NCBI GenBank assembly: GCA_035526765.1
Contig: DATLBS010000030.1
Coordinates: forward strand, 191,153 to 255,152
Direction of reading: 5' to 3'
From: Thermoplasmatota archaeon
Lineage (GTDB): Archaea > Thermoplasmatota > E2 > JACPAO01 > JAHFTW01
Length of the DNA stretch: 64,000 bases
Positions within the stretch are counted from its first letter, which is position 1. Each line of letters opens with the position of its first letter. Shown here piece after piece: positions 1 to 64,000 of the stretch. A program made the position numbers and the translations under genes. The notes under the pieces were generated by a model. That model was given only the letters and a program-made list of their open reading frames with translations, had not been told where the DNA came from and did not search any database.

Positions 1-1
1 C

Positions 2-658
2 ATCATCGGCAGCGGACAGGTCGGGCAGACCCTTGCGGCAGGGTTCGCGAAGAAGGGGCACGACGTCGTCCTGGGGACCCGCGACCCGAAGAAGGCGCTC
101 GCGGAGACGAAGGCAGGTCCACAGGGACAGCCTCCCCTGTCGGCGTGGGCGAAGGCGAACCCCAGGGTGAAGGTCGTGACGATGGCGGAGGCCGCGAGGC
201 ACGGCGAGGTGCTGGCTTTCGTGGTGCACGGGGCCGAAGTGGCGGAAGCCGTGAAGCAGGCAGGCGCCGACAACATGGCGGGCAAGCTGGTCCTCGACAC
301 CACGAACCCGCTGGAGTTCGGGCCCGACGGCGCGCACATCCCCAAGGGCATCAAGGATTCCTGCCTGCAGACGGCGCAGCGCGCGGCCCCCGGCGCCCGG
401 TTCGTGAAGGCGTGGAACTGCACGCCGGGCAGCCAGATGGTGGACCCGAAGGAGAAGGGCGACCAGTTCATCTGCGGCGACGACGCCAAGGCCAAGGAGC
501 AGGCGGCGAAGCTCCTCAAGGAGTTCGGCTGGAACGTGCGCGACGTCGGCGACGCCAGCATGGCTCCCTACGTGGAGGGGATGGCGCTCACGGTCATCAA
601 CTGGGCCGCGAAGGCCAACGACTGGGGCTGGGTCGTCAAGGTGCCTGGCGCGAAGTAG
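2..658 (+). CDS. NADP oxidoreductase, coenzyme F420-dependent family (NpdG-like dinucleotide-binding reductase). 5' end is outside the window.
   Basis: The frame is open from base 2 and reads IIGSGQVGQTLAAGFAKKGHDVVLGTRDPKK, a Rossmann GxGxxG motif, followed by the COG2085-like C-terminal domain. Stop at 656-658. Confidence 0.6.
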   Translation: MIGSGQVGQTLAAGFAKKGHDVVLGTRDPKKALAETKAGPQGQPPLSAWAKANPRVKVVTMAEAARHGEVLAFVVHGAEVAEAVKQAGADNMAGKLVLDTTNPLEFGPDGAHIPKGIKDSCLQTAQRAAPGARFVKAWNCTPGSQMVDPKEKGDQFICGDDAKAKEQAAKLLKEFGWNVRDVGDASMAPYVEGMALTVINWAAKANDWGWVVKVPGAK

Positions 659-767
659 CCGACCACCGTCCCCAGAGGGCGCAGAGCCGGGGAGACAAGG
701 GGTCGAACGCAAGCTTCGGCACCTGCCCTGTCCTCTGGGTCTCTGCGTCCTTTTCGGACGGGCGAGG

Positions 768-1625
768 TCACGCCGCGGGGATGGTCCCGAACTTGCCCGT
801 CTGGAAATCCTCGACCGCCTGCACGATCTCGTCCCGTGTCGTCATCACGAAGGGGCCGTACTGGAACACCGGCTCGTTGAGGGGCACGCCCGTCACGAAG
901 ACCCCGTCGAACCCCGTCGCCCCGGAATCGACCTGCAACCCGTCCCCGGAACCGCCCAGCACACCCAGCTTGTGGATGGACAGTTGCTGCCCGCCAGCGG
1001 TCGCCGTGCCCTCGAGGCAGTACAGGAATCCCTCGTGCCCCTGGGGGGTCGGGAGCCGCACCTTGCCGCCGGCGTCGAGGCGGACGTGCATGAACTGGAT
1101 GGGGGTGCGCGTGTCGATGACGGCGGCGTGCCCCTGGAACTTGCCCGCGATGACCTTCACGGAACCGCCGGGGAACGTGGCGGAGGGGATCTGCGCGCCG
1201 GGGATCTCCTGGTAGCGCGGCCGCATCATCTTGTCCGCCTTGGGAAGGTTCACCCACAACTGCAATCCATGCAGGCGACCGCCGTTCTTGCGCAGCTCAG
1301 GATGAGGCATCTCCGAGTGCACGATGCCCGCACCCGCCGTCATCCATTGCACGTCGCCCGGGCCCAGCTTGCCGGCGTGGCCGTGCGAGTCCCTGTGCTG
1401 GAACGCTCCCTCCAGCATGTACGTCACCGTCTCGAAGCCACGGTGGGGGTGGTCGGGGAAGCCGGCGCGTGCCCCTGGCTCGAAGTCGATGGGGCCCATC
1501 TCGTCCAGCATGAGGAAGGGGTCGATGCGTCCGACCTCCTGGCCGGGGAAGGCGCGGTGCACGATCATGCCGTCCCCCTCGGGGGTGCGGCGCGCGGTGG
1601 CGATGCGTTGGAGCGTTCGGTCCAT
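768..1625 (-). CDS. Pirin-family protein (cupin, quercetin 2,3-dioxygenase-like)
   Basis: Pirin signature HPHRGFETVTYMLEG and bicupin length (285 aa). Start moved to the internal ATG at 1625 (MDRTLQRI...); the upstream extension is Arg/Pro-rich and looks out-of-frame. Confidence 0.85.
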   Translation of the reverse strand: MDRTLQRIATARRTPEGDGMIVHRAFPGQEVGRIDPFLMLDEMGPIDFEPGARAGFPDHPHRGFETVTYMLEGAFQHRDSHGHAGKLGPGDVQWMTAGAGIVHSEMPHPELRKNGGRLHGLQLWVNLPKADKMMRPRYQEIPGAQIPSATFPGGSVKVIAGKFQGHAAVIDTRTPIQFMHVRLDAGGKVRLPTPQGHEGFLYCLEGTATAGGQQLSIHKLGVLGGSGDGLQVDSGATGFDGVFVTGVPLNEPVFQYGPFVMTTRDEIVQAVEDFQTGKFGTIPAA

Positions 1626-1758
1626 GCCCCCGACGCAGCGTGGAGGCGCAAAGGGTTGGTGGAGTGGGCCACCCAGCCGACCACCGACCACCAGCCACCG
1701 AGGACCCAAGAGAGGGGGTTGCCCCGGCGCCGGGAATGCTCGGCGACTGATGCGATGC

Positions 1759-2658
1759 CTAGCCGAACAATCTGGAAAGTTCCTGGTCGGGCTCCTCTAG
1801 GCTGCAGCTGCCGATGGTGAACGGCAGCCGGGACATGGCGCCTTCCAGCGTGTCGACATGCATCCCGAAGCCGCGCCAGTCCGCCCCGTCATCGAACGAG
1901 AACGCCTTCGCGTCGGTCTCGCGCAGCAGCTCCGCCAGGCCCTGGCTGGGGAACCCGGCGCCGTGCACCTGCAGCAGGCGGAAGGCCATGGCGAGGTTGA
2001 GGAACCCCTGCTCGCGACCCGTGGGCAAGGCATGGTGGAGCCCCTGCGTCGCCTTCAGGGGGACCGCGGAGGCAGCAAGCGCGGGCAGCAGGGCCTGCAG
2101 CGTCGTGCGGCTCACCGCGGTGGGGCCCGCGCAGCGGACCTTCATTCCCACGGCAGGCAATCCGTGGGACCCGGCGCCCAGCCTCTGCAGCAGTCCCAGC
2201 AGCGCAGCCTGCCCGGTCTTCCAGCGCGCAGGCGTCCACTTGGGCTCCAGGTACAGGCGCGCCGGGGCCAGGGCGCGCTGCGCCGCCCGCAGGGAGGCAA
2301 GCGCCTGCGGCGGGAACGCGGCCGCGTGCGCCTCGAGCGAGACGACCTGCGCCCAGGGGGCGGCCTTGCGGTTGAACGACTTCACGCGGCGCACGGCGGC
2401 AGCCAGGTCCTTGCGGTCGACGCCCACGACGGCCAGCGTGCACATGGTGTCGCCGAAGCCCGCGAAGCTGAGCTCGTGGCGTGTCACGAGGTCGAGCTGG
2501 GCAAGGGGCACCACGAAGTCCGCGCCAACCATGCGGGGGCGACGCAGCCGCGGCGCCTTGGCGGCCTCGCGCAGGGCGTCCTGCAGAGGCAGTGCGGCGG
2601 GGGGGAAGAGCCCCGCGTAGTCGAAGAGCCCCGTCACCAGCGTGTCCAGTCCAGTCAT
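1759..2658 (-). CDS. Hypothetical protein (299 aa), translationally coupled to the upstream FAH-family gene
   Basis: ATG at 2658 overlaps the FAH stop (ATGA). The protein starts MTGLDTLVTGLFDYAGLFPP and has normal composition. I recognise no family. The N-terminal 115 codons of the listed ORF are Arg/Pro junk. Confidence 0.5.
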   Translation of the reverse strand: MTGLDTLVTGLFDYAGLFPPAALPLQDALREAAKAPRLRRPRMVGADFVVPLAQLDLVTRHELSFAGFGDTMCTLAVVGVDRKDLAAAVRRVKSFNRKAAPWAQVVSLEAHAAAFPPQALASLRAAQRALAPARLYLEPKWTPARWKTGQAALLGLLQRLGAGSHGLPAVGMKVRCAGPTAVSRTTLQALLPALAASAVPLKATQGLHHALPTGREQGFLNLAMAFRLLQVHGAGFPSQGLAELLRETDAKAFSFDDGADWRGFGMHVDTLEGAMSRLPFTIGSCSLEEPDQELSRLFG

Positions 2659-3635
2659 GCGTGTCGCCTCACTTCCTGCTCGATGGCGCCGAAGACGCTG
2701 CGGCCGCCGTCCCTGACCTCGATGCGCACCCTGTCGCCGAAGCGCAGGAACGGCGTCAGGGGCGCGCCCGTCTTGATCGTCTCCAGCGTGCGGACCTCGG
2801 CCAGGCAGCCGCAGCCGCGCGACTCGTCCGCGTTGCTCACGGTTCCGGAGCCCAGGATGGTGCCCGCCGGCAGGGGGCGTGTGCGGGAGGCGTGCTCGAT
2901 GAGCTGGGGGAACGAGAAGAACATCTCGCCGCAGTCGGGTTCGCCGATGCGCTGGCCGTTGACCTCGACGCGGATGGGCAGGTGCAGGCGGCCCTCGCGC
3001 CATGCGGCTCCCAGTTCGTCGGGTGTGACCGCGAAGGGGCCGAGGCTGCTTGGGGGCTTGCCGTGGAAGAAGCCGAACCCTGCCGCGAGCTCACGGGGGA
3101 TGAGGCCGCGCAGGCTCACGTCGTTCAGCAGGACGAGGAGCTTGATGTGGCGGGCGGCGTCGGCCGCGGCCGTGCCCTGGGGGGTGTCGTCCAGGATGAC
3201 CGCGACCTCGGCCTCCAGGTCGATGCCGTGCTCCTCGCTCGTGGCCTCGATGGGGGCCCGCGGGGCCAGGAGGGGATCGCCCACGCCCTGGTACATGAGG
3301 GGGACCGTGCGCAGGTCGCTGGGCGGCTCGGCGTTGCGGGCCTTGCGCACCAGGAGGATGTGCTGGATGAACGCGGAGCCGTCGAGCCAGCTGGTGGTGC
3401 GCGGCAACGGGGCCAGGAACTCCATGTCGGCCACGGGCTGGACCTCGGGCCAGCGGCCTTCGTGTGCCTGGCGCTCGATGCGGCGGAGCTCGGGCTCGAC
3501 TGCCGCCCATTGCTCGAGGGCGGTGCGCAGGTTCGGGGTGATGCGGGCGGGGACGCGGGCGACGAGGCCCTTGTCCTGCAGCACGACCACGAGGGCGCCA
3601 TCCCGGCTTCCGTCGGGGATGGTCGCGAGCTTCAC
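2655..3635 (-). CDS. Fumarylacetoacetate hydrolase (FAH) family protein
   Basis: 326 aa with the FAH-fold C-terminal half (…GTILGSGTVSN…RFGDRVRIEV…) and a family-typical N-terminal domain. GTG start at 3635. Confidence 0.85.
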   Translation of the reverse strand: MKLATIPDGSRDGALVVVLQDKGLVARVPARITPNLRTALEQWAAVEPELRRIERQAHEGRWPEVQPVADMEFLAPLPRTTSWLDGSAFIQHILLVRKARNAEPPSDLRTVPLMYQGVGDPLLAPRAPIEATSEEHGIDLEAEVAVILDDTPQGTAAADAARHIKLLVLLNDVSLRGLIPRELAAGFGFFHGKPPSSLGPFAVTPDELGAAWREGRLHLPIRVEVNGQRIGEPDCGEMFFSFPQLIEHASRTRPLPAGTILGSGTVSNADESRGCGCLAEVRTLETIKTGAPLTPFLRFGDRVRIEVRDGGRSVFGAIEQEVRRHA

Positions 3636-3698
3636 GATGGGCCCCAGACCCGCGCTTTGCTTAACCGTGGCGGGCGAGGGCGTGGGGCCGCGGTCGCG

Positions 3699-4286
3699 CT
3701 ACAGTGGCTGGCCGCTGGGGAAGCTGGACTGGTCAGGGCGGTCGCTGTAGCCGATCAGCTCCGCCTTGTGGAACCCGAAGAGGCCCGCGGTGAGGGCCGG
3801 GAGGCAGCACTTCTGGATGTGGGCGTTGTAGGCGCCGGCCTTCTCGTTGTAGCGGCCCTTCTCCGTGGCGACCTTGTTGGCGGTGTTGATGGTCTCGGTC
3901 TGCACGTTCTGGTAGAGCGTGACCGACTTGAGGTCGGGGTAGTCCTCGTTCACGACCTTGATGATGAGGTTCCCGGTCTCGGTGACCTGCGAGCTGCACT
4001 GGTCCTTCTCGTTGATGGTCTGGGGGCTGGCGCAGGCACCGCTGCGGAGTGCCGCCACCTTGGTCTGGACGGCGCTCTCGTTGCGGAGGTACTGCTGGGC
4101 GAGGTCCTGGATCTGGGGCAGGAGCGTGAAGGCGCGCTGGTACTGGACGTCCACCTGCTTTCCCTGGGTCTCGACGCCCTGGCGCTCCTGGACGAGGGAA
4201 TTGTAGGCCGACACGGTGCCGATGAGGAGCAGGAGGACCACGAGCCCGACAGCGCCCAGGATGATCCATTTGCGGTCAATGGCCAC
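3699..4286 (-). CDS. lemA: LemA family protein
   Basis: N-terminal TM helix, then YNSLVQ…QYQRAF…LLPQI, a LemA-like pattern, at about 195 aa. GTG start. Followed by a TPM-domain gene, the conserved LemA-TPM pair. Confidence 0.85.
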   Translation of the reverse strand: MAIDRKWIILGAVGLVVLLLLIGTVSAYNSLVQERQGVETQGKQVDVQYQRAFTLLPQIQDLAQQYLRNESAVQTKVAALRSGACASPQTINEKDQCSSQVTETGNLIIKVVNEDYPDLKSVTLYQNVQTETINTANKVATEKGRYNEKAGAYNAHIQKCCLPALTAGLFGFHKAELIGYSDRPDQSSFPSGQPL

Positions 4287-4331
4287 GCGGGCCGATGGTG
4301 ACGTCCCGGTCTTGAATCCGACGGCCAGCCT

Positions 4332-5258
4332 TTAGGCCACGGAACCACGGAAGCCCGCGGGACCATCCGCGGACCAGGTTCGCTGCAGTCGGCCTCCCCA
4401 TCCGCCGCCACCGGAGCGTCCGCCCCCGAACCCTCCGCCGCCGCGGCCGCCACGTCCGCCACCCCAGCCGCCACCGCCCATCCCGCCGCCCCAGCCACCA
4501 CGGCCCCCCCACCCCCCGCCGCCGAAGCGGCCACGTCGCCTGCGGCTTGCCAGGCCCAGGACGAGGACGACGACGGCCACGAGCAGCAGGCTCGGCCAGT
4601 CCCACTCGCTGTCCTCGGGCTCGTCCTCGACGGCGGTGAAGTGCCCGTCCCGGTAGTTCCCGCGCAGGAACCCCACGAGGCCCAGGGTGCCTGCCGCCAA
4701 GGCGTGCGCCGTCGCCTGCGGCTCCGTGGACCCGTTGGCAAGCGCCTGCTGCCTGACCTGCGCCATGGAGTCGACGGCTTGCCGCGCGATGAGGGAATTG
4801 ATCGTGCCTTCCAGGCCATAGCCCGTCTCGACCCGTACGGCACCACTGCCCGACCCGTCGTCGCGGACGTACAGCACCAGCAGGCCGTCGTCGTGGCCCT
4901 TGGCGCCGATGCCCCACGCCTCGAACAGGTGCGTCGCGTAGCCCTCCAGGGATTCCCCTTCCAAGCCAGGGACGAGCGCCAGGACGACATGGGCCGAGGT
5001 CTCGTTGTAGAGCAGGCAGGCACGGGCCTCGACCACGGCCGCCTCGCCTTCGTCCATGAGGCCGATGAAGTCGTGCACGAAGCGGCGGTCGGCGCCAGGA
5101 AAACAATCCGAAGGGAAATAGCGTGGCGCGGCGCCAGCATCGGGGTACGCCGCCGCGAGGCTGGGCAGCAGCAGCAAGGCGGCGATGACGATGCCCCCCG
5201 CCAAAAGCCGGCGCACTGCCCACCCAACGGGCGCCGCGGCTTGAATCTGCTCCCGCAA
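4332..5258 (-). CDS. TPM-domain (TLP18.3/Psb32/MOLO-1 family) membrane protein with a Gly/Trp/Arg-rich C-terminal tail
   Basis: Signal/TM, then YPDAGAAPRYFP…VHDF…EGEAAVVEARA…VVLALVPGLEG, a TPM-like core. A second TM is followed by the tail GGGWGGRGGWGGGMGGGGWGGGRGG. TTG start. Confidence 0.75.
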   Translation of the reverse strand: MREQIQAAAPVGWAVRRLLAGGIVIAALLLLPSLAAAYPDAGAAPRYFPSDCFPGADRRFVHDFIGLMDEGEAAVVEARACLLYNETSAHVVLALVPGLEGESLEGYATHLFEAWGIGAKGHDDGLLVLYVRDDGSGSGAVRVETGYGLEGTINSLIARQAVDSMAQVRQQALANGSTEPQATAHALAAGTLGLVGFLRGNYRDGHFTAVEDEPEDSEWDWPSLLLVAVVVLVLGLASRRRRGRFGGGGWGGRGGWGGGMGGGGWGGGRGGRGGGGFGGGRSGGGGWGGRLQRTWSADGPAGFRGSVA

Positions 5259-5305
5259 CCCAACCCCTTTTCCGTCGCCCCAGGTCGGCCCCCGCGTTGC
5301 CCCGC

Positions 5306-5887
5306 ATGCCCGCCTCCCTGCCGGCCCCGGACGCCTGGGAGTACATCGAGGTACGGCGCAGCAACCTGCACGGGCGGGGGCTGTTCGCGGCCCGCGACCT
5401 CCCCAAGGGCACGTACGTGATGGAGTACCTTGGCGAGCGGATGGGCAAGCGCGAGGGCACGCGGCGCACGGACGAGCAGTGGGCCCGCGGGCGCGTCTAC
5501 ACGTTCGAGCTGAACAAGCGCTTCGACCTCGACGGCTCCATCCGGTCGAACCTTGCGCGGCTGGCCAACTTCAGCTGCGAGCCCAACTGCGAGTCGCAGA
5601 ACGAGCGTGGACGCCGCATCTGGATCGTCGCGATCAAGGACATCCGCAAGAGCTCGGAGATCACGTACGACTACAACTTCAGCTTCGTCGAGCCACCGCC
5701 CGTGTGCCGGTGCGGGTCGAGGCGGTGCCGTGGCTACATCGTCGGGGAGGAGCACATCGGCGACCTGTTGGAGTGGCTGGACCGCAGCGGCAGGAAGGCG
5801 CAGGCGGCCAAGGTCCGCCGCCAGTGGGTCAAGGCCAAGGGGACGGCCAGGGCCGCAGGCAAAGGACATGGCAAAGGCAAAACCTGA
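5306..5887 (+). CDS. SET-domain protein lysine methyltransferase with a Lys-rich C-terminal tail
   Basis: NFSCEPNCE (the NHSCxPN motif), EITYDYNF (the ELxFDY motif), and the post-SET Cys cluster CRCGSRRCRGY. Tail KAQAAKVRRQWVKAKGTARAAGKGHGKGKT. Confidence 0.8.
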   Translation: MPASLPAPDAWEYIEVRRSNLHGRGLFAARDLPKGTYVMEYLGERMGKREGTRRTDEQWARGRVYTFELNKRFDLDGSIRSNLARLANFSCEPNCESQNERGRRIWIVAIKDIRKSSEITYDYNFSFVEPPPVCRCGSRRCRGYIVGEEHIGDLLEWLDRSGRKAQAAKVRRQWVKAKGTARAAGKGHGKGKT

Positions 5888-6533
5888 GGCCCGGGTCGGC
5901 GCGCCCATGACGTTCGCCTGCCCCATGCACCCGGAAGTCGTCCAGGTCGGCCCGGGCCGGTGCCCCGTGTGCGGGATGCGCCTGGTCGAGGGTGCCGCGC
6001 GCGGCGGCCTCCCGATGCCGTCACCGGCCCCCGAGGTGGCGAAGGAGACGACCTTCGGCAGCTACGTCCCCCTCCTCGTGGTCATCCTCCTCATCGCGGC
6101 GTCCGCCGTCGCCGCCAATTGGGGGAGCCTCCGGGATGGCTCCGTCCACCCCAAGCCCATCGTGGCCGCGTTCATGGCGGGGTTCTTCCTCGTGTTCGCG
6201 GGCTTCAAGCTGATGGACCTCAAGGGGTTCGTGGAGGGCTACGGCACCTACGACCTGCTGGCCCGCCGCGTCGAGGCGTACGGTTACGCCTACCCGTTCA
6301 TCGAGTTGGCCTTCGGGGTGATGATGCTGGCCGGCTACCAGCCTGCGTGGCTGCTGTGGGCGGAGGTCGTCGTGATGGCGTTCTCGGGGCTGGGGGTCGC
6401 CATCAAGCTGGCCAAGGGCGAGAAGTTCCAGTGCTCGTGCCTGGGGACGTTCCTGAAGGTCCCGCTCACGAAGGTGACGTTGGTGGAGGACTTCGGCATG
6501 GCGGCGCTGGCGCTGTACTTGCTGTTCGGGTGA
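5868..6533 (+). CDS. Membrane protein with an N-terminal heavy-metal-binding motif and a MauE/DoxX-like domain
   Basis: CPMHPEVVQVGPGRCPVCGM matches the CPMHP…CPxCGM motif seen in copper-efflux proteins. It is followed by 4-5 TM helices (MauE-like). The ATG at 5868 overlaps the SET gene's 3' end by 20 nt. Alternative ATG at 5907. Confidence 0.65.
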   Translation: MAKAKPEARVGAPMTFACPMHPEVVQVGPGRCPVCGMRLVEGAARGGLPMPSPAPEVAKETTFGSYVPLLVVILLIAASAVAANWGSLRDGSVHPKPIVAAFMAGFFLVFAGFKLMDLKGFVEGYGTYDLLARRVEAYGYAYPFIELAFGVMMLAGYQPAWLLWAEVVVMAFSGLGVAIKLAKGEKFQCSCLGTFLKVPLTKVTLVEDFGMAALALYLLFG

Positions 6534-6659
6534 ACTCGCCACTGCCCAGCGCAGAGGACGCAGAGATCCGAGAGAAGGTTCGACGTCGCGGCGAGCAAAC
6601 CACACCACTCCCCTTCTCTACGCTCTCTGCGGCTGGTCGAAGCGGGAGGCGGTGCTGAG

Positions 6660-7088
6660 TCACTTCTTGCCGGAAGCCTTCGCCTTGGCGAACGCCGCCT
6701 GCACCGCCGACTCCAGCCCCTTGCGGTCACCCTGCATGGGGTCGACGCGGACCCAGCCGAACAGCTTGAACACGGCGCCCTCGGGCTCGCCCAGCGTGAA
6801 CCCCGACCCTTCCAGGCTCTTCCTCTGCGCCGGGTCAAGCAAGACCTCGACCGCTCCCGGGTGCTCCCCGCCGCGGAACAGGCGCACGAACTGGTTGCAG
6901 CCGACGATGAGCGCCACGTGCTCCTTGCCGAACTCCGACTGCAGCTCGGCGCCGGCGTCGCTGGCGCACGCCTGAGCGGTGCGCACCAGGTCCTGCAGCA
7001 GCTGCCTGTGCGGCTCCGGGACCGGGGCGCGCTCGAGCAGGCGGAGGGGGCGGTCGTCCCCGGCGGGCACGGTCGGGGTGTGGTCCAT
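6660..7088 (-). CDS. DsrE/DsrF-like family protein (tentative)
   Basis: 142 aa with a …LIVGCNQF… motif, which fits that family. Start moved to the ATG at 7088; the listed start is TTG. Confidence 0.5.
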   Translation of the reverse strand: MDHTPTVPAGDDRPLRLLERAPVPEPHRQLLQDLVRTAQACASDAGAELQSEFGKEHVALIVGCNQFVRLFRGGEHPGAVEVLLDPAQRKSLEGSGFTLGEPEGAVFKLFGWVRVDPMQGDRKGLESAVQAAFAKAKASGKK

Positions 7089-7363
7089 GGGTGGATCGCA
7101 GACGTGCAAAGAGAAGGCCGTTGCGCACGGGGGTGGGTGGTTGCCGCGTTCCGAACGCCACGGAGCACACGGAACCCACGGACCGGACCAGTTGTGATGA
7201 CGGACCCCTGGACTCTGTCGTGCAACCCGCCTCCGTGGCTTCCGTGGATTCCGTAGCTACCGTAGGGCGGCACTGGCAACTTGACGGCCCTACCTACAAT
7301 GTCTCAGTGGGAATTTCCCAGCGACCCAGACTTCGCTCGAGATTTCACGCCGTGACTAGGTTC

Positions 7364-7371
7364 CTTATATT
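7364..7371 (+). promoter_or_regulatory. Archaeal TATA box (CTTATATT) about 25 nt upstream of the ATG at 7396. Implies a leaderless or short-leader transcript.
   Basis: An AT-rich octamer in an otherwise 68% GC region, at the canonical -26/-30 position for the downstream glycoprotein gene. Confidence 0.55.
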
Positions 7372-7395
7372 TCGCGCGAAGCCGTTGCCGTCTCC

Positions 7396-8043
7396 ATGAA
7401 CCTGCTGACGCTCGTTTCATCCCTCGTGCTAGTCGCCTCCACCGCCACCGCCGGCATCCTGGCCGCCCCTCCCCTGCTTGGGACGACGGCTGCCGACGAG
7501 AACCACGGACCCGGCATCGCCATCGGTGGCTGGTGCATCGGCTCCTGCGGCAACCAGACCGGTGGGCAGGACAACTCGACGCACGGCAACCAGACCTCGC
7601 CGCTGCCCCCGCCGCTGGGTGGGCACCAGGGACCCTCCGGCAACCACACCCGCAACCAGACCTCGCCGCCGCCCGCCACCAACCAGACGGCCCCCCCGCC
7701 CACCTGCGGGGTGGAGATCCATGACTCGCGCGACATCGAGGGGCCCACCCGCATCCTGTGGACCTGGATGGTCGGCACCGCCACCACGAACCTCACCGTC
7801 GACCTCAACGTCGATGGCACCTGGGTCCCGATGGGGGGCGGCGCACGCGTGCTCCTGACGGACGGCGACGGCGATGTCGTGGCCAGCTCCTCGAGCTCAG
7901 GGTACGCGCTGCCCTTCGACCACACGTCCATCCGCTACTCGGCGACCGCGGAGGAAGGCCTCGCGTACGGGGAATGGCACCTCACCGTGGAAGCCAATGG
8001 TCTCCTGGGTGGAGCCTACCTCGACGTCCACAGTGCATGCTAA
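7396..8043 (+). CDS. Secreted protein with N-glycosylation sequons and a Pro/Thr-rich segment (hypothetical)
   Basis: Signal peptide MNLLTLVSSLVLVASTATA. Seven N-x-S/T sequons (NQT, NST, NQT, NHT, NQT, NQT, NLT). Ordinary codon usage. Confidence 0.55.
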   Translation: MNLLTLVSSLVLVASTATAGILAAPPLLGTTAADENHGPGIAIGGWCIGSCGNQTGGQDNSTHGNQTSPLPPPLGGHQGPSGNHTRNQTSPPPATNQTAPPPTCGVEIHDSRDIEGPTRILWTWMVGTATTNLTVDLNVDGTWVPMGGGARVLLTDGDGDVVASSSSSGYALPFDHTSIRYSATAEEGLAYGEWHLTVEANGLLGGAYLDVHSAC

Positions 8044-8115
8044 GTACCTTGGAGCCACGCACTTGAAGCGCCTGGGACACCGGTTGGCCTAAGTCGCGCC
8101 GGCCGATGCCCCGGC

Positions 8116-8562
8116 ATGCGCATCTCCTCCCCCTCCTTCGAGCCCAATGGCCCCATCCCCGCGGTGCACACCTGCAAGGGAAGGGACCTTTCGCCTGCCC
8201 TCGTCTGGAAGGACGTCCCGAAGGAAGCCGACACCCTGGCGCTCATCCTGGACGACCCTGACGCCCCGCGTGGCACGTGGACGCACTGGACGTTCTGGGA
8301 CCTCCCTGCGACGGTGACGGGCCTGGCCGAGGGGGAGAAGGCGACACTCCGCAAGGCCACGGAGGGCATCACTAGCGCCAGGACGATGGGATACCATGGG
8401 CCGTGCCCTCCCTCGGGCACGCACCGCTACGTGTTCACGCTGTACGCTGTCCAGGGGAGGCTCGGGCTGCCGTCCACGGCGACCGTGGAGGACCTTCGCC
8501 GCGCCCTGCAGGGCCGCGTCGTCGCCCAGGCGGACGTGATGGGGACCTTCGCGAAGGAGTGA
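8116..8562 (+). CDS. YbhB/YbcL family Raf-kinase-inhibitor-like protein (PEBP)
   Basis: 148 aa. Motifs DPDAPRG and …GYHGPCPP…THRYVFTLYA are typical of the bacterial/archaeal PEBP family. Confidence 0.9.
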   Translation: MRISSPSFEPNGPIPAVHTCKGRDLSPALVWKDVPKEADTLALILDDPDAPRGTWTHWTFWDLPATVTGLAEGEKATLRKATEGITSARTMGYHGPCPPSGTHRYVFTLYAVQGRLGLPSTATVEDLRRALQGRVVAQADVMGTFAKE

Positions 8563-8570
8563 GCGGCGCC

Positions 8571-9230
8571 TCACGACGCGGCGAGGTCGCGCAAGGCCGT
8601 GGCCAGCCCCGCGGGCGCCTCCGACGGGATGAAGTGCGCGGACCCCGGCACCATCTCTGGTTTGATGCCCAGTCGCGCAAGGGCCGCCTTGTGGTGGTCC
8701 TCCCCGTGGTCGGCGCTCAGCGCACCCCAGAGGAGGTGACGAGGGCCTCCCAGCCCTTCCAGCGTTTCCATCCACGACTCCTTGCCGCCATCCCCGGTGG
8801 CAAGTTCCTGGCTCATGGCGTGGAAGACGCGCCAGTCCCATTTTGCGATCCACTCCGCGTAGGTGCCTTCGCCCGTTTGGATGGGCGCCATCCTGCGAAG
8901 GAAACCGGCCCTGGCCTCGGCATCTGGGGTCAGGCCGAGCTCCAGGGTAGGCCTGACCACGAAACCGGCGCGCGGCACGACGTGGGGCTCGACGAGGACC
9001 AGCATGCGGGGCCGCGCCAGCTGCGCCACGCGGATGGCGATCGTGCCGCCCATGGAGTGCCCGACCAGGATGTCAGCGGGCCGCACCTGGGCAGCGATGC
9101 GGCGCGCCTGCGCCAGGATGCCCCACTCCAAGGGCAGGGCCGAAGTGGGACCGTCCGCCCCGTGCAGGGGGACGGCGACCAGCTCATGGTCTGGGCGCAG
9201 GGCGGCGGCGACGCGGGGCCAACCCTGCAA
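8571..9230 (-). CDS. Alpha/beta hydrolase. N-terminus unresolved; the HGxG motif lies upstream of any start codon, so a frameshift or non-canonical start is possible.
   Basis: GHSMGG nucleophile elbow. The in-frame upstream translation …PIRFVAIHGLGCSALQGW contains the oxyanion-hole motif but has no ATG, GTG or TTG before the stop at 9351. An ATG in the +1 frame sits 5' of a G5 run at 9270-9274. Confidence 0.6.
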   Translation of the reverse strand: MQGWPRVAAALRPDHELVAVPLHGADGPTSALPLEWGILAQARRIAAQVRPADILVGHSMGGTIAIRVAQLARPRMLVLVEPHVVPRAGFVVRPTLELGLTPDAEARAGFLRRMAPIQTGEGTYAEWIAKWDWRVFHAMSQELATGDGGKESWMETLEGLGGPRHLLWGALSADHGEDHHKAALARLGIKPEMVPGSAHFIPSEAPAGLATALRDLAAS

Positions 9231-9620
9231 GGCGGAGCAGCCGAGACCGTGGATGGCGACGAAGCGGATGGGGGCCGCGAAGCGTCGCCGCGACTTTGGG
9301 ATTGCGGCACGTGGTCGTGGAGGACGAGGAGCATCCCCGCCCAGGAGGTGCTACTTCTGGGCCAGCTGCTCGCGGCGGCGGGGCTTGTCGAACCAGGACT
9401 CAGTGAGGTCCGTGTCGTCGCCGTCGAGGGCGAACGCGTCGACGCCGAGGTGGCGGCGCAGCAGGTTCTGCATCGGGTTGGTCTCGGGCATGCATTCCAC
9501 CGGGAGTCGACCAGGGAGGGAGGCCCCCTTAAGCCCATCTGCGGGGTTCACGGCGGCAGGCGAAACGAAGTCCCTGCGGCGCCGGCAAGAGCCGAACAAA
9601 TCAATCCAACCTGAACATGT

Positions 9621-10175
9621 TCACGTTTCCAGGAGAAGCGGCGCCCAGGCTCTGTGGACCAGGCGGTCATGACTTTCCCGGGGGACGTGGGGCACCAGCT
9701 GCTGGTCGAAGCCGATCCCCCACGCAAGCCGCAGCCGGGGCATCAGCCGGTCGTAGTGGCCACCGCCCCGTCCAAGCCGTCCGCCCGCCCGGTCCCAGGC
9801 CACGCCTGGAACGGTGGCAAGGTCGATCTCCTCCGGCGCCACCGGCGCCTTCCCCACTGGTTGCGGGATGCCTAGCGGTCCCGCCTCGAACCCATGCCAC
9901 CCGTCCACGGCATGCAGCGAGAGCCCGTCCGGCGTCACGCGGGGGAAGAGCACGCGCTTGCTCGCCCGCCACGCGCCATTGGCCAACCCCACCGTCGAGA
10001 ACTCGGGGGGAACGCTGCGGTAAAGGAGCACGGAGCGCGCCGCCCGCCACTCGGGGGAATCCTGGATGGCCGCGGTGAGGAGCTCCTCCTGCAACGCGCG
10101 GCTTGCGGGGGACAGCTTGAGCAGCCGGGCGCGGATGTCCGCCCGCATCGCGCGCTTGAGGGCTGGCACATCCAC
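9621..10175 (-). CDS. 5-formyltetrahydrofolate cyclo-ligase (MTHFS)
   Basis: 184 aa. …IDLATVPGVAWDRAGGRLGRGGGHYDR… matches the MTHFS core (IDLxxVPGVAFDxxGxRLGxGxGYYDR). GTG start at 10175; alternative ATG at 10148. Confidence 0.8.
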   Translation of the reverse strand: MDVPALKRAMRADIRARLLKLSPASRALQEELLTAAIQDSPEWRAARSVLLYRSVPPEFSTVGLANGAWRASKRVLFPRVTPDGLSLHAVDGWHGFEAGPLGIPQPVGKAPVAPEEIDLATVPGVAWDRAGGRLGRGGGHYDRLMPRLRLAWGIGFDQQLVPHVPRESHDRLVHRAWAPLLLET

Positions 10176-10209
10176 GCACCTGCACCGCCGTGCCGCGAAA
10201 AGTCCTTGG

Positions 10210-10222
10210 CCCCCCCCCCCCC
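10210..10222. repeat. C13 homopolymer (G13 on the minus strand) in the 60-bp divergent promoter region between MTHFS and a lipoprotein gene
   Basis: Thirteen consecutive C read directly. Roughly 0.1 such tracts are expected by chance in 64 kb at this composition. Confidence 0.9.
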
Positions 10223-10234
10223 GGTGGCCCCACC

Positions 10235-10699
10235 ATGCGGTTTGTCGCGATAACGGTGTGTATCCTTTTGGCGGGTTGTCTGGGGAACGGTACGGAGAAT
10301 GGGGAAACCGCGACGCGTGGCACTCCTTTGGGATCCTCGACCACAGACGCTTCCACCACGCCTCCAGTCGCGGTGCACATCCACGAGAAGGGGAATTTCA
10401 CTACGGGTGTCGACAGGAGCTGGACATGGACGGTCTCCGAGGGGTCCACGAAGTCGGCGGTCTCGCTTTGCTTGGCCGGCCCCGCCGGAACCTACACGGG
10501 CGACCACTTTGGATATACCCTCAAGGGCCCTGGCGTGATGATGGGGCGCGAACCCATCGATAGCGTCTCTGCTAGCGACACGTCTTCCGACAATTGCTAC
10601 TTCGACGACGTATCCATGTCGCCTGGTGAATGGAAGATGACGTTCAAGGTAAAGTCTGGCGTGGGGACGTACACGGCCGAAGTCACCGTCGAATATTGA
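10235..10699 (+). CDS. Small secreted lipoprotein (hypothetical)
   Basis: MRFVAITVCILLAGCLGNG gives a lipobox (LAGC). A Thr/Ser-rich segment and NGT/NFT sequons follow. 154 aa. Confidence 0.55.
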   Translation: MRFVAITVCILLAGCLGNGTENGETATRGTPLGSSTTDASTTPPVAVHIHEKGNFTTGVDRSWTWTVSEGSTKSAVSLCLAGPAGTYTGDHFGYTLKGPGVMMGREPIDSVSASDTSSDNCYFDDVSMSPGEWKMTFKVKSGVGTYTAEVTVEY

Positions 10700-11110
10700 A
10701 CGGCCCCGCAAGGCGCCACTGCGACTTCACGCGGATGTCGCGGAACACGCGGAGATTTGCCCCCCCGAGCCAGACGCCGCCACCACGAGTCCGCGTTCTC
10801 CGTGCGTTCCGCGTGACGTCTTCGGCGGCGCGGCTGCGCCGCGCCCCAAATCCATCGCTTGCAATACCAACCCGTTGGGCTAGCCGGCCGCGCCGCCGTC
10901 GCAGGAGTGTTTGACTGGTTGGGGGTCTACGACGGACCGATGGGTCGTGCCGGGACCAGGGCGACCCATCCAAGTCATCTGTGGCATCTGTGGGTTCGGC
11001 AGGTCGCGCAACACCGCAACAGGAAACCGCACCTCCCATTCTCTGCGACCTCTGCGGCTGGCAGTCGCGCAGGGCGGAACGCTCATGAGCAATCCTCGCG
11101 TCGCGCCGGC

Positions 11111-12208
11111 ATGGGACAGGACGTCGCCCGCTGGCTGAAGGGCTACGACGCAGCGGACCTCACGATCGCGACCGCGGTGAGCCACTCCAGCCTGCAGATC
11201 TTCCACGGCGCCAAGGCCGAGGGATTCAAGACGCTGGCCATCTCCGCCGGCGACCGCGACGTGCGCTACTATGACGCCTTCCCGCGCGCGCGCCCGGACC
11301 GCATCCTGAAGCTCCCCAAGTACACGGACCTCCTGGCCATGGCGGAGGAGCTCCGGGCGGAGAACACCCTGCTGGTGCCGCATGGATCCCTCGTGGAGTA
11401 CCTGGGCCCGGACAACTACATCAACATCGGGCTGCCCATCTACGGCAACCGCTCGGTGCTGCACTGGGAGTCCGACCGCGACAAGCAGCGCGAATGGCTG
11501 GAGGCCGCCGGCATCCGCATGCCCCGCAAGATCGGCGACCCCACCGACATCCTCGAGCCGGCCATCGTGAAGTACCACGGCGCCAAGGGCGGACGCGGCT
11601 TCTTCATCGCGAAATCGTACCACGACTTCAAGCGCCACATCCAGGAGGGGCAGCCGTACACCATCCAGGAGTTCGTGATGGGCACGCGCTACTACCTGCA
11701 CTACTTCTACAGCCCCCTCGTCCCCGACGGCTACGCGGTCAAGGTCACGGACGCCAAGGGCAAGGAGATCGCCAAGGGTTCCCTGCAGATGCTCTCCATC
11801 GACCGCCGCGACGAGTCCAACATCGACGAGATGAACCGCTTGGGGTCGCTCAAGGACATGGACGAGATGGGCATCGCGCCCACCTTCGTCGTCACCGGCA
11901 ACATCCCCATGGTCATCCGCGAGTCCCTCCTGCCCGAGGTGTTCCGCATGGGCGAGGCCGTCGTCAAGGAGGCCTACAAGCGCTTTGGCGGCCTGTGGGG
12001 CCCCTTCTGCCTGGAGACGGTCGTCACGGACCAGCTGGAGTTCCGCGTCTTCGAGATCTCCGCGCGCATCGTGGCCGGCACGAACCCGTTCATCGGCGGG
12101 TCCCCGTACTCCGACATGATCGAGCCAGGCATGAGCACGGGCCGCCGCATCGCCAAGGAGATCAAGCTCGCGGCCGCCACGGGGCGCCTGGACAAGATCC
12201 TGGGATAG
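11111..12208 (+). CDS. purP: 5-formaminoimidazole-4-carboxamide ribonucleotide synthetase (PurP, archaeal FAICAR synthetase)
   Basis: Aligns end-to-end with M. jannaschii PurP: LTIATAVSHSSLQIFHGAKAEGF vs ITIATLGSHTSLHILKGAKLEGF; …GNRSVLHWESDR…YHGAKGGRGFFIA…IPMVIRESLLP…FEISARIVAGTN…. Start at the ATG at 11111. Confidence 0.9.
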   Translation: MGQDVARWLKGYDAADLTIATAVSHSSLQIFHGAKAEGFKTLAISAGDRDVRYYDAFPRARPDRILKLPKYTDLLAMAEELRAENTLLVPHGSLVEYLGPDNYINIGLPIYGNRSVLHWESDRDKQREWLEAAGIRMPRKIGDPTDILEPAIVKYHGAKGGRGFFIAKSYHDFKRHIQEGQPYTIQEFVMGTRYYLHYFYSPLVPDGYAVKVTDAKGKEIAKGSLQMLSIDRRDESNIDEMNRLGSLKDMDEMGIAPTFVVTGNIPMVIRESLLPEVFRMGEAVVKEAYKRFGGLWGPFCLETVVTDQLEFRVFEISARIVAGTNPFIGGSPYSDMIEPGMSTGRRIAKEIKLAAATGRLDKILG

Positions 12209-12353
12209 CGCCGTACCCCTGCACTTGGCAGCCACGCCCACACACACCTGGGATTCGCAGGGGTTTCGCCGGCCTGCCGAAAGGAATCGGCCAGCGCATG
12301 TCCGAGCGAGGCCACGTGCGGTGCATGAATCATGGCCTGGGCTGCGGCCCGTG

Positions 12354-13058
12354 ATGACCATGAACACGAAACTGAACCTGGGGATGGCGGCCTTGGTGGC
12401 CCTGCTTGTCGTGCTGCCCGGCGCCTCCGCGATCCCCCAACCCCCGAAGGAAGTGCCGAACGCGCGCAACCTCGCCCAAATGGCTGTCAAAACCGTCGAT
12501 TCGGCGAAGGACCCCACGCACTGCCCCGCGTACAACGACGCCAACGACGACTATTTCGGTGGCCTGCAGGACAGCTGCGCCTACACGTGCCCTGGCCCTG
12601 GGGGAAGCATCAGCGGATGGGTCGATGCCGACGACAGTGATGCCACGGTGACCCTGAACAGCACTTGCGCGAGTGGCCAGCTGCACTGCAACCAGACGGA
12701 TTCGTGCGATGACACTGATACGTATCGGGGATCCGGTGCGGGCACTTGCGACATCAGCACGGACGAGGCGTTCACTGACGGTGTGAGCTGGGGGTGCAGT
12801 TCCAGCATCGAGGACGAGCCGCCTGTGCCTACCTGCGATGTCCCCCTCACCTGCGAGCTCATCAACTTCCTGAGGGATCTGATCGGGGGTACGGAGACTG
12901 GTTCCCGGACGCACTCCGTCTCCATGAGGATTGACGCCAACGGCACCGCTGGCCTTTCCTGCGTCGGCTCGGCCTGCTACAGCTTCGTCCCCCTCTGCAC
13001 CAAGACGGTGTCCGAGGACGCGGGCGTCATGGTCACCCGCCTCACCTGCGGCGTCTAA
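12354..13058 (+). CDS. Secreted cysteine-rich protein (hypothetical)
   Basis: Signal peptide MTMNTKLNLGMAALVALLVVLPGASA, 18 Cys, sequons NST, NQT and NGT. 234 aa. Confidence 0.5.
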   Translation: MTMNTKLNLGMAALVALLVVLPGASAIPQPPKEVPNARNLAQMAVKTVDSAKDPTHCPAYNDANDDYFGGLQDSCAYTCPGPGGSISGWVDADDSDATVTLNSTCASGQLHCNQTDSCDDTDTYRGSGAGTCDISTDEAFTDGVSWGCSSSIEDEPPVPTCDVPLTCELINFLRDLIGGTETGSRTHSVSMRIDANGTAGLSCVGSACYSFVPLCTKTVSEDAGVMVTRLTCGV

Positions 13059-13110
13059 GGCCAACCGGTGGCCCAAAGGGCTCATGTGATCTTTTCCATC
13101 TTCCCCCCTT

Positions 13111-13896
13111 GTGAACGCGGTGGCGCTGGTCATGGTCGCCCTGCTTTTGGCCGGATGCACCCACCCCCCGATTGTGGCCCACACTCCGCCGTTCCAGCGG
13201 AATATGCTCACTAACCTGGAGTATCCCAGCCTGGAGATCCTCACCTACTACATGGAAGGGAACGCGCCTTTGCCAGAAGCATTGGAGACCTTGGCATCGC
13301 GCATCAAGGAACTCACCGCGAAGCAGGAAGTCATCCTCGATCCCCCCCTCCAGCTTCCGTGGACCAGCGTGAAGGGGCGTGATTGGACCAGGGATCGATC
13401 GCTGGATACGGACGACATCCCCCGAAAGCGCTCGGACCACATCCTGTATCTTCGCGTCTTTTACCTCGATGGCAAGGTCGGGGACACTAGTTACGGGCAA
13501 GCCGCGGGCGCATACGGGTTCGACCAGATCACAATCTACCCAGAGACGTTCCGGGACCGGCCCTTCGTCAGTGTGGGGCCGGTGCGAGTCCCCTATTCGG
13601 ACGCTGCCGAAAGGAACCTGGTCTACGAGACCGAGGTGCTGCTCCACGAGGCAGGACATGCGATGGGGCTGGTCAACAATGGCATCCCGATGGTGCACAG
13701 CCACGTCGACGCGTCGGAACCCTGCCGCTGCCATTCCTCGAACACCCGTAGCATCATGTTCTCGGGGTTGGACTCAATCCCTCTTGATTCCTTGGTAGAC
13801 CCCCGCGAGATCCCGCGACACGACTTCGACGCCGACGACCTCGCTGACATCAAGGCCTTCCAGGACGCGGCCCGCGCAGAAGCCAGCACCCGGTGA
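13111..13896 (+). CDS. Putative zinc metallopeptidase lipoprotein (HExxH)
   Basis: Lipobox LLLAGC after a GTG start. HEAGHAMGL zinc-binding motif. 261 aa. Confidence 0.6.
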   Translation: MNAVALVMVALLLAGCTHPPIVAHTPPFQRNMLTNLEYPSLEILTYYMEGNAPLPEALETLASRIKELTAKQEVILDPPLQLPWTSVKGRDWTRDRSLDTDDIPRKRSDHILYLRVFYLDGKVGDTSYGQAAGAYGFDQITIYPETFRDRPFVSVGPVRVPYSDAAERNLVYETEVLLHEAGHAMGLVNNGIPMVHSHVDASEPCRCHSSNTRSIMFSGLDSIPLDSLVDPREIPRHDFDADDLADIKAFQDAARAEASTR

Positions 13897-13947
13897 GGCA
13901 TCAAAGCCTTCCAAGACGCTGTCAGCGCAGAAGCCAGTACGCGATGA
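13848..13947. repeat. Diverged tandem duplication (2 x about 49 bp) of the 3' coding end plus stop of the metallopeptidase gene
   Basis: catcaaggccttccaggacgcggcccgcgcagaagccagcacccggtga, then 2 nt later catcaaagccttccaagacgctgtcagcgcagaagccagtacgcgatga. About 41/49 bases identical and in frame (IKAFQDAARAEASTR* / IKAFQDAVSAEASTR*). Confidence 0.8.
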
Positions 13948-14125
13948 ACCCGAAGCCCACCGCCGTATAGGCCCACGCGACCCATGTCACCCACCGCAGG
14001 ATGCGGCTGCGGCGCACCGCGGACGGGCTTGTTCCCTCCGGCCGTGCCTCGATGGGCCGGTTGGGCTCGAACTTGGAGAAGGGCACATCCACCGGCACGC
14101 GGGCCACCCATGAGGCTTTGCCCCC

Positions 14126-14863
14126 GTGACGCGTGGCCGGCGCGTGCTGCGCATCCTCCTTGCGGAGGCCGAACTGGAACTGGCGCCCCCCGAGATCGCG
14201 GGCCACCCCGCCGTGCGGGCCAGCGCGAAGGCGCAGGACAAGCGGCCGGGGCTCGTGCTGCTGGACCAGAACCTGCACGGCGCCGCACTGGGCAAGCTCG
14301 ACGAGGGCGCGCGCCGCGGCCGGCCCGACATCGTGCACTATTGCCTGCTGACCCTGCTCGAGTCCCCCCTTTGCAAGGCGGGCGGGCTGGAGGTCGCTGT
14401 CCACACGCGGCACCGCCTCCTCATCCGCATCAAGCCCGAGACCCGCCTGCCACGCGGCGAGGCCCGGTTCCAGGGTCTCATCGGGAAGGTCCTGCGCGAC
14501 GGGCGGAGCCAGGACAAGAAGCCCCTCATCTGGGTGGAGGACGAGATGAGCCCTGCGCAGGCGCTGCACGCGTTCGCGAGGGGGCCCGTCCTGCGCCTGG
14601 ACGAGGGGGGCGCCCTGATCCTGCCCGCGGACCTCGCAGGGCGCGCCGATGCCGCCGGCGACCTCACCCTCGTGCTTGGCGCGTTCCCGTCGGGCGCCTT
14701 CAGCCCGGAATGGGTCGAGGCCGCGCCGCAGGCCGCCTCCATCTGGCGGGACCCTCTGAACGCCTGGGCGGTGGCGGCCGAGGTCGTGGCCGGCCACCGC
14801 GCGCGCTGGGGGCCGGCGGACGCACCCCCGGGGGCGCCCGCGGCGCCACCCGCGAAGGCCTGA
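14126..14863 (+). CDS. nep1: Ribosomal RNA small subunit methyltransferase Nep1 (Emg1, SPOUT class; pseudouridine-N1 methyltransferase)
   Basis: GRPDIVHYCLLTLLESPL and IKPETRLPRGEARFQGLIGKVL match Mj Nep1 ([40 protein letters not shown]). GTG start at 14126; alternative GTG at 14144. Confidence 0.85.
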   Translation: MTRGRRVLRILLAEAELELAPPEIAGHPAVRASAKAQDKRPGLVLLDQNLHGAALGKLDEGARRGRPDIVHYCLLTLLESPLCKAGGLEVAVHTRHRLLIRIKPETRLPRGEARFQGLIGKVLRDGRSQDKKPLIWVEDEMSPAQALHAFARGPVLRLDEGGALILPADLAGRADAAGDLTLVLGAFPSGAFSPEWVEAAPQAASIWRDPLNAWAVAAEVVAGHRARWGPADAPPGAPAAPPAKA

Positions 14864-14865
14864 GC

Positions 14866-15513
14866 TCAGCGGCCGGCCGGGGCGGCCTCGCCGCTGGCGG
14901 GAGCCGCCTGCGACGCGAGGGACGCCTGCAGGCGGACCGTGACAAGGAGGAGCCACCCCACCATGAGGACGGCCATGAGGCGCTGCACGAGGGGGTTGAT
15001 GGCCCATTCGAGCCCGTCGCTGAACCCCCACAGGTACCCAACGCCCATGATGGTGGCTGGCCAGGCGTAGGAGCGCCCCGTGACGGCCCCGAGGCGCGGG
15101 TCGCGGCGGCCGGCGTCCACGAGGACCAGCATGGCCGAGGACTCCAGCGTGATCGAGGCGATGGCGGCCAGGACATGCAGGTAGCCGCCGAAGGTGGTGG
15201 GCCAGTCGGTAGGGTCGGTGGGGAAGAGGGCCAGCAGGAGGAACGTGGCCCCCGCCCCCCACAGCAGGGCCGTGCCGAGGCGGACGTCCTTGTCCCGCGG
15301 CGACAGTTCGCGCAGCACGGAGGCAAGGCTCGCCAGGCCCAGCGTGATGGACAGGATGGCCAGGCTCCAGAGCCAGCCGCCGCTCTGGAAGACGAAGTTG
15401 CTCATGTGCCGGGGCTGGGCGCCCCAGTTGAGGAAGTGGAGGGCGGCCATCGCGGCGCCGAAGGCCAGGAACCCGGCAAGGGCGGCGCGCAACCGGATGG
15501 GCGCCGGCATCAT
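14866..15513 (-). CDS. Integral membrane protein (DUF998-like, hypothetical)
   Basis: 215 aa with about 6 predicted TM helices, Trp-rich loops and ordinary codon usage. Converges on nep1 with a 2-nt gap. Confidence 0.6.
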   Translation of the reverse strand: MMPAPIRLRAALAGFLAFGAAMAALHFLNWGAQPRHMSNFVFQSGGWLWSLAILSITLGLASLASVLRELSPRDKDVRLGTALLWGAGATFLLLALFPTDPTDWPTTFGGYLHVLAAIASITLESSAMLVLVDAGRRDPRLGAVTGRSYAWPATIMGVGYLWGFSDGLEWAINPLVQRLMAVLMVGWLLLVTVRLQASLASQAAPASGEAAPAGR

Positions 15514-15565
15514 CGGGCCCCGATGCGGGAGGCATGCTTGTAGGCTTTGCCTTGTGGCTGGGGGT

Positions 15566-15820
15566 TCAGTGGGCGAAGGAATGCACGTAGCCGCACGCGG
15601 AGCAGATGACGGCGACGGCGTCCCGGTTGGCCCAGTCCAGCTTCATGAAGGTGAGGCCGGCCGTGTTCAGGAGGATCCGCTTCGACCAGAACCTTCCCCC
15701 GCCGCACACGAGGCACGCAAGGTCCTTGCCGCCGACCCGGAACGCCTGCGGCTGGTCCTCGGGGATGCGGTCGGGAAGGAGCCCCATGGGCCAGGGCATC
15801 GGGTCGCCCGCTGAAAACAT
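15566..15820 (-). CDS. Small zinc-ribbon protein, paralog 1 (CxxC…CxxCGY)
   Basis: LACLVCGGGRFW…VICSACGYVHSF. Starts 4 nt after the stop of paralog 2. Confidence 0.55.
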   Translation of the reverse strand: MFSAGDPMPWPMGLLPDRIPEDQPQAFRVGGKDLACLVCGGGRFWSKRILLNTAGLTFMKLDWANRDAVAVICSACGYVHSFAH

Positions 15821-15824
15821 GCTG

Positions 15825-16019
15825 CTAGCGGAAGATCTGGCTGTGGCCGCACCGGGCGCATTCGAACCGGTTGAAGGAGCGCCAGGGAGCGAGCAGGGGG
15901 CCGGCGCGGGCGGAGGTGCGCAGCCAGGCCTGGGACCGGATGCTCTGCTCGCTGCTGCAGTGGGGGCAGAGGACCGGGCGGCCCTGCCAGGTGTGCCGCT
16001 CGGGGGACGGCCGGGCCAT
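15825..16019 (-). CDS. Small zinc-ribbon protein, paralog 2 (CxxC…CxxCGH)
   Basis: VLCPHCSSEQ…FECARCGHSQIF has the same spacing pattern as paralog 1. Its ATG at 16019 abuts the atpD stop (16020-16022). Confidence 0.55.
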   Translation of the reverse strand: MARPSPERHTWQGRPVLCPHCSSEQSIRSQAWLRTSARAGPLLAPWRSFNRFECARCGHSQIFR

Positions 16020-16670
16020 CTAGGCCTGCGCGGCCGCGGCCTTCACTTTCGACTTGGCCTTGATCCTCTTCATGCTGAAGAGGCCCTCGCGCTCCATCTC
16101 CTCGAGGCGCAGGCCGATGAACTTGCGGACTTCCTCGAGCTCGGGCAGGACCTTGAACTCGAGGGCGTTGACGCGGCGCTTGGTCTTCTCGACCTCGTCC
16201 AGGAGGCGCTTGATGGCGGTCTCCAGCTCGGCCGCGAGGATGAGCTGCTCCACGAGGGCCTCGTAGGACCCGACGGCCTCGTCGATGGCGGGGCTGGTGC
16301 CGACCAGTCCATAGCCGCGCTGGCTCAGGGGGTGGCGGACCGAGGAGGCGGAGATCTTGGGGACCTTCACGCCCATGATGTTGTGCTCCTTCAGCTGCAC
16401 CTGGGGCGGGTGGGTGACGGTCATCGCGACGGAGCGCACGGTGATGGCGCCCTCGATGGCGGAGGCGACCTGGATGGACTCCTGGGCGGCCTGGTAGCGC
16501 TTCACGAGGTCGCTGCGGATGGACTTGACCTTGGGAAGGATGGCGAAGACCTCGTACATGAGGCCGTCCCGCTTCTTCTTGAGCAGGTTGTAGCCCGACT
16601 TGGACAACGCGATCTTGCGCTTCACGTTGATGAGCTCAGAGCGTGTCGGGGTGACGTTCTGGGCGGCCAT
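16020..16670 (-). CDS. atpD: A/V-type ATP synthase subunit D
   Basis: MAAQNVTPTRSELINVKRKIALSKSGYNLLKKKRDGL… is the canonical V/A-ATPase subunit D N-terminus. 216 aa, basic and coiled-coil. Confidence 0.9.
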   Translation of the reverse strand: MAAQNVTPTRSELINVKRKIALSKSGYNLLKKKRDGLMYEVFAILPKVKSIRSDLVKRYQAAQESIQVASAIEGAITVRSVAMTVTHPPQVQLKEHNIMGVKVPKISASSVRHPLSQRGYGLVGTSPAIDEAVGSYEALVEQLILAAELETAIKRLLDEVEKTKRRVNALEFKVLPELEEVRKFIGLRLEEMEREGLFSMKRIKAKSKVKAAAAQA

Positions 16671-16787
16671 TCAGGCGCGCGACTCAGGCCTCCGACATAA
16701 GGCTTGGGTGGAAGGGGAAGGTTGGCTTCGGCAACGCAAGCACTGTCCGGAACCCTTTCAAGCAGCCCCCGGCCTGCGGCGACCAGC

Positions 16788-17351
16788 ATGTTCCTGTTCG
16801 AGCTGACCCGCAAGGAGACCCTGGGCGAGGCCAACTTCCCCCTCCAGGGGTACCAGGTCAAGCTGACCATCAGCCTGGACTCCGCCCCCGAGGTCGACCT
16901 TCCCCCCAAGGCGCGCCGCCACCTGGCCGCCTGGGTCCTGCAGGAGCTGGCCGAGTCCCTCGACGAGGAGGAGCTGGTGGCCGCCAACGCCCCCGGCTTC
17001 ACCGTGCAGACCGAGACGCCCAGCGCCTCGGAACTGGCCCTGCGCCGCACCGATGGCTGGATGCAGCCCGACGGCCTCGACCTGCGCATCGTCAAGTCGG
17101 CCCACCGCATCATCCTCGAGGTCGCGGAGCGCGGGGTCAGCGGCCGCGTCGTGCTGGCCAGCGAGCTTGTCGGCGCCTCCGGCCTGAGCGCCCCCACCAT
17201 CGGGCGGCTGCTGCGCGACGGCGAGCCCGCCAACGACTACCTCAAGCAGTACGTCATGGTGACCCCCAGCGGCCGCACGAAGGCGCTGGACCTCACGCCC
17301 GCTGGGCGGTTGCTGGCCTCGAAGATCAGGGCTGGCAGCATCCCTGCCTGA
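16788..17351 (+). CDS. Hypothetical protein with a C-terminal winged-helix DNA-binding domain (putative regulator)
   Basis: C-terminal …RVVLASELVGASGLSAPTIGRLLRDGEPANDYLKQYVMVTPSGRTKALDLTPAGRLLA is a TrmB/MarR-like wHTH. Start at the ATG at 16788. Confidence 0.5.
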   Translation: MFLFELTRKETLGEANFPLQGYQVKLTISLDSAPEVDLPPKARRHLAAWVLQELAESLDEEELVAANAPGFTVQTETPSASELALRRTDGWMQPDGLDLRIVKSAHRIILEVAERGVSGRVVLASELVGASGLSAPTIGRLLRDGEPANDYLKQYVMVTPSGRTKALDLTPAGRLLASKIRAGSIPA

Positions 17352-17474
17352 CCGGCCCACCGAACAGGGATTTCGGGGAAACTTGCAACGACCGTGGTCC
17401 CCGGAACCCCCGTAATCCCTGTTTTAGCGGGCGAGGACGCGATGGCTTGAAACCCCCAATTGGAATCCAACCGC

Positions 17475-17738
17475 ATGTTCGGCCCCAAGGGTCCCTTCTG
17501 CCAGAGCTGCGGCATGCCCCTTTCGAAGGACAAGGGCGGGGGCGGTACAGAGAAGGACTGGACCAAGAGCACGGAGTACTGCAGCAACTGCTACCGCGCG
17601 GGGGAGTTCACGCAGCCGGACCTCACCGTCGGCCAGATGCAGGAGCGCGTCATGGGCCGCATGAAGGAGATGCACATCCCGGGGTTCATGGCTCGCCGGT
17701 TCACCAAGGGCATCCCTGACCTGAAGCGTTGGCGCTAG
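17475..17738 (+). CDS. Zinc-ribbon domain protein (putative zinc ribbon family)
   Basis: MFGPKGPFCQSCGMPL…YCSNCYRAGEF has the two CxxC pairs of the bacterial/archaeal zinc-ribbon DUF. 87 aa. Confidence 0.65.
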   Translation: MFGPKGPFCQSCGMPLSKDKGGGGTEKDWTKSTEYCSNCYRAGEFTQPDLTVGQMQERVMGRMKEMHIPGFMARRFTKGIPDLKRWR

Positions 17739-17747
17739 CCGACCCGC

Positions 17748-18575
17748 TCAGCCGGCGACGTCCCGTTGCTGGAACAGCGTCACCGCGACCACCAGCATGA
17801 TGCCCATGTAGACCAGCAGGAGCGTGGCCGCCATGGGGCCGTCAAGTCCCGGCGGCTGCCCCGGCTGCGGCGGAGCCCCCCAGGACATGAAGCTCTGCAG
17901 CGTCCGGCCCGGCAGGTACTTCGCGGCCTTGTTGAACGCCAGGCTGACGATGGGCTCGGCCACGACCGTGTACCCGATGCCGATGCCGACGGCCGCAGCG
18001 GAGGCACGCAGCAGGATGGCAAGCAAGAGGCCGATGACGCCCCAGGCCCAGGCCCCCAGGATGACGCGCAGCACGAGGAGCCCCGCGTCCCGCAGGCTGC
18101 CCTGCGTGAACCACGGCGTCGCGTCGAGGCCTTTCGCCGCGGCAAGGACGGCGGCCAGGAGGCTCTGCAGCACGAAGGCGGCAAGGGTCGCCAAGGTGAC
18201 GAGGAGGGCAAGGGCGAGGGCCTTCCCGAACAGGACGCGCAGGCGGCGGGGTTCCCGCGCCAGGAGGGCCTTGAGCGTCCCCTGGCTGTACTCGGCGCCG
18301 AGGTTCTGGGCGAAGATGACGAGGGAGACGATGCCGATGAGCTGGCCGGTGAGCGCGAAGGCCAGCACCATGCCGCCCTCCGTCTGCAGCATCTCGCGCG
18401 TGATGGTGCCGCGCCCGCTCAGCAGGTCCTCGCGGGTGATGTCGGCCTCCGGCTTGGCCATGGCGAACATGAGGCCGGTGATCAGGAGCGTGAGGGCCAC
18501 GATGGTCCCCCCACCGCCCAGGAGGACGCCGGGGCGCATGAGGCGCACCCACTCGCTGGAGAAGGCCCTCATCAT
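17748..18575 (-). CDS. ABC-2 family transporter permease
   Basis: 275 aa with 6 TM helices. The start (MMRAF…) overlaps the stop of the upstream ABC ATPase (ATGA). Confidence 0.8.
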   Translation of the reverse strand: MMRAFSSEWVRLMRPGVLLGGGGTIVALTLLITGLMFAMAKPEADITREDLLSGRGTITREMLQTEGGMVLAFALTGQLIGIVSLVIFAQNLGAEYSQGTLKALLAREPRRLRVLFGKALALALLVTLATLAAFVLQSLLAAVLAAAKGLDATPWFTQGSLRDAGLLVLRVILGAWAWGVIGLLLAILLRASAAAVGIGIGYTVVAEPIVSLAFNKAAKYLPGRTLQSFMSWGAPPQPGQPPGLDGPMAATLLLVYMGIMLVVAVTLFQQRDVAG

Positions 18576-19453
18576 GGCGCGCCCCTCCCCGTCATGCGCA
18601 GGATCGTCTCCTCGAGGTCCTTGGTGCTGGGGCGCAGCTCGCACAGGACGATGCCCGCCGCCATGGCCCGGCGGTTGATGTCGGCGGAGGCCTCGGGGCC
18701 GGCGTGGACGTGCAGCGTGCCATCCTTGGCCTCGACGGGGTGCCCGGCCTTGCGGAGGAGGTCGGCCAGCGCCGCGTGGCGGGTGCGGTCCTCGGCCACG
18801 ACGACAAGGCCCTGCTTGCGGACGAGCCCTTCGAGGCCGCCCTGGTAGAGAAGGCGGCCCTTGCGCACGACGATGAGGTGGTCGCACATCTTCTGGATCT
18901 CGGAGAGCAGGTGACTGGAGACGAAGACGGTCTTCCCTGCGTCGCCCAGGCCGCGCAGGAAGTCACGCACCTCGTGGATGCCGCCTGGGTCGAGGCCGTT
19001 GGTGGGCTCGTCGAGGATGACCAGCTCCGGGTCGGGAAGGAGGGCCGCGGCGATGCCGAGACGCTGCTTCATGCCAAGGGAGTACATCTTGTAGGAGTCC
19101 TGGCCGCGGTCACCAAGCCCCACCTGGGCGAGGAGCCGGGGGATGCGGTCGGTGCTGAAGCCGCCCAGGACCGCCAGGGCGCGCAGGTTGCGGGCCCCGG
19201 ACAGCTGCGGGTAGAACGCGGGAGCCTCGATGAGGGCGCCGACACGGGGGAGATAGCTGCGCGGGCGGGTGATGGGGTGCCCGAGGACGGTGGCGGTGCC
19301 GGAGGTGGGCTGCACGAGGCCCAGCAGCATGCGGATCGTGGTCGTCTTGCCGGCGCCGTTGGGGCCGATGAAGCCGGTGACGCCGCCGCGGGGGACCTCG
19401 AAGGAGATGCCGTCGACGGCGGTGGTGGACGCGTAGCGCTTCGTGAGCGCCAT
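18572..19453 (-). CDS. ABC transporter ATP-binding protein
   Basis: Walker A GPNGAGKTT, signature LSGGMKQR-like (YSLGMKQRL), Walker B LVILDEPTNGLD. ATG at 19453; could extend to the GTG at 19516. Confidence 0.85.
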   Translation of the reverse strand: MALTKRYASTTAVDGISFEVPRGGVTGFIGPNGAGKTTTIRMLLGLVQPTSGTATVLGHPITRPRSYLPRVGALIEAPAFYPQLSGARNLRALAVLGGFSTDRIPRLLAQVGLGDRGQDSYKMYSLGMKQRLGIAAALLPDPELVILDEPTNGLDPGGIHEVRDFLRGLGDAGKTVFVSSHLLSEIQKMCDHLIVVRKGRLLYQGGLEGLVRKQGLVVVAEDRTRHAALADLLRKAGHPVEAKDGTLHVHAGPEASADINRRAMAAGIVLCELRPSTKDLEETILRMTGRGAP

Positions 19454-19691
19454 CACCTGGATGGCGGCTTCGCGGGGCGGGGCCTCTGCCGCGCGTCCCC
19501 CTTGCGGCGCGCGCACGAGGCGGGTCCGGGCCAGGCGGGGCGTGCTGGCCGGGCTGGCGGGTGGGCGGGCGACCACGGGGGGCCATGGCCGCGTGGCTAT
19601 ACAACCGCGACCAGGCTCGGTGCGGTCGTGGTGCCTCGGGTGGCGGTCCCCGGCGCGCGGCAAGGGCTGGCCGCCTTTCGGTCGGCAGGGC

Positions 19692-19699
19692 TTTTATAC
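19692..19699. promoter_or_regulatory. TATA-like box TTTTATAC (TATAAAA on the minus strand) in the intergenic region between the divergent ABC operon and rpl11
   Basis: The only AT-rich octamer in 19460-19850. It sits about 150 nt upstream of the rpl11 ATG. Confidence 0.4.
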
Positions 19700-19851
19700 G
19701 TCCCCTTTGTCGAGCGGTCTGCCCTCCATCCCTGTGCGTCCGCGTCCCCCTGGGCTGCGGGCGACTACCACGGGACGAGAGCCGGTCTGCGACATCCCGT
19801 CAGGGAATCTGCGGGATCTGAGCTCTCGAATACGGGTCGGAGACAACCACA

Positions 19852-20325
19852 ATGGCACAGACTATCGAGACCGTCGTCGACGGCGGCAAGGCAGCAGCGG
19901 GCCCCCTGGGCCCTGTCCTGGGTCCCACGGGCGTCAACATGGGCCAGGTCATCGTGAAGATCAACGAGGCGACCAAGCCCTTCGCGGGCATGAAGGTCCC
20001 CATCAAGATCGTCATCGGCGACCGGAAGGACTTCACCATCGAGGTCGGCACGCCCCCGGTGAGCCAGCTCGTGCTGAACAAGACCAAGATCGAGAAGGGC
20101 TCGGGCACCCCGAACAAGAGCCAGGTCGGCAACCTCACGATCAAGCAGGCCATCGAGATCACCAAGATGAAGGGCAACACCATGCTCGGTGGCTCCCTCA
20201 AGGCCCGCGTCAAGGAAGTCGTCGGCACGTGCAGCTCCATGGGCGTCACCGTCGAGGGGCGCATCGCCAAGGAAGTCTCGAAGGCCATCGAGGCCGGCGA
20301 GTTCGACTCCCAGATCAAGGAGTAG
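19852..20325 (+). CDS. rpl11: 50S ribosomal protein uL11
   Basis: MAQTIETVVDGGKAAAGPLGPVLGPTGVNMGQVIVKINEATKPFAGMKVPIKI is the archaeal/eukaryal-type uL11 N-terminus. 157 aa. Confidence 0.9.
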   Translation: MAQTIETVVDGGKAAAGPLGPVLGPTGVNMGQVIVKINEATKPFAGMKVPIKIVIGDRKDFTIEVGTPPVSQLVLNKTKIEKGSGTPNKSQVGNLTIKQAIEITKMKGNTMLGGSLKARVKEVVGTCSSMGVTVEGRIAKEVSKAIEAGEFDSQIKE

Positions 20326-20407
20326 GCGTACGCCCGCTCCCTCCTCCTCCATTCCCTCTCCTTCTCCCCCCGCTTCTTCGCCCATCGCTGCCGCCAGCGC
20401 CAGCCCC

Positions 20408-20644
20408 GTGCCCCCGGAGGGCACCGTCAAGGCCGAGCGCCTCATCCTCGGCCTGTTCATCGCCCTGGCGGCCGCCACCGCCATCGCGCTGCTGTGGTTC
20501 ATCCAGATCACGGAGCAGCGGCTCGCGCCCGTCGACTTCGCCCGCATCAAGTGGCGCCTCTACGGAGCGCTGCTAGGGGACCTTCTGGCCCCCGTCGTGG
20601 CGTGGTTCGTCATCAAGGCCATCAATCAACGCCGGGCCATCTAA
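20408..20644 (+). CDS. Possible small two-TM membrane protein (78 aa, GTG start)
   Basis: VKAERLILGLFIALAAATAIALLWFI…LYGALLGDLLAPVVAWFVIKAINQRRAI. Only the part downstream of rpl11 looks protein-like. Confidence 0.35.
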   Translation: MPPEGTVKAERLILGLFIALAAATAIALLWFIQITEQRLAPVDFARIKWRLYGALLGDLLAPVVAWFVIKAINQRRAI

Positions 20645-20663
20645 GGGCAAGATGCGGACCCAA

Positions 20664-20731
20664 AGTCCTGCATTCGACTACATGAGGCTGCATGGGGCTA
20701 CGTAGTCCTGCGTTCGCGGATGCAGTCCTGC
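20664..20731. repeat. Three direct copies of AGTCCTGC (at 20664, 20704, 20724) plus the palindromes CCTGCGCAGG and GTGCAC in a 340-bp convergent intergenic region
   Basis: Read directly. Copy spacing is 40 bp and 20 bp. Confidence 0.7.
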
Positions 20732-20987
20732 GGTGCACCTCATTGGCCTGCGCAGGCCTCGGATGTATGCACTGATCTGCTCGACTCATGTTGTGGGGGC
20801 GGGGCAAGTCCTTCTCGGCCTGGGCGGTCGCGCCGCGCAGCGGCCCCGAGGAGCAGCGACGAGGGACGAAGCCGGCCGCGCGATGAGCGCGGCCACGCTG
20901 GTGCGACCGCCCTCTCCTCGGGGTGCAGGGGCGGAGCACCTGCGAAGGATTTGGCTCTCGGACGAATGGCCGCAGGCCATTCGGCCG

Positions 20988-21980
20988 CTAGGCAAAGCAG
21001 TAAACGTCGTGCAAGAATTCTCCCACTGCCTTCGTGGGGATCTTGGCTCCCGCCGAGTGGGGATGTCCGCCCCCGACGATGCCGTGCTGCGCCGTGAAAT
21101 CCGTCACGAACTGCCCCAGGTTCAGGTGGTCCGTCTCGGCGCCCCGTCCCGTGCGGCGGAGGCTCATGCTGCTGAGCTCGTTGCGGCGGTTGAGGAGGAT
21201 GGACACGGAGGCTCCCAGTTCCTTGGCGACCTCCGCAAGGGCGCGGCTGCCGAACCCGAAAAGGCTGGGCTTGCGGCGGCCGAACCGTAGCAGGGCCACG
21301 TTGTGCTTCAGTTCGATGCGTTCGCGGACGCGGTCGAGGGCGCGGTCCCACCTCTGTTCGTTGACCATCTGGAGGTAGCGGGCCTTGACCTCGGGGACCT
21401 CGCTGGGCCACTTGCCGGAGGCCAGCTTGAGGGCGGCGGCGTAGCGGAATCGGTCGTCGTCCACGCGGTAGCGCCACGCGAAGTCGATCATGCGGGCCTC
21501 CTCCTCGAGGCGGTCGGTGCCGACGTCGGCCTCGACTTCCTGCAGGAGAGGGCTGGGGCAGTACTCGACGAGGTCGGCAAGCGCCACGAGGTGGCGGTGG
21601 GCGCCGTTCAGGCCAAGGTAATCGTAGGCGACCCCGGCGGCGGAGACCCCTTGGCGGACGATGCCTTCCATCTCCCCGTCCAGCTCGTCCAGGTGCAGGC
21701 CGCTTTGCTCGTGGTGGTCGAGGTAGTGCACCTGCTGGCGCGTCTTGGCCTTGTCATTCAGCGTCTTGATGAGGCGCGGCGTGAGGCCCAGGTCCACGAG
21801 GTAGAAGTCGTGGCTCGCGATGTCCTTGCGCAGCACGTCGACGGCCATGTCCCCACTGGGGACGAAGCTGACCTTGGTGGCGGGGTCCTTCGCGAGGAAC
21901 AGGGCGGCGCTGACGATGCCGTCCACGTTGCCGCGCGTCAGGAGATGGGTCTTCCTGTCGTCTCGGGAGCGGAGGTCCAT
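20988..21980 (-). CDS. DHH-family phosphoesterase (NrnA-like nanoRNase/pAp phosphatase)
   Basis: …VHYLDHHEQSG… DHH motif, a Gly-rich C-terminal DHHA1-like region, 330 aa. Confidence 0.8.
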   Translation of the reverse strand: MDLRSRDDRKTHLLTRGNVDGIVSAALFLAKDPATKVSFVPSGDMAVDVLRKDIASHDFYLVDLGLTPRLIKTLNDKAKTRQQVHYLDHHEQSGLHLDELDGEMEGIVRQGVSAAGVAYDYLGLNGAHRHLVALADLVEYCPSPLLQEVEADVGTDRLEEEARMIDFAWRYRVDDDRFRYAAALKLASGKWPSEVPEVKARYLQMVNEQRWDRALDRVRERIELKHNVALLRFGRRKPSLFGFGSRALAEVAKELGASVSILLNRRNELSSMSLRRTGRGAETDHLNLGQFVTDFTAQHGIVGGGHPHSAGAKIPTKAVGEFLHDVYCFA

Positions 21981-22057
21981 CGCCGGTGCAATCCCGCAGG
22001 GAAATCCACCCGCGACCTATGAAGGGCTTGCGGTTTCTTCTCCTGGCCGCCAAAGCG

Positions 22058-22378
22058 CTATTTCCGCTGGAGCCCGCGCGCCTGGCGACGCGTCCGCCGG
22101 CCCTGCGTACGGCAGCGCGGGCAAGCCCCGAGGGGGGCGGGGCGGCCACAGACGGTGCACCAGCGCTGGCCCTCGCGGGGCGGTGTGAAGAGCCCCGGCA
22201 TCGTGGGACCGCGCATCGTGGCCCAGAAGGGAAGGAGGGAGATTCCGACACAGGCGGCGGCCACGAGGAGGAGACCCGCCAGGGGATCGAGGAGGAACCC
22301 CAGCGTGATGCGGCCCAGCAGCGCGAAGGCGAGAGCTGCCGCCACGAGCCCCAACGCAGCGATGGCCCGTCCCCGCAC
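22058..22378 (-). CDS. Possible small membrane protein with a C-terminal CxxC…CxxC zinc ribbon (106 aa, GTG start)
   Basis: Two hydrophobic helices, then CTVCGRPAPLGACPRC. Sits between dphB and the DHH gene on the same strand. No ATG start. Confidence 0.3.
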   Translation of the reverse strand: MRGRAIAALGLVAAALAFALLGRITLGFLLDPLAGLLLVAAACVGISLLPFWATMRGPTMPGLFTPPREGQRWCTVCGRPAPLGACPRCRTQGRRTRRQARGLQRK

Positions 22379-22490
22379 GCTGCCCGATTCAGGGTCGAAG
22401 GGATGAACTGTGTGGCTGGGTCCTGCGAACGTCCGGTCCGCCAACGGCTGTGGCAGGAAGGTGGGACCCGCGGCACGCGCGGCCCTTGGG

Positions 22491-23255
22491 TCAGCGGAGC
22501 AGGTCCCACGCCTCTTGCTCGACCACTTGCAGGGCACCAGGCACGACGAGGCAGTGCAGGGGCTTGCCGAAGTCCATGCCGGCCACCTCCGCCACGGGCC
22601 CAGTGCGCCGGATGCCCTCGTCGGATCCTGCCCTGGCCACCACACCGACCTGCGTCTGACCATCGAACCAGGCATTGCCGGTGCGCTGCGCCAGCTCCAG
22701 GAGGATGCGCAATCCCTCGTTGGCCGTCATGAAGTAGCCCTCGTCGGCCTTGATGTCGAGGAGGACCAGGGTGTGCAGGCCGCGGACCTGGTTCTCGGCC
22801 AGGGCGTCGAAGGGGCTGGTGGGGGACCAGTTCGCCTCGGGCCGGACCAAGGTCGTGGTGCGTCCGAACTTGTAGTGCTGCAGCCCCAGGAGACCCGGGG
22901 CGGCGGAGTAGATGCTGGAGCCGTGGACGATCCGCACCCTGACCCCTGCCGCCTGGGCGCGCACCAGCAGGTCGGTGTGGGTGGTGGCGGTGAGCGGGTC
23001 CCCTGCGGTGAGGAGGCAGACCTCCTTGTTCCGGGCCTCCTCCACCAGGTCCTTGCCGCCCTTCTCGACGCCAAGCCGGTCGAGCACCTGGACAGGCCTG
23101 CCGAGGAACCGTTCCAGCTCCTGGTGCGGGGTCCCCGTGAGGATGGCCGTGTAGAACTCGGCGTAGACCGAGTCGGCGGCGCGGATGCGCTCCAGGCCCT
23201 TGACGGAGACGTCCTTGGCGTCGTGCAGGCCCAGGCCGACGAGATGCAGCGCCAC
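22491..23255 (-). CDS. dphB: Diphthine synthase (Dph5/DphB)
   Basis: ALHLVGLGLHDAKDVSVKGLERIRAADSVYAEFYTAIL matches Mj DphB ([38 protein letters not shown]). GTG start at 23255, 254 aa. Confidence 0.85.
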   Translation of the reverse strand: MALHLVGLGLHDAKDVSVKGLERIRAADSVYAEFYTAILTGTPHQELERFLGRPVQVLDRLGVEKGGKDLVEEARNKEVCLLTAGDPLTATTHTDLLVRAQAAGVRVRIVHGSSIYSAAPGLLGLQHYKFGRTTTLVRPEANWSPTSPFDALAENQVRGLHTLVLLDIKADEGYFMTANEGLRILLELAQRTGNAWFDGQTQVGVVARAGSDEGIRRTGPVAEVAGMDFGKPLHCLVVPGALQVVEQEAWDLLR

Positions 23256-23356
23256 GCTCCCGGGAGGGAGGCAACCCTTGAAAGGTGCGGCCTCGGCGCC
23301 GCAAGTTCTGCGATGCATCAAGAACGTTCATGAGCTGGCCCCCACCTGGTCCTTGG

Positions 23357-24190
23357 ATGCGGCTGTCCGGGCCGTTGCTGGCCCTCGCTTTGGCTGCAGT
23401 GACGCTGCCATCGGTCGTGGCCACGTCCCCCGCCCCTCCGTACAGTTCCACCGTCGAAGGGGACGCCCGTGTTGGCTCCATGATCACGTTGAACGTGACC
23501 CTGAAGGCGTACTTCGGGGAACCCGCGCGCCTTGTCGCCTCCCCGATCCTGCATGTCGAGGACGACCCGGATTGGCTCGTCGGCGACGTCGGCCCGCAGA
23601 CGCGTTCTTGGCACCTCAAGGTGGTCGGCACCGGTTTCTGGCGTGCCACGTTGCAGTTCGCCCCGGACCACCCCGGCTTCTCCACGTATTGCTGTGCCGT
23701 GGGCTGGTCTGGGCACGACGGCGGCGATGCGGTCCCCGCGAACCAGGCCCAGACCTACTTTTCGTCTTGGCAGGTCCCAGCCGACCTGCAGGTGTCAGCC
23801 ACCCTGGTCAATGAGACCTACGTCCGGGTCGACGCAGCCGTCCACAGCGGCGATGCGCGCATGGCCACGGCGGACACCACCCTGCGGGTGCACCAACTGG
23901 ACGGCCCATCCGCGACGTTTTTCCTGCCGGAGCGCGGCTACTCGACCGGCGTGGACGCCTACTGGCGTGTCGAGGTCCCAGACCCCGCGGACCCGAAGGC
24001 ACCCCCCGTCCAGCTCGGTGGCCATCTCGTCTGCACGCAGGCGTCGCTGCACCGCCAGAATGGCACCGTGACCCTGGAACGTTCGCCTTGCCCCGTCGCC
24101 GTGGGGGTTCCTGGCCCTTCCTTCCTGCTAGCCGTCGCAGGCCTGGCCGTGGTGGTCGTGGCCCGCCGCCGCCTCAAGCTTTTCCCGTAG
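23357..24190 (+). CDS. Secreted protein with a C-terminal PGF-CTERM-like sorting signal (hypothetical)
   Basis: Signal peptide MRLSGPLLALALAAVTLPSVVA. Sequons NVT, NET and NGT. C-terminus …PGPSFLLAVAGLAVVVVARRRLKLFP. Confidence 0.55.
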   Translation: MRLSGPLLALALAAVTLPSVVATSPAPPYSSTVEGDARVGSMITLNVTLKAYFGEPARLVASPILHVEDDPDWLVGDVGPQTRSWHLKVVGTGFWRATLQFAPDHPGFSTYCCAVGWSGHDGGDAVPANQAQTYFSSWQVPADLQVSATLVNETYVRVDAAVHSGDARMATADTTLRVHQLDGPSATFFLPERGYSTGVDAYWRVEVPDPADPKAPPVQLGGHLVCTQASLHRQNGTVTLERSPCPVAVGVPGPSFLLAVAGLAVVVVARRRLKLFP

Positions 24191-24207
24191 GGCGCTGTCG
24201 CAAGGGC

Positions 24208-25200
24208 ATGGTCCAGGCCTCCGGCGTGCGTGTGCCCCGCTCGCAGGCCGAGGCCACCCGCCGCCGGCTCGTCGAGCTGGACGTCCTGCGCATCGACCTG
24301 GGCGTGGCGCGAGAGGGCGACGACGTGATCTTCCCCGTCCTGGACTCCTGCGGCCCCCGCATGCCGACGGCGCCGTTCGAGTTCGAGGCCCGCACCATCC
24401 GGCCCGCCTCCTACCTCGAGCTGCTTCCCCCCGAGGTGCAGGACGTGGCCCCGCGCGCCTTCGAGGCCGTGGGGGACATCGTCGTCGTCAAGGTGCCGCC
24501 AGCGCAGGCCTCCCATCGCGCCCTCATCGGGGCCGCCCTGCAGAGGTTCCACGGCGCGCGGGCCGTCTTCCACGACAAGGGCGTCAAGGATGAGTTCCGC
24601 GTGCGCGACCTCGAGCTCATCGCGGGCGAGGGCGGCCCGCTCACCCTCGTGAGCGAGAACGGCGTCAAGCTGTGGATCGACCTTTCGAAGGCGTACTTCA
24701 GCCCCCGCCTGGCCGCCGAGCGCGCCCGTGTCGCTGCCCAGGTCCGCCCCGGCGAGCATGTCGTCGACCTCTTCGGCGGGGTCGCGCCCTTCGGCGTGCA
24801 GGCGGCGTTGCGTGGAGCCGTCGTCGACTCCATCGACCTCAACCCCGAAGCGGTGGCGTTGGCGCGCCGCAACGTGGAGGCCAACAAGGTCGAGGCTTCC
24901 GTGCGGCTGCACGAGGGGGATGCGCGCCAGGTCGCCAAGACCCTCGAGCCCGCCGACCGCGTCCTCATGAACCTCCCCCATGGGGCGCGGCACTTCCTGG
25001 ATGTCGCCTGCAAGCTGGTGAAACCAGGAGGCATCGTCCATTACCACGAGATCTCCTCCGTCGAAGGCCTGGACAAGCGGGAGAAGGAGCTCAAGCGCGA
25101 GATGGCCTGGAACGGCCGCCCCGTGCACGCCGTGTCGGTCCGCGTCGTGCGCAACTATTCGCCGCAGGAAGCGCATTTCGCCTTCGACCTCAAGGTGTGA
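24208..25200 (+). CDS. tRNA (guanine37-N1)-methyltransferase Trm5 / Taw2-like (Met-10+ class I SAM methyltransferase)
   Basis: …VVDLFGGVAPFGVQAA… SAM motif, …VLMNLPHGARHFLDVACKL… the family's NLP motif. 330 aa. Confidence 0.8.
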   Translation: MVQASGVRVPRSQAEATRRRLVELDVLRIDLGVAREGDDVIFPVLDSCGPRMPTAPFEFEARTIRPASYLELLPPEVQDVAPRAFEAVGDIVVVKVPPAQASHRALIGAALQRFHGARAVFHDKGVKDEFRVRDLELIAGEGGPLTLVSENGVKLWIDLSKAYFSPRLAAERARVAAQVRPGEHVVDLFGGVAPFGVQAALRGAVVDSIDLNPEAVALARRNVEANKVEASVRLHEGDARQVAKTLEPADRVLMNLPHGARHFLDVACKLVKPGGIVHYHEISSVEGLDKREKELKREMAWNGRPVHAVSVRVVRNYSPQEAHFAFDLKV

Positions 25201-25201
25201 C

Positions 25202-25822
25202 ATGCCCCTTCGCCTCGTCACGCTGGACCTCGACGGGACGCTCATCCCGCGCGACACCGTGTTCGCCGCCGTGCTGCGGGAGAACGGCAGGGCCCGCGAG
25301 GTGGAGGAGTCGGATGCGCGCTACTTCGCGGGGAAGACCACCCTGGCGGAATGCTTCTGGGAGCAGTGGGCGTGGGTCAAGCCCCTGTCGCCCGCGGACA
25401 TCCACCGGGCCCTGCGCAAGGCCAGCTGGCTTCCCGGCATCGGCGAGGGGGTCCGGCAGCTGAAGGAGGCGGGGCTCAAGGTGTGCCTCCTCACGGACCA
25501 GCCCAGCACGTTCACGGATTTCCTTGGGCGGTGGGGCCTCACCGATGCCATCTGCAGCCCGGTCACGGTCAAGGAGGGACGGCAGGTCGCCATCGAGGCC
25601 CGCTTCGACAAGCTTGCGAACCTGCGGCAACGCCTGGGGCAGTGGGGCATCGACCCGGGCGACGTGTGCCACGTCGGCAATGGCGTCAACGACGTTCCGG
25701 TGTTCGAGGCCGTGGGAGCATCGGTGGCCTGCTTCGCGCCTCCGGAGGTCACTGGCCGGGCGCGCGTGGTCCTGCCTGAGCCGGCCGACCTGCCCACCAT
25801 CGTCTCCAGGATCCTGCGTTAG
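25202..25822 (+). CDS. HAD-superfamily hydrolase (phosphoserine-phosphatase-like)
   Basis: Motif I VTLDLDGTL. C-terminal …HVGNGVNDVP… is motif IV (GDGxND). Start is 1 nt after the trm5 stop. Confidence 0.8.
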   Translation: MPLRLVTLDLDGTLIPRDTVFAAVLRENGRAREVEESDARYFAGKTTLAECFWEQWAWVKPLSPADIHRALRKASWLPGIGEGVRQLKEAGLKVCLLTDQPSTFTDFLGRWGLTDAICSPVTVKEGRQVAIEARFDKLANLRQRLGQWGIDPGDVCHVGNGVNDVPVFEAVGASVACFAPPEVTGRARVVLPEPADLPTIVSRILR

Positions 25823-25839
25823 TCATCCCGGCGCGTTCA

Positions 25840-26100
25840 CCGTACAAGCGGGAAGAAGGAAAGGGAGGAGAGAGGTGTCCGAGGATTGGATGGGAAAAGG
25901 GGTGTCCAAGTGACGGGAAGTGAAGGAGAGGGAAGAGGGAGGTGTCCGAGGATTGGAAGGGAAGAGGGGTGTCCAGGTGATCGGGATGTTGAGAGGGAGG
26001 GGGAGGAGGAAGGTGTCCAGGATAGGGAGAAGGGAGGTGTCCGGGGAGCGGGAAGGGGACGTGGGGGTCCCGGTGGATGGGAAGAGGGAGGGGAAAAGGG
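25840..26100. repeat. Purine-rich tandem repeat: two 67-bp units plus degenerate copies, with six GGTGTCC cores
   Basis: GAGGTGTCCGAGGATTGGA[T/A]GGGAA[A/G]AGGGGTGTCCA[A/G]GTGA recurs at 25871 and 25938. GGTGTCC occurs six times in about 180 bp. The top strand is almost pure purine. Confidence 0.8.
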
Positions 26101-26114
26101 GACCTGCGGCTTGC

Positions 26115-26738
26115 CTACAGGCGGCGGCGCAGCATCAGCAGGCTGCCACCCAGGGCGCCCACGGTGCCGATCATCAGCGCGCCGACCGAGGGGAACACGG
26201 GGATCTCCGTGCTGGGGCCGGTCTCGGTGCCGGGAGGGGTCGTCTCGGTGCCCGGCGGGGTCGTCTCGGTGCCGGTCGGGGTGCTCTCCTCGCACTCCAC
26301 CCAGAAGACCTTCATCTTCTCGTGCTGCTCGTCGCTGACGAAGAGCTTGTAGTGGCCGGACGGGAGCGAGTAGGGCCCGTTCAGGAAGTGGTGGGAGTCC
26401 TCGGTCTGGTCGTCGGCCGTGTAGGTGTCCTCGAGGACGACGGTCTTGTCGCCCGTCGGGGGCCAGGACTTGATCACGATCGTGCCGTGCTCGGCGTCCA
26501 TGTTGAAGCCCTCGACATAGAAGGGGCAGTCGACGTGGGGGTCGTTCTCCATCTCCCCGATGTCGCCCTCGGTGTGCACCTTCACGGTGCCGTTGTTGTT
26601 GCAGTCGGCGGCGTCATCGTCGCCGTCGCACACGGGGGCGGCCATCGCGGGCGTCCCAAGGGCCACGAGGGCAAGCCCCGTGAACAGGAAGAGGGCGGTC
26701 GTCAAGGCTAGCTTTCGGCGGGAGTTTGGGCGCACCAT
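26115..26738 (-). CDS. Secreted Thr/Pro-rich protein with a C-terminal archaeosortase-type sorting signal (hypothetical)
   Basis: Signal peptide MVRPNSRRKLALTTALFLFTGLALVALGTPAMA. Linker TPTGTETTPPGTETTPPGTETGPSTE. C-terminus IPVFPSVGALMIGTVGALGGSLLMLRRRL. Confidence 0.6.
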   Translation of the reverse strand: MVRPNSRRKLALTTALFLFTGLALVALGTPAMAAPVCDGDDDAADCNNNGTVKVHTEGDIGEMENDPHVDCPFYVEGFNMDAEHGTIVIKSWPPTGDKTVVLEDTYTADDQTEDSHHFLNGPYSLPSGHYKLFVSDEQHEKMKVFWVECEESTPTGTETTPPGTETTPPGTETGPSTEIPVFPSVGALMIGTVGALGGSLLMLRRRL

Positions 26739-26913
26739 GCGTTCCACAGACTCTGCTCATCGGACCGCATCCAAAGGGAAGTTGGGACGGATTTTCGGTC
26801 CCCGCACATATTCACGGACAGGCCTCGGCGGCCGGCCGCGCCTCCGCCCCTGCGCAACCCTGGAAAAACGAGGCCGGCCCAGTCCCCTTGTCCTAGCGGC
26901 TTCGTCCCAGCGG

Positions 26914-27492
26914 CTACGTCCCAGCCCGCAGTTCGCGGTACACGATGGGGCGCACCTTCTTGAGCCCCAGGTCGGACTTCTCGACGAGCCACCGGATGTA
27001 GGCCGCCGCCTCCTTCACGCCCCCCGCCTCACGGTCCTTGGCCAGTCGCTCGCGCAGCAGCACCGTGGCCGGGTTGGGCGCGCGTCCGCGCGGACCCTTG
27101 CCCGCACCAGCCCCCCCGCCCGCAGCGGCCGCCCGGGCCTTGCGCCGCCCGTTGCCGACCTTGCCGCCCCCGATGGCCCGCAGCTCGCGGTACACGGTCT
27201 GCTGCAGCCCCGTGCGGGACGCCTTGGGGTCGCGCGCGGCGACCCAGTCGACGTACTCCGTGGCGGGGCGGAGGCGGCCCGCCGCCTGGTCCGCGGCCAG
27301 GCGCTCGCGCAGTTCCAGCGTGCTGGGCCGCGGCGGTCGCCCCTTGCCCTGCGAAGGCCCAGAGGGCCGTCCCAGGGGCGTGACGCTGACACCCTTGCCA
27401 TAGGGGCCTGGCTGGATGCGGACAAGGCTGCCGTCCGGCAGCTCGAAGGTCATCTTGCCCTGCAATGGGGTGGAGGCGGTTCCCTTGGCCAT
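26914..27492 (-). CDS. Hypothetical nucleic-acid-binding protein with two tandem helix-extension-helix (SAP/Rho-N-like) repeats and Lys/Arg/Gly-rich spacers
   Basis: Repeats …TLELRERLAADQAAGRLRPATEYVDWVAARD…VYRELRA and …TVLLRERLAKDREAGGVKEAAAYIRWLVEKSD…VYRELRA. 192 aa. Lies 52 nt downstream of lhr. Confidence 0.5.
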   Translation of the reverse strand: MAKGTASTPLQGKMTFELPDGSLVRIQPGPYGKGVSVTPLGRPSGPSQGKGRPPRPSTLELRERLAADQAAGRLRPATEYVDWVAARDPKASRTGLQQTVYRELRAIGGGKVGNGRRKARAAAAGGGAGAGKGPRGRAPNPATVLLRERLAKDREAGGVKEAAAYIRWLVEKSDLGLKKVRPIVYRELRAGT

Positions 27493-27544
27493 CGCACCGC
27501 CCAACCCCGCCCTTTTGATAATGCTTGGCAAGGTTCCGTTTATG

Positions 27545-30500
27545 TCAACGGCGCCAGAACGCGTTCGTGCGGGCGAAGGTGAGCTCGGCCTGCAGGATCT
27601 CCCGCCAGAAGGCCCCCTGGCTCGGGTCGCTGGCCTTCTGCAGGATGCGGGCCGCCGTGTCAGGCCCGACGCCGCGCGCCACGAGGCACCGGCAGGCCAG
27701 CGAACCGAAGCTCGCGACGAGGGCCCCGTTGCGGAGGAGCCGCTCGCGCTCCACGGCCTCCTCGGGCGTGGCCCCCTTGATGCGCAGCAGCCGGGCCTGC
27801 TCCTCGTTCCAGGGGCGCAGGCAGGCCACCTGGATGGATTGGCAGCGCCGGCACGCGATGCGCTTGGGCAGCAGGTCGACGCGGCTGGACCACGGGTTGC
27901 CGCAGGCACAGCACACCATGAGGGCGTCGGACTCCTCGATGCGCTTGCGGACGGCGGCCAGGAGGGCGTCGTCCGTGCGCGGGTTGGCCAGAAGGTGGCG
28001 TGCCGTGTCCTGCCCCAGGAACGTGAGGGGGCCGGTGCCCTGCACCTTGAAGGCGAGGCGGCCCTCCCTGACGGCTGCCACGAAGGTGCGCACGGCGGCG
28101 AGGTCCATCCGGTCGTGCAGGAGCCGGGACAGGGTCTCCTCCTCCAGGGCAGGGTGCTGCAGGAGGGCATCGATGCGGCTGCGCGTGGCATGGTTGGGGT
28201 CCAGCTGGGAGGGCAGGGCGCCGAACTGCTTGGCGACGTGGACGAGGTGGTGCCGGACCTGCGGGGACTCGCGCAGCAGCATGGAGAGAAGGAGGTCGAG
28301 GGACCCGGGGTCCAGTGCCTGCCAGGTCTCGAGGAGCATGGGGGCGGGGACCTGTTCGGGGAAGGTGAGGTGGATGCGGTACGCGTCCGACTCCATCGCC
28401 ACGGGGGCACCCAGCCTCTGCGACAGGAGCCCCTGCGTGATCTTGCCGAGGGCCTCGTTGCCCCTGGTGCCCAGGGCCACGTTCACCACCACGAGGCGCT
28501 TGGCGACCTCGAGCGTCACGACCTGGTCGGTAGCCACGGCGAGGCCCAGCGCCTGGTGGTCGCGCAGCACCTTGGCGCAACGGTCCAGCAGCCCTGGCGC
28601 GAAGGGGTAGGCCCGCGCCCCGGCCCCGGCGACCCCGCCCTCCAGGAGGACACGCCGCAGGGCCGCGACCTCCTGGGCCACCTCGAAGCTGACGGGCAGC
28701 TGGCTGCCCGCCCATTGCGGCACGGGGCCGAGTTCGCGCACAGGGGCGACCCGCACGCGCGCCGCCTCGGCCTCGACCTCGAGGACGCGCCAGCTGCGGC
28801 CCGCCATGACGATGAGGGCCCCGGGCGCCATGCTGGAGGCGACGAAGGCGTCGTCGACGGTCCCGATGGCGCGCTTCGAGGCCTCGTCGACCACGCGGTA
28901 CGTGCGCTCGTCCGGGATGAGGCTGATGTGCTCGAGGAAGTGGCGGCGCGCCCGCCCTGAGCGCGCCATCCGGTCCGCCCCGCCGCGCCCCTCGGCGGGG
29001 AACAGGGTCTTGACCTCCTGCAGGCAGGACCACACGGCGTCGAACAGCGCCGGGTCGAGGTCGAGGAAGCATCCGGCTCGGCCCACGACCTCGCGGCACC
29101 ACTCCTTGCGCACATCCTTGTACTCGTTGGCCAGCGCGACCAGCTGGTTCGCCAGCACGACGAGGGGCAGGTCCCGGACGAGGAGGGGTTCGAGGCGGCC
29201 CTCGCTGGCGCGGCGCGCCACGGCGGCGCACTCCATGGCGTCCTCGGTTCCGGTGGCCACGAGGGTGCCGGAGGAGATGCCGCCGACGCGGTGGCCGCTG
29301 CGGCCCAGCCGCTGCACCAGGCGGGCGACGCTGCGTGGGCTTGCGACCTGCACGACGTGGTCGATGGCGCCGACGTCGATGCCCAGCTCCAGGCTCGACG
29401 TGGCCACCAGGCCGCGCAGCTCCCCTGCCTTGAACCGCTCCTCCGCGTCGGCCCGGTGCTCCGCGGAAAGGCTGCCGTGGTGCAACCCAAGCAGGGGGGT
29501 GGACGGGGGGTCGCCTGGCCTGTCGTGCTCCTCTTGCGCGGGGCCTTGCTTTCCTTCGTGCGTCGCAACAGGACCGGGGTTGGGGCCGGCGTGGCCTGAC
29601 GCACGGGAATCCAGCATCGCGCTGCGGCTGGCCAGCAGCTCGGCGCCGTCGCGGGTGTTGTGGAAGACGAGGACGCGCCCATGCTCCCGCACGATGCGGC
29701 GGACCGTGCGGACCTGGGCCACGACGGCGGGCGGCAGGGCCAGCTCTGAGGCCAGTTGCTGGTCCTCCGGCCGTGCCTCCGGCTCGACGACCGTCAGCAC
29801 AATCGTCTTGCGCGCCTCGACCAGGACCGTGTCGATGGGGCGGTCCCGGCCGGCCAGCCACCTTGCGATGCGCGGCGGGTCCGCGACGGTGGCGCTGAGG
29901 CCGATGCGCTGGAAGCCTCCTCCGGGCCGCGCCACCGGCCGCGCAGGGCCTTCGCGCTCCCGCGCGGGCGTGCTGCGCAATGCGGCCGGCTGGGCGATGG
30001 CCTCCTCGAGGCGCTCCAGGGCGACCAATAGCTGGGCCCCGCGCTCCGAGGCGGCCAGCTCGTGCACCTCGTCGACGATGACGAAGCGGACGGTGGCGAG
30101 GTGGCGCCGCAGCGTGTCGCCGTACAGCAGCAGCTGCAGGGTCTCCGGGGTCGTGATGAGCAGGTCCGGGGGGTCGCGCGCCTGCCGGGTCCGTTCGCCT
30201 TGGGGCGTGTCGCCGTGCCGGACGGCCACCCCGAGCTCCAGCGCCTCGGCCCAGGACCGCAGCCGGCCCATGAGGTCGCGGTTGAGGGCGCGCAGCGGCG
30301 TCACGTAGAGGGCCTTGAAGCCCTTCGGCCACGGTCGACCCTTCGCGGCGAGGGCGTCGCGCTCCTCGAGGATGCGGCTGAGGACCGGCAGCAGCGCAGC
30401 CTCCGTCTTGCCGTGCCCGGTGGGGGCCACCAGCAGGACGTGGCTGCGGGCCCTGAGGGGGCCGGCCGCGGCGGACTGCGCCTCGGTGAGCCCGCTCCAG

Positions 30501-30553
30501 CCCTGGCTGCGCAGCAGCGCGGTGAGGCGGGGATGGAGCCCGCTCTCCTCCAT
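27545..30553 (-). CDS. lhr: Lhr-family ATP-dependent DNA helicase (DEAD/DEAH box plus Lhr C-terminal domains)
   Basis: 1002 aa. …LLVAPTGHGKTEAALLP… Walker A, …FVIVDEVHEL… DExH, and a long Lhr-specific C-terminal domain. Confidence 0.85.
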   Translation of the reverse strand: MEESGLHPRLTALLRSQGWSGLTEAQSAAAGPLRARSHVLLVAPTGHGKTEAALLPVLSRILEERDALAAKGRPWPKGFKALYVTPLRALNRDLMGRLRSWAEALELGVAVRHGDTPQGERTRQARDPPDLLITTPETLQLLLYGDTLRRHLATVRFVIVDEVHELAASERGAQLLVALERLEEAIAQPAALRSTPAREREGPARPVARPGGGFQRIGLSATVADPPRIARWLAGRDRPIDTVLVEARKTIVLTVVEPEARPEDQQLASELALPPAVVAQVRTVRRIVREHGRVLVFHNTRDGAELLASRSAMLDSRASGHAGPNPGPVATHEGKQGPAQEEHDRPGDPPSTPLLGLHHGSLSAEHRADAEERFKAGELRGLVATSSLELGIDVGAIDHVVQVASPRSVARLVQRLGRSGHRVGGISSGTLVATGTEDAMECAAVARRASEGRLEPLLVRDLPLVVLANQLVALANEYKDVRKEWCREVVGRAGCFLDLDPALFDAVWSCLQEVKTLFPAEGRGGADRMARSGRARRHFLEHISLIPDERTYRVVDEASKRAIGTVDDAFVASSMAPGALIVMAGRSWRVLEVEAEAARVRVAPVRELGPVPQWAGSQLPVSFEVAQEVAALRRVLLEGGVAGAGARAYPFAPGLLDRCAKVLRDHQALGLAVATDQVVTLEVAKRLVVVNVALGTRGNEALGKITQGLLSQRLGAPVAMESDAYRIHLTFPEQVPAPMLLETWQALDPGSLDLLLSMLLRESPQVRHHLVHVAKQFGALPSQLDPNHATRSRIDALLQHPALEEETLSRLLHDRMDLAAVRTFVAAVREGRLAFKVQGTGPLTFLGQDTARHLLANPRTDDALLAAVRKRIEESDALMVCCACGNPWSSRVDLLPKRIACRRCQSIQVACLRPWNEEQARLLRIKGATPEEAVERERLLRNGALVASFGSLACRCLVARGVGPDTAARILQKASDPSQGAFWREILQAELTFARTNAFWRR

Positions 30554-30559
30554 CCGGCC

Positions 30560-32068
30560 TCAGGTCCCAGCGACGGCCTTGAGGCCGACGTTCAGGTAGG
30601 CCAGGAGCAGGGGGGCGCCGAGGATGTAGCCGAAGGGGTACGCGAAGGCGCCGGGGAGTCCCATGAAGCGGCCGCCGTGCATGAGCCAGGTGCTGTTCTT
30701 CAGGATCACGCGGATGGGGGTGATGACGGCGAACATGACGGCGAACATGGGGCCCAGCTCGATGGCGGCCATGATGAGGGCGGCCTCCCCCGACGCGGAG
30801 CCGTCCAGGAGGCTGACCCCCCACACCGCCTTGACCTCCATGTCCCAGAGGATGAAGAACAGGATGAACAGGGCGACGCTGCAGACGATGCCGACCCAGC
30901 GGTAGCGGTCGTACACGGGGTGCTCCTTGGGGGGCTTCACGACCAGGCGCGCCACGAAGACGCCGATGGCCAGCATCCAGAGCAGGTAGCTCCACCACGG
31001 GAGCTGGAAGACCGCGAAGCCGATGAGCGGGGACGCGTGCGCCACCTCGCCGTCCTGCACGGTGAGGGGGCCCTCGCCGCGCACGGCCATCTCGGATCCG
31101 TTGCTCTGCACGTCCAGGGAGCCGAAGCGGACGAGGCCGACGGCCTTGGCAGGGTTCGTGGATTCGTCCGTCTTGGCGGGGAGCCGCAGGACGGCGCCGT
31201 TGAGGAGCTTCGGGATGAGGGGCTCGAGGGGGCCCAGGTTGATCTCCGGGGCCTTTCCAGTGACGCCCGCCTTGCTGGCGGCATCCACGTTGGTCCCCAG
31301 GGTCGCGATGCGCGCGAGGTCGAGGCCGACGTCGGCGGCCTCCTGGGCGGCGGGCTCCATGTGCACGCTGCTGCCGGCCTCGAAGGGCAGCAGCATGAGG
31401 CCAGGGTGGAGGGTGCCGAGGCGGGGACTCCCCTGGAACGCGATGGAGTCTGTCTTGCCTGCGGCGAACGAGTGCCTGACCTGGCTGCCGTCGAGGACCT
31501 GGATGACGGTCTGCGCGTCGAGGCCGACCAGCCCGCCCGCGTTGGCGTGCGCGGAGGCGGCGTCGGGGATGCCTGCCGTCGTGGGGATGGCGGGCACGTC
31601 CGTGAGGTCGAAGGAGCCCAGGATGGAGGGCGCCATGAGGGTCTTGCCCATCGTGAAGGTGTTCAGGTCGCGGGAGCCCTCGAAGTCGACGAGGAGCCCA
31701 AGGACGTGGTCCGCGTGGGCCTTGGCGCTTGTGGCGTGGGGGAACTTGAGGCCGAAGGAGCCGCCGGCCGCCACGTCGATGGCGAGGTTGCCGCCCGGGC
31801 TGCTGAGGCAGGTCTTGGCGAAACAGACGCGCGTGAGGCCTTCGAGGCGGGCATGGTCGGACTGGAAGATGCCGTAGGGGCCGCGCACGTCCACGATGAT
31901 GGCCTCCATGGAGCCGGACAGCAGGGTGAAGGACCCGCCCTGCGCGCCAAGGCCATCCTGGTAGGGAAGCATCGCCTCGTAGGGGTGGTCCCCGTTGATG
32001 GCGGCCTGGGCCGGGGGGGCCAGGGCCAGGAGCAGGAGGACGGTGCCCAGGAGGACCGCGCGGGTCAC
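30560..32068 (-). CDS. Hypothetical protein: signal peptide, roughly 330-aa extracytoplasmic domain, and a C-terminal 4-5 TM anchor
   Basis: GTG start at 32068 (VTRAVLLGTVLLLLALAPPAQA). Ends 6 nt before lhr. A G7 tract lies just 5' of the start. Confidence 0.55.
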   Translation of the reverse strand: MTRAVLLGTVLLLLALAPPAQAAINGDHPYEAMLPYQDGLGAQGGSFTLLSGSMEAIIVDVRGPYGIFQSDHARLEGLTRVCFAKTCLSSPGGNLAIDVAAGGSFGLKFPHATSAKAHADHVLGLLVDFEGSRDLNTFTMGKTLMAPSILGSFDLTDVPAIPTTAGIPDAASAHANAGGLVGLDAQTVIQVLDGSQVRHSFAAGKTDSIAFQGSPRLGTLHPGLMLLPFEAGSSVHMEPAAQEAADVGLDLARIATLGTNVDAASKAGVTGKAPEINLGPLEPLIPKLLNGAVLRLPAKTDESTNPAKAVGLVRFGSLDVQSNGSEMAVRGEGPLTVQDGEVAHASPLIGFAVFQLPWWSYLLWMLAIGVFVARLVVKPPKEHPVYDRYRWVGIVCSVALFILFFILWDMEVKAVWGVSLLDGSASGEAALIMAAIELGPMFAVMFAVITPIRVILKNSTWLMHGGRFMGLPGAFAYPFGYILGAPLLLAYLNVGLKAVAGT

Positions 32069-32083
32069 GGGGTTCCCACGACT

Positions 32084-32090
32084 CCCCCCC
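32084..32090. repeat. G7 homopolymer (C7 on the plus strand) between an out-of-frame ATG (32099-32097) and the GTG start of the secreted protein
   Basis: With 7 G the ATG frame reads MDKGGESWEPRD (junk). With 6 G it would read MDKGGSRGNPVTRAVLLGTVLLLLALA, a perfect signal peptide. Confidence 0.8.
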
Positions 32091-32167
32091 TTTATCCATT
32101 GTTCGGCGAGGCCCTGACGCCCATCTGGAACGCAACGGCTTTTTGGGCCGCGCCCCACGCCGCCCTG

Positions 32168-33919
32168 ATGCCGCAGGCCGAGGCCGTGCAGCGTTTCCGG
32201 CCCGGCCCCTTCCTGGCCGTGAACCTCATCGAGCTCATCGAGCGCCTGGCCTACTATGGCGCCCTGTCGGTGACGTCGCTCTATCTTGCCTCCCTGGGTT
32301 ACCCGTCGACCGTCATCGGCCCCATGCTGGCGCTGCTGCTGCCCCTGCCGTACCTGGTCAACCTCGTGGTGGGGCCCCTGGCGGACCGGCACGGGTACAA
32401 GCCCACGATGCTGGTGGCCTTCGCCATCTACACGGCAGGGTTCCTGCTGCTGGGCCTGTTCACGTCCTTCGTCCCCCTGCTCCTCGGCATCGTCCTGGTG
32501 GGGGTCGGCGCCGGCGTGTTCAAGCCCGTCCCCGCGGCCACCATCGCGCTCACCACCACGGAGGCGCAACGCAACCTCGGCTTCAGCGTGTACTACTGGG
32601 CCATCAACCTCGGCGCGTTCGTCGGACCCATCCTCATCGCCTTCCTCCTGCACGGCTACCGGGCGGCCTTCTTCCTCTCCGCCGCCATGGTGGCAGCGAA
32701 CCTCGTCCTCGTCGCCGTGGCGTACAGGGACCCCCGGCCCACGGAGGGCAGGGCAACGCAGGAGAACGCGTTGCGGACCTTCCTCGCCATCCTCTCGGAC
32801 ACGCGGTTCCTCCTCCTGCTGGTGATCTACTCCGGGTTCTGGTTCGTCTACAGCATGAACTTCAGCTTCGTCCCCCTCTACCTCGCCGACTTCGTGGCGC
32901 TGCCTTCCTGGTTCACGCCGAACCTGCAGCAATCCATCGACCCAGGCGTCGTCATCCTGCTGAGCCTGCCCCTCGGCGCCCTGGTCTCCCGCATGGGCTG
33001 GCCGCCCCTGCGCGTGATGGCGGTCGGCATCGCCCTCGCCACCGTGGGCTTCGCCATCGTGGGCTTCACGCGTTCCTGGGAGCTCTTCGTGCTGGGCATC
33101 GTCGTCATGTCCATCGGCGAGATCCTCACGTTCCCGGGTTTCCTCAGCCTCGTCTCCAAGATGGCCCCGCCCGGCAAGGCCGCCGCTTACCAGAGCGCCG
33201 GGTTCCTACCCCTCGGCCTTGGCTTCTTCTTAGGGCCCCTTGTCACCGGCTTCCTCTACAGCAACGTGGCCAAGGACCAGTTGCGCCCCACCCTGTTCTG
33301 GGCGCTCGTCTGCAGCATCGGCTTCCTCACCGTGGCGGCCCTGCTCCTGTACCTCCGTGCCGCCGGGCCGCGGGATGAGCGCACCCGGGCCGGTGCCACG
33401 GCGGCCCTCGGCGCCGTCGCCGCGGCGGCCCTGCTGGTCCTCGCCGGCGCCGCCGCGGGCCGCACGCCCCTGGTGGGGCAGGGGCCCGGCGCGGGCCCGG
33501 AGGGGCCCGGGGTCCTTGACCTCGGCACGTGGACGGGGACCACGCAGGAAGGCGCCACGAGCCAACAGACCCTCCCCGTCCCTGCCGGGAAGGCCGGCAA
33601 CCTCACCCTGACCTTGACGTGGAGCGACGCCACGCCACCCGGGACCGTGCCCGGGACCAACAATGCCCCAGACGGCTTCGACCTGGGCCTGCGCGACTCC
33701 GCTGGGCGGCGGGCCCCGGACGCCAGCGGGACGAATCCGCCAGGGCAGCAAGGGACCCTCCGTGTGACGATGCAGGTGACGGCAGACAGTGCACCCACGG
33801 CCCTGATCAGCCTCACGAACGCCGGCGACTTCACGATCGGCCCCGCCGGCACTGTCGTCAGCGCGGACACTGCCAACGACTGGACCCTCAAGGCCTCCTT
33901 CACGCCGGCAGGCTCCTAA
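32168..33919 (+). CDS. POT/PTR2-like MFS transporter fused to a C-terminal roughly 150-aa soluble domain
   Basis: ELIERLAYYGALS matches the POT signature ExxERFxYYG. 12 TM helices. C-terminal Gly/Thr/Pro-rich beta-rich tail. Confidence 0.7.
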   Translation: MPQAEAVQRFRPGPFLAVNLIELIERLAYYGALSVTSLYLASLGYPSTVIGPMLALLLPLPYLVNLVVGPLADRHGYKPTMLVAFAIYTAGFLLLGLFTSFVPLLLGIVLVGVGAGVFKPVPAATIALTTTEAQRNLGFSVYYWAINLGAFVGPILIAFLLHGYRAAFFLSAAMVAANLVLVAVAYRDPRPTEGRATQENALRTFLAILSDTRFLLLLVIYSGFWFVYSMNFSFVPLYLADFVALPSWFTPNLQQSIDPGVVILLSLPLGALVSRMGWPPLRVMAVGIALATVGFAIVGFTRSWELFVLGIVVMSIGEILTFPGFLSLVSKMAPPGKAAAYQSAGFLPLGLGFFLGPLVTGFLYSNVAKDQLRPTLFWALVCSIGFLTVAALLLYLRAAGPRDERTRAGATAALGAVAAAALLVLAGAAAGRTPLVGQGPGAGPEGPGVLDLGTWTGTTQEGATSQQTLPVPAGKAGNLTLTLTWSDATPPGTVPGTNNAPDGFDLGLRDSAGRRAPDASGTNPPGQQGTLRVTMQVTADSAPTALISLTNAGDFTIGPAGTVVSADTANDWTLKASFTPAGS

Positions 33920-33941
33920 CCCCGCGCCCTGGTGCCGCGGC

Positions 33942-35312
33942 GTGGATTTCGCGGACCTCGCAGTCGGCCCCGCCCCCCAGTTGCCCCGCTCCGTGCACGA
34001 GGCCCGCCGCAGGGCCCTGGCCGCCAAGCTGGGCGACGGCAACGCCCTCGTCGTCGCGACCCACGCGCCCCACCAGTACAGCAACGACGTCGAGTACCTG
34101 TTCCGGCCGCACAGCGACTTCTGGTACCTCACCGGGTTCGACGAACCGCGCGCCCTGCTCGTCCTGCACGGCGGCTCGGGCGGCACCGACCTGTTCGTGC
34201 AGCCACGCAAGAAGGACGCCGAGATCTGGACGGGCCGCAGGCTGGGCTGCGACCGCGCGCCACGCGCCCTCGGCATCGACCGCGCGCACAGCTGGGACGA
34301 GGTGGCCTCGACCCTGCCAGGCATCCTCGGCAAGGCGAAGGTGCACGCCCTGGCCGACCACGACCCGGCCGTGAAGCGTCGCATCCAGCGCGCCGCCGGC
34401 AAGCGCATGGTCGCGGACCCTCTTGACGGGCGCCCCGGAGGCCCCGCCAGGAAGGCCGGGAAGCGCAAGGGGCCGCCGCACGGCAGCACGCTCCTCCACG
34501 AGATGCGGCTCGTCAAGTCGCCGGAGGAGATGCGGATGCTCCGGAAGGCGTGCGACCTCGGCGTCGCCGGCCACCTCGAGGCGGCAACCCGCATCCGGGC
34601 CGGCGTGCCCGAGTACCAGGTCGAGGCCGCCTTCGCGCACCACGCCCGCCACAACGGCTCCAACGGCGTCGGGTACCCCTCCATCTGCGGCTGCGGCCCC
34701 AACGCCGCCATCCTGCACTACGTCACCAACCGCGGAACGCTGCGCAAGGGCCAGCTCTTCCTCGCCGACATGGGATGCGAGTGGGGCTGGTACACTTCCG
34801 ACATCACGCGGACCCTGCCGGTGGGCGGGGAGTTCTCGACCCGCCAGGCGGAGGTCTACGACCTCGTGCACGCGGCCCAGAAGGCGGCCATGCGGAAGGT
34901 CAAGCCCGGCGCGCTCTTCAGCGACGTCCACGACAAGGCGGCCCTCGTGATCAACGACGGCCTCGTGGACCTGGGCCTCATCGCCATGGACAAGGAGCGC
35001 TCCATGAAGGAGAAGGCGTTCCGCGCGTTCTTCATGCACGGCACCAGCCACTGGCTGGGCCTCGACGTCCACGACGCGGGGGCCCGCACGGAGCCGGACG
35101 GGAAGCCCCGCCGCCTCCGGGAAGGCATGGTCCTCACGGTCGAGCCTGGCCTCTACTTCAACCCGGATTTCGCGGAATGCCCGCCCGGCACCGCCGGCAT
35201 CGGCATCCGCATCGAGGACGACGTCGCGGTGACGGCGGACGGCTTCAGCAACCTGACGCGCGCCCTCCCCGCGGAGATGGATGCCGTGGCGGGCCTCGTC
35301 TCGCGCGCCTGA
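33942..35312 (+). CDS. pepP: Xaa-Pro aminopeptidase (PepP, M24B)
   Basis: N-terminal creatinase-like domain plus M24 pita-bread core. …HGTSHWLGLDVHD…GMVLTVEPGLY… metal ligand motifs. GTG start. Confidence 0.85.
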   Translation: MDFADLAVGPAPQLPRSVHEARRRALAAKLGDGNALVVATHAPHQYSNDVEYLFRPHSDFWYLTGFDEPRALLVLHGGSGGTDLFVQPRKKDAEIWTGRRLGCDRAPRALGIDRAHSWDEVASTLPGILGKAKVHALADHDPAVKRRIQRAAGKRMVADPLDGRPGGPARKAGKRKGPPHGSTLLHEMRLVKSPEEMRMLRKACDLGVAGHLEAATRIRAGVPEYQVEAAFAHHARHNGSNGVGYPSICGCGPNAAILHYVTNRGTLRKGQLFLADMGCEWGWYTSDITRTLPVGGEFSTRQAEVYDLVHAAQKAAMRKVKPGALFSDVHDKAALVINDGLVDLGLIAMDKERSMKEKAFRAFFMHGTSHWLGLDVHDAGARTEPDGKPRRLREGMVLTVEPGLYFNPDFAECPPGTAGIGIRIEDDVAVTADGFSNLTRALPAEMDAVAGLVSRA

Positions 35313-35320
35313 GGCAGTCC

Positions 35321-35350
35321 CTGCAGGGATTGGGCATGGCTGCCCTGCAG
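35321..35350 (+). terminator. Hairpin CTGCAGGG-(14 nt)-CCCTGCAG, 9 nt after the pepP stop
   Basis: 8-bp perfect inverted repeat. A T-rich stretch follows about 30 nt later. Confidence 0.35.
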
Positions 35351-35421
35351 CGGGGGCGCCCCACCGCTCCACCGTTGCTCTTATCTATCGCCCTTTAGTC
35401 GGCGCGTCCGCCGCAAGGCAT

Positions 35422-35497
35422 GGGCCATTAGCCGAGACAGGTCAATGGCAGCGGACTCTTAATCCGCGATTCATCGGTTCGAATCCGATATGGCCCG
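35422..35497 (+). tRNA. tRNA-Lys (anticodon CUU)
   Basis: Acceptor GGGCCAT/ATGGCCC, D stem GCCG/TGGC, anticodon stem GCGGA/TCCGC with loop CTCTTAA, T arm ATCGG-TTCGAAT-CCGAT, discriminator G. No encoded CCA. Confidence 0.85.
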
Positions 35498-35607
35498 CTC
35501 CTCGTGGGCTTCGCCGCTCGGCGAGGCCCGTCGGATTCTAGCTTCCTCGCGTCCGCTCGGAAGCCGGTCAGCCAGCGGCGCGAATCCCAACCTAGAAGGA
35601 CGGCCCA

Positions 35608-37356
35608 TCAGCAAGCCGAGGTGGGTGTCGCGTTCGGCCAGATGTAGCCGCCGGAGAGGTCCGTCGCCCCGCTGCTGCCGTGGGCACGGAAGTCCACCTT
35701 CTGGCCGTTCAGCACATGGATGCTCTTGGACCACCCGTACGATTGCTTCGCCAGGGGGATCCAGGAGCCGCTGCAGTTGACGCGCGCGTCCACTCCGGCG
35801 ATGGTCTCGGTGCCCGAGACGCTCGCCTGCACCCAGTACTCGTTGCCCTTCACGCCGCTGAAGGTGGCGTCGAAGCCGGTGGGCGGGGGCGGCGGGGGCG
35901 GCGGGGAGCCGCTGGGGACCCAGCTGAACATCGTCAGGTGACCGTAGCGCATGTCGATGTCGAAGGTCGAGGCGATGACCTCCCGCTTGCCGTCACCTGT
36001 GGCGTCCCCCACGATGAGGCGGTACCCGGCCTCGTCGAACGAGGGCGTGTCGCCCATGTCCGTCTTCTGCCATGCCGAGGCGACCTTGCGGACCTGGTAG
36101 ACATGGTGGTCGGCCAGCAGGACGTAGAGTTCCTGGGTGCCGTCGTTGTCCCCGTCGGCCAGGAACAAGTCGTACCCGTAGGTCGGCAGGGACATGACGA
36201 CGCTGGACACCCAGGCGCCATTGATCCTCTTGATGACGACGAGGTCGTAGTCGCTGAGCAAGGCGATCTCGCCGGAGCCTTCGTTGTCCACGTTGCCGGC
36301 CACGACGGCATCCACCGTGCCGGCCCAGACCTCTGTGGCGACCCAGGCGGAACCCGTGTAGTCCACCATGTACACGAACTGGCCTGGCTTCCCGTAGGAG
36401 GCGACGACCAGCTCGTTCTGGCCGTCCGCGTCCGCGTCCCCGCCCCAGATCTCGCCGGGGCTGATGTTGTACGAAGTGTCGGCGTGGAAGCGTGCGAGGG
36501 GCCCCAGGTTCCAGACTCCGTTCGCGAACCACAGCTTGCTGGCGGTCGTATCGACTCCGTCGCTGCCGGTCACGTACAGCTCGCGGGTGCCCGTGCGGTC
36601 GATGTCGCCCAGCATGAAGGGGCCGCTCACGCGGGCGCCCGTCGCGATGACCTTGTCCACCCAGGCGCCGTTGACGCGGGTGAACTGGTGCATCTCCATC
36701 TGGTTGGTCGCCACGTTGTACCCGTTGGCGTACACATCCGGCTTGCCGTCGCGGTCCCCATCGCCCACCGCGATGTTGCTGAATGGCATCGAGGAGGAGA
36801 TGTGCTCGACCTGGGCGTTCGTGAGGCCCACGGTCCAGAACCTGAACAGGCCTTCGCGGCCGACACCGTAGAGCTCGGCCTTGCCGTCGCGGTCCGCGTC
36901 GCCCGTGCCCATGTCATAGATGCCCTCCACGACCGTCGCGAAGGTGCCACCGCTCTGCCAGACGCCCGATGAGGGCGGCGGAGGTGGTGGCGATCCGCCG
37001 CACGACTCGACGCCTTGCGGGTGGCTGAACCAGCAGCTCGAGACCTGCACACCATCCGCCCACGTGGCCCGGAACTTGACGGGGTTGCCGGACTCGATGT
37101 GGAACGAGGCGCTCCACGAGCCGTAGCTGGTCTTCTTCATGGCGACCCAGGGGCCGCCGTAATCCATGGCGTCCACACGTGCCACCGAGGCGGCGCTGGA
37201 GCCGGACAGGACGACCTCCACCCAGTACTCGTTGCCGCCGGGCTTGTGGTCGAAGACGATGGTCTTGCCCCCTTCCGCCTGGACATGGTTGGCCTGCACG
37301 GGGGCCAGCACGAGGACGAAACTGGCCACCACGAGGACGGCAAGGAGGCTCTTCAT
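35608..37356 (-). CDS. Secreted FG-GAP-repeat (7-bladed propeller) protein flanked by two expansin-D2/CBM63-like modules
   Basis: Signal peptide. Seven GD[AG]D[RN]DG…ELY repeats. N- and C-terminal roughly 95-aa GNEYWV…SW…FRA… modules. Poly-Pro linkers (P6, P8). Confidence 0.75.
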   Translation of the reverse strand: MKSLLAVLVVASFVLVLAPVQANHVQAEGGKTIVFDHKPGGNEYWVEVVLSGSSAASVARVDAMDYGGPWVAMKKTSYGSWSASFHIESGNPVKFRATWADGVQVSSCWFSHPQGVESCGGSPPPPPPSSGVWQSGGTFATVVEGIYDMGTGDADRDGKAELYGVGREGLFRFWTVGLTNAQVEHISSSMPFSNIAVGDGDRDGKPDVYANGYNVATNQMEMHQFTRVNGAWVDKVIATGARVSGPFMLGDIDRTGTRELYVTGSDGVDTTASKLWFANGVWNLGPLARFHADTSYNISPGEIWGGDADADGQNELVVASYGKPGQFVYMVDYTGSAWVATEVWAGTVDAVVAGNVDNEGSGEIALLSDYDLVVIKRINGAWVSSVVMSLPTYGYDLFLADGDNDGTQELYVLLADHHVYQVRKVASAWQKTDMGDTPSFDEAGYRLIVGDATGDGKREVIASTFDIDMRYGHLTMFSWVPSGSPPPPPPPPTGFDATFSGVKGNEYWVQASVSGTETIAGVDARVNCSGSWIPLAKQSYGWSKSIHVLNGQKVDFRAHGSSGATDLSGGYIWPNATPTSAC

Positions 37357-37506
37357 GGATGTTCATCGGCCTTCACTCGCCAAAAGGGCGTGAGGACAAT
37401 CATGGTAACGGCCTGGAAACCTCTCTGTTGGGGCCAGGGACGAACTTGGTGGTCTGGACGATGGCGCCCCCACAGCCCTTTTCTACGCTGGAAGGGAGCC
37501 GGCGGC

Positions 37507-38670
37507 GTGGCCCGGCCCCGGTTCCTCCCTGCCGAACGAGCCCTGGTGGCCACGGCCGCGGCCATCGTCTTCACCCGCGTCTTCGCCTTCAGCCTCACGA
37601 CGCTGGGCTTCACCGAGTTCGCGCGGGCCCTGGCCCCCGCCGGCACCCCACCCGCAACGGCGGACCTCCTCGCAGGCATCGCCCTGGGAGCCTATGGCGT
37701 CACCATGGCCCTGGCCCAGCTCGCGACGGGGATCCTCTCCGACCGCATCGGCCGCCGCCCGGTCCTGCTGGTGGGCACGGCGGTCTTCGTCCTGGGGGCC
37801 GTCGCCTGCGCCCTCGCCACGGACCTGCGCGTGCTGGTCGGCGCCCGCCTCCTCATGGGTCTCGGTGGGGTATCGAGCGCCGCGATGGCCGCCGTGGGGG
37901 AGACCGTCCCCGAGGAGCGCCGCACCACCGCGATGGCCCTCGTCGGCATCCCCGCGGGCCTGGGCGTGTTCCTCGGCTTCCTGGTGGGGCCCGCCGTGGC
38001 CGCGTCCTTCGGGTTCCGTTCCCTTTTCTGGGCGACGGCGGCGCTGGGGCTCCTGGCCAGCCTGGCGCTCATGCGCCCCCTGCCTGCGCCTCTGTCCGGC
38101 ATGGCCCAGCCCAACCGGAGCCTGGGGATGCCCGTCACCGCGCTGGCGCTGGCCGGCTTCACCATCAACTTCGCCATGAACGCCGTCATGTTCGACTTCC
38201 AGACCGGCGTCCTTCCCACCCTGGGCCGGGTGGGGCTTGCGGCGTGCCTCGTCGCGGCCCTCCTCATCATGGGCGTGGCCAGCCGCAGGGTCGACCGCTC
38301 GCGCGCCACGTGGATGCCCATCCTCGTGGCCCTCGCCATCGTGGCCGTAGCGGCACCGCTCTTCCGCCTCTCCTCCGCGCTCGCGATGCTGCTTGCGGCA
38401 GGCACCGCGTTCTTCGCGGCCCACGCCATCCTCTCGGCGGTCCTGCCCAGCCAGGTGAGCCGCCTCGCCGGCCGCAGCGGCGGGCTGGGGCATGGCATCC
38501 AGCTGGTCATGGCCTACCTGGGCAGTGCTGCCGGCGCCATCGTCGCCGGCGCCTTCGCGCGCCACCTCGGCGAGGCCTTCGCCGTGCTGGCCGCCTTCGC
38601 CCTGTGCGCGATGCTGCTGGTCGTCGTGGGCCTCAGGCCGGCCACGCGCCTCGGGGAGGTGCCTGCGTGA
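37507..38670 (+). CDS. MFS transporter
   Basis: GILSDRIGRRPVLLVG is MFS motif A. 12 TM helices. GTG start at 37507; alternative ATG at 37402. Confidence 0.75.
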   Translation: MARPRFLPAERALVATAAAIVFTRVFAFSLTTLGFTEFARALAPAGTPPATADLLAGIALGAYGVTMALAQLATGILSDRIGRRPVLLVGTAVFVLGAVACALATDLRVLVGARLLMGLGGVSSAAMAAVGETVPEERRTTAMALVGIPAGLGVFLGFLVGPAVAASFGFRSLFWATAALGLLASLALMRPLPAPLSGMAQPNRSLGMPVTALALAGFTINFAMNAVMFDFQTGVLPTLGRVGLAACLVAALLIMGVASRRVDRSRATWMPILVALAIVAVAAPLFRLSSALAMLLAAGTAFFAAHAILSAVLPSQVSRLAGRSGGLGHGIQLVMAYLGSAAGAIVAGAFARHLGEAFAVLAAFALCAMLLVVVGLRPATRLGEVPA

Positions 38671-38720
38671 CCGCCCGGGCCAACCTTGATAACAAGGGGG
38701 ACCTGGGTGCGACTCCGACC

Positions 38721-39326
38721 ATGGACGCGCGTCTTGTGTGGGTGCGCCGGCTCGGCGTCGTCTCCGTGGCCATGACGTTCATCCTCATGGTGCTGGGCGC
38801 GTGGGTGAAGGCCAACGGGGCGGGGCTCTCCTGCCCCGACTGGCCGGCCTGCTACGGCTCCTACTTCCCCCCGTTCCCCAGCCTCGAGAACGGCGGCACC
38901 TACCATGGCACCCCCGTCGTCTACACGCAGGCGCAGATCCTCTACGAGTGGACCCACCGTGCCGTCGTCGGCCTCATCATCGTCCCGGTCCTTGCCCTTG
39001 CCATCCTCGCGGCCCGCGACCGCCGCTTCACCAAGCCGCTGCGCACCCTTCCTGTCCTTGCCGTCGGCATCTACGTGCTGCAGGCCCTCCTGGGCGCCGT
39101 CACCGTGGTCACCGGGAACCCGCCCTGGGCCACGACGCTCCACCTTGCCACCGCCGTGCTGTGGTTCTTCACCCTGACCCTCGCCGCCTGCCACGCCTTC
39201 CTCAAGCCCTTGCGGCCCGCCGCCATGGTGCGCACGACCCGGCCCGACCCCGAGCCCCAGACGCGCCGCGTGCAGTTCACGTACCCCGAGCCCACCCTCG
39301 ACGCGGACGAGGCCCGGGATGGCTGA
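38721..39326 (+). CDS. ctaA: Heme A synthase, short archaeal type (CtaA/COX15)
   Basis: GLSCPDWPACYG conserved Cys loop after TM1, 4 TM helices, 201 aa. Overlaps ctaB by 8 nt. Confidence 0.75.
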   Translation: MDARLVWVRRLGVVSVAMTFILMVLGAWVKANGAGLSCPDWPACYGSYFPPFPSLENGGTYHGTPVVYTQAQILYEWTHRAVVGLIIVPVLALAILAARDRRFTKPLRTLPVLAVGIYVLQALLGAVTVVTGNPPWATTLHLATAVLWFFTLTLAACHAFLKPLRPAAMVRTTRPDPEPQTRRVQFTYPEPTLDADEARDG

Positions 39327-40290
39327 GGCCGGTACGCTGGTCCCCCCCGTGGAGGTCCAGCAAGGAGTCTCCCTCCAGGCCCCCGCCAGCGGCAGGCGCG
39401 CCTTCGGCGCCGTTGCCAAGGACTACTACGACATCTCGAAGCCCCGCATCCTGTACCTCCTTCTCATCGTGGCATGGAGCGCGATGGCCGTCGCAAGCCG
39501 CGGCTTGCCCCCATGGCGGCCGTTCCTGGCGGTCACCCTTGCCGGCGCCTTCAGCGTCGCAAGCTCCGGCGCCTTCAACCACGTCCTCGAGCGCGGCCGC
39601 GACGCCCGCATGGCCCGCACCGCCACCCGCCCCATCGCCTCCGGCCGCCTCTCCCCCACGGCCGGCCTCGTCTACGGCTTCGTCACCGCGGCCCTCGCCT
39701 ACGCAAGCCTCGCCGTGGCCGGCCTGCAGGTCGCCGCCCTGCTGACGCTCGGCGCCATCGCGTACTACGTGCTGGTCTACACGGTCGTCCTCAAGCCCTC
39801 CACGCCGCAGAACATCGTCATCGGCGGCCTGGCCGGCTCGTTCCCCGCCCTCATCGGCTGGAGTGCAGCCACCGGCGGCCTCGCGTGGCCTGCCAGCCTC
39901 CCCGCGTGGGCCCTCGCGCTGCTGGTGTTCCTGTGGACCCCCGCCCACTTCTGGGCACTGGCCCTGCTGTACAAGGAGGACTACGGCGCCGCCGACTACC
40001 CGATGATGCCCAACGTGCGCGGCGAGGCCAGCACGCGCCGGCAGGTGGTCGCCTACTCCGCCCTCACCGTCGCGTGCTCGACGAGCCTCGTCTTCTCCGG
40101 CAGCGCGGGGTGGGTGTACCTCATGGTCGCTGCCCTCCTCGGCGCCTTGCTGCTGATGCGGTCCGTCCGCATGATGGCCGAGCCGTCGCCGAAGGCATAC
40201 CGCGGCTTCTTCCTCTTCACGATCCAGTACCTCGGCGTCCTGCTGCTGGCCCTCATCGTGGACCAGGCGGCCCGCTTCCCGGTCGCCTAG
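39319..40290 (+). CDS. ctaB: Protoheme IX farnesyltransferase (heme O synthase, UbiA family)
   Basis: UbiA motifs …NHVLERGRDARMARTATRPIASGR… and …WTPAHFWALAL…DY…. 323 aa. Confidence 0.9.
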   Translation: MAEAGTLVPPVEVQQGVSLQAPASGRRAFGAVAKDYYDISKPRILYLLLIVAWSAMAVASRGLPPWRPFLAVTLAGAFSVASSGAFNHVLERGRDARMARTATRPIASGRLSPTAGLVYGFVTAALAYASLAVAGLQVAALLTLGAIAYYVLVYTVVLKPSTPQNIVIGGLAGSFPALIGWSAATGGLAWPASLPAWALALLVFLWTPAHFWALALLYKEDYGAADYPMMPNVRGEASTRRQVVAYSALTVACSTSLVFSGSAGWVYLMVAALLGALLLMRSVRMMAEPSPKAYRGFFLFTIQYLGVLLLALIVDQAARFPVA

Positions 40291-40343
40291 TCCCGGCTGG
40301 TCCGGCAGGTCGGCCTTTTCACCCGGGGCCCCGGTGCCCTGCC

Positions 40344-40922
40344 GTGGCTCCCAGCAAGAAGACCCCCGCACGCCCGCCACGCAAAGGGGCAGCCAAGCGC
40401 GCATCGCCCGCCGCGAAGGCGGCAGCACGCCGCACGGCCCCGCGCAAGGCTGCCTCGCGCCGCGCCCCGGCCCCCCGTCCCGCCATCGGGTCGGGGACTT
40501 CTGCCAAGGGGCAGGAGGTCCGTCTGGTCGTGGCGCGCAGCCTCGTCGCGCAGGGCCGCATCCAGCTTGCCGTGGAGGCGCCTCCCCGCATCCGGCTCCC
40601 CTTCGGCGCGCTTCTGCTGGTCCGGCACGCGTACGCCCTGCAGGAGGCCTCCCCGGACCGCGAGTCCTACACCTTCACGCTGCACGCCGGCATCGAGGGG
40701 CACGAGAAGGAGAGGCTGGTGGAGCGCATCAGCGACCGCATGGGCGTCGACGACGACCTGGAGGGCTTCATCCAGCACCGGTTCCGCCCACGGGCCCCTG
40801 GCACCTACCACCTCGACTTCGACGTGGAGGCCGAGTACGTCGTGGGCCCCTGGGGGTCCCGCAAGGTCCAGCAACAGGACCGCCGCGTCGGCGCGGGGCG
40901 CGTCACGGTCGTCGTGGGATGA
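40344..40922 (+). CDS. Hypothetical protein with a histone-H1-like Lys/Ala/Pro-rich N-terminal tail and a roughly 130-aa C-terminal domain
   Basis: GTG start. Tail APSKKTPARPPRKGAAKRASPAAKAAARRTAPRKAASRRAPAPRP, then a globular domain of normal composition. Confidence 0.45.
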   Translation: MAPSKKTPARPPRKGAAKRASPAAKAAARRTAPRKAASRRAPAPRPAIGSGTSAKGQEVRLVVARSLVAQGRIQLAVEAPPRIRLPFGALLLVRHAYALQEASPDRESYTFTLHAGIEGHEKERLVERISDRMGVDDDLEGFIQHRFRPRAPGTYHLDFDVEAEYVVGPWGSRKVQQQDRRVGAGRVTVVVG

Positions 40923-42189
40923 GGCGCGGCAGCCTCGCCTCGCGCCCCACGAACTGCGCCTCGTAGCCCGTTGCGATGCTGGCGATCTCGCCCAGCACCC
41001 GGTAGACGTGCGCCGAGCAGGGGTCGAGCACGACCTCGCCCGCCGACGCCGCGCCCTGCTCGGGGAACGCCAGGGGCTCGAACCGGCTTCCCGGCGAGTT
41101 GAGGTTGTCCGCGTCGCCCTTGTCCGCGTGGGCGCGGTAGAAGCCCCCCACCGTGCGGCTGCACACCATGTAGATGACGGGCTCCGCCACGATCCCGGCG
41201 CCACCGCGGATGTCGGTGGGCACGCCTTCCTGCACGATGACGGACGTCGTCTTCACGCGGCCCTTGCCGCGGTCCATCTGCTCCCGGCCGCGCGAGTTGA
41301 GCCCCTCGATGAGGTCGGCACCGGAACGGGCGGTCGTGATGGCCATGCCATAGGTGCCCGCGTCCGCCTTCACGAACACGGAGGGGGCGCGGCGGATGCC
41401 GTGGGCGTCGTACTTGGCCTGCACCCGGCCGATGACGGTGTCCACGGCGGCGGCCAGGACGTCCAGGTTCCCCTTCCCCTTGAAGTCGAGGCCGTCCACG
41501 CGCTCGAAGTCGGCGCTGATGAGCCACGGATCGAAGCCGACCTTGGCGCCCAGCTGTGCCGCCATCTGGGCGACGACGGCGAAGTGCTCCGACTTGCGGC
41601 GGCGGTGCCACCCCATGGCGGGCGGCGGCGTCACGGAAGCTCCCAGTCCCTGCAGCTCCGGCGGGATGCCCTCGGAGAGGTCGTTGTTCAGGACGACGAG
41701 GTCCGCGGGCCTGCCATCTGCCCACAGGCGGTCGCCCTCGCGGCGGATGCGGTGCAGGCGCACGCGCCCGGCGGGGCTGGGCATCTCGGCGCCGTCCATG
41801 ACCTCGGGGCTGAGGGTCCCGAGCGTGACGCCGTAGCCCGCCTCCTGCAGGATGTCCCTGAGGACGGCAAGGTGCGCGAAGTATCCCTGGTTGCGGGTGT
41901 GGCTCTCGGCGACGACGAGGACATGGCGGGCCCCTGGGTCCATGCGGCCAAGGTACCCGCGGGCGACGTCGGCGGCGACGTGGCGGCTGCGCGGCGCGAG
42001 GTTGTTGAAGCCGGCGGGGAAGGCGTTGGCGTCCACGACGGCGGCCTTGTTGGCGTTGCGGCGGATGTCGACGCTCGTGTAGATGGGGCAGCGCACGTGG
42101 TCGCGGTGGAAGGCCAGGAAGCTCTCGACGTGGTCGGCGCGCCGCACCAGCACCTGGTCCAGCTCGTTGAGGTCGTCGCACTCCTGCAT
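40903..42189 (-). CDS. ATP-grasp-type carboxylate-amine ligase, possibly a glutamate-cysteine ligase of the rare A. ferrooxidans GshA type, or GshB-like
   Basis: 428 aa. …SVFVKADAGTYGMAIT… resembles the GshB ATP-grasp motif (ILKPLDGMGGASIF). N-terminal CPIYTSVDIRRNANKAAVVDANAFPAGFNNL motif. The ATG overlaps the asnB stop (TGATG). Confidence 0.5.
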   Translation of the reverse strand: MQECDDLNELDQVLVRRADHVESFLAFHRDHVRCPIYTSVDIRRNANKAAVVDANAFPAGFNNLAPRSRHVAADVARGYLGRMDPGARHVLVVAESHTRNQGYFAHLAVLRDILQEAGYGVTLGTLSPEVMDGAEMPSPAGRVRLHRIRREGDRLWADGRPADLVVLNNDLSEGIPPELQGLGASVTPPPAMGWHRRRKSEHFAVVAQMAAQLGAKVGFDPWLISADFERVDGLDFKGKGNLDVLAAAVDTVIGRVQAKYDAHGIRRAPSVFVKADAGTYGMAITTARSGADLIEGLNSRGREQMDRGKGRVKTTSVIVQEGVPTDIRGGAGIVAEPVIYMVCSRTVGGFYRAHADKGDADNLNSPGSRFEPLAFPEQGAASAGEVVLDPCSAHVYRVLGEIASIATGYEAQFVGREARLPRLIPRRP

Positions 42190-43832
42190 CACGCGAGTGC
42201 CTCCAGGGAGATCGACTCCGGCCTCGCGCCGTGCACGAAGAGCTCCTGCCACAGCCCGAACAGGAGCCGGTCCGCGTCGCTGGCCAGGGCGCCGGCCGGG
42301 TGGTGCAGGCCGCCCGTGGGCCGCAGCCGGGCGGCCTGTGACTCGAACGCCTGCATGACGCGGGGCCCCGTCGCGCGGCCGGCGGGCACCTTCTTCCGCC
42401 AGGCAAGCTCCTTGGGGAGGGCCGGCTCGACGGCGCGCCGCAGCACCCATTTCTCGATGCCTTCGCGGACCTTCAGGTCCCAGGGCGTGGCGTCGCTGAG
42501 GGCCTGCTGCGGCCGGCTGAGGAAGGGGACGCGGACCTCGAGGCCGTGCGCCATGCTGTTGCGGTCGACGAGGCGGAGCTGGAAGTTGGCCAGCTGCGCG
42601 CCCTGGTCCCACTTGGCCAGCTCCGCGGCGGTGGCGTGCTCGCGCAGGATCGTGTCCGGCAGGGTGGTGTCGGCGGGGTGCGCGACGCGCAGGCGGCGCA
42701 TGCGCTCGGCGGCCAGGGCGTGGGGGTCGCGGTAGCGCCCGTAGCCGCCCCACAGCTCGTCGGCGCCCTGCCCGCACAGGCCCACGGTGACGTGGCGCCG
42801 CATCATGCGGAAGAGCGGGTAGAAGAAGTACTCCGTGTAGTTCACGTTCTCGTTGTGCCACGCGTGCCGGGGAAGGTCCCGCAGGAGGTCCTCGAGGCTG
42901 AACGTGGCCTCGTGGTGGTCGGTGCCCAGGTGGTCGGCCAGCCTGCGCGCGGCCTTGGCGTCCTCGACCTCGTCGGACTCCGCGATGGTGAACGTGGAGA
43001 TGGGGCGGTCGGACATGCCCTGGTGGAGGGCCGCGACGGCCGCGGAGTCCAGTCCGCCTGACAGGATCACGCCGAGGGGGACCTCCGACATCAGCTGCTC
43101 GCGCACGGATCCGGCGAGCCGGTCGCGCAGCGCCTTGACGGCCTCCTCGGGGGGAAGGGGCTGCTCGGGGGCCAGGAGGACGTAGGGCCGCGGCTGCACG
43201 TGCCTTGCCCCGGGCTTGACCAAGGCCCAGGTGCTGGGCGGCAGCTGGTTGACTCCCTGGAAGAGGGTGCGGGTCCCGGTGAGGAACTCGAACACCGCCT
43301 GCTCCCGGAACGCGTCGAGGTCGGCGCGGGGCGGGCGCGCGTCATGGGCGAAGAGGGCCTTGGCCTCGCTGGCGAACACGAGGTCGTCGCCGGCGAAGGC
43401 GTAGTGGAGGGGCTTGATGCCCCAGGGGTCGCGCGCCAGGAACAGCTCACGCTTCTGGCCGTCCCACAGCGCGAAGGCGAACATGCCCTCCAGGCGGGTG
43501 AGCACCTCCGCTCCCCAGAGGCGGTAGCCCTCCAGGATCACCTCGGTGTCGCTGCGGGTGCGGAACGTGGCCCCCGCGGCCTCGAGTTCGGCCCGGAGGG
43601 CGAGGTGGTTGTAGACCTCGCCGTTGTACGTGATGGTGAACCGGCCGGAGGCGTCGGCCATGGGCTGCTGGCCGGTGGCGACGTCGATGATGGCGAGGCG
43701 GCGGTGGCCGAGCGTCACCTGCGCGTCCGACCAGGTGCCGGACCCATCGGGACCGCGGTGCGCGATGCGGTCGCACATCCGCGTCACCAGGGCGCGGTCG
43801 TCACGCCCCAGCAGGCCCGCGATGCCGCACAA
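42189..43832 (-). CDS. asnB: Asparagine synthetase (glutamine-hydrolysing) family amidotransferase
   Basis: Class-II GATase N-terminus (M)CGIAGLLGRDD… then the PP-loop SGGLDS. TTG start at 43832, placed so that the catalytic Cys is residue 2. Confidence 0.85.
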   Translation of the reverse strand: MCGIAGLLGRDDRALVTRMCDRIAHRGPDGSGTWSDAQVTLGHRRLAIIDVATGQQPMADASGRFTITYNGEVYNHLALRAELEAAGATFRTRSDTEVILEGYRLWGAEVLTRLEGMFAFALWDGQKRELFLARDPWGIKPLHYAFAGDDLVFASEAKALFAHDARPPRADLDAFREQAVFEFLTGTRTLFQGVNQLPPSTWALVKPGARHVQPRPYVLLAPEQPLPPEEAVKALRDRLAGSVREQLMSEVPLGVILSGGLDSAAVAALHQGMSDRPISTFTIAESDEVEDAKAARRLADHLGTDHHEATFSLEDLLRDLPRHAWHNENVNYTEYFFYPLFRMMRRHVTVGLCGQGADELWGGYGRYRDPHALAAERMRRLRVAHPADTTLPDTILREHATAAELAKWDQGAQLANFQLRLVDRNSMAHGLEVRVPFLSRPQQALSDATPWDLKVREGIEKWVLRRAVEPALPKELAWRKKVPAGRATGPRVMQAFESQAARLRPTGGLHHPAGALASDADRLLFGLWQELFVHGARPESISLEALA

Positions 43833-43842
43833 GTTCAGGCCC

Positions 43843-44082
43843 TCAAGGCGCGGCCCCGTACTGCTGCTCGATGTGGCGGCAGATCTCGGCGAGGTCGTTG
43901 GAGAGGAAGGGGCCGTCCTGCAGGACCGGGACGGACTGGCTGCCGAACTTGGCGCGGACGAGGGACTTGTCGCCCACGGGCAGGGTGACGGCCTCGAAGG
44001 GGACCTGGTACTGCCGGAGCAGGCGGCGCACGCGGCCGCACTCATGGCATTCCGCGAACTGGTACAGGGTCGGGGTGGCCAT
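43843..44082 (-). CDS. Glutaredoxin-like protein (CxxC)
   Basis: MATPTLYQFAECHECGRVRRLL…VPVLQDG has the Grx fold pattern. 79 aa. Sits 10 nt upstream of asnB. Confidence 0.75.
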   Translation of the reverse strand: MATPTLYQFAECHECGRVRRLLRQYQVPFEAVTLPVGDKSLVRAKFGSQSVPVLQDGPFLSNDLAEICRHIEQQYGAAP

Positions 44083-44144
44083 GGGGCCGCGAGGAAAGCG
44101 CGCGTTGATAAGGTGCCGGGTGGGGGGCTCCGACGCTCCTTGGT

Positions 44145-44816
44145 TCAGGAGTGGACGGTCCAGGAGTCGACGACCCAGGTGGCGCGGCTGGCCGTGGGCT
44201 CGACGTGCCCTTCGCATTCGAGGCGGCCCCGGTAGTGGGGCGCGGCGACCACGAGCGTCTCGTATTCCCCTCCCTCCCCCGCGACGTGGGGGCGGGCCGG
44301 GTGGCGTTGCATGGCGGCGACCTTTGCCTGGTCGAGGCGCAGGCCTACCCAGTCGTTGGGGACGCCCTCGGCGGCGGTGCGGCTGAACCGGATGTCGTAG
44401 CCGGCCGCCAAGAGCGACCCCAGGTAGGTGGCCGGCTCCTTGTGCCAGAGGGGCGCGAACGTCTTCAGCCCAAGCCGGTGGCCGATGGCATCCAGCCGGG
44501 TCTTCTGGTACTCGCTGGCCAGGGCACCGCTGACGAGGGCGTCCAGCCTCAGGTCGCGCTGGGCCGTGGCAAGGGCTGCTTCCAGGTCGGCGACCTCCCC
44601 CTCCGCCCCGGCGCGGCAGGGCGCCTCAAGCAGCGGGAAGCCCAGGCACTGCGCCACGCCGCGCACCACGCCGAGGTTCGGGGTGTGGAACATCCAGGCG
44701 TCGTCCTGCGCAGGGACCATCGTGAGGCCAGCCACCACCTCCCAACCGAAGCCTTGGGCGACCTCGACGGCGGCCACAGAATCCTTGCCGCCCGAAAGCA
44801 GGGCAATGACTCGCAT
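44145..44816 (-). CDS. PP-loop ATPase of the MJ0570/Dph6 family (diphthine-ammonia ligase-like)
   Basis: MRVIALLSGGKDS… N-terminal PP-loop and the family-typical 220-aa length. Confidence 0.75.
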   Translation of the reverse strand: MRVIALLSGGKDSVAAVEVAQGFGWEVVAGLTMVPAQDDAWMFHTPNLGVVRGVAQCLGFPLLEAPCRAGAEGEVADLEAALATAQRDLRLDALVSGALASEYQKTRLDAIGHRLGLKTFAPLWHKEPATYLGSLLAAGYDIRFSRTAAEGVPNDWVGLRLDQAKVAAMQRHPARPHVAGEGGEYETLVVAAPHYRGRLECEGHVEPTASRATWVVDSWTVHS

Positions 44817-44902
44817 CTATTGGCCTCGCACCGGACAGGGATTTCGGGGATTCCGGGGAACCATGGTTGCCCCCGACTCCGTGAGCCCGGTCTGGTCGCG
44901 CG

Positions 44903-45700
44903 TCATGGCAGGTCGGCGAGATCTTCCAGCTGCGTGTCGCGCAGCGTGGGCCGGAACTCGCGCGCCGGCACGAGGTCGTCGGGGTCCAGCTCGACGACGA
45001 GGCGTCCTGCCTCCATCGGCTCGAGGCGGCCGAGGCGGTCGCCGCGCGGACCGTACGCCTGCGCGCCGCCCCAGAAGACGATGCCGTCCTGGGCGCCGAC
45101 GAGGTTCGTGTACGCGCTGAAGCACGCGTTCTCGATGGCGCGCGCGGGGAGCAGGGCCTCGAAGAAGCGCTGGCTCGTCGTGGGGCTTGCGCTGATGTTC
45201 AGCAGGAGGTCGGCGCCCGCGAGGGCCTGGCGGCGGTTGGCCTCCGGGAAGAACAGGTCGTAGCAGATGTTGATGCCGAGGTCGCCCAGCTCGGTCTGCC
45301 ACACGGGCGATTCCCTGCCGGGCTTGAAGAACAGGGATTCCTGGAAGGTGGTGAAGGTGGCCAGGGAACGCTTGTCGTAGGCCGTCGTCGTGCCGTCGGG
45401 GGTGATGAGGAACGCGGAATTGTGCGTGATGCCGGCGCGCGGGGTGCGCGGACCTCCCACCACGACGTGCGCCTTGGCCTTCCCTGCTGCCTTCCGGATG
45501 GGCTCCAGCCTCGGGTCGTCGAGGCGGAGTGCCAGGCGTTGCGCGTCGTCGCCGATCGCGTAGCCGGTGAGGAACATCTCGGGGAACACGACAAGGTCGG
45601 CATTCCGCGCAAGCACGGCCTTGGCGACGGTCGCCACGTTGGCCTCCACGGCCCCGAGCCTGGGGGCAGCCGCGTGCAGGGCCAGCCGGATGCGGTCCAC
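44903..45700 (-). CDS. Carbon-nitrogen hydrolase (nitrilase superfamily)
   Basis: …LVVFPEMFLTGY… catalytic Glu, …KRSLATF… Lys, …NICYDLFFPE… Cys. GTG start. Divergent from nadE. Confidence 0.85.
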   Translation of the reverse strand: MDRIRLALHAAAPRLGAVEANVATVAKAVLARNADLVVFPEMFLTGYAIGDDAQRLALRLDDPRLEPIRKAAGKAKAHVVVGGPRTPRAGITHNSAFLITPDGTTTAYDKRSLATFTTFQESLFFKPGRESPVWQTELGDLGINICYDLFFPEANRRQALAGADLLLNISASPTTSQRFFEALLPARAIENACFSAYTNLVGAQDGIVFWGGAQAYGPRGDRLGRLEPMEAGRLVVELDPDDLVPAREFRPTLRDTQLEDLADLP

Positions 45701-45714
45701 AAGGTCGCCTTCAA

Positions 45715-46575
45715 GTGGCTCGCCTACTTGGGGGTGTCGTGGCGGACGCGCATGGGGCCCTGCCCGTGGACGGCCCGGCGCGCTGGGAGCAGTCGATCGT
45801 CGCGTTCTTGCAGCGGCACGTCGAGTCCGCGCACGCCAAGGGGCTCGTGGTCGGGGTGTCCGGCGGCCTGGATTCCGCGGTGGTGGCGGCCCTGGCGGTG
45901 CGCGCCCTGGGCAAGGGGAAGGTCCTGGCCGTCATGCTTCCTGCGCCCGACTCGAACAAGCAGGACAAGCAGCACGCCCTTCTGGGCTGCAAGACCCTTG
46001 GCCTCAAGCCGCTGGAGCATGGCGTCGGCCCCATCGTCGAGGGCCTCGAGAAGACCCTGGGCTACACGCCGGAGGCGCGCGTCCGGGGCAACGCCAAGGC
46101 GCGGGCGCGCATGCTGATCCTGTACGCCGAGGCGCAGAAGCGCGAGTACCTCGTCTGCGGCACCGGCAACAAGTCGGAGATCCTCACGGGCTACTTCACG
46201 AAGTACGGCGACGGGGGCGTCGACGTCAACCCCATCGGCGACCTGTACAAGACGCAGGTGCGGCAGTTGGCGCGCCACCTCGGCGTGCCGAAGCCCATCA
46301 TCGGGAAACCGCCCAGCGCGGGCCTGTACGCCGGGCAGACCGACGAAGGGGACATGGGCCTCACGTACGAGGAGCTGGACGCGGTGCTGCGCGGCATGGA
46401 GCTGAACCTGTCCCTCGACGTCATCGCCCGCCGCACGGGTCTGCCGCGCAAGAAGGTGGAGAAGGTGGAGGGGATGGTGCGGCGCACGGAGCACAAGCGC
46501 CGGATGCCCCTCATCCCGAAGATCGGGGTGCGCACGGTGGGCATCGACTGGCGCCGGTCGGTGCACTGGGACTGA
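45715..46575 (+). CDS. nadE: NH3-dependent NAD+ synthetase
   Basis: …VVGVSGGLDSAVVAAL… PP-loop, …YGDGG…IGDLYKTQV… NadE motifs. GTG start. Confidence 0.9.
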   Translation: MARLLGGVVADAHGALPVDGPARWEQSIVAFLQRHVESAHAKGLVVGVSGGLDSAVVAALAVRALGKGKVLAVMLPAPDSNKQDKQHALLGCKTLGLKPLEHGVGPIVEGLEKTLGYTPEARVRGNAKARARMLILYAEAQKREYLVCGTGNKSEILTGYFTKYGDGGVDVNPIGDLYKTQVRQLARHLGVPKPIIGKPPSAGLYAGQTDEGDMGLTYEELDAVLRGMELNLSLDVIARRTGLPRKKVEKVEGMVRRTEHKRRMPLIPKIGVRTVGIDWRRSVHWD

Positions 46576-46596
46576 AGCCGAGTTCGGCGCCCACCT

Positions 46597-46662
46597 AACC
46601 ACAGATTTCACAGATGACACAGATCGTGGTTGGTTCTGTGAAATCTGTGCAATCTGTGGTTC
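46597..46662. repeat. Inverted array: 3 x CACAGAT (9-bp period) facing 3 x ATCTGTG, forming an imperfect hairpin of about 28 bp between convergent genes
   Basis: aaCCACAGATttCACAGATgaCACAGATcgtggttggttCTGTGaaATCTGTGcaATCTGTGgtt. Locally AT-rich. Confidence 0.8.
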
Positions 46663-46695
46663 GTTGGGTCGCGAACCCCCGCGGCCAGGCTTCCG

Positions 46696-47592
46696 TCACA
46701 CGAATTTGAAGTCCTGCGGCGCCGGGTCGACATAGAAGGTCGTCACGTACAGGTCGAACTCGATGTTCTGGCCCGCCCCGACGCCCAGGAAGCAGTTGAA
46801 CGTCTCCGAGGGGTCGCACACTTCGCCGTAGCCTAGCCCCTCGGGATACACGTCCATCACGAAGACGGTCGTGTTGGCGGGGACCGCGGAGGTGCCATCC
46901 CGGTACGTCTGGCCGGGCTCGATGCGGAACTGGAAGGGGGCGCTGCCGTCGAAGCGGCCGTACTGCTCGTAGGAGGCAAGAGCATCGTCGTCCTGGCCGC
47001 CCCGCACGGTGACATGCAATCCCTGCAGCGCCGGCGAGGCGTCCGGGTCGAACACGAGGTCGGCGAGGACCGTCCTCCACGCGTTCTGCACGGGGAACAC
47101 CGCGCTCGTGTTGGAGGGGAAGATCATGGGGCCGCCCACGCGCGGGTCGGTGAGGAGGGTGTCGCAACTGGGCGTGATGATGAGGGCCTCGAGGGCACAC
47201 TCCATGAAGCCATGGAAGTGGAGCGTCTGGTTGTAGGGGACCAGGCCGGGCAGCGCCTCCAGCACGATGCGGACCTCGTCGGCGGCCATCTCGGGCGAGA
47301 CCGTGAGAAGCTGCGTGCGGAAGCCAAAGGAGGAGACGCGCAGGCCGTGGACGCCGGGAGCAAGGTCGTCGAACCGGAAGACGCCATCCTCGGTGGCCTG
47401 CGTCTCGTTGGTCTCGACCAGCGTGACGTTGGCGGAGAGCGGCCGGAGCCCCTCGTCCACCACGACGCCATGGATGTCCAGCCGGCTTGCCAGCAGGTCC
47501 GTGGTGGTCTGGCTGGCCTCGGGACCCGGGGCGTGGGCACATCCGGCCAGCAGCAGCGCCACGGCGAGGGGGCAGGCCAGGCCGGGGCGCAT
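46696..47592 (-). CDS. Lipoprotein with a carboxypeptidase-regulatory-like (CarbopepD_reg) beta-sandwich domain
   Basis: Lipobox LLLAGC. …IHGVVVDEGLRPLSANVTLVE…DGVFRFDDLAPGVHGLRVSSFGF…. Five sequons. Confidence 0.55.
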   Translation of the reverse strand: MRPGLACPLAVALLLAGCAHAPGPEASQTTTDLLASRLDIHGVVVDEGLRPLSANVTLVETNETQATEDGVFRFDDLAPGVHGLRVSSFGFRTQLLTVSPEMAADEVRIVLEALPGLVPYNQTLHFHGFMECALEALIITPSCDTLLTDPRVGGPMIFPSNTSAVFPVQNAWRTVLADLVFDPDASPALQGLHVTVRGGQDDDALASYEQYGRFDGSAPFQFRIEPGQTYRDGTSAVPANTTVFVMDVYPEGLGYGEVCDPSETFNCFLGVGAGQNIEFDLYVTTFYVDPAPQDFKFV

Positions 47593-47676
47593 GGACGCGC
47601 GAACGCGGCATCTACAAAAGCGCTGGGCCGGCCCCAGGGTGGACATGTCGCGTCGTTCGGAGAGGTGGCCATTGAC

Positions 47677-48828
47677 ATGGAAACACGGGAAAGAGGAAGA
47701 ACCTGGCCCGCGTGGGCCAGGCCACGCATGCTGGAGGTCGCAGGCCGTCGCCTCAAGGAGCCCCTCGTGCTGTCACCGATGGTCGACGTCACGGACGCGG
47801 CCTTCCGCAGCATCGCCACCGAGTGGGGGGCCGACGTCACCTGCAGCGAGATGGTGGCGGCAACAGGGCTTGTGCACGACAACGCCGCCGCGTGGGCGCA
47901 CCTGCAGCCGTGGCCCGGCGAGTCGCCCTACGGCGTGCAGTTCATGTGCGGGAACCCCGAGGAGATGGGACAGGCCGTCCGGCACATGGCCACGCGCGTC
48001 AAGCCCGACTTCGTGGACGTGAACCTCGGCTGCCCCGCCCCCAACATCCTGCGGTCGTGCGCCGGCGGGTTCCTCATGAAGGACCCCAGGCAGGCAGGCC
48101 GCGTCATCCGCGCCGCCAAGGAGGCCGCCGACGAGGCTGGCATCCCCCACGTCTCCGCCAAGATGCGGCTGGGGCCCGATTCGCGCCATCTCACCTACCT
48201 GGAGGTCGCGGAGGAGGCGCGTGCCGCCGGCGCCAGCTGGGTGACCTTGCATGCCCGCACGGTGGAGCAGGGCTACGCGGGCGAGGCGGACTGGAGCCAC
48301 ATCGCGCGGCTCGTGGAGGCCGTCCAGCTGCCCGTCATCGGCAACGGCGACCTCTGGAGCGCGGAGGCTGTCGTCCGCATGCGGGACGAGACGCATTGCG
48401 CGGGCTTCTTCATCGCCCGCGCCGCCATGCGGGACCCCACCATCTTCCGCCGCATGCGGGCCGCCCTCGACGGGTCAGCGCCGGAGGGCACGGGGCCGGG
48501 CGGCGCCGCGGGCCTATCCCCCGCTCCCGCTGCGGGGCCGTCGATGGCGGAGCGCCTGGAGACGCTGCAGGAGTACCTCCGCCGTGCCCAGGCCGTCGGC
48601 ATCACGCGCCTGCCTGACCTGCAGCGCCAGGCCACGCGCTTCGTCGCGGGCGGTCCGGGGGCGCGCCGGCTGCGCGCTGCCTTCGCGCAGGCGCGGTCGC
48701 TAGAGGCGCTGCGCGGCCTGGTGGCCGCGGCGCAGGCGACGGCGACGCTGGCCCCGGGGTCACTCGAAGTTGCGGCGCTGCACGACCAGGCAGCTGAGGG
48801 CGAAGAACACGACCGTGTACGCGAGTAG
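47677..48828 (+). CDS. dus: tRNA-dihydrouridine synthase
   Basis: …LSPMVDVTDAAFR… and …VNLGCPAPNILRSCAGGFLMKDP… match the Dus TIM-barrel motifs. Alternative start at 47728. The 3' end overlaps the convergent permease by 69 nt. Confidence 0.8.
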   Translation: METRERGRTWPAWARPRMLEVAGRRLKEPLVLSPMVDVTDAAFRSIATEWGADVTCSEMVAATGLVHDNAAAWAHLQPWPGESPYGVQFMCGNPEEMGQAVRHMATRVKPDFVDVNLGCPAPNILRSCAGGFLMKDPRQAGRVIRAAKEAADEAGIPHVSAKMRLGPDSRHLTYLEVAEEARAAGASWVTLHARTVEQGYAGEADWSHIARLVEAVQLPVIGNGDLWSAEAVVRMRDETHCAGFFIARAAMRDPTIFRRMRAALDGSAPEGTGPGGAAGLSPAPAAGPSMAERLETLQEYLRRAQAVGITRLPDLQRQATRFVAGGPGARRLRAAFAQARSLEALRGLVAAAQATATLAPGSLEVAALHDQAAEGEEHDRVRE

Positions 48829-49887
48829 GGCCAGGGCGGCCGTGCCCACGTCCTTGGCTGCGACCCCGACGGGATTGATGAACTCCAGGATCTCCTGCAC
48901 GTCGCTCACCTCGCTGCTGAGGGAGGACGGGATCAGCAGGCGGGCTCCTGCCTGCATGTCGGAGGCGGGGTTGAAGTAGCGCCAGGCGTCGATGGTGCCG
49001 GACTGGAAGTTCGGCGGGTTCTTGCTCAGCTCGATGAAGGTGCCGGTCGCCCCCAGGATGGGGAACACCAGCAGCCAGAGGCTGAGGATCAGCAGCAGGC
49101 TCAGCACCGTGGAGCGCGTCAGCGTCGAGAAGAACAGGCTGATGGCGCAGAACGCCGCCGACCCGAGGATGATCATGCCCAGCATCCCAAAGAAGCCGCG
49201 CACCTCCTCGCCACTGGGGGAGCCCTCGTAGAACGGCTGCATGAGGACGTACGTCACCACGAAGAGGGTCACGAGGGTCGCCGTGATCGTGAACAGGTTG
49301 CCGAGGAACTTGCCCGTCACGAAGGCGATGCGGGTCACCGGCTTGGACAGCAGCAGGAAGATGGTGCGGTTCGACCACTCCGAGCATACGGCGTCGGACG
49401 TGAGCACGATGGACAGCAGCTGCGTGAACTGGAGGCCGCCGATGAAGCCGACGCCGAAGTAGAAGGTCAGGATGACGTGCTCGCGCGAGATGACGCCGCC
49501 AGTGGGGAAGTTCTTCGCCACGTTGGGCCCGAACACGAGCGTCACCATCACCAGGAACGCCATGAGGACGCCGCCGATGATCAGCAGCCGCTTCGTGCGG
49601 ATGTGCTGCATGAACTCCTTGCGCGCCACCTGCAGGACGGCGTTGGTGAAGGCCTGCAGTGGGGTTGCCTGGGGCCCAAGGGCGCGAGGGGCGCCGGTGG
49701 GCCGGGCCGCCGCGGCTGGCAGCGCCGGGGGTGGGGCCGGGGCCGGGAGCAGCCTGCTGGTGTAGGCGGGAGGGGTCGCAGGCGTGGCGGGGACGGGTGC
49801 GGGGGTGGGCTTTGCGAGCGCGGGGCGGGCGGGGCGGGCGCTCGCCTTGGCGGGGGCCCGGGCGGCCTTCTTCGGTGCCGCGGCCAT
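48760..49887 (-). CDS. ABC-2 family transporter permease with an 80-aa Ala/Pro/Lys-rich N-terminal tail
   Basis: MAAAPKKAARAPAKASARPARPALAKPTPAPVPA…, then 6 TM helices. The ATG overlaps the ATPase stop (TGATG). Confidence 0.75.
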   Translation of the reverse strand: MAAAPKKAARAPAKASARPARPALAKPTPAPVPATPATPPAYTSRLLPAPAPPPALPAAAARPTGAPRALGPQATPLQAFTNAVLQVARKEFMQHIRTKRLLIIGGVLMAFLVMVTLVFGPNVAKNFPTGGVISREHVILTFYFGVGFIGGLQFTQLLSIVLTSDAVCSEWSNRTIFLLLSKPVTRIAFVTGKFLGNLFTITATLVTLFVVTYVLMQPFYEGSPSGEEVRGFFGMLGMIILGSAAFCAISLFFSTLTRSTVLSLLLILSLWLLVFPILGATGTFIELSKNPPNFQSGTIDAWRYFNPASDMQAGARLLIPSSLSSEVSDVQEILEFINPVGVAAKDVGTAALALLAYTVVFFALSCLVVQRRNFE

Positions 49888-50816
49888 CACTTCCTCTCCT
49901 CCTGGGTGAGCTCGAGGAACGCGTTCTCGAGCGTGGCCGAGGTCGCCGTCACGGCGGCCACCTGGGCGCCGGCCCCGCTCATCGCGGCCACGACCTCCCC
50001 GGTGAGGGCCTCGTCCGCCTCGAAGGACACGGTCTGCCCCTCCAGCGTGGGCTTGCTGCCCAGGACCTTGGCGGCGGCCGCCAGGATCTTCGGGTTGGGG
50101 TTCAGAACGCGCACCTGCACGGTGCCGCCCTTCTTGGCGGCCTGGCGCTGCAGCTCCGCCACGGAGGCCACGACGGCCAGCTCGCCGCGGCGCAGGATGG
50201 CCACGCGGTGGCAGGTCTGCTCGACCTCGTTGAGGAGGTGGCTGTTGAGGAACACGGTGGTGCCGTCCTTGGCGAGGCCCTTGATGAGCTCGCGCAGCTC
50301 GAAGGCGCCCTTGGGGTCGAGGCCATTGGTGGGCTCGTCGAAGAGGATGAGCTCGGGCTCGTGCAGGATGGCCTGCGCGATGCAGATGCGCTGCTTCATC
50401 CCGTGCGAGTAGGCCTTGACGCGGGAGTCGGCGCGCTCCTGCATCCGGACGAGGTCGAGGACCGCCTCGATGCGGTCGCTGCGGCGGGTGCGGGACATGC
50501 CCAGCAGGCGGCCGTAGAAGTCGAGGTGCTGGCGGCCCGTGAGGTTGCTGTAGAAGTCGTACTGGTCCGGCACGAGCCCTACGTGGTAGGCGGCCTGCTC
50601 GGGGTGGCGCAGGGCGTCGATGCCGACGACGCTGACCTCGCCGGCGTTGGGGCGCACGAACCCGGTGACGCACTTGGTGAACGTGGTCTTGCCCGCCCCG
50701 TTGGGGCCAAGGAAGCCGAAGACCTCGCCGCGATGGACCTCGAGGTCGATCCCCCGGAGGGCCTGGACCTCGCCGTAGCGCTTCCGGAGTCCGCGTGTCT
50801 GCAGCACGGCTTGCAT
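49887..50816 (-). CDS. ABC transporter ATP-binding protein
   Basis: Walker A GPNGAGKTT, Q-loop, signature YSHGMKQRI, Walker B LILFDEPTNGLD. Start MQAVLQTRGLRKRYG. Confidence 0.85.
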   Translation of the reverse strand: MQAVLQTRGLRKRYGEVQALRGIDLEVHRGEVFGFLGPNGAGKTTFTKCVTGFVRPNAGEVSVVGIDALRHPEQAAYHVGLVPDQYDFYSNLTGRQHLDFYGRLLGMSRTRRSDRIEAVLDLVRMQERADSRVKAYSHGMKQRICIAQAILHEPELILFDEPTNGLDPKGAFELRELIKGLAKDGTTVFLNSHLLNEVEQTCHRVAILRRGELAVVASVAELQRQAAKKGGTVQVRVLNPNPKILAAAAKVLGSKPTLEGQTVSFEADEALTGEVVAAMSGAGAQVAAVTATSATLENAFLELTQEERK

Positions 50817-50963
50817 CGCGGCGCCAACCGATGGGGGATTAAAGGACCGATTGGAGGGGCCCTTGGATTGTAGGGTGGTCCGCGAAACGTCGCGGCGCAA
50901 GGACAGGCCATGGCGCAAGGACCCTACGTCGGCGGGAGGACCCCCTGACTTCTTCGCATCCCC

Positions 50964-52286
50964 ATGGTTGCCACGACCCACCCGATGCTCCTGGCTTTCG
51001 ACGACACGGACGGGCCCGACGGCGGCTGCACGACGCACCTTGCCTTCCAGGTCCTGCTCGCGTTGCCGGGGCTGGCGCTGTCCGGGCTCCCGCGCCTCGT
51101 GCGCCTCAACCCGAACGTGCCGTGGAAGACGCGCGGCAACGGCGCCGTCGTCCTGCCCCTGGCGCGGCCGGAGGGCCCCAGCGCCCGGGTGGGCGAGCTC
51201 CGTGGGCGCGAGGTGCATGCGTTCCCGGACGGCCCCCGTCCAGCCCCCTCCCAGGCCGCAGGCATCCTCGACCGCGTCTGGGAGGTCCTCGAGGCCGAGG
51301 CGCAGCAGGACGCCGAGCCCGGCGTCGCCCTCTTCGCGCAGCCGCCGCCCGCCGCCGCGTACTGGCAGGCCGTGCGCACGCGCGTGCACGCCGACGATGC
51401 CGCGACGGCCTTGGGCAGCCTGGGCGCGCCCCACCGGGCCGCGGAATCCCGCCGCGCGCTGGCAGGGTGCCTCGGCGCCGCGGCGTGGCCGGGCCCGCCG
51501 GCCAGCTTCGAGTTCATCGCGTACCGCCACCCCAGCAAGTGGGGGACCGAGCGCGCCGTGCACGAGGAGCCGTTGCGCAGCCTCGACCCGACCGGCGCCA
51601 CGTTCCACACGTTCGACGCGGAGAGCGGCCGCCTCGCCTGCCTCCCGCACACCCCGGACCCTGTCCTGCTTGGATTGCGGGGGCGGGACCCTGAGGCGCT
51701 GGTGGCGGCGGCCACGCGCACGCTGCCCTTCGTGGTGCAGGAGCCCATCGATGGATGGCTGCTCTGGGCCACGAACCATGCCTCGGGGGACCACGTCTCC
51801 CCCGTCGCCTCGCTTGCGGAGGCGCCTGGGTGGGCCAGCGTGCAGGTGGCGGCGACCGTGGCTGGCTTGCCGGAATCAAGGCGTGGCGGCCACGTGTTCG
51901 TGCCCTTGCGCGATGCGGCGGGAGCGTCCTTCGAGGCGGCGGCCTTCGAGCCGACGCACGGGTTCCGCGAAGCCGTGCGCGCCCTTCGCCCGGGGGACGG
52001 CGTGGAGGTGGTGGGCTCCCTCAACGAAGGTGTGGTGAACCTGGAGAAGCTCCACGTCAGGTCGCTGGCCACGTGGGGGAGGAGGGAGAACCCGAAGTGC
52101 CCCGCGTGCGGGGGCAGCATGCCCAGCCTTGGAAAGGACGCCGGCCACCGCTGCAGGAAGTGCGGGGCGAAGGCGCCCCCCGGCGCGGGAGGCCTCGTGC
52201 CGGAGGAACGGACCGTCACGCCCGGATGGCACGAGGTGCCCGTGATGGCGCGGCGGCACCTGCACCGGCCCCTCGGTTGGGGATAG
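50964..52286 (+). CDS. tiaS: tRNA(Ile2) 2-agmatinylcytidine synthetase TiaS
   Basis: MLLAFDDTDGPDGGCTTHLA carries the TiaS DDTD/CTT kinase-like motif. C-terminal zinc ribbon CPACGG…CRKCG. 440 aa. Alternative ATG at 50985. Confidence 0.8.
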   Translation: MVATTHPMLLAFDDTDGPDGGCTTHLAFQVLLALPGLALSGLPRLVRLNPNVPWKTRGNGAVVLPLARPEGPSARVGELRGREVHAFPDGPRPAPSQAAGILDRVWEVLEAEAQQDAEPGVALFAQPPPAAAYWQAVRTRVHADDAATALGSLGAPHRAAESRRALAGCLGAAAWPGPPASFEFIAYRHPSKWGTERAVHEEPLRSLDPTGATFHTFDAESGRLACLPHTPDPVLLGLRGRDPEALVAAATRTLPFVVQEPIDGWLLWATNHASGDHVSPVASLAEAPGWASVQVAATVAGLPESRRGGHVFVPLRDAAGASFEAAAFEPTHGFREAVRALRPGDGVEVVGSLNEGVVNLEKLHVRSLATWGRRENPKCPACGGSMPSLGKDAGHRCRKCGAKAPPGAGGLVPEERTVTPGWHEVPVMARRHLHRPLGWG

Positions 52287-52358
52287 GATGGCCCGATCTG
52301 GCGAGCGGAGGCGCCCCAAGGTGGCAGCGGAGCGTCGGGTCCGGCCGCGGGCTTTTGG

Positions 52359-53030
52359 CTACTGGATCTTGACGTCGTCGAAGTAGGCGATGGTGTCCCC
52401 GCGCACGAAAGGCCCCGCGGAGCCGCTGCGGCTGTGGCCCTCCGGGACCTGGTAGGAGAGGACCGTGGTCGAGCCGTCCTTGACCGTGACCATGCCACCT
52501 TGGCTGGAGACCGTCATGTGGACCCATTGGCCGAAGGCGGGGTGCGTGCCTCCCTCGACCGTCGCGGCGGTCTGCTTGTTGCGGGTGCCGTCCTTGACGG
52601 TGAACAGGTTCCAGGAAAGCTCGGTGGCGGAGTAGCGGATGATCTGGAAGTCCTTGTCGCCTGAGCGGTGGATGATGGCGCCTGCGCCCTGGGGGATGTC
52701 GCCGATCTTGCCGCCCCCGCCGGAGACCATCACGAAGTCGAGGGCCAATTCCAGGTCGTCCCAGGATCCGGTGGCCAGCAGGGCACTGAAGCCGGGGTCC
52801 GCGGCGCCGACTCCTTTGAGGACGGAAGAGCCGGAGCGCGCAGTGTCGTTCTTCACCAGGGACCAGACGCCGTTCTGGATGGTCCATCCGGCCGGGATGA
52901 CGCCGTTGAGGTTCGTCTCGAAGGTCTCGGACACGGTCTTGGGGGCGGCCGACGTCGAGGACGTGGTCTCCGTCCCTGTGCAGCCGGCGAAGGCAGCGAA
53001 GCAGATCATGGCAAGGATGGCGGCGCGCAT
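52359..53030 (-). CDS. Lipoprotein with a concanavalin/LamG-like beta-sandwich domain (DUF1080-like, hypothetical)
   Basis: Lipobox FAAFAGCTG. …GQWVHMTVSSQGGMVTVKDG… beta-sandwich pattern. Confidence 0.55.
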   Translation of the reverse strand: MRAAILAMICFAAFAGCTGTETTSSTSAAPKTVSETFETNLNGVIPAGWTIQNGVWSLVKNDTARSGSSVLKGVGAADPGFSALLATGSWDDLELALDFVMVSGGGGKIGDIPQGAGAIIHRSGDKDFQIIRYSATELSWNLFTVKDGTRNKQTAATVEGGTHPAFGQWVHMTVSSQGGMVTVKDGSTTVLSYQVPEGHSRSGSAGPFVRGDTIAYFDDVKIQ

Positions 53031-53111
53031 CGGTTCCGCAGTTGTCTCCCCTTCTTAGGGGCTTGCGTCCGGCCGCGCAAACCCCTTTTCCCCGGCCGCC
53101 CATGGCTCCCT

Positions 53112-53564
53112 GTGCGGCTGCTGCTGATGCCCCTCCTCCTGGCCTTCATGTCCGGCTGCTCCGATTCCTCCGTGCAGGAGATCACGCTCCACGTGGGATG
53201 GAACGAGGACGGCAGGACCCAGTACATGCGCCCTGCCTCGGTGACGGTCCACCAGGGAGACAAGGTGCGCTTCATCGTCGTCAACGACGACGACCCCAAC
53301 CGCGACTACAACGGTCCGGGGGTCCCCACGAACGACAACTTCCATGACGTGGCCCTCATCGACTACGCCGGCGCCACCTACGAGCACGAGGCCCCCGCCG
53401 GCGAGGCGCCCAGCAGGACGTGCGTGCAGGACATCAGCAAGCCGGGGTGCGTGGCGGACCACTTCGTCGCCAGCGAGAAGGGCACGTTCCGCCTCATCTG
53501 CGAGGTGCGCACGTCCCCCAGCCACGAGGCGCGCGGCATGCACGCGACGTTCATCGTGGAGTGA
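53112..53564 (+). CDS. Putative cupredoxin-fold lipoprotein (blue-copper-like)
   Basis: Signal peptide with lipobox AFMSGCS. C-terminal …CEVRTSPSHEARGMHATFIV gives a Cys…His…Met ligand spacing. GTG start; alternative ATG at 53127. Confidence 0.5.
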   Translation: MRLLLMPLLLAFMSGCSDSSVQEITLHVGWNEDGRTQYMRPASVTVHQGDKVRFIVVNDDDPNRDYNGPGVPTNDNFHDVALIDYAGATYEHEAPAGEAPSRTCVQDISKPGCVADHFVASEKGTFRLICEVRTSPSHEARGMHATFIVE

Positions 53565-53590
53565 ACCCGGTCCTCCAGGGACCTTCGTCC

Positions 53591-53618
53591 AGGGCGAGCG
53601 TTCCGTTCCGCCCTTTTT
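53591..53618 (+). terminator. Hairpin GGGCG-(12 nt)-CGCCC followed by T6, 27 nt after the cupredoxin stop
   Basis: gggcgagcgttccgttccgcccttttttcc. Oligo-T is the archaeal termination signal. Confidence 0.45.
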
Positions 53619-53882
53619 TTCCACGGACCGCGCGGAACACCCGCGGAACCTTTGCGGGCCCGGTTTTGCGTGAGGTTCCATCGTGCGTTCCGCGGCTGGC
53701 GTTCGGCGGGCGCGCTTCGTGCGCCCCTTCCATCGCCTGCAATACCAACAGGTCGTGCTGGACCACGGCGTCGGCACCACATGGTGTTTGACGGGTGCGG
53801 GTCGACGACAGACCGGCGGGGTGCCGAGCAGAAGCCGTGGGCCGTGCCCGTGGCGGGCGACGTCATCTGTGGACCTGGTGGA

Positions 53883-55955
53883 CTACATCCCCCAGAACTT
53901 GTCTTCCTTGCGTCGGACCTTGAGGAACTCCAGCAGGACGTCCTTCTCCTCCGGCGTGATCTTCCCCTGCGTCAGGAGCCACTTGGCGTCCGTCTCGGGG
54001 ATGTCCATGTAGAGCATGTCCTCCTCGTTGATCTGGCGCCCGATGGTGGGGCCGTGCACGGAGATGGCGACCTCGTCCCCCAGGCGGGCCTCCTCGACGG
54101 CCTTCTTGTCCTTCTGGATGCTCTTGATGCGGCCGATGGCCTTCCCGTCCGCCTTCAGCAGCATGCGGCCGTTGCGGATGGTCCCCGCCAGCACGCGGAC
54201 GCCGAAGACGGCGGGGTCGCGCATGCGGAAGCTGTGGTTGGGCAGGAACCGGATCTTGGCCGGGTGGATGTGCTCCGTCCGGTTCTGCGCCTCCAGCCGC
54301 TTCTTGGTCTCGGCCAGCCACGCATCATAGCGGTCGAGGAGGTTGTAGATGACGGGCTCCGTGAACACCGGCAGCTCGCGTGCCGCCGCCTCCGACTCCA
54401 CGTCGGGCAGCGCCTTCACGGAGAACCCGAGGATGATGCGGTACAGGGGGTCGGTCATGCTGCTGGCCTCGACGACGTCGCGCCGGCTGATGTCGCCCAC
54501 CTCGGCATTGCGGATCGGGATCTGGCGGTCCTTCAGCAGGTTCGCGAGGGCCTCCAGCCCGCCGATGGTGTCCGCCTTCACGAAGACGCCCGCGTCGGCG
54601 AGGTCCACCTGCGGCTTGCTGGCGGACTCCACGGTCTCGTAGGCGGCATCGTAGTTGTCCGCCCGCACCACGCGCATCGGGGCCCCCGCCACGACGCCCT
54701 CGGCATCCGGGATGAGGAGCTTCATCCCTGCAGCGGCCACGATCTCGTCCTGCTGCGTGAAGGCCTTGCGGGCGTCGCGCATCTCGTCGTTGGGCGCGGG
54801 CTTGAGGAGGCCCTTGACGCGGGTCTGCAGCGGCTCGTTCTTGGTGCCCAGGAGGATGACGTCCGACTTGCGGATCTTGCCGGCGTACAGGATGACGTCC
54901 AGGACGGTGCCCAGCCCCTTGTCCTGCTTGACCTCAAGGACGGTCCCTTCGCCTGGCAGCTCCTCGTCGGTCTCCAGGCGGGCCTCGAGGAACTTCTGGG
55001 CGAGGCCCACCAGCATGGCCAGCAGGTCCGGGATGCCTTCGCCGCTCTGCGCGCACGTGGGAACGATCGCGATGTTCTGCGTGAAGTCGGAGATGCGGTC
55101 GTACCGCTCGGCGGGGAGCTTGACCTGGTGCAGCGCCGCGATGAGGTGGTAGAACTTGTCGTCGAAGCTGGTCTGGGCCTGCTCCGATTGCCCGCGCACG
55201 TTGAGGATGAACGGGGCGTCCTTCCTGGTGAGCCAGCCCTGGCAGCGGTCGACCTTGTTCGCGGCGATGATGAAGGGGGTCCTGGTCGAGCGCAGGATCT
55301 GGATGGCCTCCAGGGTCTGCGGCATGAGGCCCTCGGAAAGGTCCACCACGAGGACGGCGATGTCGGCCAGCTGCCCCCCGCGGCGACGAAGGGAGGAGAA
55401 GGCGTGGTGGCCGGGCGTGTCGATGAACAGGAGGCCCGGCACGCCGAACTTCTTGCCCTTCAGGAGGACGCCGCAGCGCTCGTAGATGGTCGCCATCGGC
55501 ACCTCCGAGGCACCGATGTGCTGCGTGATGGCACCGGCCTCGCGGTCGAACACCTTCGTGCCGCGGATCTTGTCCAGCACGGATGTCTTGCCGTGGTCGA
55601 CGTGGCCCAGCACCGACACGATGGGGGAACGGGTGTACGCGGTGGCGGAGCGGGCCGTGAGGGCGCCGATGGCCTTGTCCGCGTCGCCCTCCGCCGCCTT
55701 CCTTCCCTTCTCGCGCGCCTTGGCGACCTCGGCCTCGCTGACCTCCATGGGCTTCGGCGGGGGGATGGATCTGGGTTCCTGCACAGATGGAGCAGATGCC
55801 TTGTCCTTCTCAGGTGCGGCAGGCTTCTCCGCGGGTTCCTTGGCCGGCTTCTGCGCCGGTCCTTCCTCGACGACCACGTCCGCGAACTCCGCCTCCAGCT
55901 CATCGGCCAGGAAATCGGCCAGCTTCTCCTCTGCGGTCCTGTCGTCCCGCGGCAT
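53883..55955 (-). CDS. infB: Translation initiation factor aIF5B (IF-2 family GTPase) with a roughly 90-aa charged N-terminal extension
   Basis: G domain …VSVLGHVDHGKTS…DTPGH…NKVD…. 690 aa from the ATG at 55955. Extension …EEKLADFLADELEAEF…KPAKEPAEKPAAPEKDK…. Confidence 0.9.
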   Translation of the reverse strand: MPRDDRTAEEKLADFLADELEAEFADVVVEEGPAQKPAKEPAEKPAAPEKDKASAPSVQEPRSIPPPKPMEVSEAEVAKAREKGRKAAEGDADKAIGALTARSATAYTRSPIVSVLGHVDHGKTSVLDKIRGTKVFDREAGAITQHIGASEVPMATIYERCGVLLKGKKFGVPGLLFIDTPGHHAFSSLRRRGGQLADIAVLVVDLSEGLMPQTLEAIQILRSTRTPFIIAANKVDRCQGWLTRKDAPFILNVRGQSEQAQTSFDDKFYHLIAALHQVKLPAERYDRISDFTQNIAIVPTCAQSGEGIPDLLAMLVGLAQKFLEARLETDEELPGEGTVLEVKQDKGLGTVLDVILYAGKIRKSDVILLGTKNEPLQTRVKGLLKPAPNDEMRDARKAFTQQDEIVAAAGMKLLIPDAEGVVAGAPMRVVRADNYDAAYETVESASKPQVDLADAGVFVKADTIGGLEALANLLKDRQIPIRNAEVGDISRRDVVEASSMTDPLYRIILGFSVKALPDVESEAAARELPVFTEPVIYNLLDRYDAWLAETKKRLEAQNRTEHIHPAKIRFLPNHSFRMRDPAVFGVRVLAGTIRNGRMLLKADGKAIGRIKSIQKDKKAVEEARLGDEVAISVHGPTIGRQINEEDMLYMDIPETDAKWLLTQGKITPEEKDVLLEFLKVRRKEDKFWGM

Positions 55956-56050
55956 CAGGCACCCGTGCCAGAAGGGGAGAGGTCGGAGCGGTCGCAGGCC
56001 ATGCCGCTCGCACTGGAGGCCTCTATTTGCGGGTTTTCCTCGCCTCGCTG

Positions 56051-59000
56051 TCAGGTCGAGATGGTGAGGCCGGGGAGGCTCCACATCGAGACGCTGCCAG
56101 GGAGCTTGCCCAGGCTGTCATTGAAGGAACCGCCGCTTGAGGGCAGGTCGAGGGCGCCCACGAAGACGCGGCCGTTCGCGAGGGAGGCCCCGCCCAGCAC
56201 CCCGCCGCCAGCGTCCAGGGTCGTGACGAGGCGACCGGTGCGGAGGTCGAAGCCCTTGAGGTGCCCTTCGTAGGTGCCGATCCAGGCCAGGCCGTTGCCC
56301 AGGGCGACGGGGGCGAAGTTCGTCCCGGTGAGCCGCTGCTCCCACAGCAGGTCCCCCGTCCTGGCATCGAGGCCGGCGATGCGGTCGACGTCGGTGGAGC
56401 TCACCACCTCGACGTCCCCGGCGATGCCGCCGGAGCCCACCATGGCGGTGCGCATCTCGAGGAGGTGGCCGCCATGCAGGAGGGACCCCGTGGCCAGGTC
56501 GACGGTCCAGGTGGGGCCGTGCTTCTCCGAGGCGGTCACCACGGGGCGGCCGTCCAGGAACGAGAGGTGCGGGGTCCCGCTGATGTCGCGGTTGATGGCC
56601 CGCGTGGTCGCCTCGGTGTCCTCCTTGTTCGTGTCGTACCAGAAGAACTGGTGCACCCAGACGATGTGGCCGTCCGTGCGGTCGAGCGCCATGAGGGAAT
56701 CCATGTTGGGCGTCTGCGGGGACCCCTCGTTGCCGGGGCTCGTGCCCACGATGACGAGGCCGGAGCCGCCAGGGACAAGGGGGGACGCCCAGACGCGGGC
56801 GCCGGAGCTGGGCTGCGGGGTGGTGGGGACCTGCCATAGCATCTGGCCGGTGGCCGGCACCAGCTTGGCGACGTACCCACGGTCTGCATCGACGCCGACG
56901 AAGAGGTCGCCCCCCTCGAGGATGGGGCTGGCCCACAGGTGTCCGCCGAAGGCCCTGCTCCACACCGTGGCGCCGTTGTCCGTGCGCAGGGCGTAGATGG
57001 TGTTGCCGGCCGCCACGATGACGAGCCCCTGGCCTTCCACGAGGGCGGGCGAGGCGTCGACGTTGGCAGGCAGCGTGACGCGCCACACGACGGTGCCCGT
57101 GGCCTCGTTCAGGCTGTAGAAGGACTTGGCCCAGGTCCCGACGTACACCCGGCCTGCCGCGACGGCGGGGGTGCTGGTGACGCTGCCGTCGACGCGGGTG
57201 CGCCACTGCAGCTCTACGTTGCCGGCGTCCGACGGTCCCGGCAGGGAAGCATCAGGGTTGTTGCGGGTGTTGAAGGTGTCGCGACCATATTGGGGCCAGC
57301 CAACGCTGGTCCCCAGGGGATCGACCAGGGGGGCGGGGGGCAGCGGGGAGGGGGCTGCGCCGGGGGTGGCGGATAGCCTGTCGAAACGCACGCTGGGTCC
57401 TGTGTAGGGGTTCTCGAAGGAGGCCCCCAGCGCGTAGCCGACGCCGGCGACCAGGAAGCGGGTCGTGCCCACGTCCACCGTGGTGCCTTCCAGCGACTCT
57501 GCGACGATGGTGCGGTTGAGCCACAGGTGGACGAGGGGGCCGGTCGTTGCGATCGTGCCCACGCCTTGCACGCGCAGGTCGTACCAGCCGGACTCGCCGA
57601 CCACCAGCGGGGACTCCAGGAACCCGAAGTCGGTGAAGCGCCACCCGGATCCTTCCGCGAGGCCGCCGGAGTGGATGCGGGCCGCGGCGCCCGTGAACGC
57701 GGTCGGAGGCGGGCTGCCCAGCAGCTGCAGGGCGGAGACCAGCACCGGTCCGCCCACGGCGCGGTACGTGACCGTGCGGGGACCGGAGGCCAGGTCGAAG
57801 GGGGTGAGGCAGGGCCGCTCGACGGGGCCGGCCACGCGCGCGTCCTGGACGATGCTGCCCTCCAGCTCGACCTGGATGCGTTGCCGCAGGTTCACGTCCG
57901 AGGGGGTGGCGACCTCGGCCAGGATGTCGCCGGGGCCGCCCATCCACGTGAACTGGATGCTGCGCGACTGGCCGTCGGCCAGCGTGAACGAGGCGCCCGT
58001 GGGGAAGTCGCCGCTGCCGCCTCCGCCGCCGCCCTCGCCGAGGCGCACGACGTCGAGGATGAGGTTGCGGTCCTCGCTGCCGCTGGCCGCGTCGTTGGTG
58101 AACGAGACCCGCACGACGTGGTCGCCGGCGGCGATGCCGGGGACCTGGTAGCCGGTGAGGGTGGCGCTCGAGACCGGGGTGGTGAGCACATCGCTGCCAT
58201 CGACGCGCACGACCATGGTTGGCCAGATGCCGCCCAACGGAGTGCCGCGCGCGACGACGGTGAGGTTGCTGGCCGTGTCGGCGCCAAGGTGGTCCTCGAT
58301 GTAGCCGTTGGACCACAGGTTCCACACTGCACCTGCCGAGGCCGTCCCCGAGAACTGCTTCCCGCCGGCCGTCTTCAGGGCGAAGACCTCCGCCTCGCGC
58401 ACGGCCACGGTGCCCGGCGGCGGGGGCGGGGGGGGCGGCGGGGGCGGGGGCGAGCCGCTGCAGGGGGTCGTCGGGGTGGCGCCGGGCCAGATGTAGCCGC
58501 CGGAGAGCGCCTGCTCGCCGCTGGTGGAGCGTGCCCGGAAGTCGACCTTTGAGCCGGAGGTGACGTGGAAGCTGGCCGCCCATCCCCCCCAGGATTGCTT
58601 GGTGAGGGACACCCATGTGGCGCTGCAGCCCGAGCGCGCATCGACGCCGGCCAGCGGCTTGTTCGCGGCGACGTTGGCCTGCACCCACCACTCGTTGCCC
58701 TTGACGCCGCTGAAGCTGGCCGAGAAATCGCCCGAGGGGGGCGGTGGGGGCGGGGGCGGTGGAGGGGGTGGGGTGGTGCCGGCGCACTTCTCGACGGCGC
58801 CCGGGTGCGTGAACCAGCAGCTCTCGACGACGGATCCGCTGGGGAAGTTGGCGCGGAACCGCACCTGGTGGCCGGCCTCGACGTGGAAGCTGGCGGCCCA
58901 CCACGTGTGGTCGCTGGTCCAGGTCTGCGGCGAGAGCGCCGTCCAGGGCCCGCCCGTGTCCATGGCTTGCACGGCCGTGGCCTTGCCGCCTTCGGTGCCG

Positions 59001-59161
59001 CCGAGGCGGACCTGCACCCACCACTCGTTGCCGCCGCCACTTGCGAAGCTCACGGTCCCGCCGCTGGGCACGGGCTGGGAATGGCTGGCCGCGGAGAACG
59101 GGATCGCGAGCAGGAGCACGACCACGCCTCCCAGGGCAGCGGCTTGGCGGGACTGGAGCAT
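56051..59161 (-). CDS. Large secreted multidomain surface protein: 2 expansin-D2/CBM63-like modules, P12 linkers, 3 CBM6-like beta-sandwich domains, C-terminal PQQ-type beta-propeller
   Basis: Signal peptide. GNEWWVQ…SW…FRA… modules x 2. Two runs of 12 Pro. …VFALKTAGGKQF…NLILDVVRL (CBM6-like). PQQ repeats …GTVVWRV…GATVWSRAF…GQMLWQV…. Confidence 0.8.
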   Translation of the reverse strand: MLQSRQAAALGGVVVLLLAIPFSAASHSQPVPSGGTVSFASGGGNEWWVQVRLGGTEGGKATAVQAMDTGGPWTALSPQTWTSDHTWWAASFHVEAGHQVRFRANFPSGSVVESCWFTHPGAVEKCAGTTPPPPPPPPPPPPSGDFSASFSGVKGNEWWVQANVAANKPLAGVDARSGCSATWVSLTKQSWGGWAASFHVTSGSKVDFRARSTSGEQALSGGYIWPGATPTTPCSGSPPPPPPPPPPPPGTVAVREAEVFALKTAGGKQFSGTASAGAVWNLWSNGYIEDHLGADTASNLTVVARGTPLGGIWPTMVVRVDGSDVLTTPVSSATLTGYQVPGIAAGDHVVRVSFTNDAASGSEDRNLILDVVRLGEGGGGGGSGDFPTGASFTLADGQSRSIQFTWMGGPGDILAEVATPSDVNLRQRIQVELEGSIVQDARVAGPVERPCLTPFDLASGPRTVTYRAVGGPVLVSALQLLGSPPPTAFTGAAARIHSGGLAEGSGWRFTDFGFLESPLVVGESGWYDLRVQGVGTIATTGPLVHLWLNRTIVAESLEGTTVDVGTTRFLVAGVGYALGASFENPYTGPSVRFDRLSATPGAAPSPLPPAPLVDPLGTSVGWPQYGRDTFNTRNNPDASLPGPSDAGNVELQWRTRVDGSVTSTPAVAAGRVYVGTWAKSFYSLNEATGTVVWRVTLPANVDASPALVEGQGLVIVAAGNTIYALRTDNGATVWSRAFGGHLWASPILEGGDLFVGVDADRGYVAKLVPATGQMLWQVPTTPQPSSGARVWASPLVPGGSGLVIVGTSPGNEGSPQTPNMDSLMALDRTDGHIVWVHQFFWYDTNKEDTEATTRAINRDISGTPHLSFLDGRPVVTASEKHGPTWTVDLATGSLLHGGHLLEMRTAMVGSGGIAGDVEVVSSTDVDRIAGLDARTGDLLWEQRLTGTNFAPVALGNGLAWIGTYEGHLKGFDLRTGRLVTTLDAGGGVLGGASLANGRVFVGALDLPSSGGSFNDSLGKLPGSVSMWSLPGLTIST

Positions 59162-59344
59162 CGTGCCTTGTTAGCGCGCCCGCGTCGAATCCCCATGCCT
59201 AGGGGCAGATTTGGAGGTCTTGCGCACAAGCGTCCCCTCCCTGGGTTTCGCTCCCAGGACATGTCCTGCCAGGCAAAGCCGCGCCCGCACGACTACGACC
59301 CAACGGGGACCGCAGCTATTTCGGAGGGTCCCCTTCGGGGCCGC

Positions 59345-59920
59345 ATGTCCCTCGACATCCCGGTCATCCTGGGGACCGTGCGCGAAGGCCGGCGCTCCGA
59401 GCATGTCGCGCGCTACGTGCACGGACGCCTGTCCGCGCGCCCCGGCGTCAGGAGCGCCTTCGTCGACCCGCGCGACTACGCCTTCGGCGACCTCGTGGCG
59501 CGCGAGTTCGAGATGAAGGAGCGCCCGCCCAACGTGCTGCGCTTCATGGAGGTCGTGGAGGCCGCCGACGGGTTCGTCGTCGTGACGCCGGAGTACAACT
59601 ACGGGATCCCGGGGGCGCTGAAGAACCTCCTGGACATCACGTTCAAGCCCTGGAACCGGAAGCCCTTCGGCCTGGTGGGCTGCGGTGGCGTGAGCGGCGG
59701 GCTGCGCGCCCTGGATTCCCTGCGCCAGACGGTCGCCGGGCTGGGCGCCGTCACCGTGCCGCAGCATGTCCCCGTCCCGCATGTCTCGAGATCCTTCGGC
59801 AGGGACGGCCCCACCTCCGAGCCCGAGGAGTGGGCGAAGCGCATCGACGGCTTCCTGGAGCACGTGGAGTGGTACGCGAAGGCCCTCCAGGCCGCCCGGA
59901 AGTCGGACCAGGCAACGTAG
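59345..59920 (+). CDS. NADPH-dependent FMN reductase (flavodoxin-like)
   Basis: MSLDIPVILGTVREGRRS…FVVVTPEYNYGIPGALKN… are the FMN_red family motifs. 191 aa. Confidence 0.8.
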   Translation: MSLDIPVILGTVREGRRSEHVARYVHGRLSARPGVRSAFVDPRDYAFGDLVAREFEMKERPPNVLRFMEVVEAADGFVVVTPEYNYGIPGALKNLLDITFKPWNRKPFGLVGCGGVSGGLRALDSLRQTVAGLGAVTVPQHVPVPHVSRSFGRDGPTSEPEEWAKRIDGFLEHVEWYAKALQAARKSDQAT

Positions 59921-59928
59921 ACAGACGT

Positions 59929-60699
59929 TCAGGGTCGACGCCCTGGGCTGCCCGCGAGGCGCGCGCTTCGGTTCGCCGCACGGTTGCGCAGCATCACGCC
60001 TGCCATGAGGGCGACCGCCCCCCACGTGATGGCGGGCTGGTGCGTCTGCACTCCCAGGAGGTAGAGGGCGAAGGCCGGGATCCAGGCCTCCGTCAGGAAG
60101 CCGTTGCGCCAGTCTGGGGCCACGGGGGAGTCGGGGGTGCCGCGGCGGGGAGGCCAGGGCAGGAAGGAAGGCACCCTGGCGGCGTAGGCTTCGTACTCCG
60201 CGCCGTGCCGCAGGCGGAGGGCCTTCGCCTCAAGGTGGGCCAGCGTGCCAAGCAGGAGGCCGTGCAGGGCGAGGGCCAGCAGGAGGCCAGGCGGTGGAAG
60301 GAGCAGCCCGAAGGCCGCCACCATGAACAGGTTGCCCAGGTAGAGGGGGTTGCGCAGCCACCGGAACGGCCCCGCGACGATGAGGCGGTCGACGTGCATC
60401 CGGGAGTCCGCCATCACGTGGCCGCGCAGGTAGCTGGTCCCCCACGACCGCCACCCCCAGCACACGAGCACCAGCAGGAAAGGGACGGCCGCCTGGACGA
60501 GAGGCACGTCGCCCCCCGTCGAGCCGATGCGTCCGGCAGGGGCGACCGCGAGGAACCGGTCGAGGGGGCCGGCCGGCCACACGGGTTGCAAGAGGTAGGC
60601 GAGCCCTGCGGACAAAAGATACGCGAGGCCGATGAGGAGGCCGCGGTGGCGGAACAGGAAGGGTGCCGGTGGCTTCTGGTCCCCCGTCTCGGCCATCAT
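59929..60699 (-). CDS. Isoprenylcysteine carboxyl methyltransferase (ICMT/PEMT) family membrane protein
   Basis: …FRWLRNPLYLGNLF… is the RHPxYxG-like motif. 5-6 TM helices. Confidence 0.7.
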   Translation of the reverse strand: MMAETGDQKPPAPFLFRHRGLLIGLAYLLSAGLAYLLQPVWPAGPLDRFLAVAPAGRIGSTGGDVPLVQAAVPFLLVLVCWGWRSWGTSYLRGHVMADSRMHVDRLIVAGPFRWLRNPLYLGNLFMVAAFGLLLPPPGLLLALALHGLLLGTLAHLEAKALRLRHGAEYEAYAARVPSFLPWPPRRGTPDSPVAPDWRNGFLTEAWIPAFALYLLGVQTHQPAITWGAVALMAGVMLRNRAANRSARLAGSPGRRP

Positions 60700-60741
60700 G
60701 CCTGCAGCGGGCTGTCACTTGTGAATCTTGGCAGCGGGCCC

Positions 60742-61194
60742 TTACTCGAAGAGATACTCGTCGCCGGCGCGCTTGTAGGAGGCGCCGCCCTTGGGGAACC
60801 AGAGGCCCAGCTCGAAGGCCGCAGTCTCGGCGGAATCGCTGCCGTGGATGATGTTGCGGCCGATGTGCTGCCCGAGGTCGAAGCGGATCTCGCCGGGCTT
60901 TCCCTGCACCGGGTTGGTGGCCCCCATCATGGCGCGGGCGACGGCGATGGCGGACTCGCCCTCCACCATCATCGGGACCACCGGTCCGGAGGCCATGTAC
61001 TTCACAAGGCCGGGGTAGAAGCCGCGCGCCTTGTGGACCTCGTAGTGCTTCTCGATGACCTTCGGGTCCGGCATCTCGAGGCGCATGGCCTTCACCTTCA
61101 TGCCCTTGCGCTCGAAGCGTGCGATGATCTCCCCGACGAGGCCGCGCTGGACGGCATCGGGCTTGATCATGACGAAGGTCGTTTCGAGGGCCAT
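60742..61194 (-). CDS. ndk: Nucleoside diphosphate kinase
   Basis: MALETTFVMIKPDAVQRGLVGEIIARFE…NIIHGSDS… with active-site His. 150 aa. Confidence 0.9.
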   Translation of the reverse strand: MALETTFVMIKPDAVQRGLVGEIIARFERKGMKVKAMRLEMPDPKVIEKHYEVHKARGFYPGLVKYMASGPVVPMMVEGESAIAVARAMMGATNPVQGKPGEIRFDLGQHIGRNIIHGSDSAETAAFELGLWFPKGGASYKRAGDEYLFE

Positions 61195-61214
61195 GTCCCC
61201 GGCGACAGGGGACC

Positions 61215-61222
61215 GATATTTG
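61215..61222 (-). promoter_or_regulatory. TATA-like box (minus strand CAAATATC) about 22-28 nt upstream of the ndk ATG, implying a leaderless transcript
   Basis: The only AT-rich element in the 77-bp ndk upstream region. Confidence 0.5.
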
Positions 61223-61271
61223 AGGCTGAGGAGGCCATGTGGCCCAGGCTGACGAATGCGAGGAGGGGCTC

Positions 61272-62909
61272 TCAGGCGCGGCGCCGGAAGGCCAGCGCGG
61301 CCAGCAGCATCGCCGCCAGCGGCACGAAGGCGGGCAGGGGCGTGCCCTTGCCGGTGTCCGTCGTGCCGTCGCCGTCGGAGTCGGGGTCCTGCTCGTTGGC
61401 GATGCCGTCGCCGTCCCGGTCCGGGTCCTGGTCGTTGGGGATGCCGTCGGCGTCCAGGTCGGTGGCCGTGGTCGCGACATCCGATTTCGCGAACAGTCCC
61501 CTGCCCTCGGTCTGCCGCATGACGCGGGCGGCGCGGTCGCGGTACCCCTGGCTTCCCGTCTTGAGGGTGGAGGCGCACTCGCGGGTGCAGCCGTCCGCGA
61601 ACCCGATGACCATGCGGCCGTTGGAGTCGATGTCCATGTCCTTGAAGTCCAGCAGGTTGCGGCAGGCGCCCGAGCCGTCCACGACGACATCGTACATGCC
61701 ACCCAGCTGCACCGGGTCGTCGCTGACGCGCTTGACGGTCCAGGTCTGCCCGGCGTCATAGCTGGCAGCGATGTAGGAACGCCACACCAGGTCCTCCTGG
61801 CGCTCGTCGCAGTTGTAGATGCGGTCTGAGCGCAGGTAGGTGCGGTTGGCGGCGGTCTCCTCGAGGCCGAAGAAGCTCAGGGCCACGCGGTCGTCGTCGC
61901 CGGCCTCCACGTCCGTGAAGGAGCCGGCCCACACGGGCGGGCTGGCCAGGAGGCCGAGGTCGAGCCAGCCGGTCGCGGCGCCGTGCGAGGAGCCCAGCGG
62001 CTCCCAGGTCTTCCCCTCGTCCTTGGTGAGGGCGACGTGGACGCCGTGCTCCGATGCCATCGCATAATACATCCAGCCGGAGGCGCGGGTGAACTGCAGG
62101 CTCGGGTCGAAGCCGTTGGCCCACTCCTCGGTCCCGGGGACCTCGTTGGATTTCCAGGTGAGCCCCCCGTCGGCGGTCGAGAGGAAGCCGTGGCGTTCGC
62201 CGCATGCGCCGGTGGGCACCGCCACGAAGCCGTCGCGCGGGTTGACCTGAAGGTGCCCGTGGAAGCCGTGGCAGGCGCCCGGGACGTCCACGAACGGTCC
62301 CCAGACCTGGCCGCCGTCGAGGCTGCGCGCGCAACTGATGGTGCCTCCCTGAGCGCAGTAGTAGGCCACGTGCCCGCCCTCGGAGGTGACCGGCAAGGGT
62401 CCGGCGGGCGGCCCGGTGCCGACGGTCTGGTGGTCGAAGTTGGACCCGCTGCACATGTTGATGGAGGGCAGCCAGGTGGCTCCGTCGTCGTCGGAGATCA
62501 TCATCTCGCTGCAGGGGCCGAGGAGGCCGCCGGCGAAGACGCGACCGGTCGTGACGTCGGCGTAGATCATGGGGTCGAGGTTCTGCGGGACCTGGTAGGG
62601 AGGGGTGACATCGGCCCACGTGGGCTTGCCTGCGGCGTCGAAGCGGGCGCGGTACGTGTGGACGCCGGCATGGTAGAACACGGAGTCGGTGGTCCACGGG
62701 ATGCCCAGGGTGGGCTCCGAGGCACCGGTGGCCGCAGGCACGGCGAACTCGGTGAAGGCGGGGGCTCCCGACTGGCCGAAGGAGGCAGTTGCGTCCGGGA
62801 CGAGGACCAGGGTGAGCGTCAGGACGGCAACGAGCGGGAAGAGGATGCGCACGTCCCTTCGGAAGCTGGCTGCTTCATCAAGGTTGGGGGGCGCCCCTGC
62901 GCCTGCCAA
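61272..62909 (-). CDS. Secreted BNR/Asp-box repeat (sialidase-like propeller) protein with TSP3-like Ca-binding repeats and a C-terminal archaeosortase-type sorting signal
   Basis: Five SxDxGxTW Asp-boxes. DLDADGIPNDQDPDRDGDGIANEQDPDSDGDG. C-terminus PLPAFVPLAAMLLAALAFRRRA. TTG start. Confidence 0.7.
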   Translation of the reverse strand: MAGAGAPPNLDEAASFRRDVRILFPLVAVLTLTLVLVPDATASFGQSGAPAFTEFAVPAATGASEPTLGIPWTTDSVFYHAGVHTYRARFDAAGKPTWADVTPPYQVPQNLDPMIYADVTTGRVFAGGLLGPCSEMMISDDDGATWLPSINMCSGSNFDHQTVGTGPPAGPLPVTSEGGHVAYYCAQGGTISCARSLDGGQVWGPFVDVPGACHGFHGHLQVNPRDGFVAVPTGACGERHGFLSTADGGLTWKSNEVPGTEEWANGFDPSLQFTRASGWMYYAMASEHGVHVALTKDEGKTWEPLGSSHGAATGWLDLGLLASPPVWAGSFTDVEAGDDDRVALSFFGLEETAANRTYLRSDRIYNCDERQEDLVWRSYIAASYDAGQTWTVKRVSDDPVQLGGMYDVVVDGSGACRNLLDFKDMDIDSNGRMVIGFADGCTRECASTLKTGSQGYRDRAARVMRQTEGRGLFAKSDVATTATDLDADGIPNDQDPDRDGDGIANEQDPDSDGDGTTDTGKGTPLPAFVPLAAMLLAALAFRRRA

Positions 62910-62975
62910 CCGCCACGAATTCCACGGAGTGCACGAAGCCCACGTGTTCGTGGGTTCCGTGGTTTTGGGGGGAGA

Positions 62976-63263
62976 CTAGCGACGCCGGCTCTCCCGCAGG
63001 ACCTTGAACGCCTCGAATTCCCCCGTGGCCGGCTCTTCCCGGGTCTCGACGTGCCGCACCTTCGCCCGCTCCGGGCCGTGGTGGCACCACTCGGCCACCG
63101 CGTCCACGGCGAACGGCGTGCCCTCCAGGACCGCCTCCACCCTTCCGTCCGGCAGGTTGCGCACCCACCCCTTCACGTTGTACTGCTCCGCCTGCCGTCG
63201 GGTGGACTCCCGGAACATCACGCCCTGCACCACCCCTGTGATGTAGAGGTGCAGCCGTTTCAC
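62976..63263 (-). CDS. acyP: Acylphosphatase
   Basis: VKRLHLYITGVVQGVMFR…GWVRNLPDGRVEAVLEG… are the AcyP motifs. GTG start, 95 aa. Confidence 0.8.
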   Translation of the reverse strand: MKRLHLYITGVVQGVMFRESTRRQAEQYNVKGWVRNLPDGRVEAVLEGTPFAVDAVAEWCHHGPERAKVRHVETREEPATGEFEAFKVLRESRRR

Positions 63264-63322
63264 GCCCCACGGAGCTCCGACCCGGCATAGTACGCCACCG
63301 GAATCGACACGCTTGCGACACG

Positions 63323-64000
63323 ATGCCCCGACCTGAACCTGTTCGATGTCCCGTTGAACCCGTGCAAAACGTTCATGGCGCGGTGGGGGATTGCGCGGGC
63401 ACCTTCGTGGCCGAGCCCCCTCCCCGACCCGCCAAGACGCAGTGCCCCGCCCCTGCCGGCACCGCCCACCTTCTGGGCCAGGACGCGCTGCTTTTCCTGG
63501 CCGACCTGCACCACCGCTTCGAGCCCGTGCGGCAGCGACTCCTGCAGGCCCGCCGGCACCGCCAGGGACTCTGGGACCAAGGCGAGCGGCTGGCGTTCCT
63601 GCCAAGGTCGGGTGGCATCCTGTCGGCGTGGCGAGTCCCCCCCGCTCCGTCCGACCTGCGCGACCGCCGCGTCGAGATCACCGGGCCCACCGAACGCAAG
63701 ATGATGGTCAACGCCCTCAACTCGGGAGCCAAGGTGTTCATGGCCGACTTCGAGGACGCCACGAGCCCGACGTGGGGCAACCTCCTGGAGGGGCAGCGGA
63801 ACCTCCACGACTACGTCCACGGCCGCCTCGAGCACACCGGGCCCGACGGGAAGGCCTACCAGGTGGGACCCGACCCGGCGACCCTCGTCGTGCGCCCCCG
63901 CGGCTGGCACCTGCCTGAACGCCACTTGCTGGTGGACGGCCAGCCCATGTCGGGCTCCCTCTTCGACGCGGGGACGTTCCTCTTCCACAACGCCGCGGCC
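63323..64000 (+). CDS. aceB: Malate synthase A (AceB-type). 3' end is outside the window.
   Basis: …RRVEITGPTERKMMVNALNSGAKVFMADFEDATSPTWGNLLEGQRNL…VVRPRGWHLPERHLLVDG…GSLFDAGTFLFHN is near-identical in pattern to E. coli AceB. The frame was not listed as an ORF because it runs off the window. Confidence 0.8.
   Translation, partial: MPRPEPVRCPVEPVQNVHGAVGDCAGTFVAEPPPRPAKTQCPAPAGTAHLLGQDALLFLADLHHRFEPVRQRLLQARRHRQGLWDQGERLAFLPRSGGILSAWRVPPAPSDLRDRRVEITGPTERKMMVNALNSGAKVFMADFEDATSPTWGNLLEGQRNLHDYVHGRLEHTGPDGKAYQVGPDPATLVVRPRGWHLPERHLLVDGQPMSGSLFDAGTFLFHNAAA

Follow-up and report, generated by a model that had tools for sequence, protein, structure and literature searches.

The window, by which we mean the whole 64-kb stretch of Thermoplasmatota DNA analyzed here, carries three neighboring genes on its minus strand, and their coordinates and junctions were confirmed from the window positions and translations. 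In the direction of transcription, they encode a glutaredoxin-like (GST-N-like) thioredoxin-fold protein of 79 aa (positions 43843–44082, with ATG at 44082 and TGA at 43845–43843), an AsnB-like glutamine amidotransferase of 547 aa (asnB, 42189–43832, with TTG at 43832–43830 and TGA at 42191–42189), and a 428-aa ligase of the ATP-grasp fold (gshA, 40903–42189, with ATG at 42189–42187 and the stop codon at 40905–40903). The junctions are as an earlier note on this DNA had described them: the glutaredoxin-like gene stops 10 nt ahead of the asnB TTG (spacer 43842–43833, with GAGG inside it), and the asnB stop codon overlaps the ligase start codon as TGATG (42187–42191, minus strand). A GGAGG sequence lies 10 nt upstream of the latter ATG (42200–42204), and asnB and gshA are probably translationally coupled through this overlap. 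The asnB TTG is followed directly by TGC (both codons together at 43827–43832, minus strand), so the initiator is followed by Cys, the nucleophile needed by Ntn amidotransferases, which would become N-terminal after removal of the Met. Farther upstream on the same strand, where the earlier note had placed them, are genes for a Dph6-type diphthine–ammonia ligase (44816–44145; PF01902; 193.6 bits for TIGR03679, whose cut-off is 197.3) and a C-N hydrolase (45700–44903), the latter divergent from NadE (45715–46575, plus strand).

The ligase had been read in the earlier note as a GshA of the Acidithiobacillus ferrooxidans type, and the profile searches bore this out: it matched PF08886 over its full length at 400.9 bits (cut-off, 25) and TIGR02049 at 358.3 bits (cut-off, 293.9), and is thus above both curated cut-offs. 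An identity as Ddl or RimK was rejected. The fold is that of the solved family member 3K1T, and the nearest structural neighbors are glutathionylspermidine synthetase, trypanothione synthetase, and GshB. When GshA sequences were compared, 49 positions were at least 95% conserved within each of three sets, comprising 58 high-GC archaeal, 66 marine, and 67 bacterial sequences. The family-invariant residues are present in the window ligase, including E321, E336, R352, and N364 as well as the universally conserved K274, D276, and G278-T-Y-G281 of the ATP-grasp nucleotide-binding strand and loop (FVKADAGTYGMAI, residues 272–284, positions 41338–41376, minus strand). The sole functional evidence for the PF08886/TIGR02049 family comes from the A. 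ferrooxidans ligase gene, which adjoins gshB and complements an E. coli gshA mutant. Judging from this family assignment, the window enzyme would join Glu and Cys with ATP to give gamma-Glu-Cys.

Among the 82 archaeal loci with enough upstream sequence to be informative, asnB lies directly upstream of gshA in 80; about 70 of these belong to Marine Group II (Poseidoniales), at 34–41% identity, and two archaeal loci, L003 and L103, have gshA with no asnB within 9–10 kb. In contrast, asnB was found within 10 kb of gshA in none of the 79 bacterial loci, 59 of which carry gshB (PF02955 and PF02951) immediately downstream of gshA, whereas a tblastn search with a bacterial GshB query detected gshB neither in the window nor in any archaeal locus. 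This switch of partner falls at the deepest branching in the GshA tree. The asnB/gshA junction in Marine Group II is an overlap of 4 nt in 41 of 61 cases and of 1 nt in a further 8 (49/61 together), and the pair is kept from the high-GC clade to Marine Group II while all other neighbors change. The adjacency of asnB and gshA is therefore no chance juxtaposition.

The earlier note had named co-conservation of all three genes as a check of its proposal; the pair held, but the glutaredoxin proved facultative. The gene abuts asnB in five of the nine loci of the non-marine clade, is absent from L002, L081, L161, and L165, and occurs beside asnB-gshA in none of the approximately 70 Marine Group II loci. 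The window protein scored 44.3 bits against GST_N_3 (PF13417) and 25.2 bits against Glutaredoxin (PF00462; cut-off, 22.9), and has the active site C12-H-E-C15 with a downstream S-V-P-V-L containing the V-P (cis-Pro) element. Orthologues directly upstream of asnB have CHEC in L001 and L164 and the canonical CPYC in L163, and another is found in L172. Thus, the glutaredoxin-like protein appears to be a facultative accessory of the asnB-gshA module, with a predicted role as a disulfide reductase. No candidate disulfide reductase or peroxidase was found among 30 further ORFs of the window. This negative result, the lack of the glutaredoxin in every Marine Group II locus, and the two archaeal gshA genes with no asnB nearby weigh against the thiol module proposed below.

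The AsnB-like protein combines a class-II (Ntn) glutaminase domain with a PP-loop adenylating synthetase domain, and matched GATase_7, GATase_6, and Asn_synthase in profile searches. Its N-terminus reads M-C-G-I-A-G, and its orthologues have ATG, GTG, or TTG directly before Cys-Gly-Ile. Both domains, Cys1, and the equivalents of R49, N74-G75-E76, and D98, which serve glutaminase activity and glutamine binding, are shared with asparagine synthetase B (E. coli AsnB, 1CT9, to which they were aligned, and human ASNS, 6GQ3), as are the Asp351 and Glu352 equivalents and the PP-loop, whose SGGLDS (residues 258–263, positions 43044–43061, minus strand) aligns to that of E. coli AsnB. All of these retained residues favor the main alternative to a dedicated enzyme, in which the thiol pathway ends with the gamma-Glu-Cys made by GshA, as it does in the GshB-lacking haloarchaea, and AsnB is an ordinary glutamine-dependent asparagine synthetase that is co-regulated with GshA. 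The same reading draws on the asparagine synthase “equivalog” TIGR01536, which the protein passed at 439 bits (cut-off, 267). However, this pass is no proof of asparagine synthesis, because P0207, an archaeal homologue that is apparently the amidotransferase partner of an Ngg ligase, also passed it (431 bits); furthermore, the protein fell below the cut-off of the AsnB equivalog NF006949 (308 bits versus 499).

The ordinary-synthetase reading also has to accommodate a substitution at the catalytic site. In the motif LCGQGADELWGGY, Gln355 (CAG, 42768–42770, minus strand) occupies the site of Glu348 in E. coli AsnB and Glu364 in human ASNS, and in the alignment to 1CT9, C-G-Q-G-A-D-E stands where asparagine synthetases have S-G-E-G-S-D-E. 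Gln occurs at this position in 77 of 77 GshA-linked AsnB homologues, and the change of Ser346 to Cys is likewise invariant in the GshA-linked clade. Human ASNS is inactive as either E364Q or E364A (PMC6748925), which argues against asparagine synthesis. On the other side, the Glu348-equivalent site varies (E, D, Q, L, or N) across the long-type AsnB superfamily, and Gln is also found in the unlinked Undinarchaeales homologue P0205 and in other unlinked archaeal homologues, which may be genuine asparagine synthetases. When phylogeny was considered (the best 150 representatives of 86,615 homologues), the GshA-linked proteins formed an exclusive clade, in which every member whose context was checked adjoins gshA, whereas orthologues of a housekeeping AsnB would be expected in gshA-free genomes too. 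The stop/start overlap, kept across about 35–40% identity while other neighbors were all replaced, also speaks against mere co-regulation. In favor of it, housekeeping amidating enzymes (NadE, the C-N hydrolase, and Dph6) are encoded in a row with the pair in the non-marine clade, and gamma-Glu-Cys alone is established as a thiol of archaea, which lack GshB (PMC7278568; PMC7554672). On balance, we propose that the AsnB-like protein is a dedicated amidating enzyme and regard an ordinary asparagine synthetase at this locus as somewhat less likely, although it is the strongest competitor, in line with the suspicion of the earlier note that it might not be a housekeeping asparagine synthetase.

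The nearest relatives outside the GshA-linked clade occur in peptide or dipeptide contexts: the gene for P0207 directly follows that of a bona fide Ngg (756 bits against TIGR03103), and further relatives belong to radical-SAM/SPASM/ThiS or M16-peptidase clusters. The Ngg/AsnO pathway, in which an ATP-grasp ligase and an AsnB-like enzyme yield a dipeptide amide (N-acetylglutaminylglutamine amide, NAGGN; PMC8070244), follows the same logic of a ligase with an adjacent AsnB-like amidotransferase. In contrast to that pathway, the ligase here is of the GshA type rather than the GNAT-RimK fusion Ngg, the amidotransferase is below the cut-off for AsnO (TIGR03104, 297 bits versus 570) and neighbors gshA rather than ngg, and the pathway would be expected to yield a thiol instead of an osmolyte. 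The proteobacterial gshA-gshB operon (AFE_3064/AFE_3063 in A. ferrooxidans; structure 3K1T) has a ligase of the same family, fold, and universal residues, likewise in an operon with a second enzyme acting on a carboxylate. There, however, GshB is encoded downstream, whereas the archaeal GshA, separated from the bacterial enzymes by the deepest branching of the tree, has its AsnB-like partner upstream, and the predicted second step adds NH2 instead of Gly.

Taken together, the family assignment, the AsnB clade, and the conservation of the pair support the earlier suggestion of a thiol ligase working with an amidating enzyme. It is a real, if tentative, possibility that asnB and gshA encode the two enzymes of a low-molecular-weight thiol pathway, with the amidotransferase holding the place of the bacterial glutathione synthetase. 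With the same reserve, we suggest that GshA supplies gamma-Glu-Cys to the AsnB-like enzyme, which amidates this dipeptide where bacteria would add glycine, so that an amidated gamma-Glu-Cys thiol would be the chemical product. In this scheme, the ATP-grasp GshA would ligate the gamma-carboxyl of Glu to Cys; the AsnB-like enzyme would hydrolyze Gln at its N-terminal Cys; its PP-loop domain would adenylate a free carboxylate of gamma-Glu-Cys, most likely that of Cys, to which GshB would add Gly; and channeled ammonia would be captured to give gamma-glutamyl-cysteine amide together with Glu, AMP, and PPi. Because the Glu from the glutaminase half can feed the first step, Gln and Cys would, on balance, be turned into the product. 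Where present, the CxxC glutaredoxin-like protein would use the thiol for disulfide exchange, and in the non-marine clade the module would share a transcript with Dph6 or follow it closely.

Two known thiol systems resemble the proposed one in part. Glutathione amide, a natural thiol of the Chromatiaceae and Ectothiorhodospiraceae, is a gamma-Glu-Cys peptide with an amidated C-terminal carboxylate (PMC8877833), but it is a bacterial tripeptide that needs GshB. The literature examined on glutathione amide names no amidating enzyme, and the Chromatiales loci L045 and L056 have no asnB in the vicinity of gshA. Haloarchaea have a gamma-Glu-Cys-based thiol without glutathione synthetase, made by the GshA HVO_1668; however, this type of GshA belongs to IPR006334/IPR006336 rather than to the ATP-grasp family PF08886 (PMC7278568), and has no linked amidotransferase. 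Since the asnB-gshA pair recurs in the abundant ocean archaea of Marine Group II, it may make an amidated protective thiol that has not been described. More cautiously still, Marine Group II and related Thermoplasmatota might use gamma-glutamyl-cysteine amide as such a thiol, by way of GshA and an AsnB-derived amidotransferase replacing glutathione synthetase; if so, an archaeal group that ranks among the most abundant in the surface ocean would have a redox buffer of its own.

A product without Cys appears improbable, and less likely than an ordinary asparagine synthetase. It might be a gamma-glutamyl-X amide or dipeptide amide, serving as an osmolyte or cofactor precursor, or the pair might form a gamma-glutamyl carrier relay, in which Glu is charged with a small amine by the ligase and the Ntn domain of AsnB then frees this amine into the tunnel toward an adenylated acceptor. 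The model for the relay is the hydroxylamine transfer of 7YLZ, a “hydroxyamidotransferase” that matches the AsnB-like protein better than any other PDB entry (E = 2.6e−70) and whose donor we take to be gamma-glutamylhydroxamate. ATP-grasp ligases readily swap their amine substrate, with the nearest structural neighbors GspS, TryS, and YgiC all using different amines, and archaeal GshA departs systematically from bacterial GshA at four positions, of which two flank the invariant D53 and N55. Moreover, the Marine Group II operons run on into genes for an uncharacterized membrane protein and a ferredoxin, not into genes for thiol enzymes. Nevertheless, the 49 conserved residues, including the whole ATP-grasp core, are common to the gshB-linked bacterial enzymes, the Marine Group II ligase is itself above the TIGR02049 cut-off (302 bits versus 293.9), and a CxxC glutaredoxin abuts the pair in five loci, all of which speak against a product without Cys.

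Finally, the worry in the earlier note that AsnB might belong to the neighborhood of Dph6 and the C-N hydrolase is answered by Marine Group II, in which the pair stands without these genes. Dph6 is syntenic in L001, L002, L163, L164, and L172 but is not adjacent to asnB-gshA in Marine Group II, and is outside the conserved core of the module. The C-N hydrolase and NadE correspond to the N-terminal and C-terminal halves, respectively, of the PRK13981 NAD+ synthase model, which makes the hydrolase the probable glutaminase partner of the NAD synthetase.

The three genes lie on the minus strand at positions 44082–40903, and reading of the ORFs reproduced exactly the layout described in the earlier note. 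The glutaredoxin-like ORF (79 aa, with a C-H-E-C motif) runs from an ATG at 44082 to a TGA at 43845–43843 and is followed, after a 10-nt spacer, by the asnB-like ORF (43832–42189, 547 aa), whose sole possible start is the TTG at 43832 and whose next codon encodes Cys. In class-II amidotransferases, the N-terminal Cys is the nucleophile. The ligase gene, gshA (42189–40903, 428 aa), starts with an ATG at 42189 that overlaps the asnB TGA as TGATG and has a GGAGG 10 nt upstream. The G+C content of the window is about 70%, and its other ORFs fit an archaeon, including those for A-type ATP synthase subunit D, an aIF5B-like GTPase, EMG1/Nep1, Trm5/Tyw2, and PurP. Thirty further ORFs and the tRNA and Rfam scans of the window contained no disulfide reductase, peroxiredoxin, GGT, or cysteine synthase. 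A lone AT-rich heptamer, TTATCAA (44105–44111), within DNA of 72% G+C, is centered ~26 nt upstream of the glutaredoxin-like ATG and could be an archaeal TATA box for a leaderless transcript of the three genes. At two related loci from other genomes (L164 and L172), the spacer between a Dph6 gene and the glutaredoxin-like gene is only ~24 nt, implying read-through from Dph6 there.

The ligase had been proposed to resemble the GshA of A. ferrooxidans, and profile searches bore this out: it matched PF08886 in Pfam at 400.9 bits and TIGR02049 (“gshA_ferroox”) in NCBIfam at 358.3 bits, above the cut-off of 293.9. The public record of an identical protein (P0001) annotates it as a glutamate–cysteine ligase of Candidatus Thermoplasmatota archaeon. 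Both its family membership and its ATP-grasp fold are established. When 58 members from the high-GC clade (the non-marine archaeal relatives of the window locus), 66 marine members, and 67 bacterial members were aligned, 49 positions were at least 95% conserved within each of the three groups, and only four positions separated the archaeal from the bacterial sequences (R29/W, V51/P, A54/T, and E401/R). According to a preprint citing Powles et al. 1996 (bioRxiv 10.1101/2021.06.29.450459), gshA of A. ferrooxidans (AFE_3064) complements an E. coli gshA mutant and adjoins gshB (AFE_3063). Because its residues are conserved with those of this functionally anchored family, we infer that the archaeal ligase produces γ-Glu-Cys.

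The genomic partner of gshA differed between the two domains. A gshA scan with one genome per species yielded 80 loci, 77 of them bacterial, and tblastn detected no AsnB homologue within 10 kb in these 77. Neighbor clustering showed that 59 of 79 bacterial gshA loci carry, directly downstream and on the same strand, a gene for a 317-aa protein (median gap, 90 nt), whose Pfam domains (PF02955 and PF02951) identify it as glutathione synthetase (GshB). No GshB homologue was found in any archaeal locus or anywhere in the 64-kb window. In the archaeal loci L001, L002, L081, L082, L161–L165, and L172, asnB stands directly upstream of gshA, and the same order occurs in approximately 70 marine metagenome loci whose GshA proteins are only 34–41% identical to that of the window. 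Exact look-ups showed that these marine proteins are labeled Candidatus Poseidoniales or Poseidoniaceae (Marine Group II), EHR76444.1 and EHR76445.1 from a 2.06-Mb assembly among them. The pair thus recurs from the high-GC clade to Marine Group II, in 80 of the 82 archaeal loci whose upstream sequence was long enough, but the marine loci comprise one order and a few other lineages, so independent events are fewer than the locus counts suggest. Of 61 Marine Group II loci, 41 have an asnB stop that overlaps the gshA start by 4 nt, and 8 have a 1-nt overlap; the remaining junctions have gaps of 2–9 nt, or, in a single case, 35 nt. The core, which is conserved and translationally coupled, is asnB-gshA. 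In a neighbor-joining tree of GshA (midpoint root, no bootstrap), the AsnB-linked archaeal and GshB-linked bacterial sequences fell on opposite sides. In bacterial gshA-gshB, GshB turns the Cys carboxylate of γ-Glu-Cys into an amide bond with Gly, whereas archaeal GshA has a switched partner, being coupled to an enzyme whose chemistry turns a carboxylate into a primary amide.

All neighbors other than the pair differ between Marine Group II and the high-GC clade. In Marine Group II, methylmalonyl-CoA genes and MeaB lie upstream, and a membrane protein and a ferredoxin lie downstream; the conserved membrane-protein neighbors had no Pfam match. In L085 (1496–2830), L089, L131, L134, and ~45 other loci of this group, three same-strand genes follow gshA with gaps of 0–9 nt, encoding a ~232-aa polytopic membrane protein, a 110-aa 2x[4Fe-4S] ferredoxin, and a ~100-aa membrane protein. 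Since a gap of ~200–250 nt precedes asnB, these genes may share the asnB-gshA operon. The two exceptions to the pairing, L003 (8832–10130) and L103 (9977–11224), have an archaeal GshA homologue with no asnB within 9–10 kb, flanked in L003 by an Lhr helicase on one side and an HdrD-like CCG protein on the other, and lying in L103 beside a Lon-like protease and genes that, judged from their sequences, are apparently phosphonate-related; the explanation is either a separated pair or a pathway that ends at γ-Glu-Cys in these lineages. The taxonomic labels of two records seem mistaken: despite full synteny with the window locus, L001 bears the title “uncultured Halobacteriales archaeon,” and a Poseidoniales GshA cluster at 90% identity includes one member labeled “Deltaproteobacteria bacterium.”

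The family membership of the AsnB-like protein is likewise clear: it has GATase_6/7 and Asn_synthase domains in Pfam and passes TIGR01536 at 439 bits. It falls below the AsnB equivalog NF006949 (308 vs 499 bits) and the NAGGN amidotransferase model TIGR03104 (297 vs 570 bits). A HMMER scan over 1.84 billion representatives retrieved 86,615 AsnB homologues, and in a neighbor-joining tree of the best 150 of these together with the locus proteins, again built without bootstrap, all GshA-linked proteins formed one exclusive clade (13 of 157 sequences); the clade representatives with context looked up, P0204 (L165) and P0203 (L172), precede gshA. On near branches outside the clade were P0205 from Undinarchaeales, which is not linked to gshA, P0218, which adjoins M16 peptidases, P0206, which adjoins a radical-SAM gene, and P0211, which lies within a radical-SAM/SPASM/ThiS cluster; the P0207 gene follows, at a distance of 6 nt, that of a GNAT-ATP-grasp protein scoring above the cut-off of the Ngg equivalog TIGR03103 (756 vs 569 bits). 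These contexts indicate that the nearest relatives of the GshA-linked clade are pathway-embedded enzymes. P0207 apparently serves as the amidotransferase in an NAGGN-type pathway leading to a dipeptide amide; in this pathway, Ngg makes N-acetylglutaminylglutamine and AsnO then amidates it (PMC8070244). Since P0207 also passes TIGR01536 (431 bits), passing this model does not establish Asn synthesis.

L169 (842–4276), on an archaeal-looking contig with FtsZ downstream, encodes a bona fide N-acetylglutaminylglutamine synthetase (TIGR03103, 756 bits) and, 6 nt later, an AsnB-like protein below the bacterial AsnO model (307 vs 570 bits); it may represent a NAGGN pathway of archaea whose amidotransferase is non-orthologous. 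The closest AsnB-like proteins not linked to GshA occur in L171 (129–8225), L168 (2037–4516), and L170 (3208–7736). One lies within a radical-SAM/SPASM/ThiS cluster, one next to a lone radical-SAM gene, and one upstream of a pair of M16 peptidases; all three settings look like uncharacterized peptide-modification clusters.

In the active site, the window sequence L-C-G-Q-G-A-D-E aligns with L-S-G-E348-G-S-D-E of E. coli AsnB (1CT9), placing Gln355 at the position of the catalytic Glu. All 77 GshA-linked proteins compared (77/77) have Gln at this position and Cys two residues earlier. In human ASNS, the corresponding Glu-364 is described as a residue that known asparagine synthetases share, neither the E364A nor the E364Q variant is active, and Asp-367 binds the substrate amino group (PMC6748925); the equivalent of Asp-367 is kept in the window protein. 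The E348 position varies across the long-type superfamily (E, D, Q, L, or N), and the Glu-to-Gln substitution was rejected as a signature unique to GshA linkage, being present also in P0205, which is not linked to gshA, and in radical-SAM-cluster homologues. The alignment to 1CT9 shows an intact PP-loop and a full set of glutaminase residues (equivalents of R49, N74-G75-E76, and D98), so a glutamine-type donor and adenylation chemistry are expected.

We rate the locus as a candidate thiol biosynthetic operon with its second enzyme swapped. In the most economical model, which we favor tentatively, GshA would join Glu and Cys into γ-Glu-Cys, and the AsnB-like enzyme would then convert this presumptive substrate, probably at the Cys carboxylate, into γ-Glu-Cys-NH2; the Glu freed from Gln could re-enter the first step. 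It is somewhat less probable that γ-Glu-Cys is itself the end thiol and that the neighboring gene encodes an ordinary Asn synthetase; the TIGR01536 match and the “amidation” neighborhood suit this reading, but it fits poorly with the obligate linkage, the clade exclusivity, and Gln355. A non-Cys product or a γ-glutamyl-carrier relay, suggested by the best PDB match of the AsnB-like protein (the hydroxyamidotransferase 7YLZ), is improbable; the ligase is strongly conserved relative to bacterial GshA, which argues against it.

Public records annotate the two genes automatically as glutamate–cysteine ligase and asparagine synthase. A 2020 review of archaeal thiols counted only the IPR006334 and IPR006336 GshA families, not PF08886, and reported no archaeal GshB (PMC7278568); another 2020 paper named only haloarchaea and Nitrososphaerales as γ-Glu-Cys users (PMC7554672). 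The searchable literature yielded no paper tying Marine Group II or Thermoplasmatota to a PF08886 ligase or the asnB-gshA pair, and none on γ-glutamylcysteine amide as a natural product. The conserved two-gene module makes it testable which thiol serves as redox buffer in Thermoplasmatota, a group that includes the globally abundant Marine Group II archaea. If the product is amidated γ-Glu-Cys, a new natural thiol would be added, the first enzyme would be assigned to the C-terminal amidation of a glutathione-type peptide, and the “asparagine synthase” annotations in thousands of marine archaeal MAGs would be mis-assigned, affecting inferences on the amino-acid autotrophy of marine archaea.

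Of the trio grouped in the earlier note, the asnB-gshA pair was co-conserved, and the glutaredoxin was not a constant member. The glutaredoxin-like protein matched GST_N_3 at 44.3 bits and Glutaredoxin at 25.2 bits (cut-off, 22.9). Its orthologues abut asnB in L001 and L164 (CHEC), L163 (canonical CPYC), and L172; none was found in L002, L081, L161, L165, or any Marine Group II locus, and the 98-aa (L161) and 80-aa (L165) ORFs upstream of asnB are not glutaredoxins. The glutaredoxin was rejected as an obligatory third member; the gene is a lineage-restricted accessory outside the core, and its presence supports a thiol context for the module, in which it would have a redox role.

A Dph6-type PP-loop enzyme and a C-N hydrolase are encoded upstream on the same strand, the latter divergently from NadE. 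The alternative that AsnB belongs primarily to this neighborhood was discarded, since synteny of these genes is confined to the high-GC clade and the hydrolase pairs better with NadE: the two match the N- and C-terminal halves, respectively, of the fused NAD+ synthase model PRK13981, so the hydrolase most likely serves NadE. The stand-alone hydrolase, divergently paired with a single-domain NadE in the window (44903–46575) and in L001, L081, L163, L164, and L172, looks like a split glutamine-dependent NAD synthetase kept across the clade.

Convergent to gshA are genes for heme O synthase (UbiA/CtaB; 39319–40290, plus strand) and, in the region upstream of it, CtaA, as in every high-GC-clade locus reaching that far (including L161, L163, L164, and L172), and cytochrome b/Rieske genes lie near the Marine Group II loci; the module therefore travels with aerobic-respiration genes. 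HxlR-family regulators recur close to the module, at distances of a few kb, in L165 (813–5576), L163 (3180–3518), and L172 (1312–1659). Other genes near the module in L165 encode a 277-aa GST-like protein, a PLP-dependent PALP enzyme, and an SNF transporter. Elsewhere in the window (35608–37356, minus strand), a secreted 582-aa protein carries FG-GAP repeats between poly-Pro linkers, with similar short domains (GNEYWV...SG...ARVD) at its N- and C-terminal ends.

Follow-up and report, generated by a model that had tools for sequence, protein, structure and literature searches.

REPs have been proposed to stabilize mRNA 3' ends, attenuate transcription, and bind gyrase, and protection of 3' ends or a barrier to read-through is a known role of REP/BIME elements. 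Inverted pairs of Neisseria DUS and Haemophilus USS double as terminators, with one fixed motif per lineage and a link to competence. The omega protein heptads of pSM19035, plasmid iterons, and the GAGY repeats of the AAV ITR each employ one unit and lie beside a binding-protein gene on plasmids or in viruses. IVSs of 23S rRNA are defined by rRNA position and RNase III excision, and we know of none that is built of tandem units or located after a protein-coding gene. In structure, REPs are single 20- to 40-bp palindromes tagged GTAG or CGTC (PMC3733652).

Element D was identified in the window (the whole 64,000-nt stretch of Thermoplasmatota archaeon DNA analyzed) and is a member of a widespread class of extragenic tandem-unit palindromes, for which no name was found. 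It lacked the defining features tested for the canonical terminator, MITE, CRISPR, and REP/RAYT tag.

Element D and its locus

The core of D (46600-46658) was composed of three CACAGAT units facing ATCTGTG-type units across a loop of ~11 nt, and it was located in a 120-bp gap between two convergent genes. The features of the locus were as follows (strand given for the genes):

45715-46575, + strand: nadE, encoding NH3-dependent NAD+ synthase (Pfam PF02540 NAD_synthase, 6.6e-84); stop 22 nt before array D
46582-46599: outer left flank of the D palindrome, CCCACCTAA, partly complementary to 46659-46676, with outer pairs present in the fold
46600-46626: left (5') arm, three exact CACAGAT units with differing 2-nt spacers (TT, GA, CG)
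46625-46633: central loop/spacer, CGTGGTTGG, with ~10-11 nt between the core arms
46634-46658: right (3') arm, TTCTGTG (6/7), ATCTGTG, ATCTGTG, spaced 9 nt apart and separated by AA and CA
46659-46676: outer right flank, GTTCGTTGGGTCGCGAAC, complementary to the left flank
46696-47646, - strand: putative lipoprotein gene with a CarboxypepD_reg domain, convergent to nadE; stop ~34 nt beyond array D

The NadE product was 100% identical to an NAD+ synthase of 'Candidatus Thermoplasmatota archaeon', and the N-terminus of the 46696-47646 product displayed the lipobox-like LLLAGC; the window genes (aIF-2 and a diphthamide-synthase-like gene) identified the host as an archaeon. The preliminary description had placed D in an AT-enriched 120-bp region between convergent 3' ends, and GC contents were 0.575 in the gap, 0.44 in the array, and 0.70 in the window.

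Exact copies of CACAGAT were found on the + strand at 46600, 46609, and 46618 (9-nt spacing) and exact copies of ATCTGTG at 46643 and 46652, and both arms had period 9 (TRF). The remaining right-arm unit (46634-46640) read TTCTGTG, a 6/7 match to ATCTGTG, and thus the right arm was counted as two exact copies plus one near copy; the initial formula of 3 x CACAGAT facing 3 x ATCTGTG was correct for the left arm and was amended accordingly for the right. The cores were alike from unit to unit, but the 2-nt spacers were not. The imperfect palindrome extended to 46582-46676 (42-nt arms, 81% complementary), which was the longest inverted repeat detected by an inverted-repeat search of the window, and its outer left flank looks like a degenerate older unit.

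A hairpin of roughly 28 bp had been predicted, and RNAfold gave 27 pairs within 46597-46662 and 32 over 46590-46668. Compared to shuffled controls, D was far more stable on both strands (z about -7): (i) -42.7 kcal/mol versus -20.4 +/- 3.1 for the shuffles on the + strand (z -7.3; 0/200 shuffles as good) and (ii) -41.2 kcal/mol on the - strand (z -7.0).

Related arrays in the window

Including D and 7157-7265, the tandem-unit palindromes of the window numbered six, and a solo half-copy of D was also present. The six arrays had six different, related cores, all of them purine-first; the members other than D were as follows:

6550-6631: member F, CAGAGGA, CAGAGAT, and GAGAGAA facing CTTCTCT and GCTCTCTG; weak fold (z -1.3); flanked by convergent genes whose stops are 17 nt and 30 nt away
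7157-7265: member A, 3 x CACGGA facing 3-4 x TCCGTR; period 9; 49-nt spacer; between divergent gene starts; fold z -3.65
10727-10815: member B, 3 x CGCGGA facing TCCGCG, TCCGTG, and TCCGCG; period 9; fold z -3.9
10976-11013, + strand: solo half-copy C of a D-type element, ATCTGTG x2 plus a D-like 3' flank, GGGTTCGGCAGGTCGCGCAAC; no partner arm, no hairpin; fold z +0.9
17363-17423: member G, ACAGGGAtt and TCGGGGA facing CCCCG..ATCCCTGT; fold z -2.65; beginning 12 nt past the stop of ORF 16704-17351 and followed by TTTT
62913-62963: member E, CACGAA, CACGGA, and CACGAA facing TTCGTG and TCCGTG; fold z -2.1; 13 nt past the stop of an acylphosphatase-domain gene on the - strand

The architecture that had been noted as common to D and 7157-7265 was thus confirmed in member A, and the variant units of member E were matched arm to arm. 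F and D lay between convergent genes, and G and E lay 12-13 nt past a stop. The genes beside the arrays other than D encoded MauE/HMBD, purP-like, zinc-ribbon, acylphosphatase-domain, and BNR-repeat proteins. Half-copy C lay ~35.6 kb from D and had part of the D 3'-flank sequence in common (TTCG and GGTCGCG). Within these 64 kb, the copies found were the six arrays with differing cores plus the half-copy; since all cores differed, the six arrays are not recent copies of one master.

The pattern CACRGAN3CACRGA (<=1 mismatch) had 16 matches in the window versus 1.7 +/- 1.4 expected, and 0/100 shuffles reached 16. A window scan for repeated 5-mers with a downstream repeated reverse complement gave four clusters at period 9, one each at periods 11 and 13, and none at periods 6-8, 10, and 12.

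Distribution in other genomes

The class was defined by at least two tandem 7- to 11-nt units per arm, inverted arms, and the purine-rich arm placed 5', and D belonged to it with 3+3 units, period 9, and CACAGAT first. Genome stretches with the same architecture numbered at least 120 and came from many bacterial phyla and from Methanosarcinales; the architecture was also found in viral contigs (some of them carrying several arrays) and in Bacteroides and Gemmatirosa replicons; the lineages included Gemmatimonadota, Acidobacteriota, Planctomycetota, Chloroflexota, Bacteroidota, Thermoplasmatota, and Methanosarcinales. Of the options raised in the preliminary description, a family of dispersed repeats was supported, and on a much wider scale than had been suspected, given the six palindromes and the half-copy in the window and the presence of the class in bacterial phyla, archaea, and viral contigs. 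In IMG/VR, viral stretches numbered 43 for core CACAGA, 24 for CACGGA, and 0-1 for scrambled cores.

Array density was 6-7 in 64 kb for the window and ~22 in 290 kb for Gemmatirosa kalamazoonensis. No array was found in a 254-kb unselected control set, which consisted of loci from one metagenome scan with NadE whose homologues were distant (<=54% identity), hence not orthologous loci, and no array match was found among 5,426 Escherichia coli genomes. BLAST gave nothing for the D region against plasmids and nothing for a consensus array against phages and E. coli. Rfam returned sub-threshold miRNA-hairpin noise for D (best 22 bits versus a threshold of 100) and no family covering the arrays in 20 related loci. 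The full-text literature, as far as searchable, contained no description of tandem-unit polar palindromes. The sole sequence match in the literature came from a paper on Bacteroides fragilis, where it was a PCR primer.

Some lineages had multi-copy arrays with common flanks (L024/L098, L059, and L108) or arrays nested within other arrays (L140 and L040). In the CPR bacterium L078, a 23S rRNA gene carried the array as a 90-nt inserted hairpin, and arrays are thus tolerated as transcribed hairpins.

Units, polarity, and pairing of the class

Class arms contained 2-4 units, each 7-11 nt long, and the most frequent period was 9 nt; within an array, the 6- to 7-nt cores were near-identical and the 1- to 3-nt spacers variable, and the most frequent core was CRCRGA(K). 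The purine-rich arm lay 5' on both strands: (i) IMG/VR had 43 purine-first arrays versus 0 reversed ones with the same units, and (ii) in an unselected 290 kb of G. kalamazoonensis plasmid 2, the 5' half was purine-rich in 20 of the 24 candidates (two of the 24 being probable coding sequences), with one clear reversal. The unit families of G. kalamazoonensis, namely CRCRGAG, GAGGGCAG, GACAGGAT, ACTGAAGGAGG, and GGAGCGT, were unrelated. Since this polarity is common to unrelated sequences and the same on both strands, RNA or ssDNA is a likelier basis for it than a single protein that binds dsDNA.

Arm-to-arm complementarity was present at core position 7 in 96% of arrays and at two spacer positions in 51% and 43% (29% and 34% by chance). 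Complementary cores with loosely complementary spacers suggest paired helices with free internal loops. Odd unit spacings appeared mirrored from arm to arm, e.g., an outermost spacing of 8 nt on both sides, in uncounted examples inspected by eye. Unit numbers were unequal between arms in 50/124 arrays, and deviant core positions were compensated in register in only 12-13%. In L010 and L066, the arms consistently differed at core position 7, each arm being homogeneous. Bacterial members displayed an A-rich 5' flank, a T-rich 3' flank, and a conserved WTTARC boundary (WTTARC|CACAGAG). Flank composition showed no asymmetry (p = 0.28), and neither did sense versus antisense folding energy (61 arrays, p = 0.41), where RNA-specific selection for G-U pairs would appear as an asymmetry.

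Gene context

Arrays were usually located 3-60 nt past stop codons, with a median stop-to-array distance of 28 nt. A crude classification of pattern-selected arrays gave 48 tandem, 23 convergent, and 10 divergent contexts, and the 21 classified arrays of G. kalamazoonensis comprised 11 convergent, 7 tandem, and 3 divergent ones. For many class members, the next gene in the same orientation begins 6-50 nt past the array, which makes read-through necessary. A Bacteroides array sat between gmd and fcl, where read-through is necessary because there is no room for a promoter before fcl.

Turnover at orthologous sites

The site 3' of nadE was compared among relatives of the window. L127 (NadE 82% identical) contained CACGAAT units inside the same AACCAC...GTGGTT boundary, L172 (86%) a heterogeneous, degenerate array, L121 (85%) GAGAAC units, and L126 (87%) a left arm alone; L122, L125, L128, and L173 had no array at this site, and L123/L124 and L174 had a different hairpin-rich insert. 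The CarboxypepD_reg lipoprotein gene also neighbored the locus in L122 and L127. The gmd-fcl array was flipped in orientation between Bacteroides ovatus and Bacteroides finegoldii. Orthologous arrays undergo concerted core change, arm loss, and flipping.

Discussion

We tentatively read D as a REP-like, orientation-independent 3'-end hairpin that would evolve by unit slippage and arm-to-arm correction, and whose function we infer (probability roughly 0.45). The array would act at the single-strand level, giving the same long hairpin whichever side is transcribed. Small symmetric internal loops would interrupt its 7-bp helices, and purines would predominate in its 5' arm and pyrimidines in its 3' arm; strict polarity fits such a single-strand role working in both directions. 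The convergent nadE and lipoprotein mRNAs would both end in, or run into, the D hairpin, which may block 3'-to-5' exonucleases and/or partially hinder, or insulate against, transcription that runs on into the gene opposite. On this reading, the two genes are probably insulated from each other by this shared hairpin and not by a classical terminator.

As judged from the comparisons among relatives, array size would change by unit slippage, and the arms would be kept matched by pairing selection together with arm-to-arm recombination or template switching; slippage plus arm matching would explain the concerted core changes, unequal unit numbers, and flipped centers among relatives. Several observations run counter to this reading: member A lies between divergent gene starts, the gmd-fcl array is necessarily read through, D has no T-run, folding energy and flank composition show no asymmetry, the arms of L010 and L066 differ at core position 7, and few deviant core positions are compensated in register. 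Pairing selection alone also leaves the preferred CRCRGA(K) core unexplained, with 0-1 viral stretches for scrambled cores versus 43 for CACAGA and 24 for CACGGA.

It is somewhat unlikely that the arrays are selfish or neutral mobile palindromes (REPIN- or MITE-like) with no host function, copied by some enzyme, e.g., an HUH/IS200-like one acting on ssDNA, and persisting wherever the hairpin is harmless. Mobility would fit the genome-specific abundance (the window and G. kalamazoonensis rich, the control set and E. coli empty), the half-copy carrying part of the D 3' flank, the multi-copy and nested arrays, the 23S rRNA gene insertion, the viral contigs with sometimes several arrays each, and the varying presence of arrays at orthologous sites, and one core across domains suggests common descent plus horizontal transfer. 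However, no target-site duplication was found: the sequence flanking D and 244 array ends continued the palindrome in inverted and not direct form. No neighbor gene recurred across 120 loci, where the families recovered by ORF clustering were all generic (ABC ATPases, histidine kinases, SDRs, and hydrolases). Phmmer searches of the window and of 2.4 Mb of retrieved loci, a weak test, gave no match to an IS200/RAYT-like ORF. Strict polarity over unrelated unit families is unexpected under sequence-specific transposition, and the excess of arrays at convergent junctions suggests that their position is under selection.

A broader and doubtful proposal is that the arrays are the visible part of an unrecognized system in Bacteria, Archaea, and their viruses, and that a dedicated trans-acting factor, perhaps a nuclease, a transposase, or an RNA-binding or processing protein, makes, maintains, or reads them. 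Such a system would parallel REP/RAYT and obey rules of its own, namely purine-first polarity, preference for a 9-nt period, and concerted unit replacement.

The protein-binding site raised in the preliminary description was not sustained, and we consider it improbable that the heptamers are head-to-head sites on dsDNA for a multimeric protein. Possible analogues of such sites are iterons or centromere-like sites, operators, and BIME-like sites that bind gyrase or a nucleoid protein between convergent genes. The identical cores with differing spacers, the arms of L010 and L066 that are homogeneous but differ from each other at position 7, and the specificity of the core relative to scrambled versions would suit a bound protein; positive supercoils accumulate between convergent genes, and the archaeal lineages with arrays presumably all encode gyrase, which would also count in its favor. 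Against it, several unrelated units share one architecture and polarity within one genome (six cores in the window alone), spacing varies from 7 to 11 nt and appears mirrored in the examples inspected, which fits hairpin geometry better than a rigid lattice, the core is wholly changed between orthologues (CACAGAT to CACGAAT), and no DNA-binding gene co-occurs with the arrays.

The bidirectional terminator that had also been suggested was supported in part: arrays lie just past stops, about half of the classified Gemmatirosa arrays are convergent, and D itself folds very stably in either strand and separates two convergent 3' ends; the A-rich and T-rich flanks of bacterial members also agree with it, and general hybrid thermodynamics would predict that a pyrimidine-rich 3' arm gives a weak RNA:DNA hybrid in both directions. 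It is nevertheless very unlikely that the hairpin itself releases RNA polymerase from both genes, since a scan of 46300-47000 for intrinsic sites (GC-rich stem, 3- to 8-nt loop, adjoining T run) gave 0 sites, the ~10- to 11-nt loop of D exceeds the limit of that scan, no T5 run is present on either strand of the 120-bp gap, and many members, like the gmd-fcl array, need read-through. Archaeal termination relies on oligo-T, and to our knowledge archaeal RNA polymerase does not need hairpins for it.

If the 3'-end hairpin reading is true, a common and easily recognized intergenic feature of many poorly studied lineages has been left unannotated, and annotation could use the arrays as markers of gene 3' ends and of junctions between convergent genes. 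Their constrained polarity, period, and core sequence raise concrete questions, and they would offer a natural system for concerted evolution and inversion of small palindromes. Culturable hosts make the class directly testable: G. kalamazoonensis KBS708, and B. ovatus or B. finegoldii for the gmd-fcl array.

Comparison with known systems

Resemblances to single motifs were considered and rejected: DnaA boxes (9-mers and CCACA similar, but first positions misfit and the host is an archaeon), CsrA GGA sites (motifs locked in stems; archaea have no CsrA), CRP and LexA half-sites (wrong orientation), Type III restriction sites (CAGAG, CGAAT, and CGAAG inside units; probably coincidence), the V(D)J heptamer CACAGTG (coincidental), Shine-Dalgarno/anti-Shine-Dalgarno stacks (GGAG or AGGA in many 5' arms but not in D; Bacteroides seldom uses SD), and telomerase-like addition at breaks (which predicts polarity but not locus-specific cores).

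D contained neither the TIRs flanked by direct target-site duplication of MITEs nor the 23- to 50-nt direct repeats with unique spacers of similar length of CRISPRs, its units being 7 nt, its spacers 2 nt, and its arms inverted. An adjacent binding-protein gene, as at iterons, centromeres, and operators, was also absent, the flanking genes being unrelated housekeeping ones. Omega heptads and iterons likewise combine short direct and inverted units, and the AAV repeats lie inside a hairpin stem; the arrays differ from them in being chromosomal, scattered after housekeeping genes, and made of many unit sequences with no linked gene. DUS/USS share a specific short inverted motif forming a hairpin just downstream of genes, but the array units are tandem, their cores vary by locus in one genome, and they span many phyla and both domains. 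The array of L078, as a hairpin insertion in 23S rRNA, is comparable to an IVS. Intrinsic bidirectional terminators share with D the stable hairpin between convergent genes, and with bacterial class members the A-rich/T-rich flanks, but they have a short GC-rich stem free of internal repeats, a 3- to 8-nt loop, and an adjoining U-tract, while D lacks a T-run and carries an 11-nt loop on a ~27- to 32-bp stem built from repeated units.

REP/BIME/REPIN elements have several features in common with the proposed 3'-end hairpin: D is likewise an imperfect extragenic palindrome near gene 3' ends, and class members are short palindromes located mostly just past stops or between cistrons, with genome-specific abundance and coexisting families. 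They differ in that (i) GTAG, CTAC, CGTC, and GACG are all absent from 46582-46676, (ii) the class has no E. coli match and occurs in Archaea and viral contigs, and (iii) its arms are composed of tandem 7- to 11-nt units with purine-first polarity.

Sequence and setting of element D

Element D (46597-46662) read aac-CACAGAT-tt-CACAGAT-ga-CACAGAT-cgtggttggt-TCTGTG-aa-ATCTGTG-ca-ATCTGTG-gttc, and it displayed two inverted arms of period 9 as determined by TRF, in line with the 9-bp periodicity described previously. Its left arm harbored three exact CACAGAT units (at 46600, 46609, and 46618), while its right arm had two exact ATCTGTG units (at 46643 and 46652) plus an innermost TTCTGTG matching at six of seven positions; the preliminary description of three units facing three thus stood for the left arm and for two units of the right. 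The spacers were all unlike (TT, GA, and CG). The RNA folded into a single hairpin, as had been proposed, with 27 pairs within 46597-46662 and 32 pairs across 46590-46668; the folding energy was -42.7 kcal/mol (z = -7.3) on the + strand and -41.2 kcal/mol (z = -7.0) on the - strand, and none of 200 shuffles was as good on either strand. The imperfect palindrome around D extended to 46582-46676 and was the longest inverted repeat of the window. D was a real, very stable, and symmetric palindrome.

The convergent setting and the AT enrichment noted before were both recovered, with a 120-bp gap between the following genes and a GC content of 0.575 in this gap and 0.44 in the array versus 0.70 in the window:
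45715-46575, + strand, nadE, converging on the gap of D
46696-47646, - strand, CarboxypepD_reg lipoprotein gene, converging on the gap of D

The window additionally encoded aIF-2 and a diphthamide-synthase-like protein, and its NadE shared 100% identity with a protein from a 'Candidatus Thermoplasmatota archaeon' MAG; the host was therefore archaeal. Around D, the promoter scan gave no sigma-70-like promoter and the terminator scan no intrinsic-terminator-like site; a T-run was absent on both sides.

Related arrays in the window

The two-unit pattern CACRGAN3CACRGA had 16 matches in the window versus 1.7 expected. The scan of the window for a repeated 5-mer with its reverse complement repeated downstream gave four clusters of period 9, none of periods 6-8, 10, or 12, and one each of periods 11 and 13. 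Six arrays were recognized:
6550-6631, member F, units CAGAGGA, CAGAGAT, and GAGAGAA, between convergent genes
7157-7265, member A, units CACGGA, between divergent gene starts
10727-10815, member B, units CGCGGA, context ambiguous
17363-17423, member G, units ACAGGGA and TCGGGGA, 12 nt past a stop codon
46597-46662, member D, units CACAGAT, between convergent genes
62913-62963, member E, units CACGAA and CACGGA, 13 nt past a stop codon

The purine-rich arm came first in all six, the flanking genes were unrelated housekeeping genes, and most members beat shuffles in folding (z from -2.1 to -3.9), F being weak (z = -1.3). The region 10976-11013 contained two ATCTGTG units and 3' flank pieces (TTCG and GGTCGCG) common to the right flank of D; it had no partner arm and formed no hairpin, and it was therefore counted as a solo half-copy of the D type. 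A separate purine-rich tandem repeat, with about 2.5 copies of a 67-nt unit, 24-nt sub-repeats, and the underlying motif GGAGGTGTCC(R)AGG, was located at 25855-26100 and filled the space that separates ORF 25202-25822 (+) from ORF 26115-26747 (-).

Distribution and rules of the class

D belonged to a large class with defined rules. The exact scan for CACAGA-N3-CACAGA, a 5-35-nt gap, and TCTGTG-N3-TCTGTG, with one genome per species and about two chance matches by our own estimate, gave at least 120 stretches; together with the six arrays and the half-copy of the window, the dispersed family suspected at the outset proved far larger than anticipated. Among the matches listed, the hosts included (i) bacteria of Planctomycetota, Verrucomicrobiota, Chloroflexota, Acidobacteriota, Pseudomonadota, Desulfobacterota, Bacteroidota, Bacillota, and Gemmatimonadota plus one CPR bacterium and (ii) archaea of Methanosarcinales and Methanoperedens. 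The consensus array had no match among 5,426 E. coli genomes and was found in replicons of Bacteroides ovatus and B. finegoldii and in Gemmatirosa kalamazoonensis megaplasmids; a 254-kb locus set not picked for arrays contained none, and array abundance was therefore specific to certain genomes.

The pattern-selected arrays had the unit logo C-A-C-A-G-A-(G 0.76/T 0.16) with two variable positions of purine bias after it, 2-3 units per arm (up to 8 under more permissive counting), and a conserved outer boundary in which an A-rich stretch led through WTTARC into CACAGAG. Loci from the CACAGA scan also harbored the cores CGCAGAG, CGCAAAG, CACGGAT, CGCGGAT, CACGAAG, and ACGAAT, with periods 8-11. 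Core, period, and polarity were compared by exact patterns in IMG/VR.

Stretches matching exact array patterns in IMG/VR
CACAGA, period 9, purine-rich arm first: 43
CACAGA, period 9, polarity reversed: 0
CACAGA, period 8: 15
CACAGA, period 10: 5
CACGGA, period 9: 24
Scrambled core GACAAC: 1
Scrambled core CAAGCA: 0

Rare reversed arrays with the pyrimidine-rich arm first were seen at L363:47173-47238 (CGCAGAT units) and L103:3162-3249 (CACAGAG units). Long direct CACAGA tandem repeats with 9-nt spacing were present in viral contigs, several of them from giant-virus bins (L265, L270, L294, and others); these probably represent something else and may be coding repeats. An unrelated metagenome contig carried a period-7 inverted array of AAATCAG-like facing GGATTT-like units (L244:2779-2876).

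Class members were preferentially sited at the 3' ends of genes and at junctions of convergent genes. For the pattern-selected arrays, stop codon and array were a median of 28 nt apart, and the crude gene context was tandem for 48, convergent for 23, and divergent for 10.

For an unselected census, a generic scan covered 290 kb from plasmid 2 of G. kalamazoonensis (GC 0.73) and gave 24 candidates, about 22 of which were real tandem-unit palindromes. They fell into unrelated unit families, namely CRCRGAG (period 9), GAGGGCAG (period 8), GACAGGAT, ACTGAAGGAGG, CTCGGGA (period 7), and GGAGCGT (period 7). The 5' half was purine-rich in 20 of the 24 candidates, with one clear reversal; the contexts from GC3-based gene calls were 11 convergent, 7 tandem, and 3 divergent, and many arrays lay 3-60 nt from both stop codons. 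The period-8 family of this species had (GAGGGCAG)n facing (CTGCCCTC)n at L363:45326-45420, L366:16502-16575, L367:21672-21752, and L367:42017-42091; its 5' arm also fitted a G-quadruplex pattern (GGG each 8 nt), and the palindrome at L366:16502 ended 5-6 nt short of both predicted gene ends.

Turnover of arrays

Turnover of the arrays was rapid: units were gained and lost, replaced in concert, or inverted. The site 3' of nadE was compared among relatives:
L127, NadE 82%: AACCACGAATTGCACGAAG-AGAG-TTTCGTGACATTCGTGGAATTCGTGGTT, with the boundary of D, yet all units CACGAAT
L172, NadE 86%: degenerate, heterogeneous array keeping the AACCAC start
L121, NadE 85%: period-9 array of GAGAAC units
L126, NadE 87%: left arm only
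L122, L125, L128, and L173, NadE 81-86%: no array
L123/L124 and L174, NadE 78% and 81%: array absent, site occupied by another, hairpin-rich insert

In the last group (L174:1060-1200 and L123/L124:3840-4190), the last 35-39 nt of nadE were duplicated downstream and the copies flanked a GC-rich insert of about 62 nt in L174 and about 290 nt in L123/L124, an arrangement suggestive of an insertion event that left a long duplication of target or att-like type. L123 also carried a PIN plus MazE-antitoxin pair (697-1312) between diphthamide-synthase-like and CN-hydrolase genes, unlike the gene order of the window.

The 100-nt gmd-fcl spacer contained an array in both B. ovatus and B. finegoldii (L255:3001-3066 and L361:2501-2564), with inner units and loop inverted between the two species; betaproteobacterial L043 and L107 shared an array with cores kept and with different spacers and loop. 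CACAGAG arrays were nested inside CGCAAAG arms (L140:701-756 and L140:1764-1810) or CGCAGAG arms (L040:3095-3147). A Candidatus Falkowbacteria MAG (CPR) carried two CACAGAT arrays inside its 23S rRNA gene (L078:798-876 and L078:1486-1544), one being a 90-nt insertion at about 225-232 in Rfam LSU model coordinates.

Cores were near-identical inside an array, while spacers were often all unlike. Core position 7 was complementary between arms in 96% of arrays, and the two spacer positions in only 51% and 43% versus 29% and 34% by chance. Odd unit spacings looked mirrored across arms in examples viewed by eye; unit numbers differed between arms in 50 of 124 arrays, and in-register compensation occurred at only 12-13% of deviant core positions. 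Two arrays (L010 and L066) had a consistent between-arm difference at one core position. Identical cores with free spacers could arise by tandem unit duplication if purifying selection then acted on the paired positions alone, and concerted core change would need array contraction and then re-expansion.

Possible roles and comparison with known systems

Because unrelated units had one architecture and one polarity on both strands, the constraint would most simply act on single-stranded nucleic acid (RNA or ssDNA) and not through one dsDNA-binding protein. RNA transcribed from either side would fold into the same hairpin, its 5' arm rich in purines and its 3' arm in pyrimidines, and an orientation-independent 3'-end role, as proposed for REP elements, was therefore favored for D-type arrays. 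Such hairpins would act as a barrier to 3' exonucleases and would lessen the read-through between genes that converge. By established hybrid thermodynamics, the RNA:DNA hybrid of a pyrimidine-rich RNA 3' arm is weak; this might favor hairpin closure in both directions and provide a physical ground for the polarity. The 3'-end hairpin reading does not cover the CRCRGA(K) core preference, the period-9 preference, the between-arm difference in L010 and L066 with the 12-13% compensation, the missing T-run at the archaeal copy D, or the read-through that must cross the Bacteroides gmd-fcl array; member A, sited between divergent gene starts, is at odds with it, and no RNA-specific signal appeared in sense/antisense folding energy (p = 0.41) or flank composition (p = 0.28).

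A selfish REPIN- or MITE-like element was a tentative second choice: the solo half-copy, nested arrays, rRNA insertion, genome-specific abundance, and occurrence in viral contigs all spoke for mobility, but no target duplication was found at D or family array ends, no linked gene recurred around 120 array loci, and phmmer with approximate queries gave no IS200- or RAYT-like transposase match in the window plus 2.4 Mb of fetched loci. The competing readings can hold together; a selfish palindrome, for instance, can double as a 3' hairpin. An array bound by a dsDNA protein was improbable given the many unit families, variable spacing, and wholesale core changes. Equally doubtful was a canonical terminator, whose defining features failed at D; the bidirectional terminator of the preliminary description was plausible in a loose sense only.

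D was rejected as a CRISPR array, MITE, Rfam family, or iteron set, and no description of the class was found in Rfam or the full-text literature searched, both of which are incomplete. REP/BIME was the system closest to D in proposed working; REP is defined by a GTAG/CGTC tag, and D, which had neither tag, fell outside REP on this feature. The class appears to represent a new form of extragenic palindrome, and its strict rules of polarity, period, and core make it worth experimental attention in Gemmatirosa or Bacteroides.
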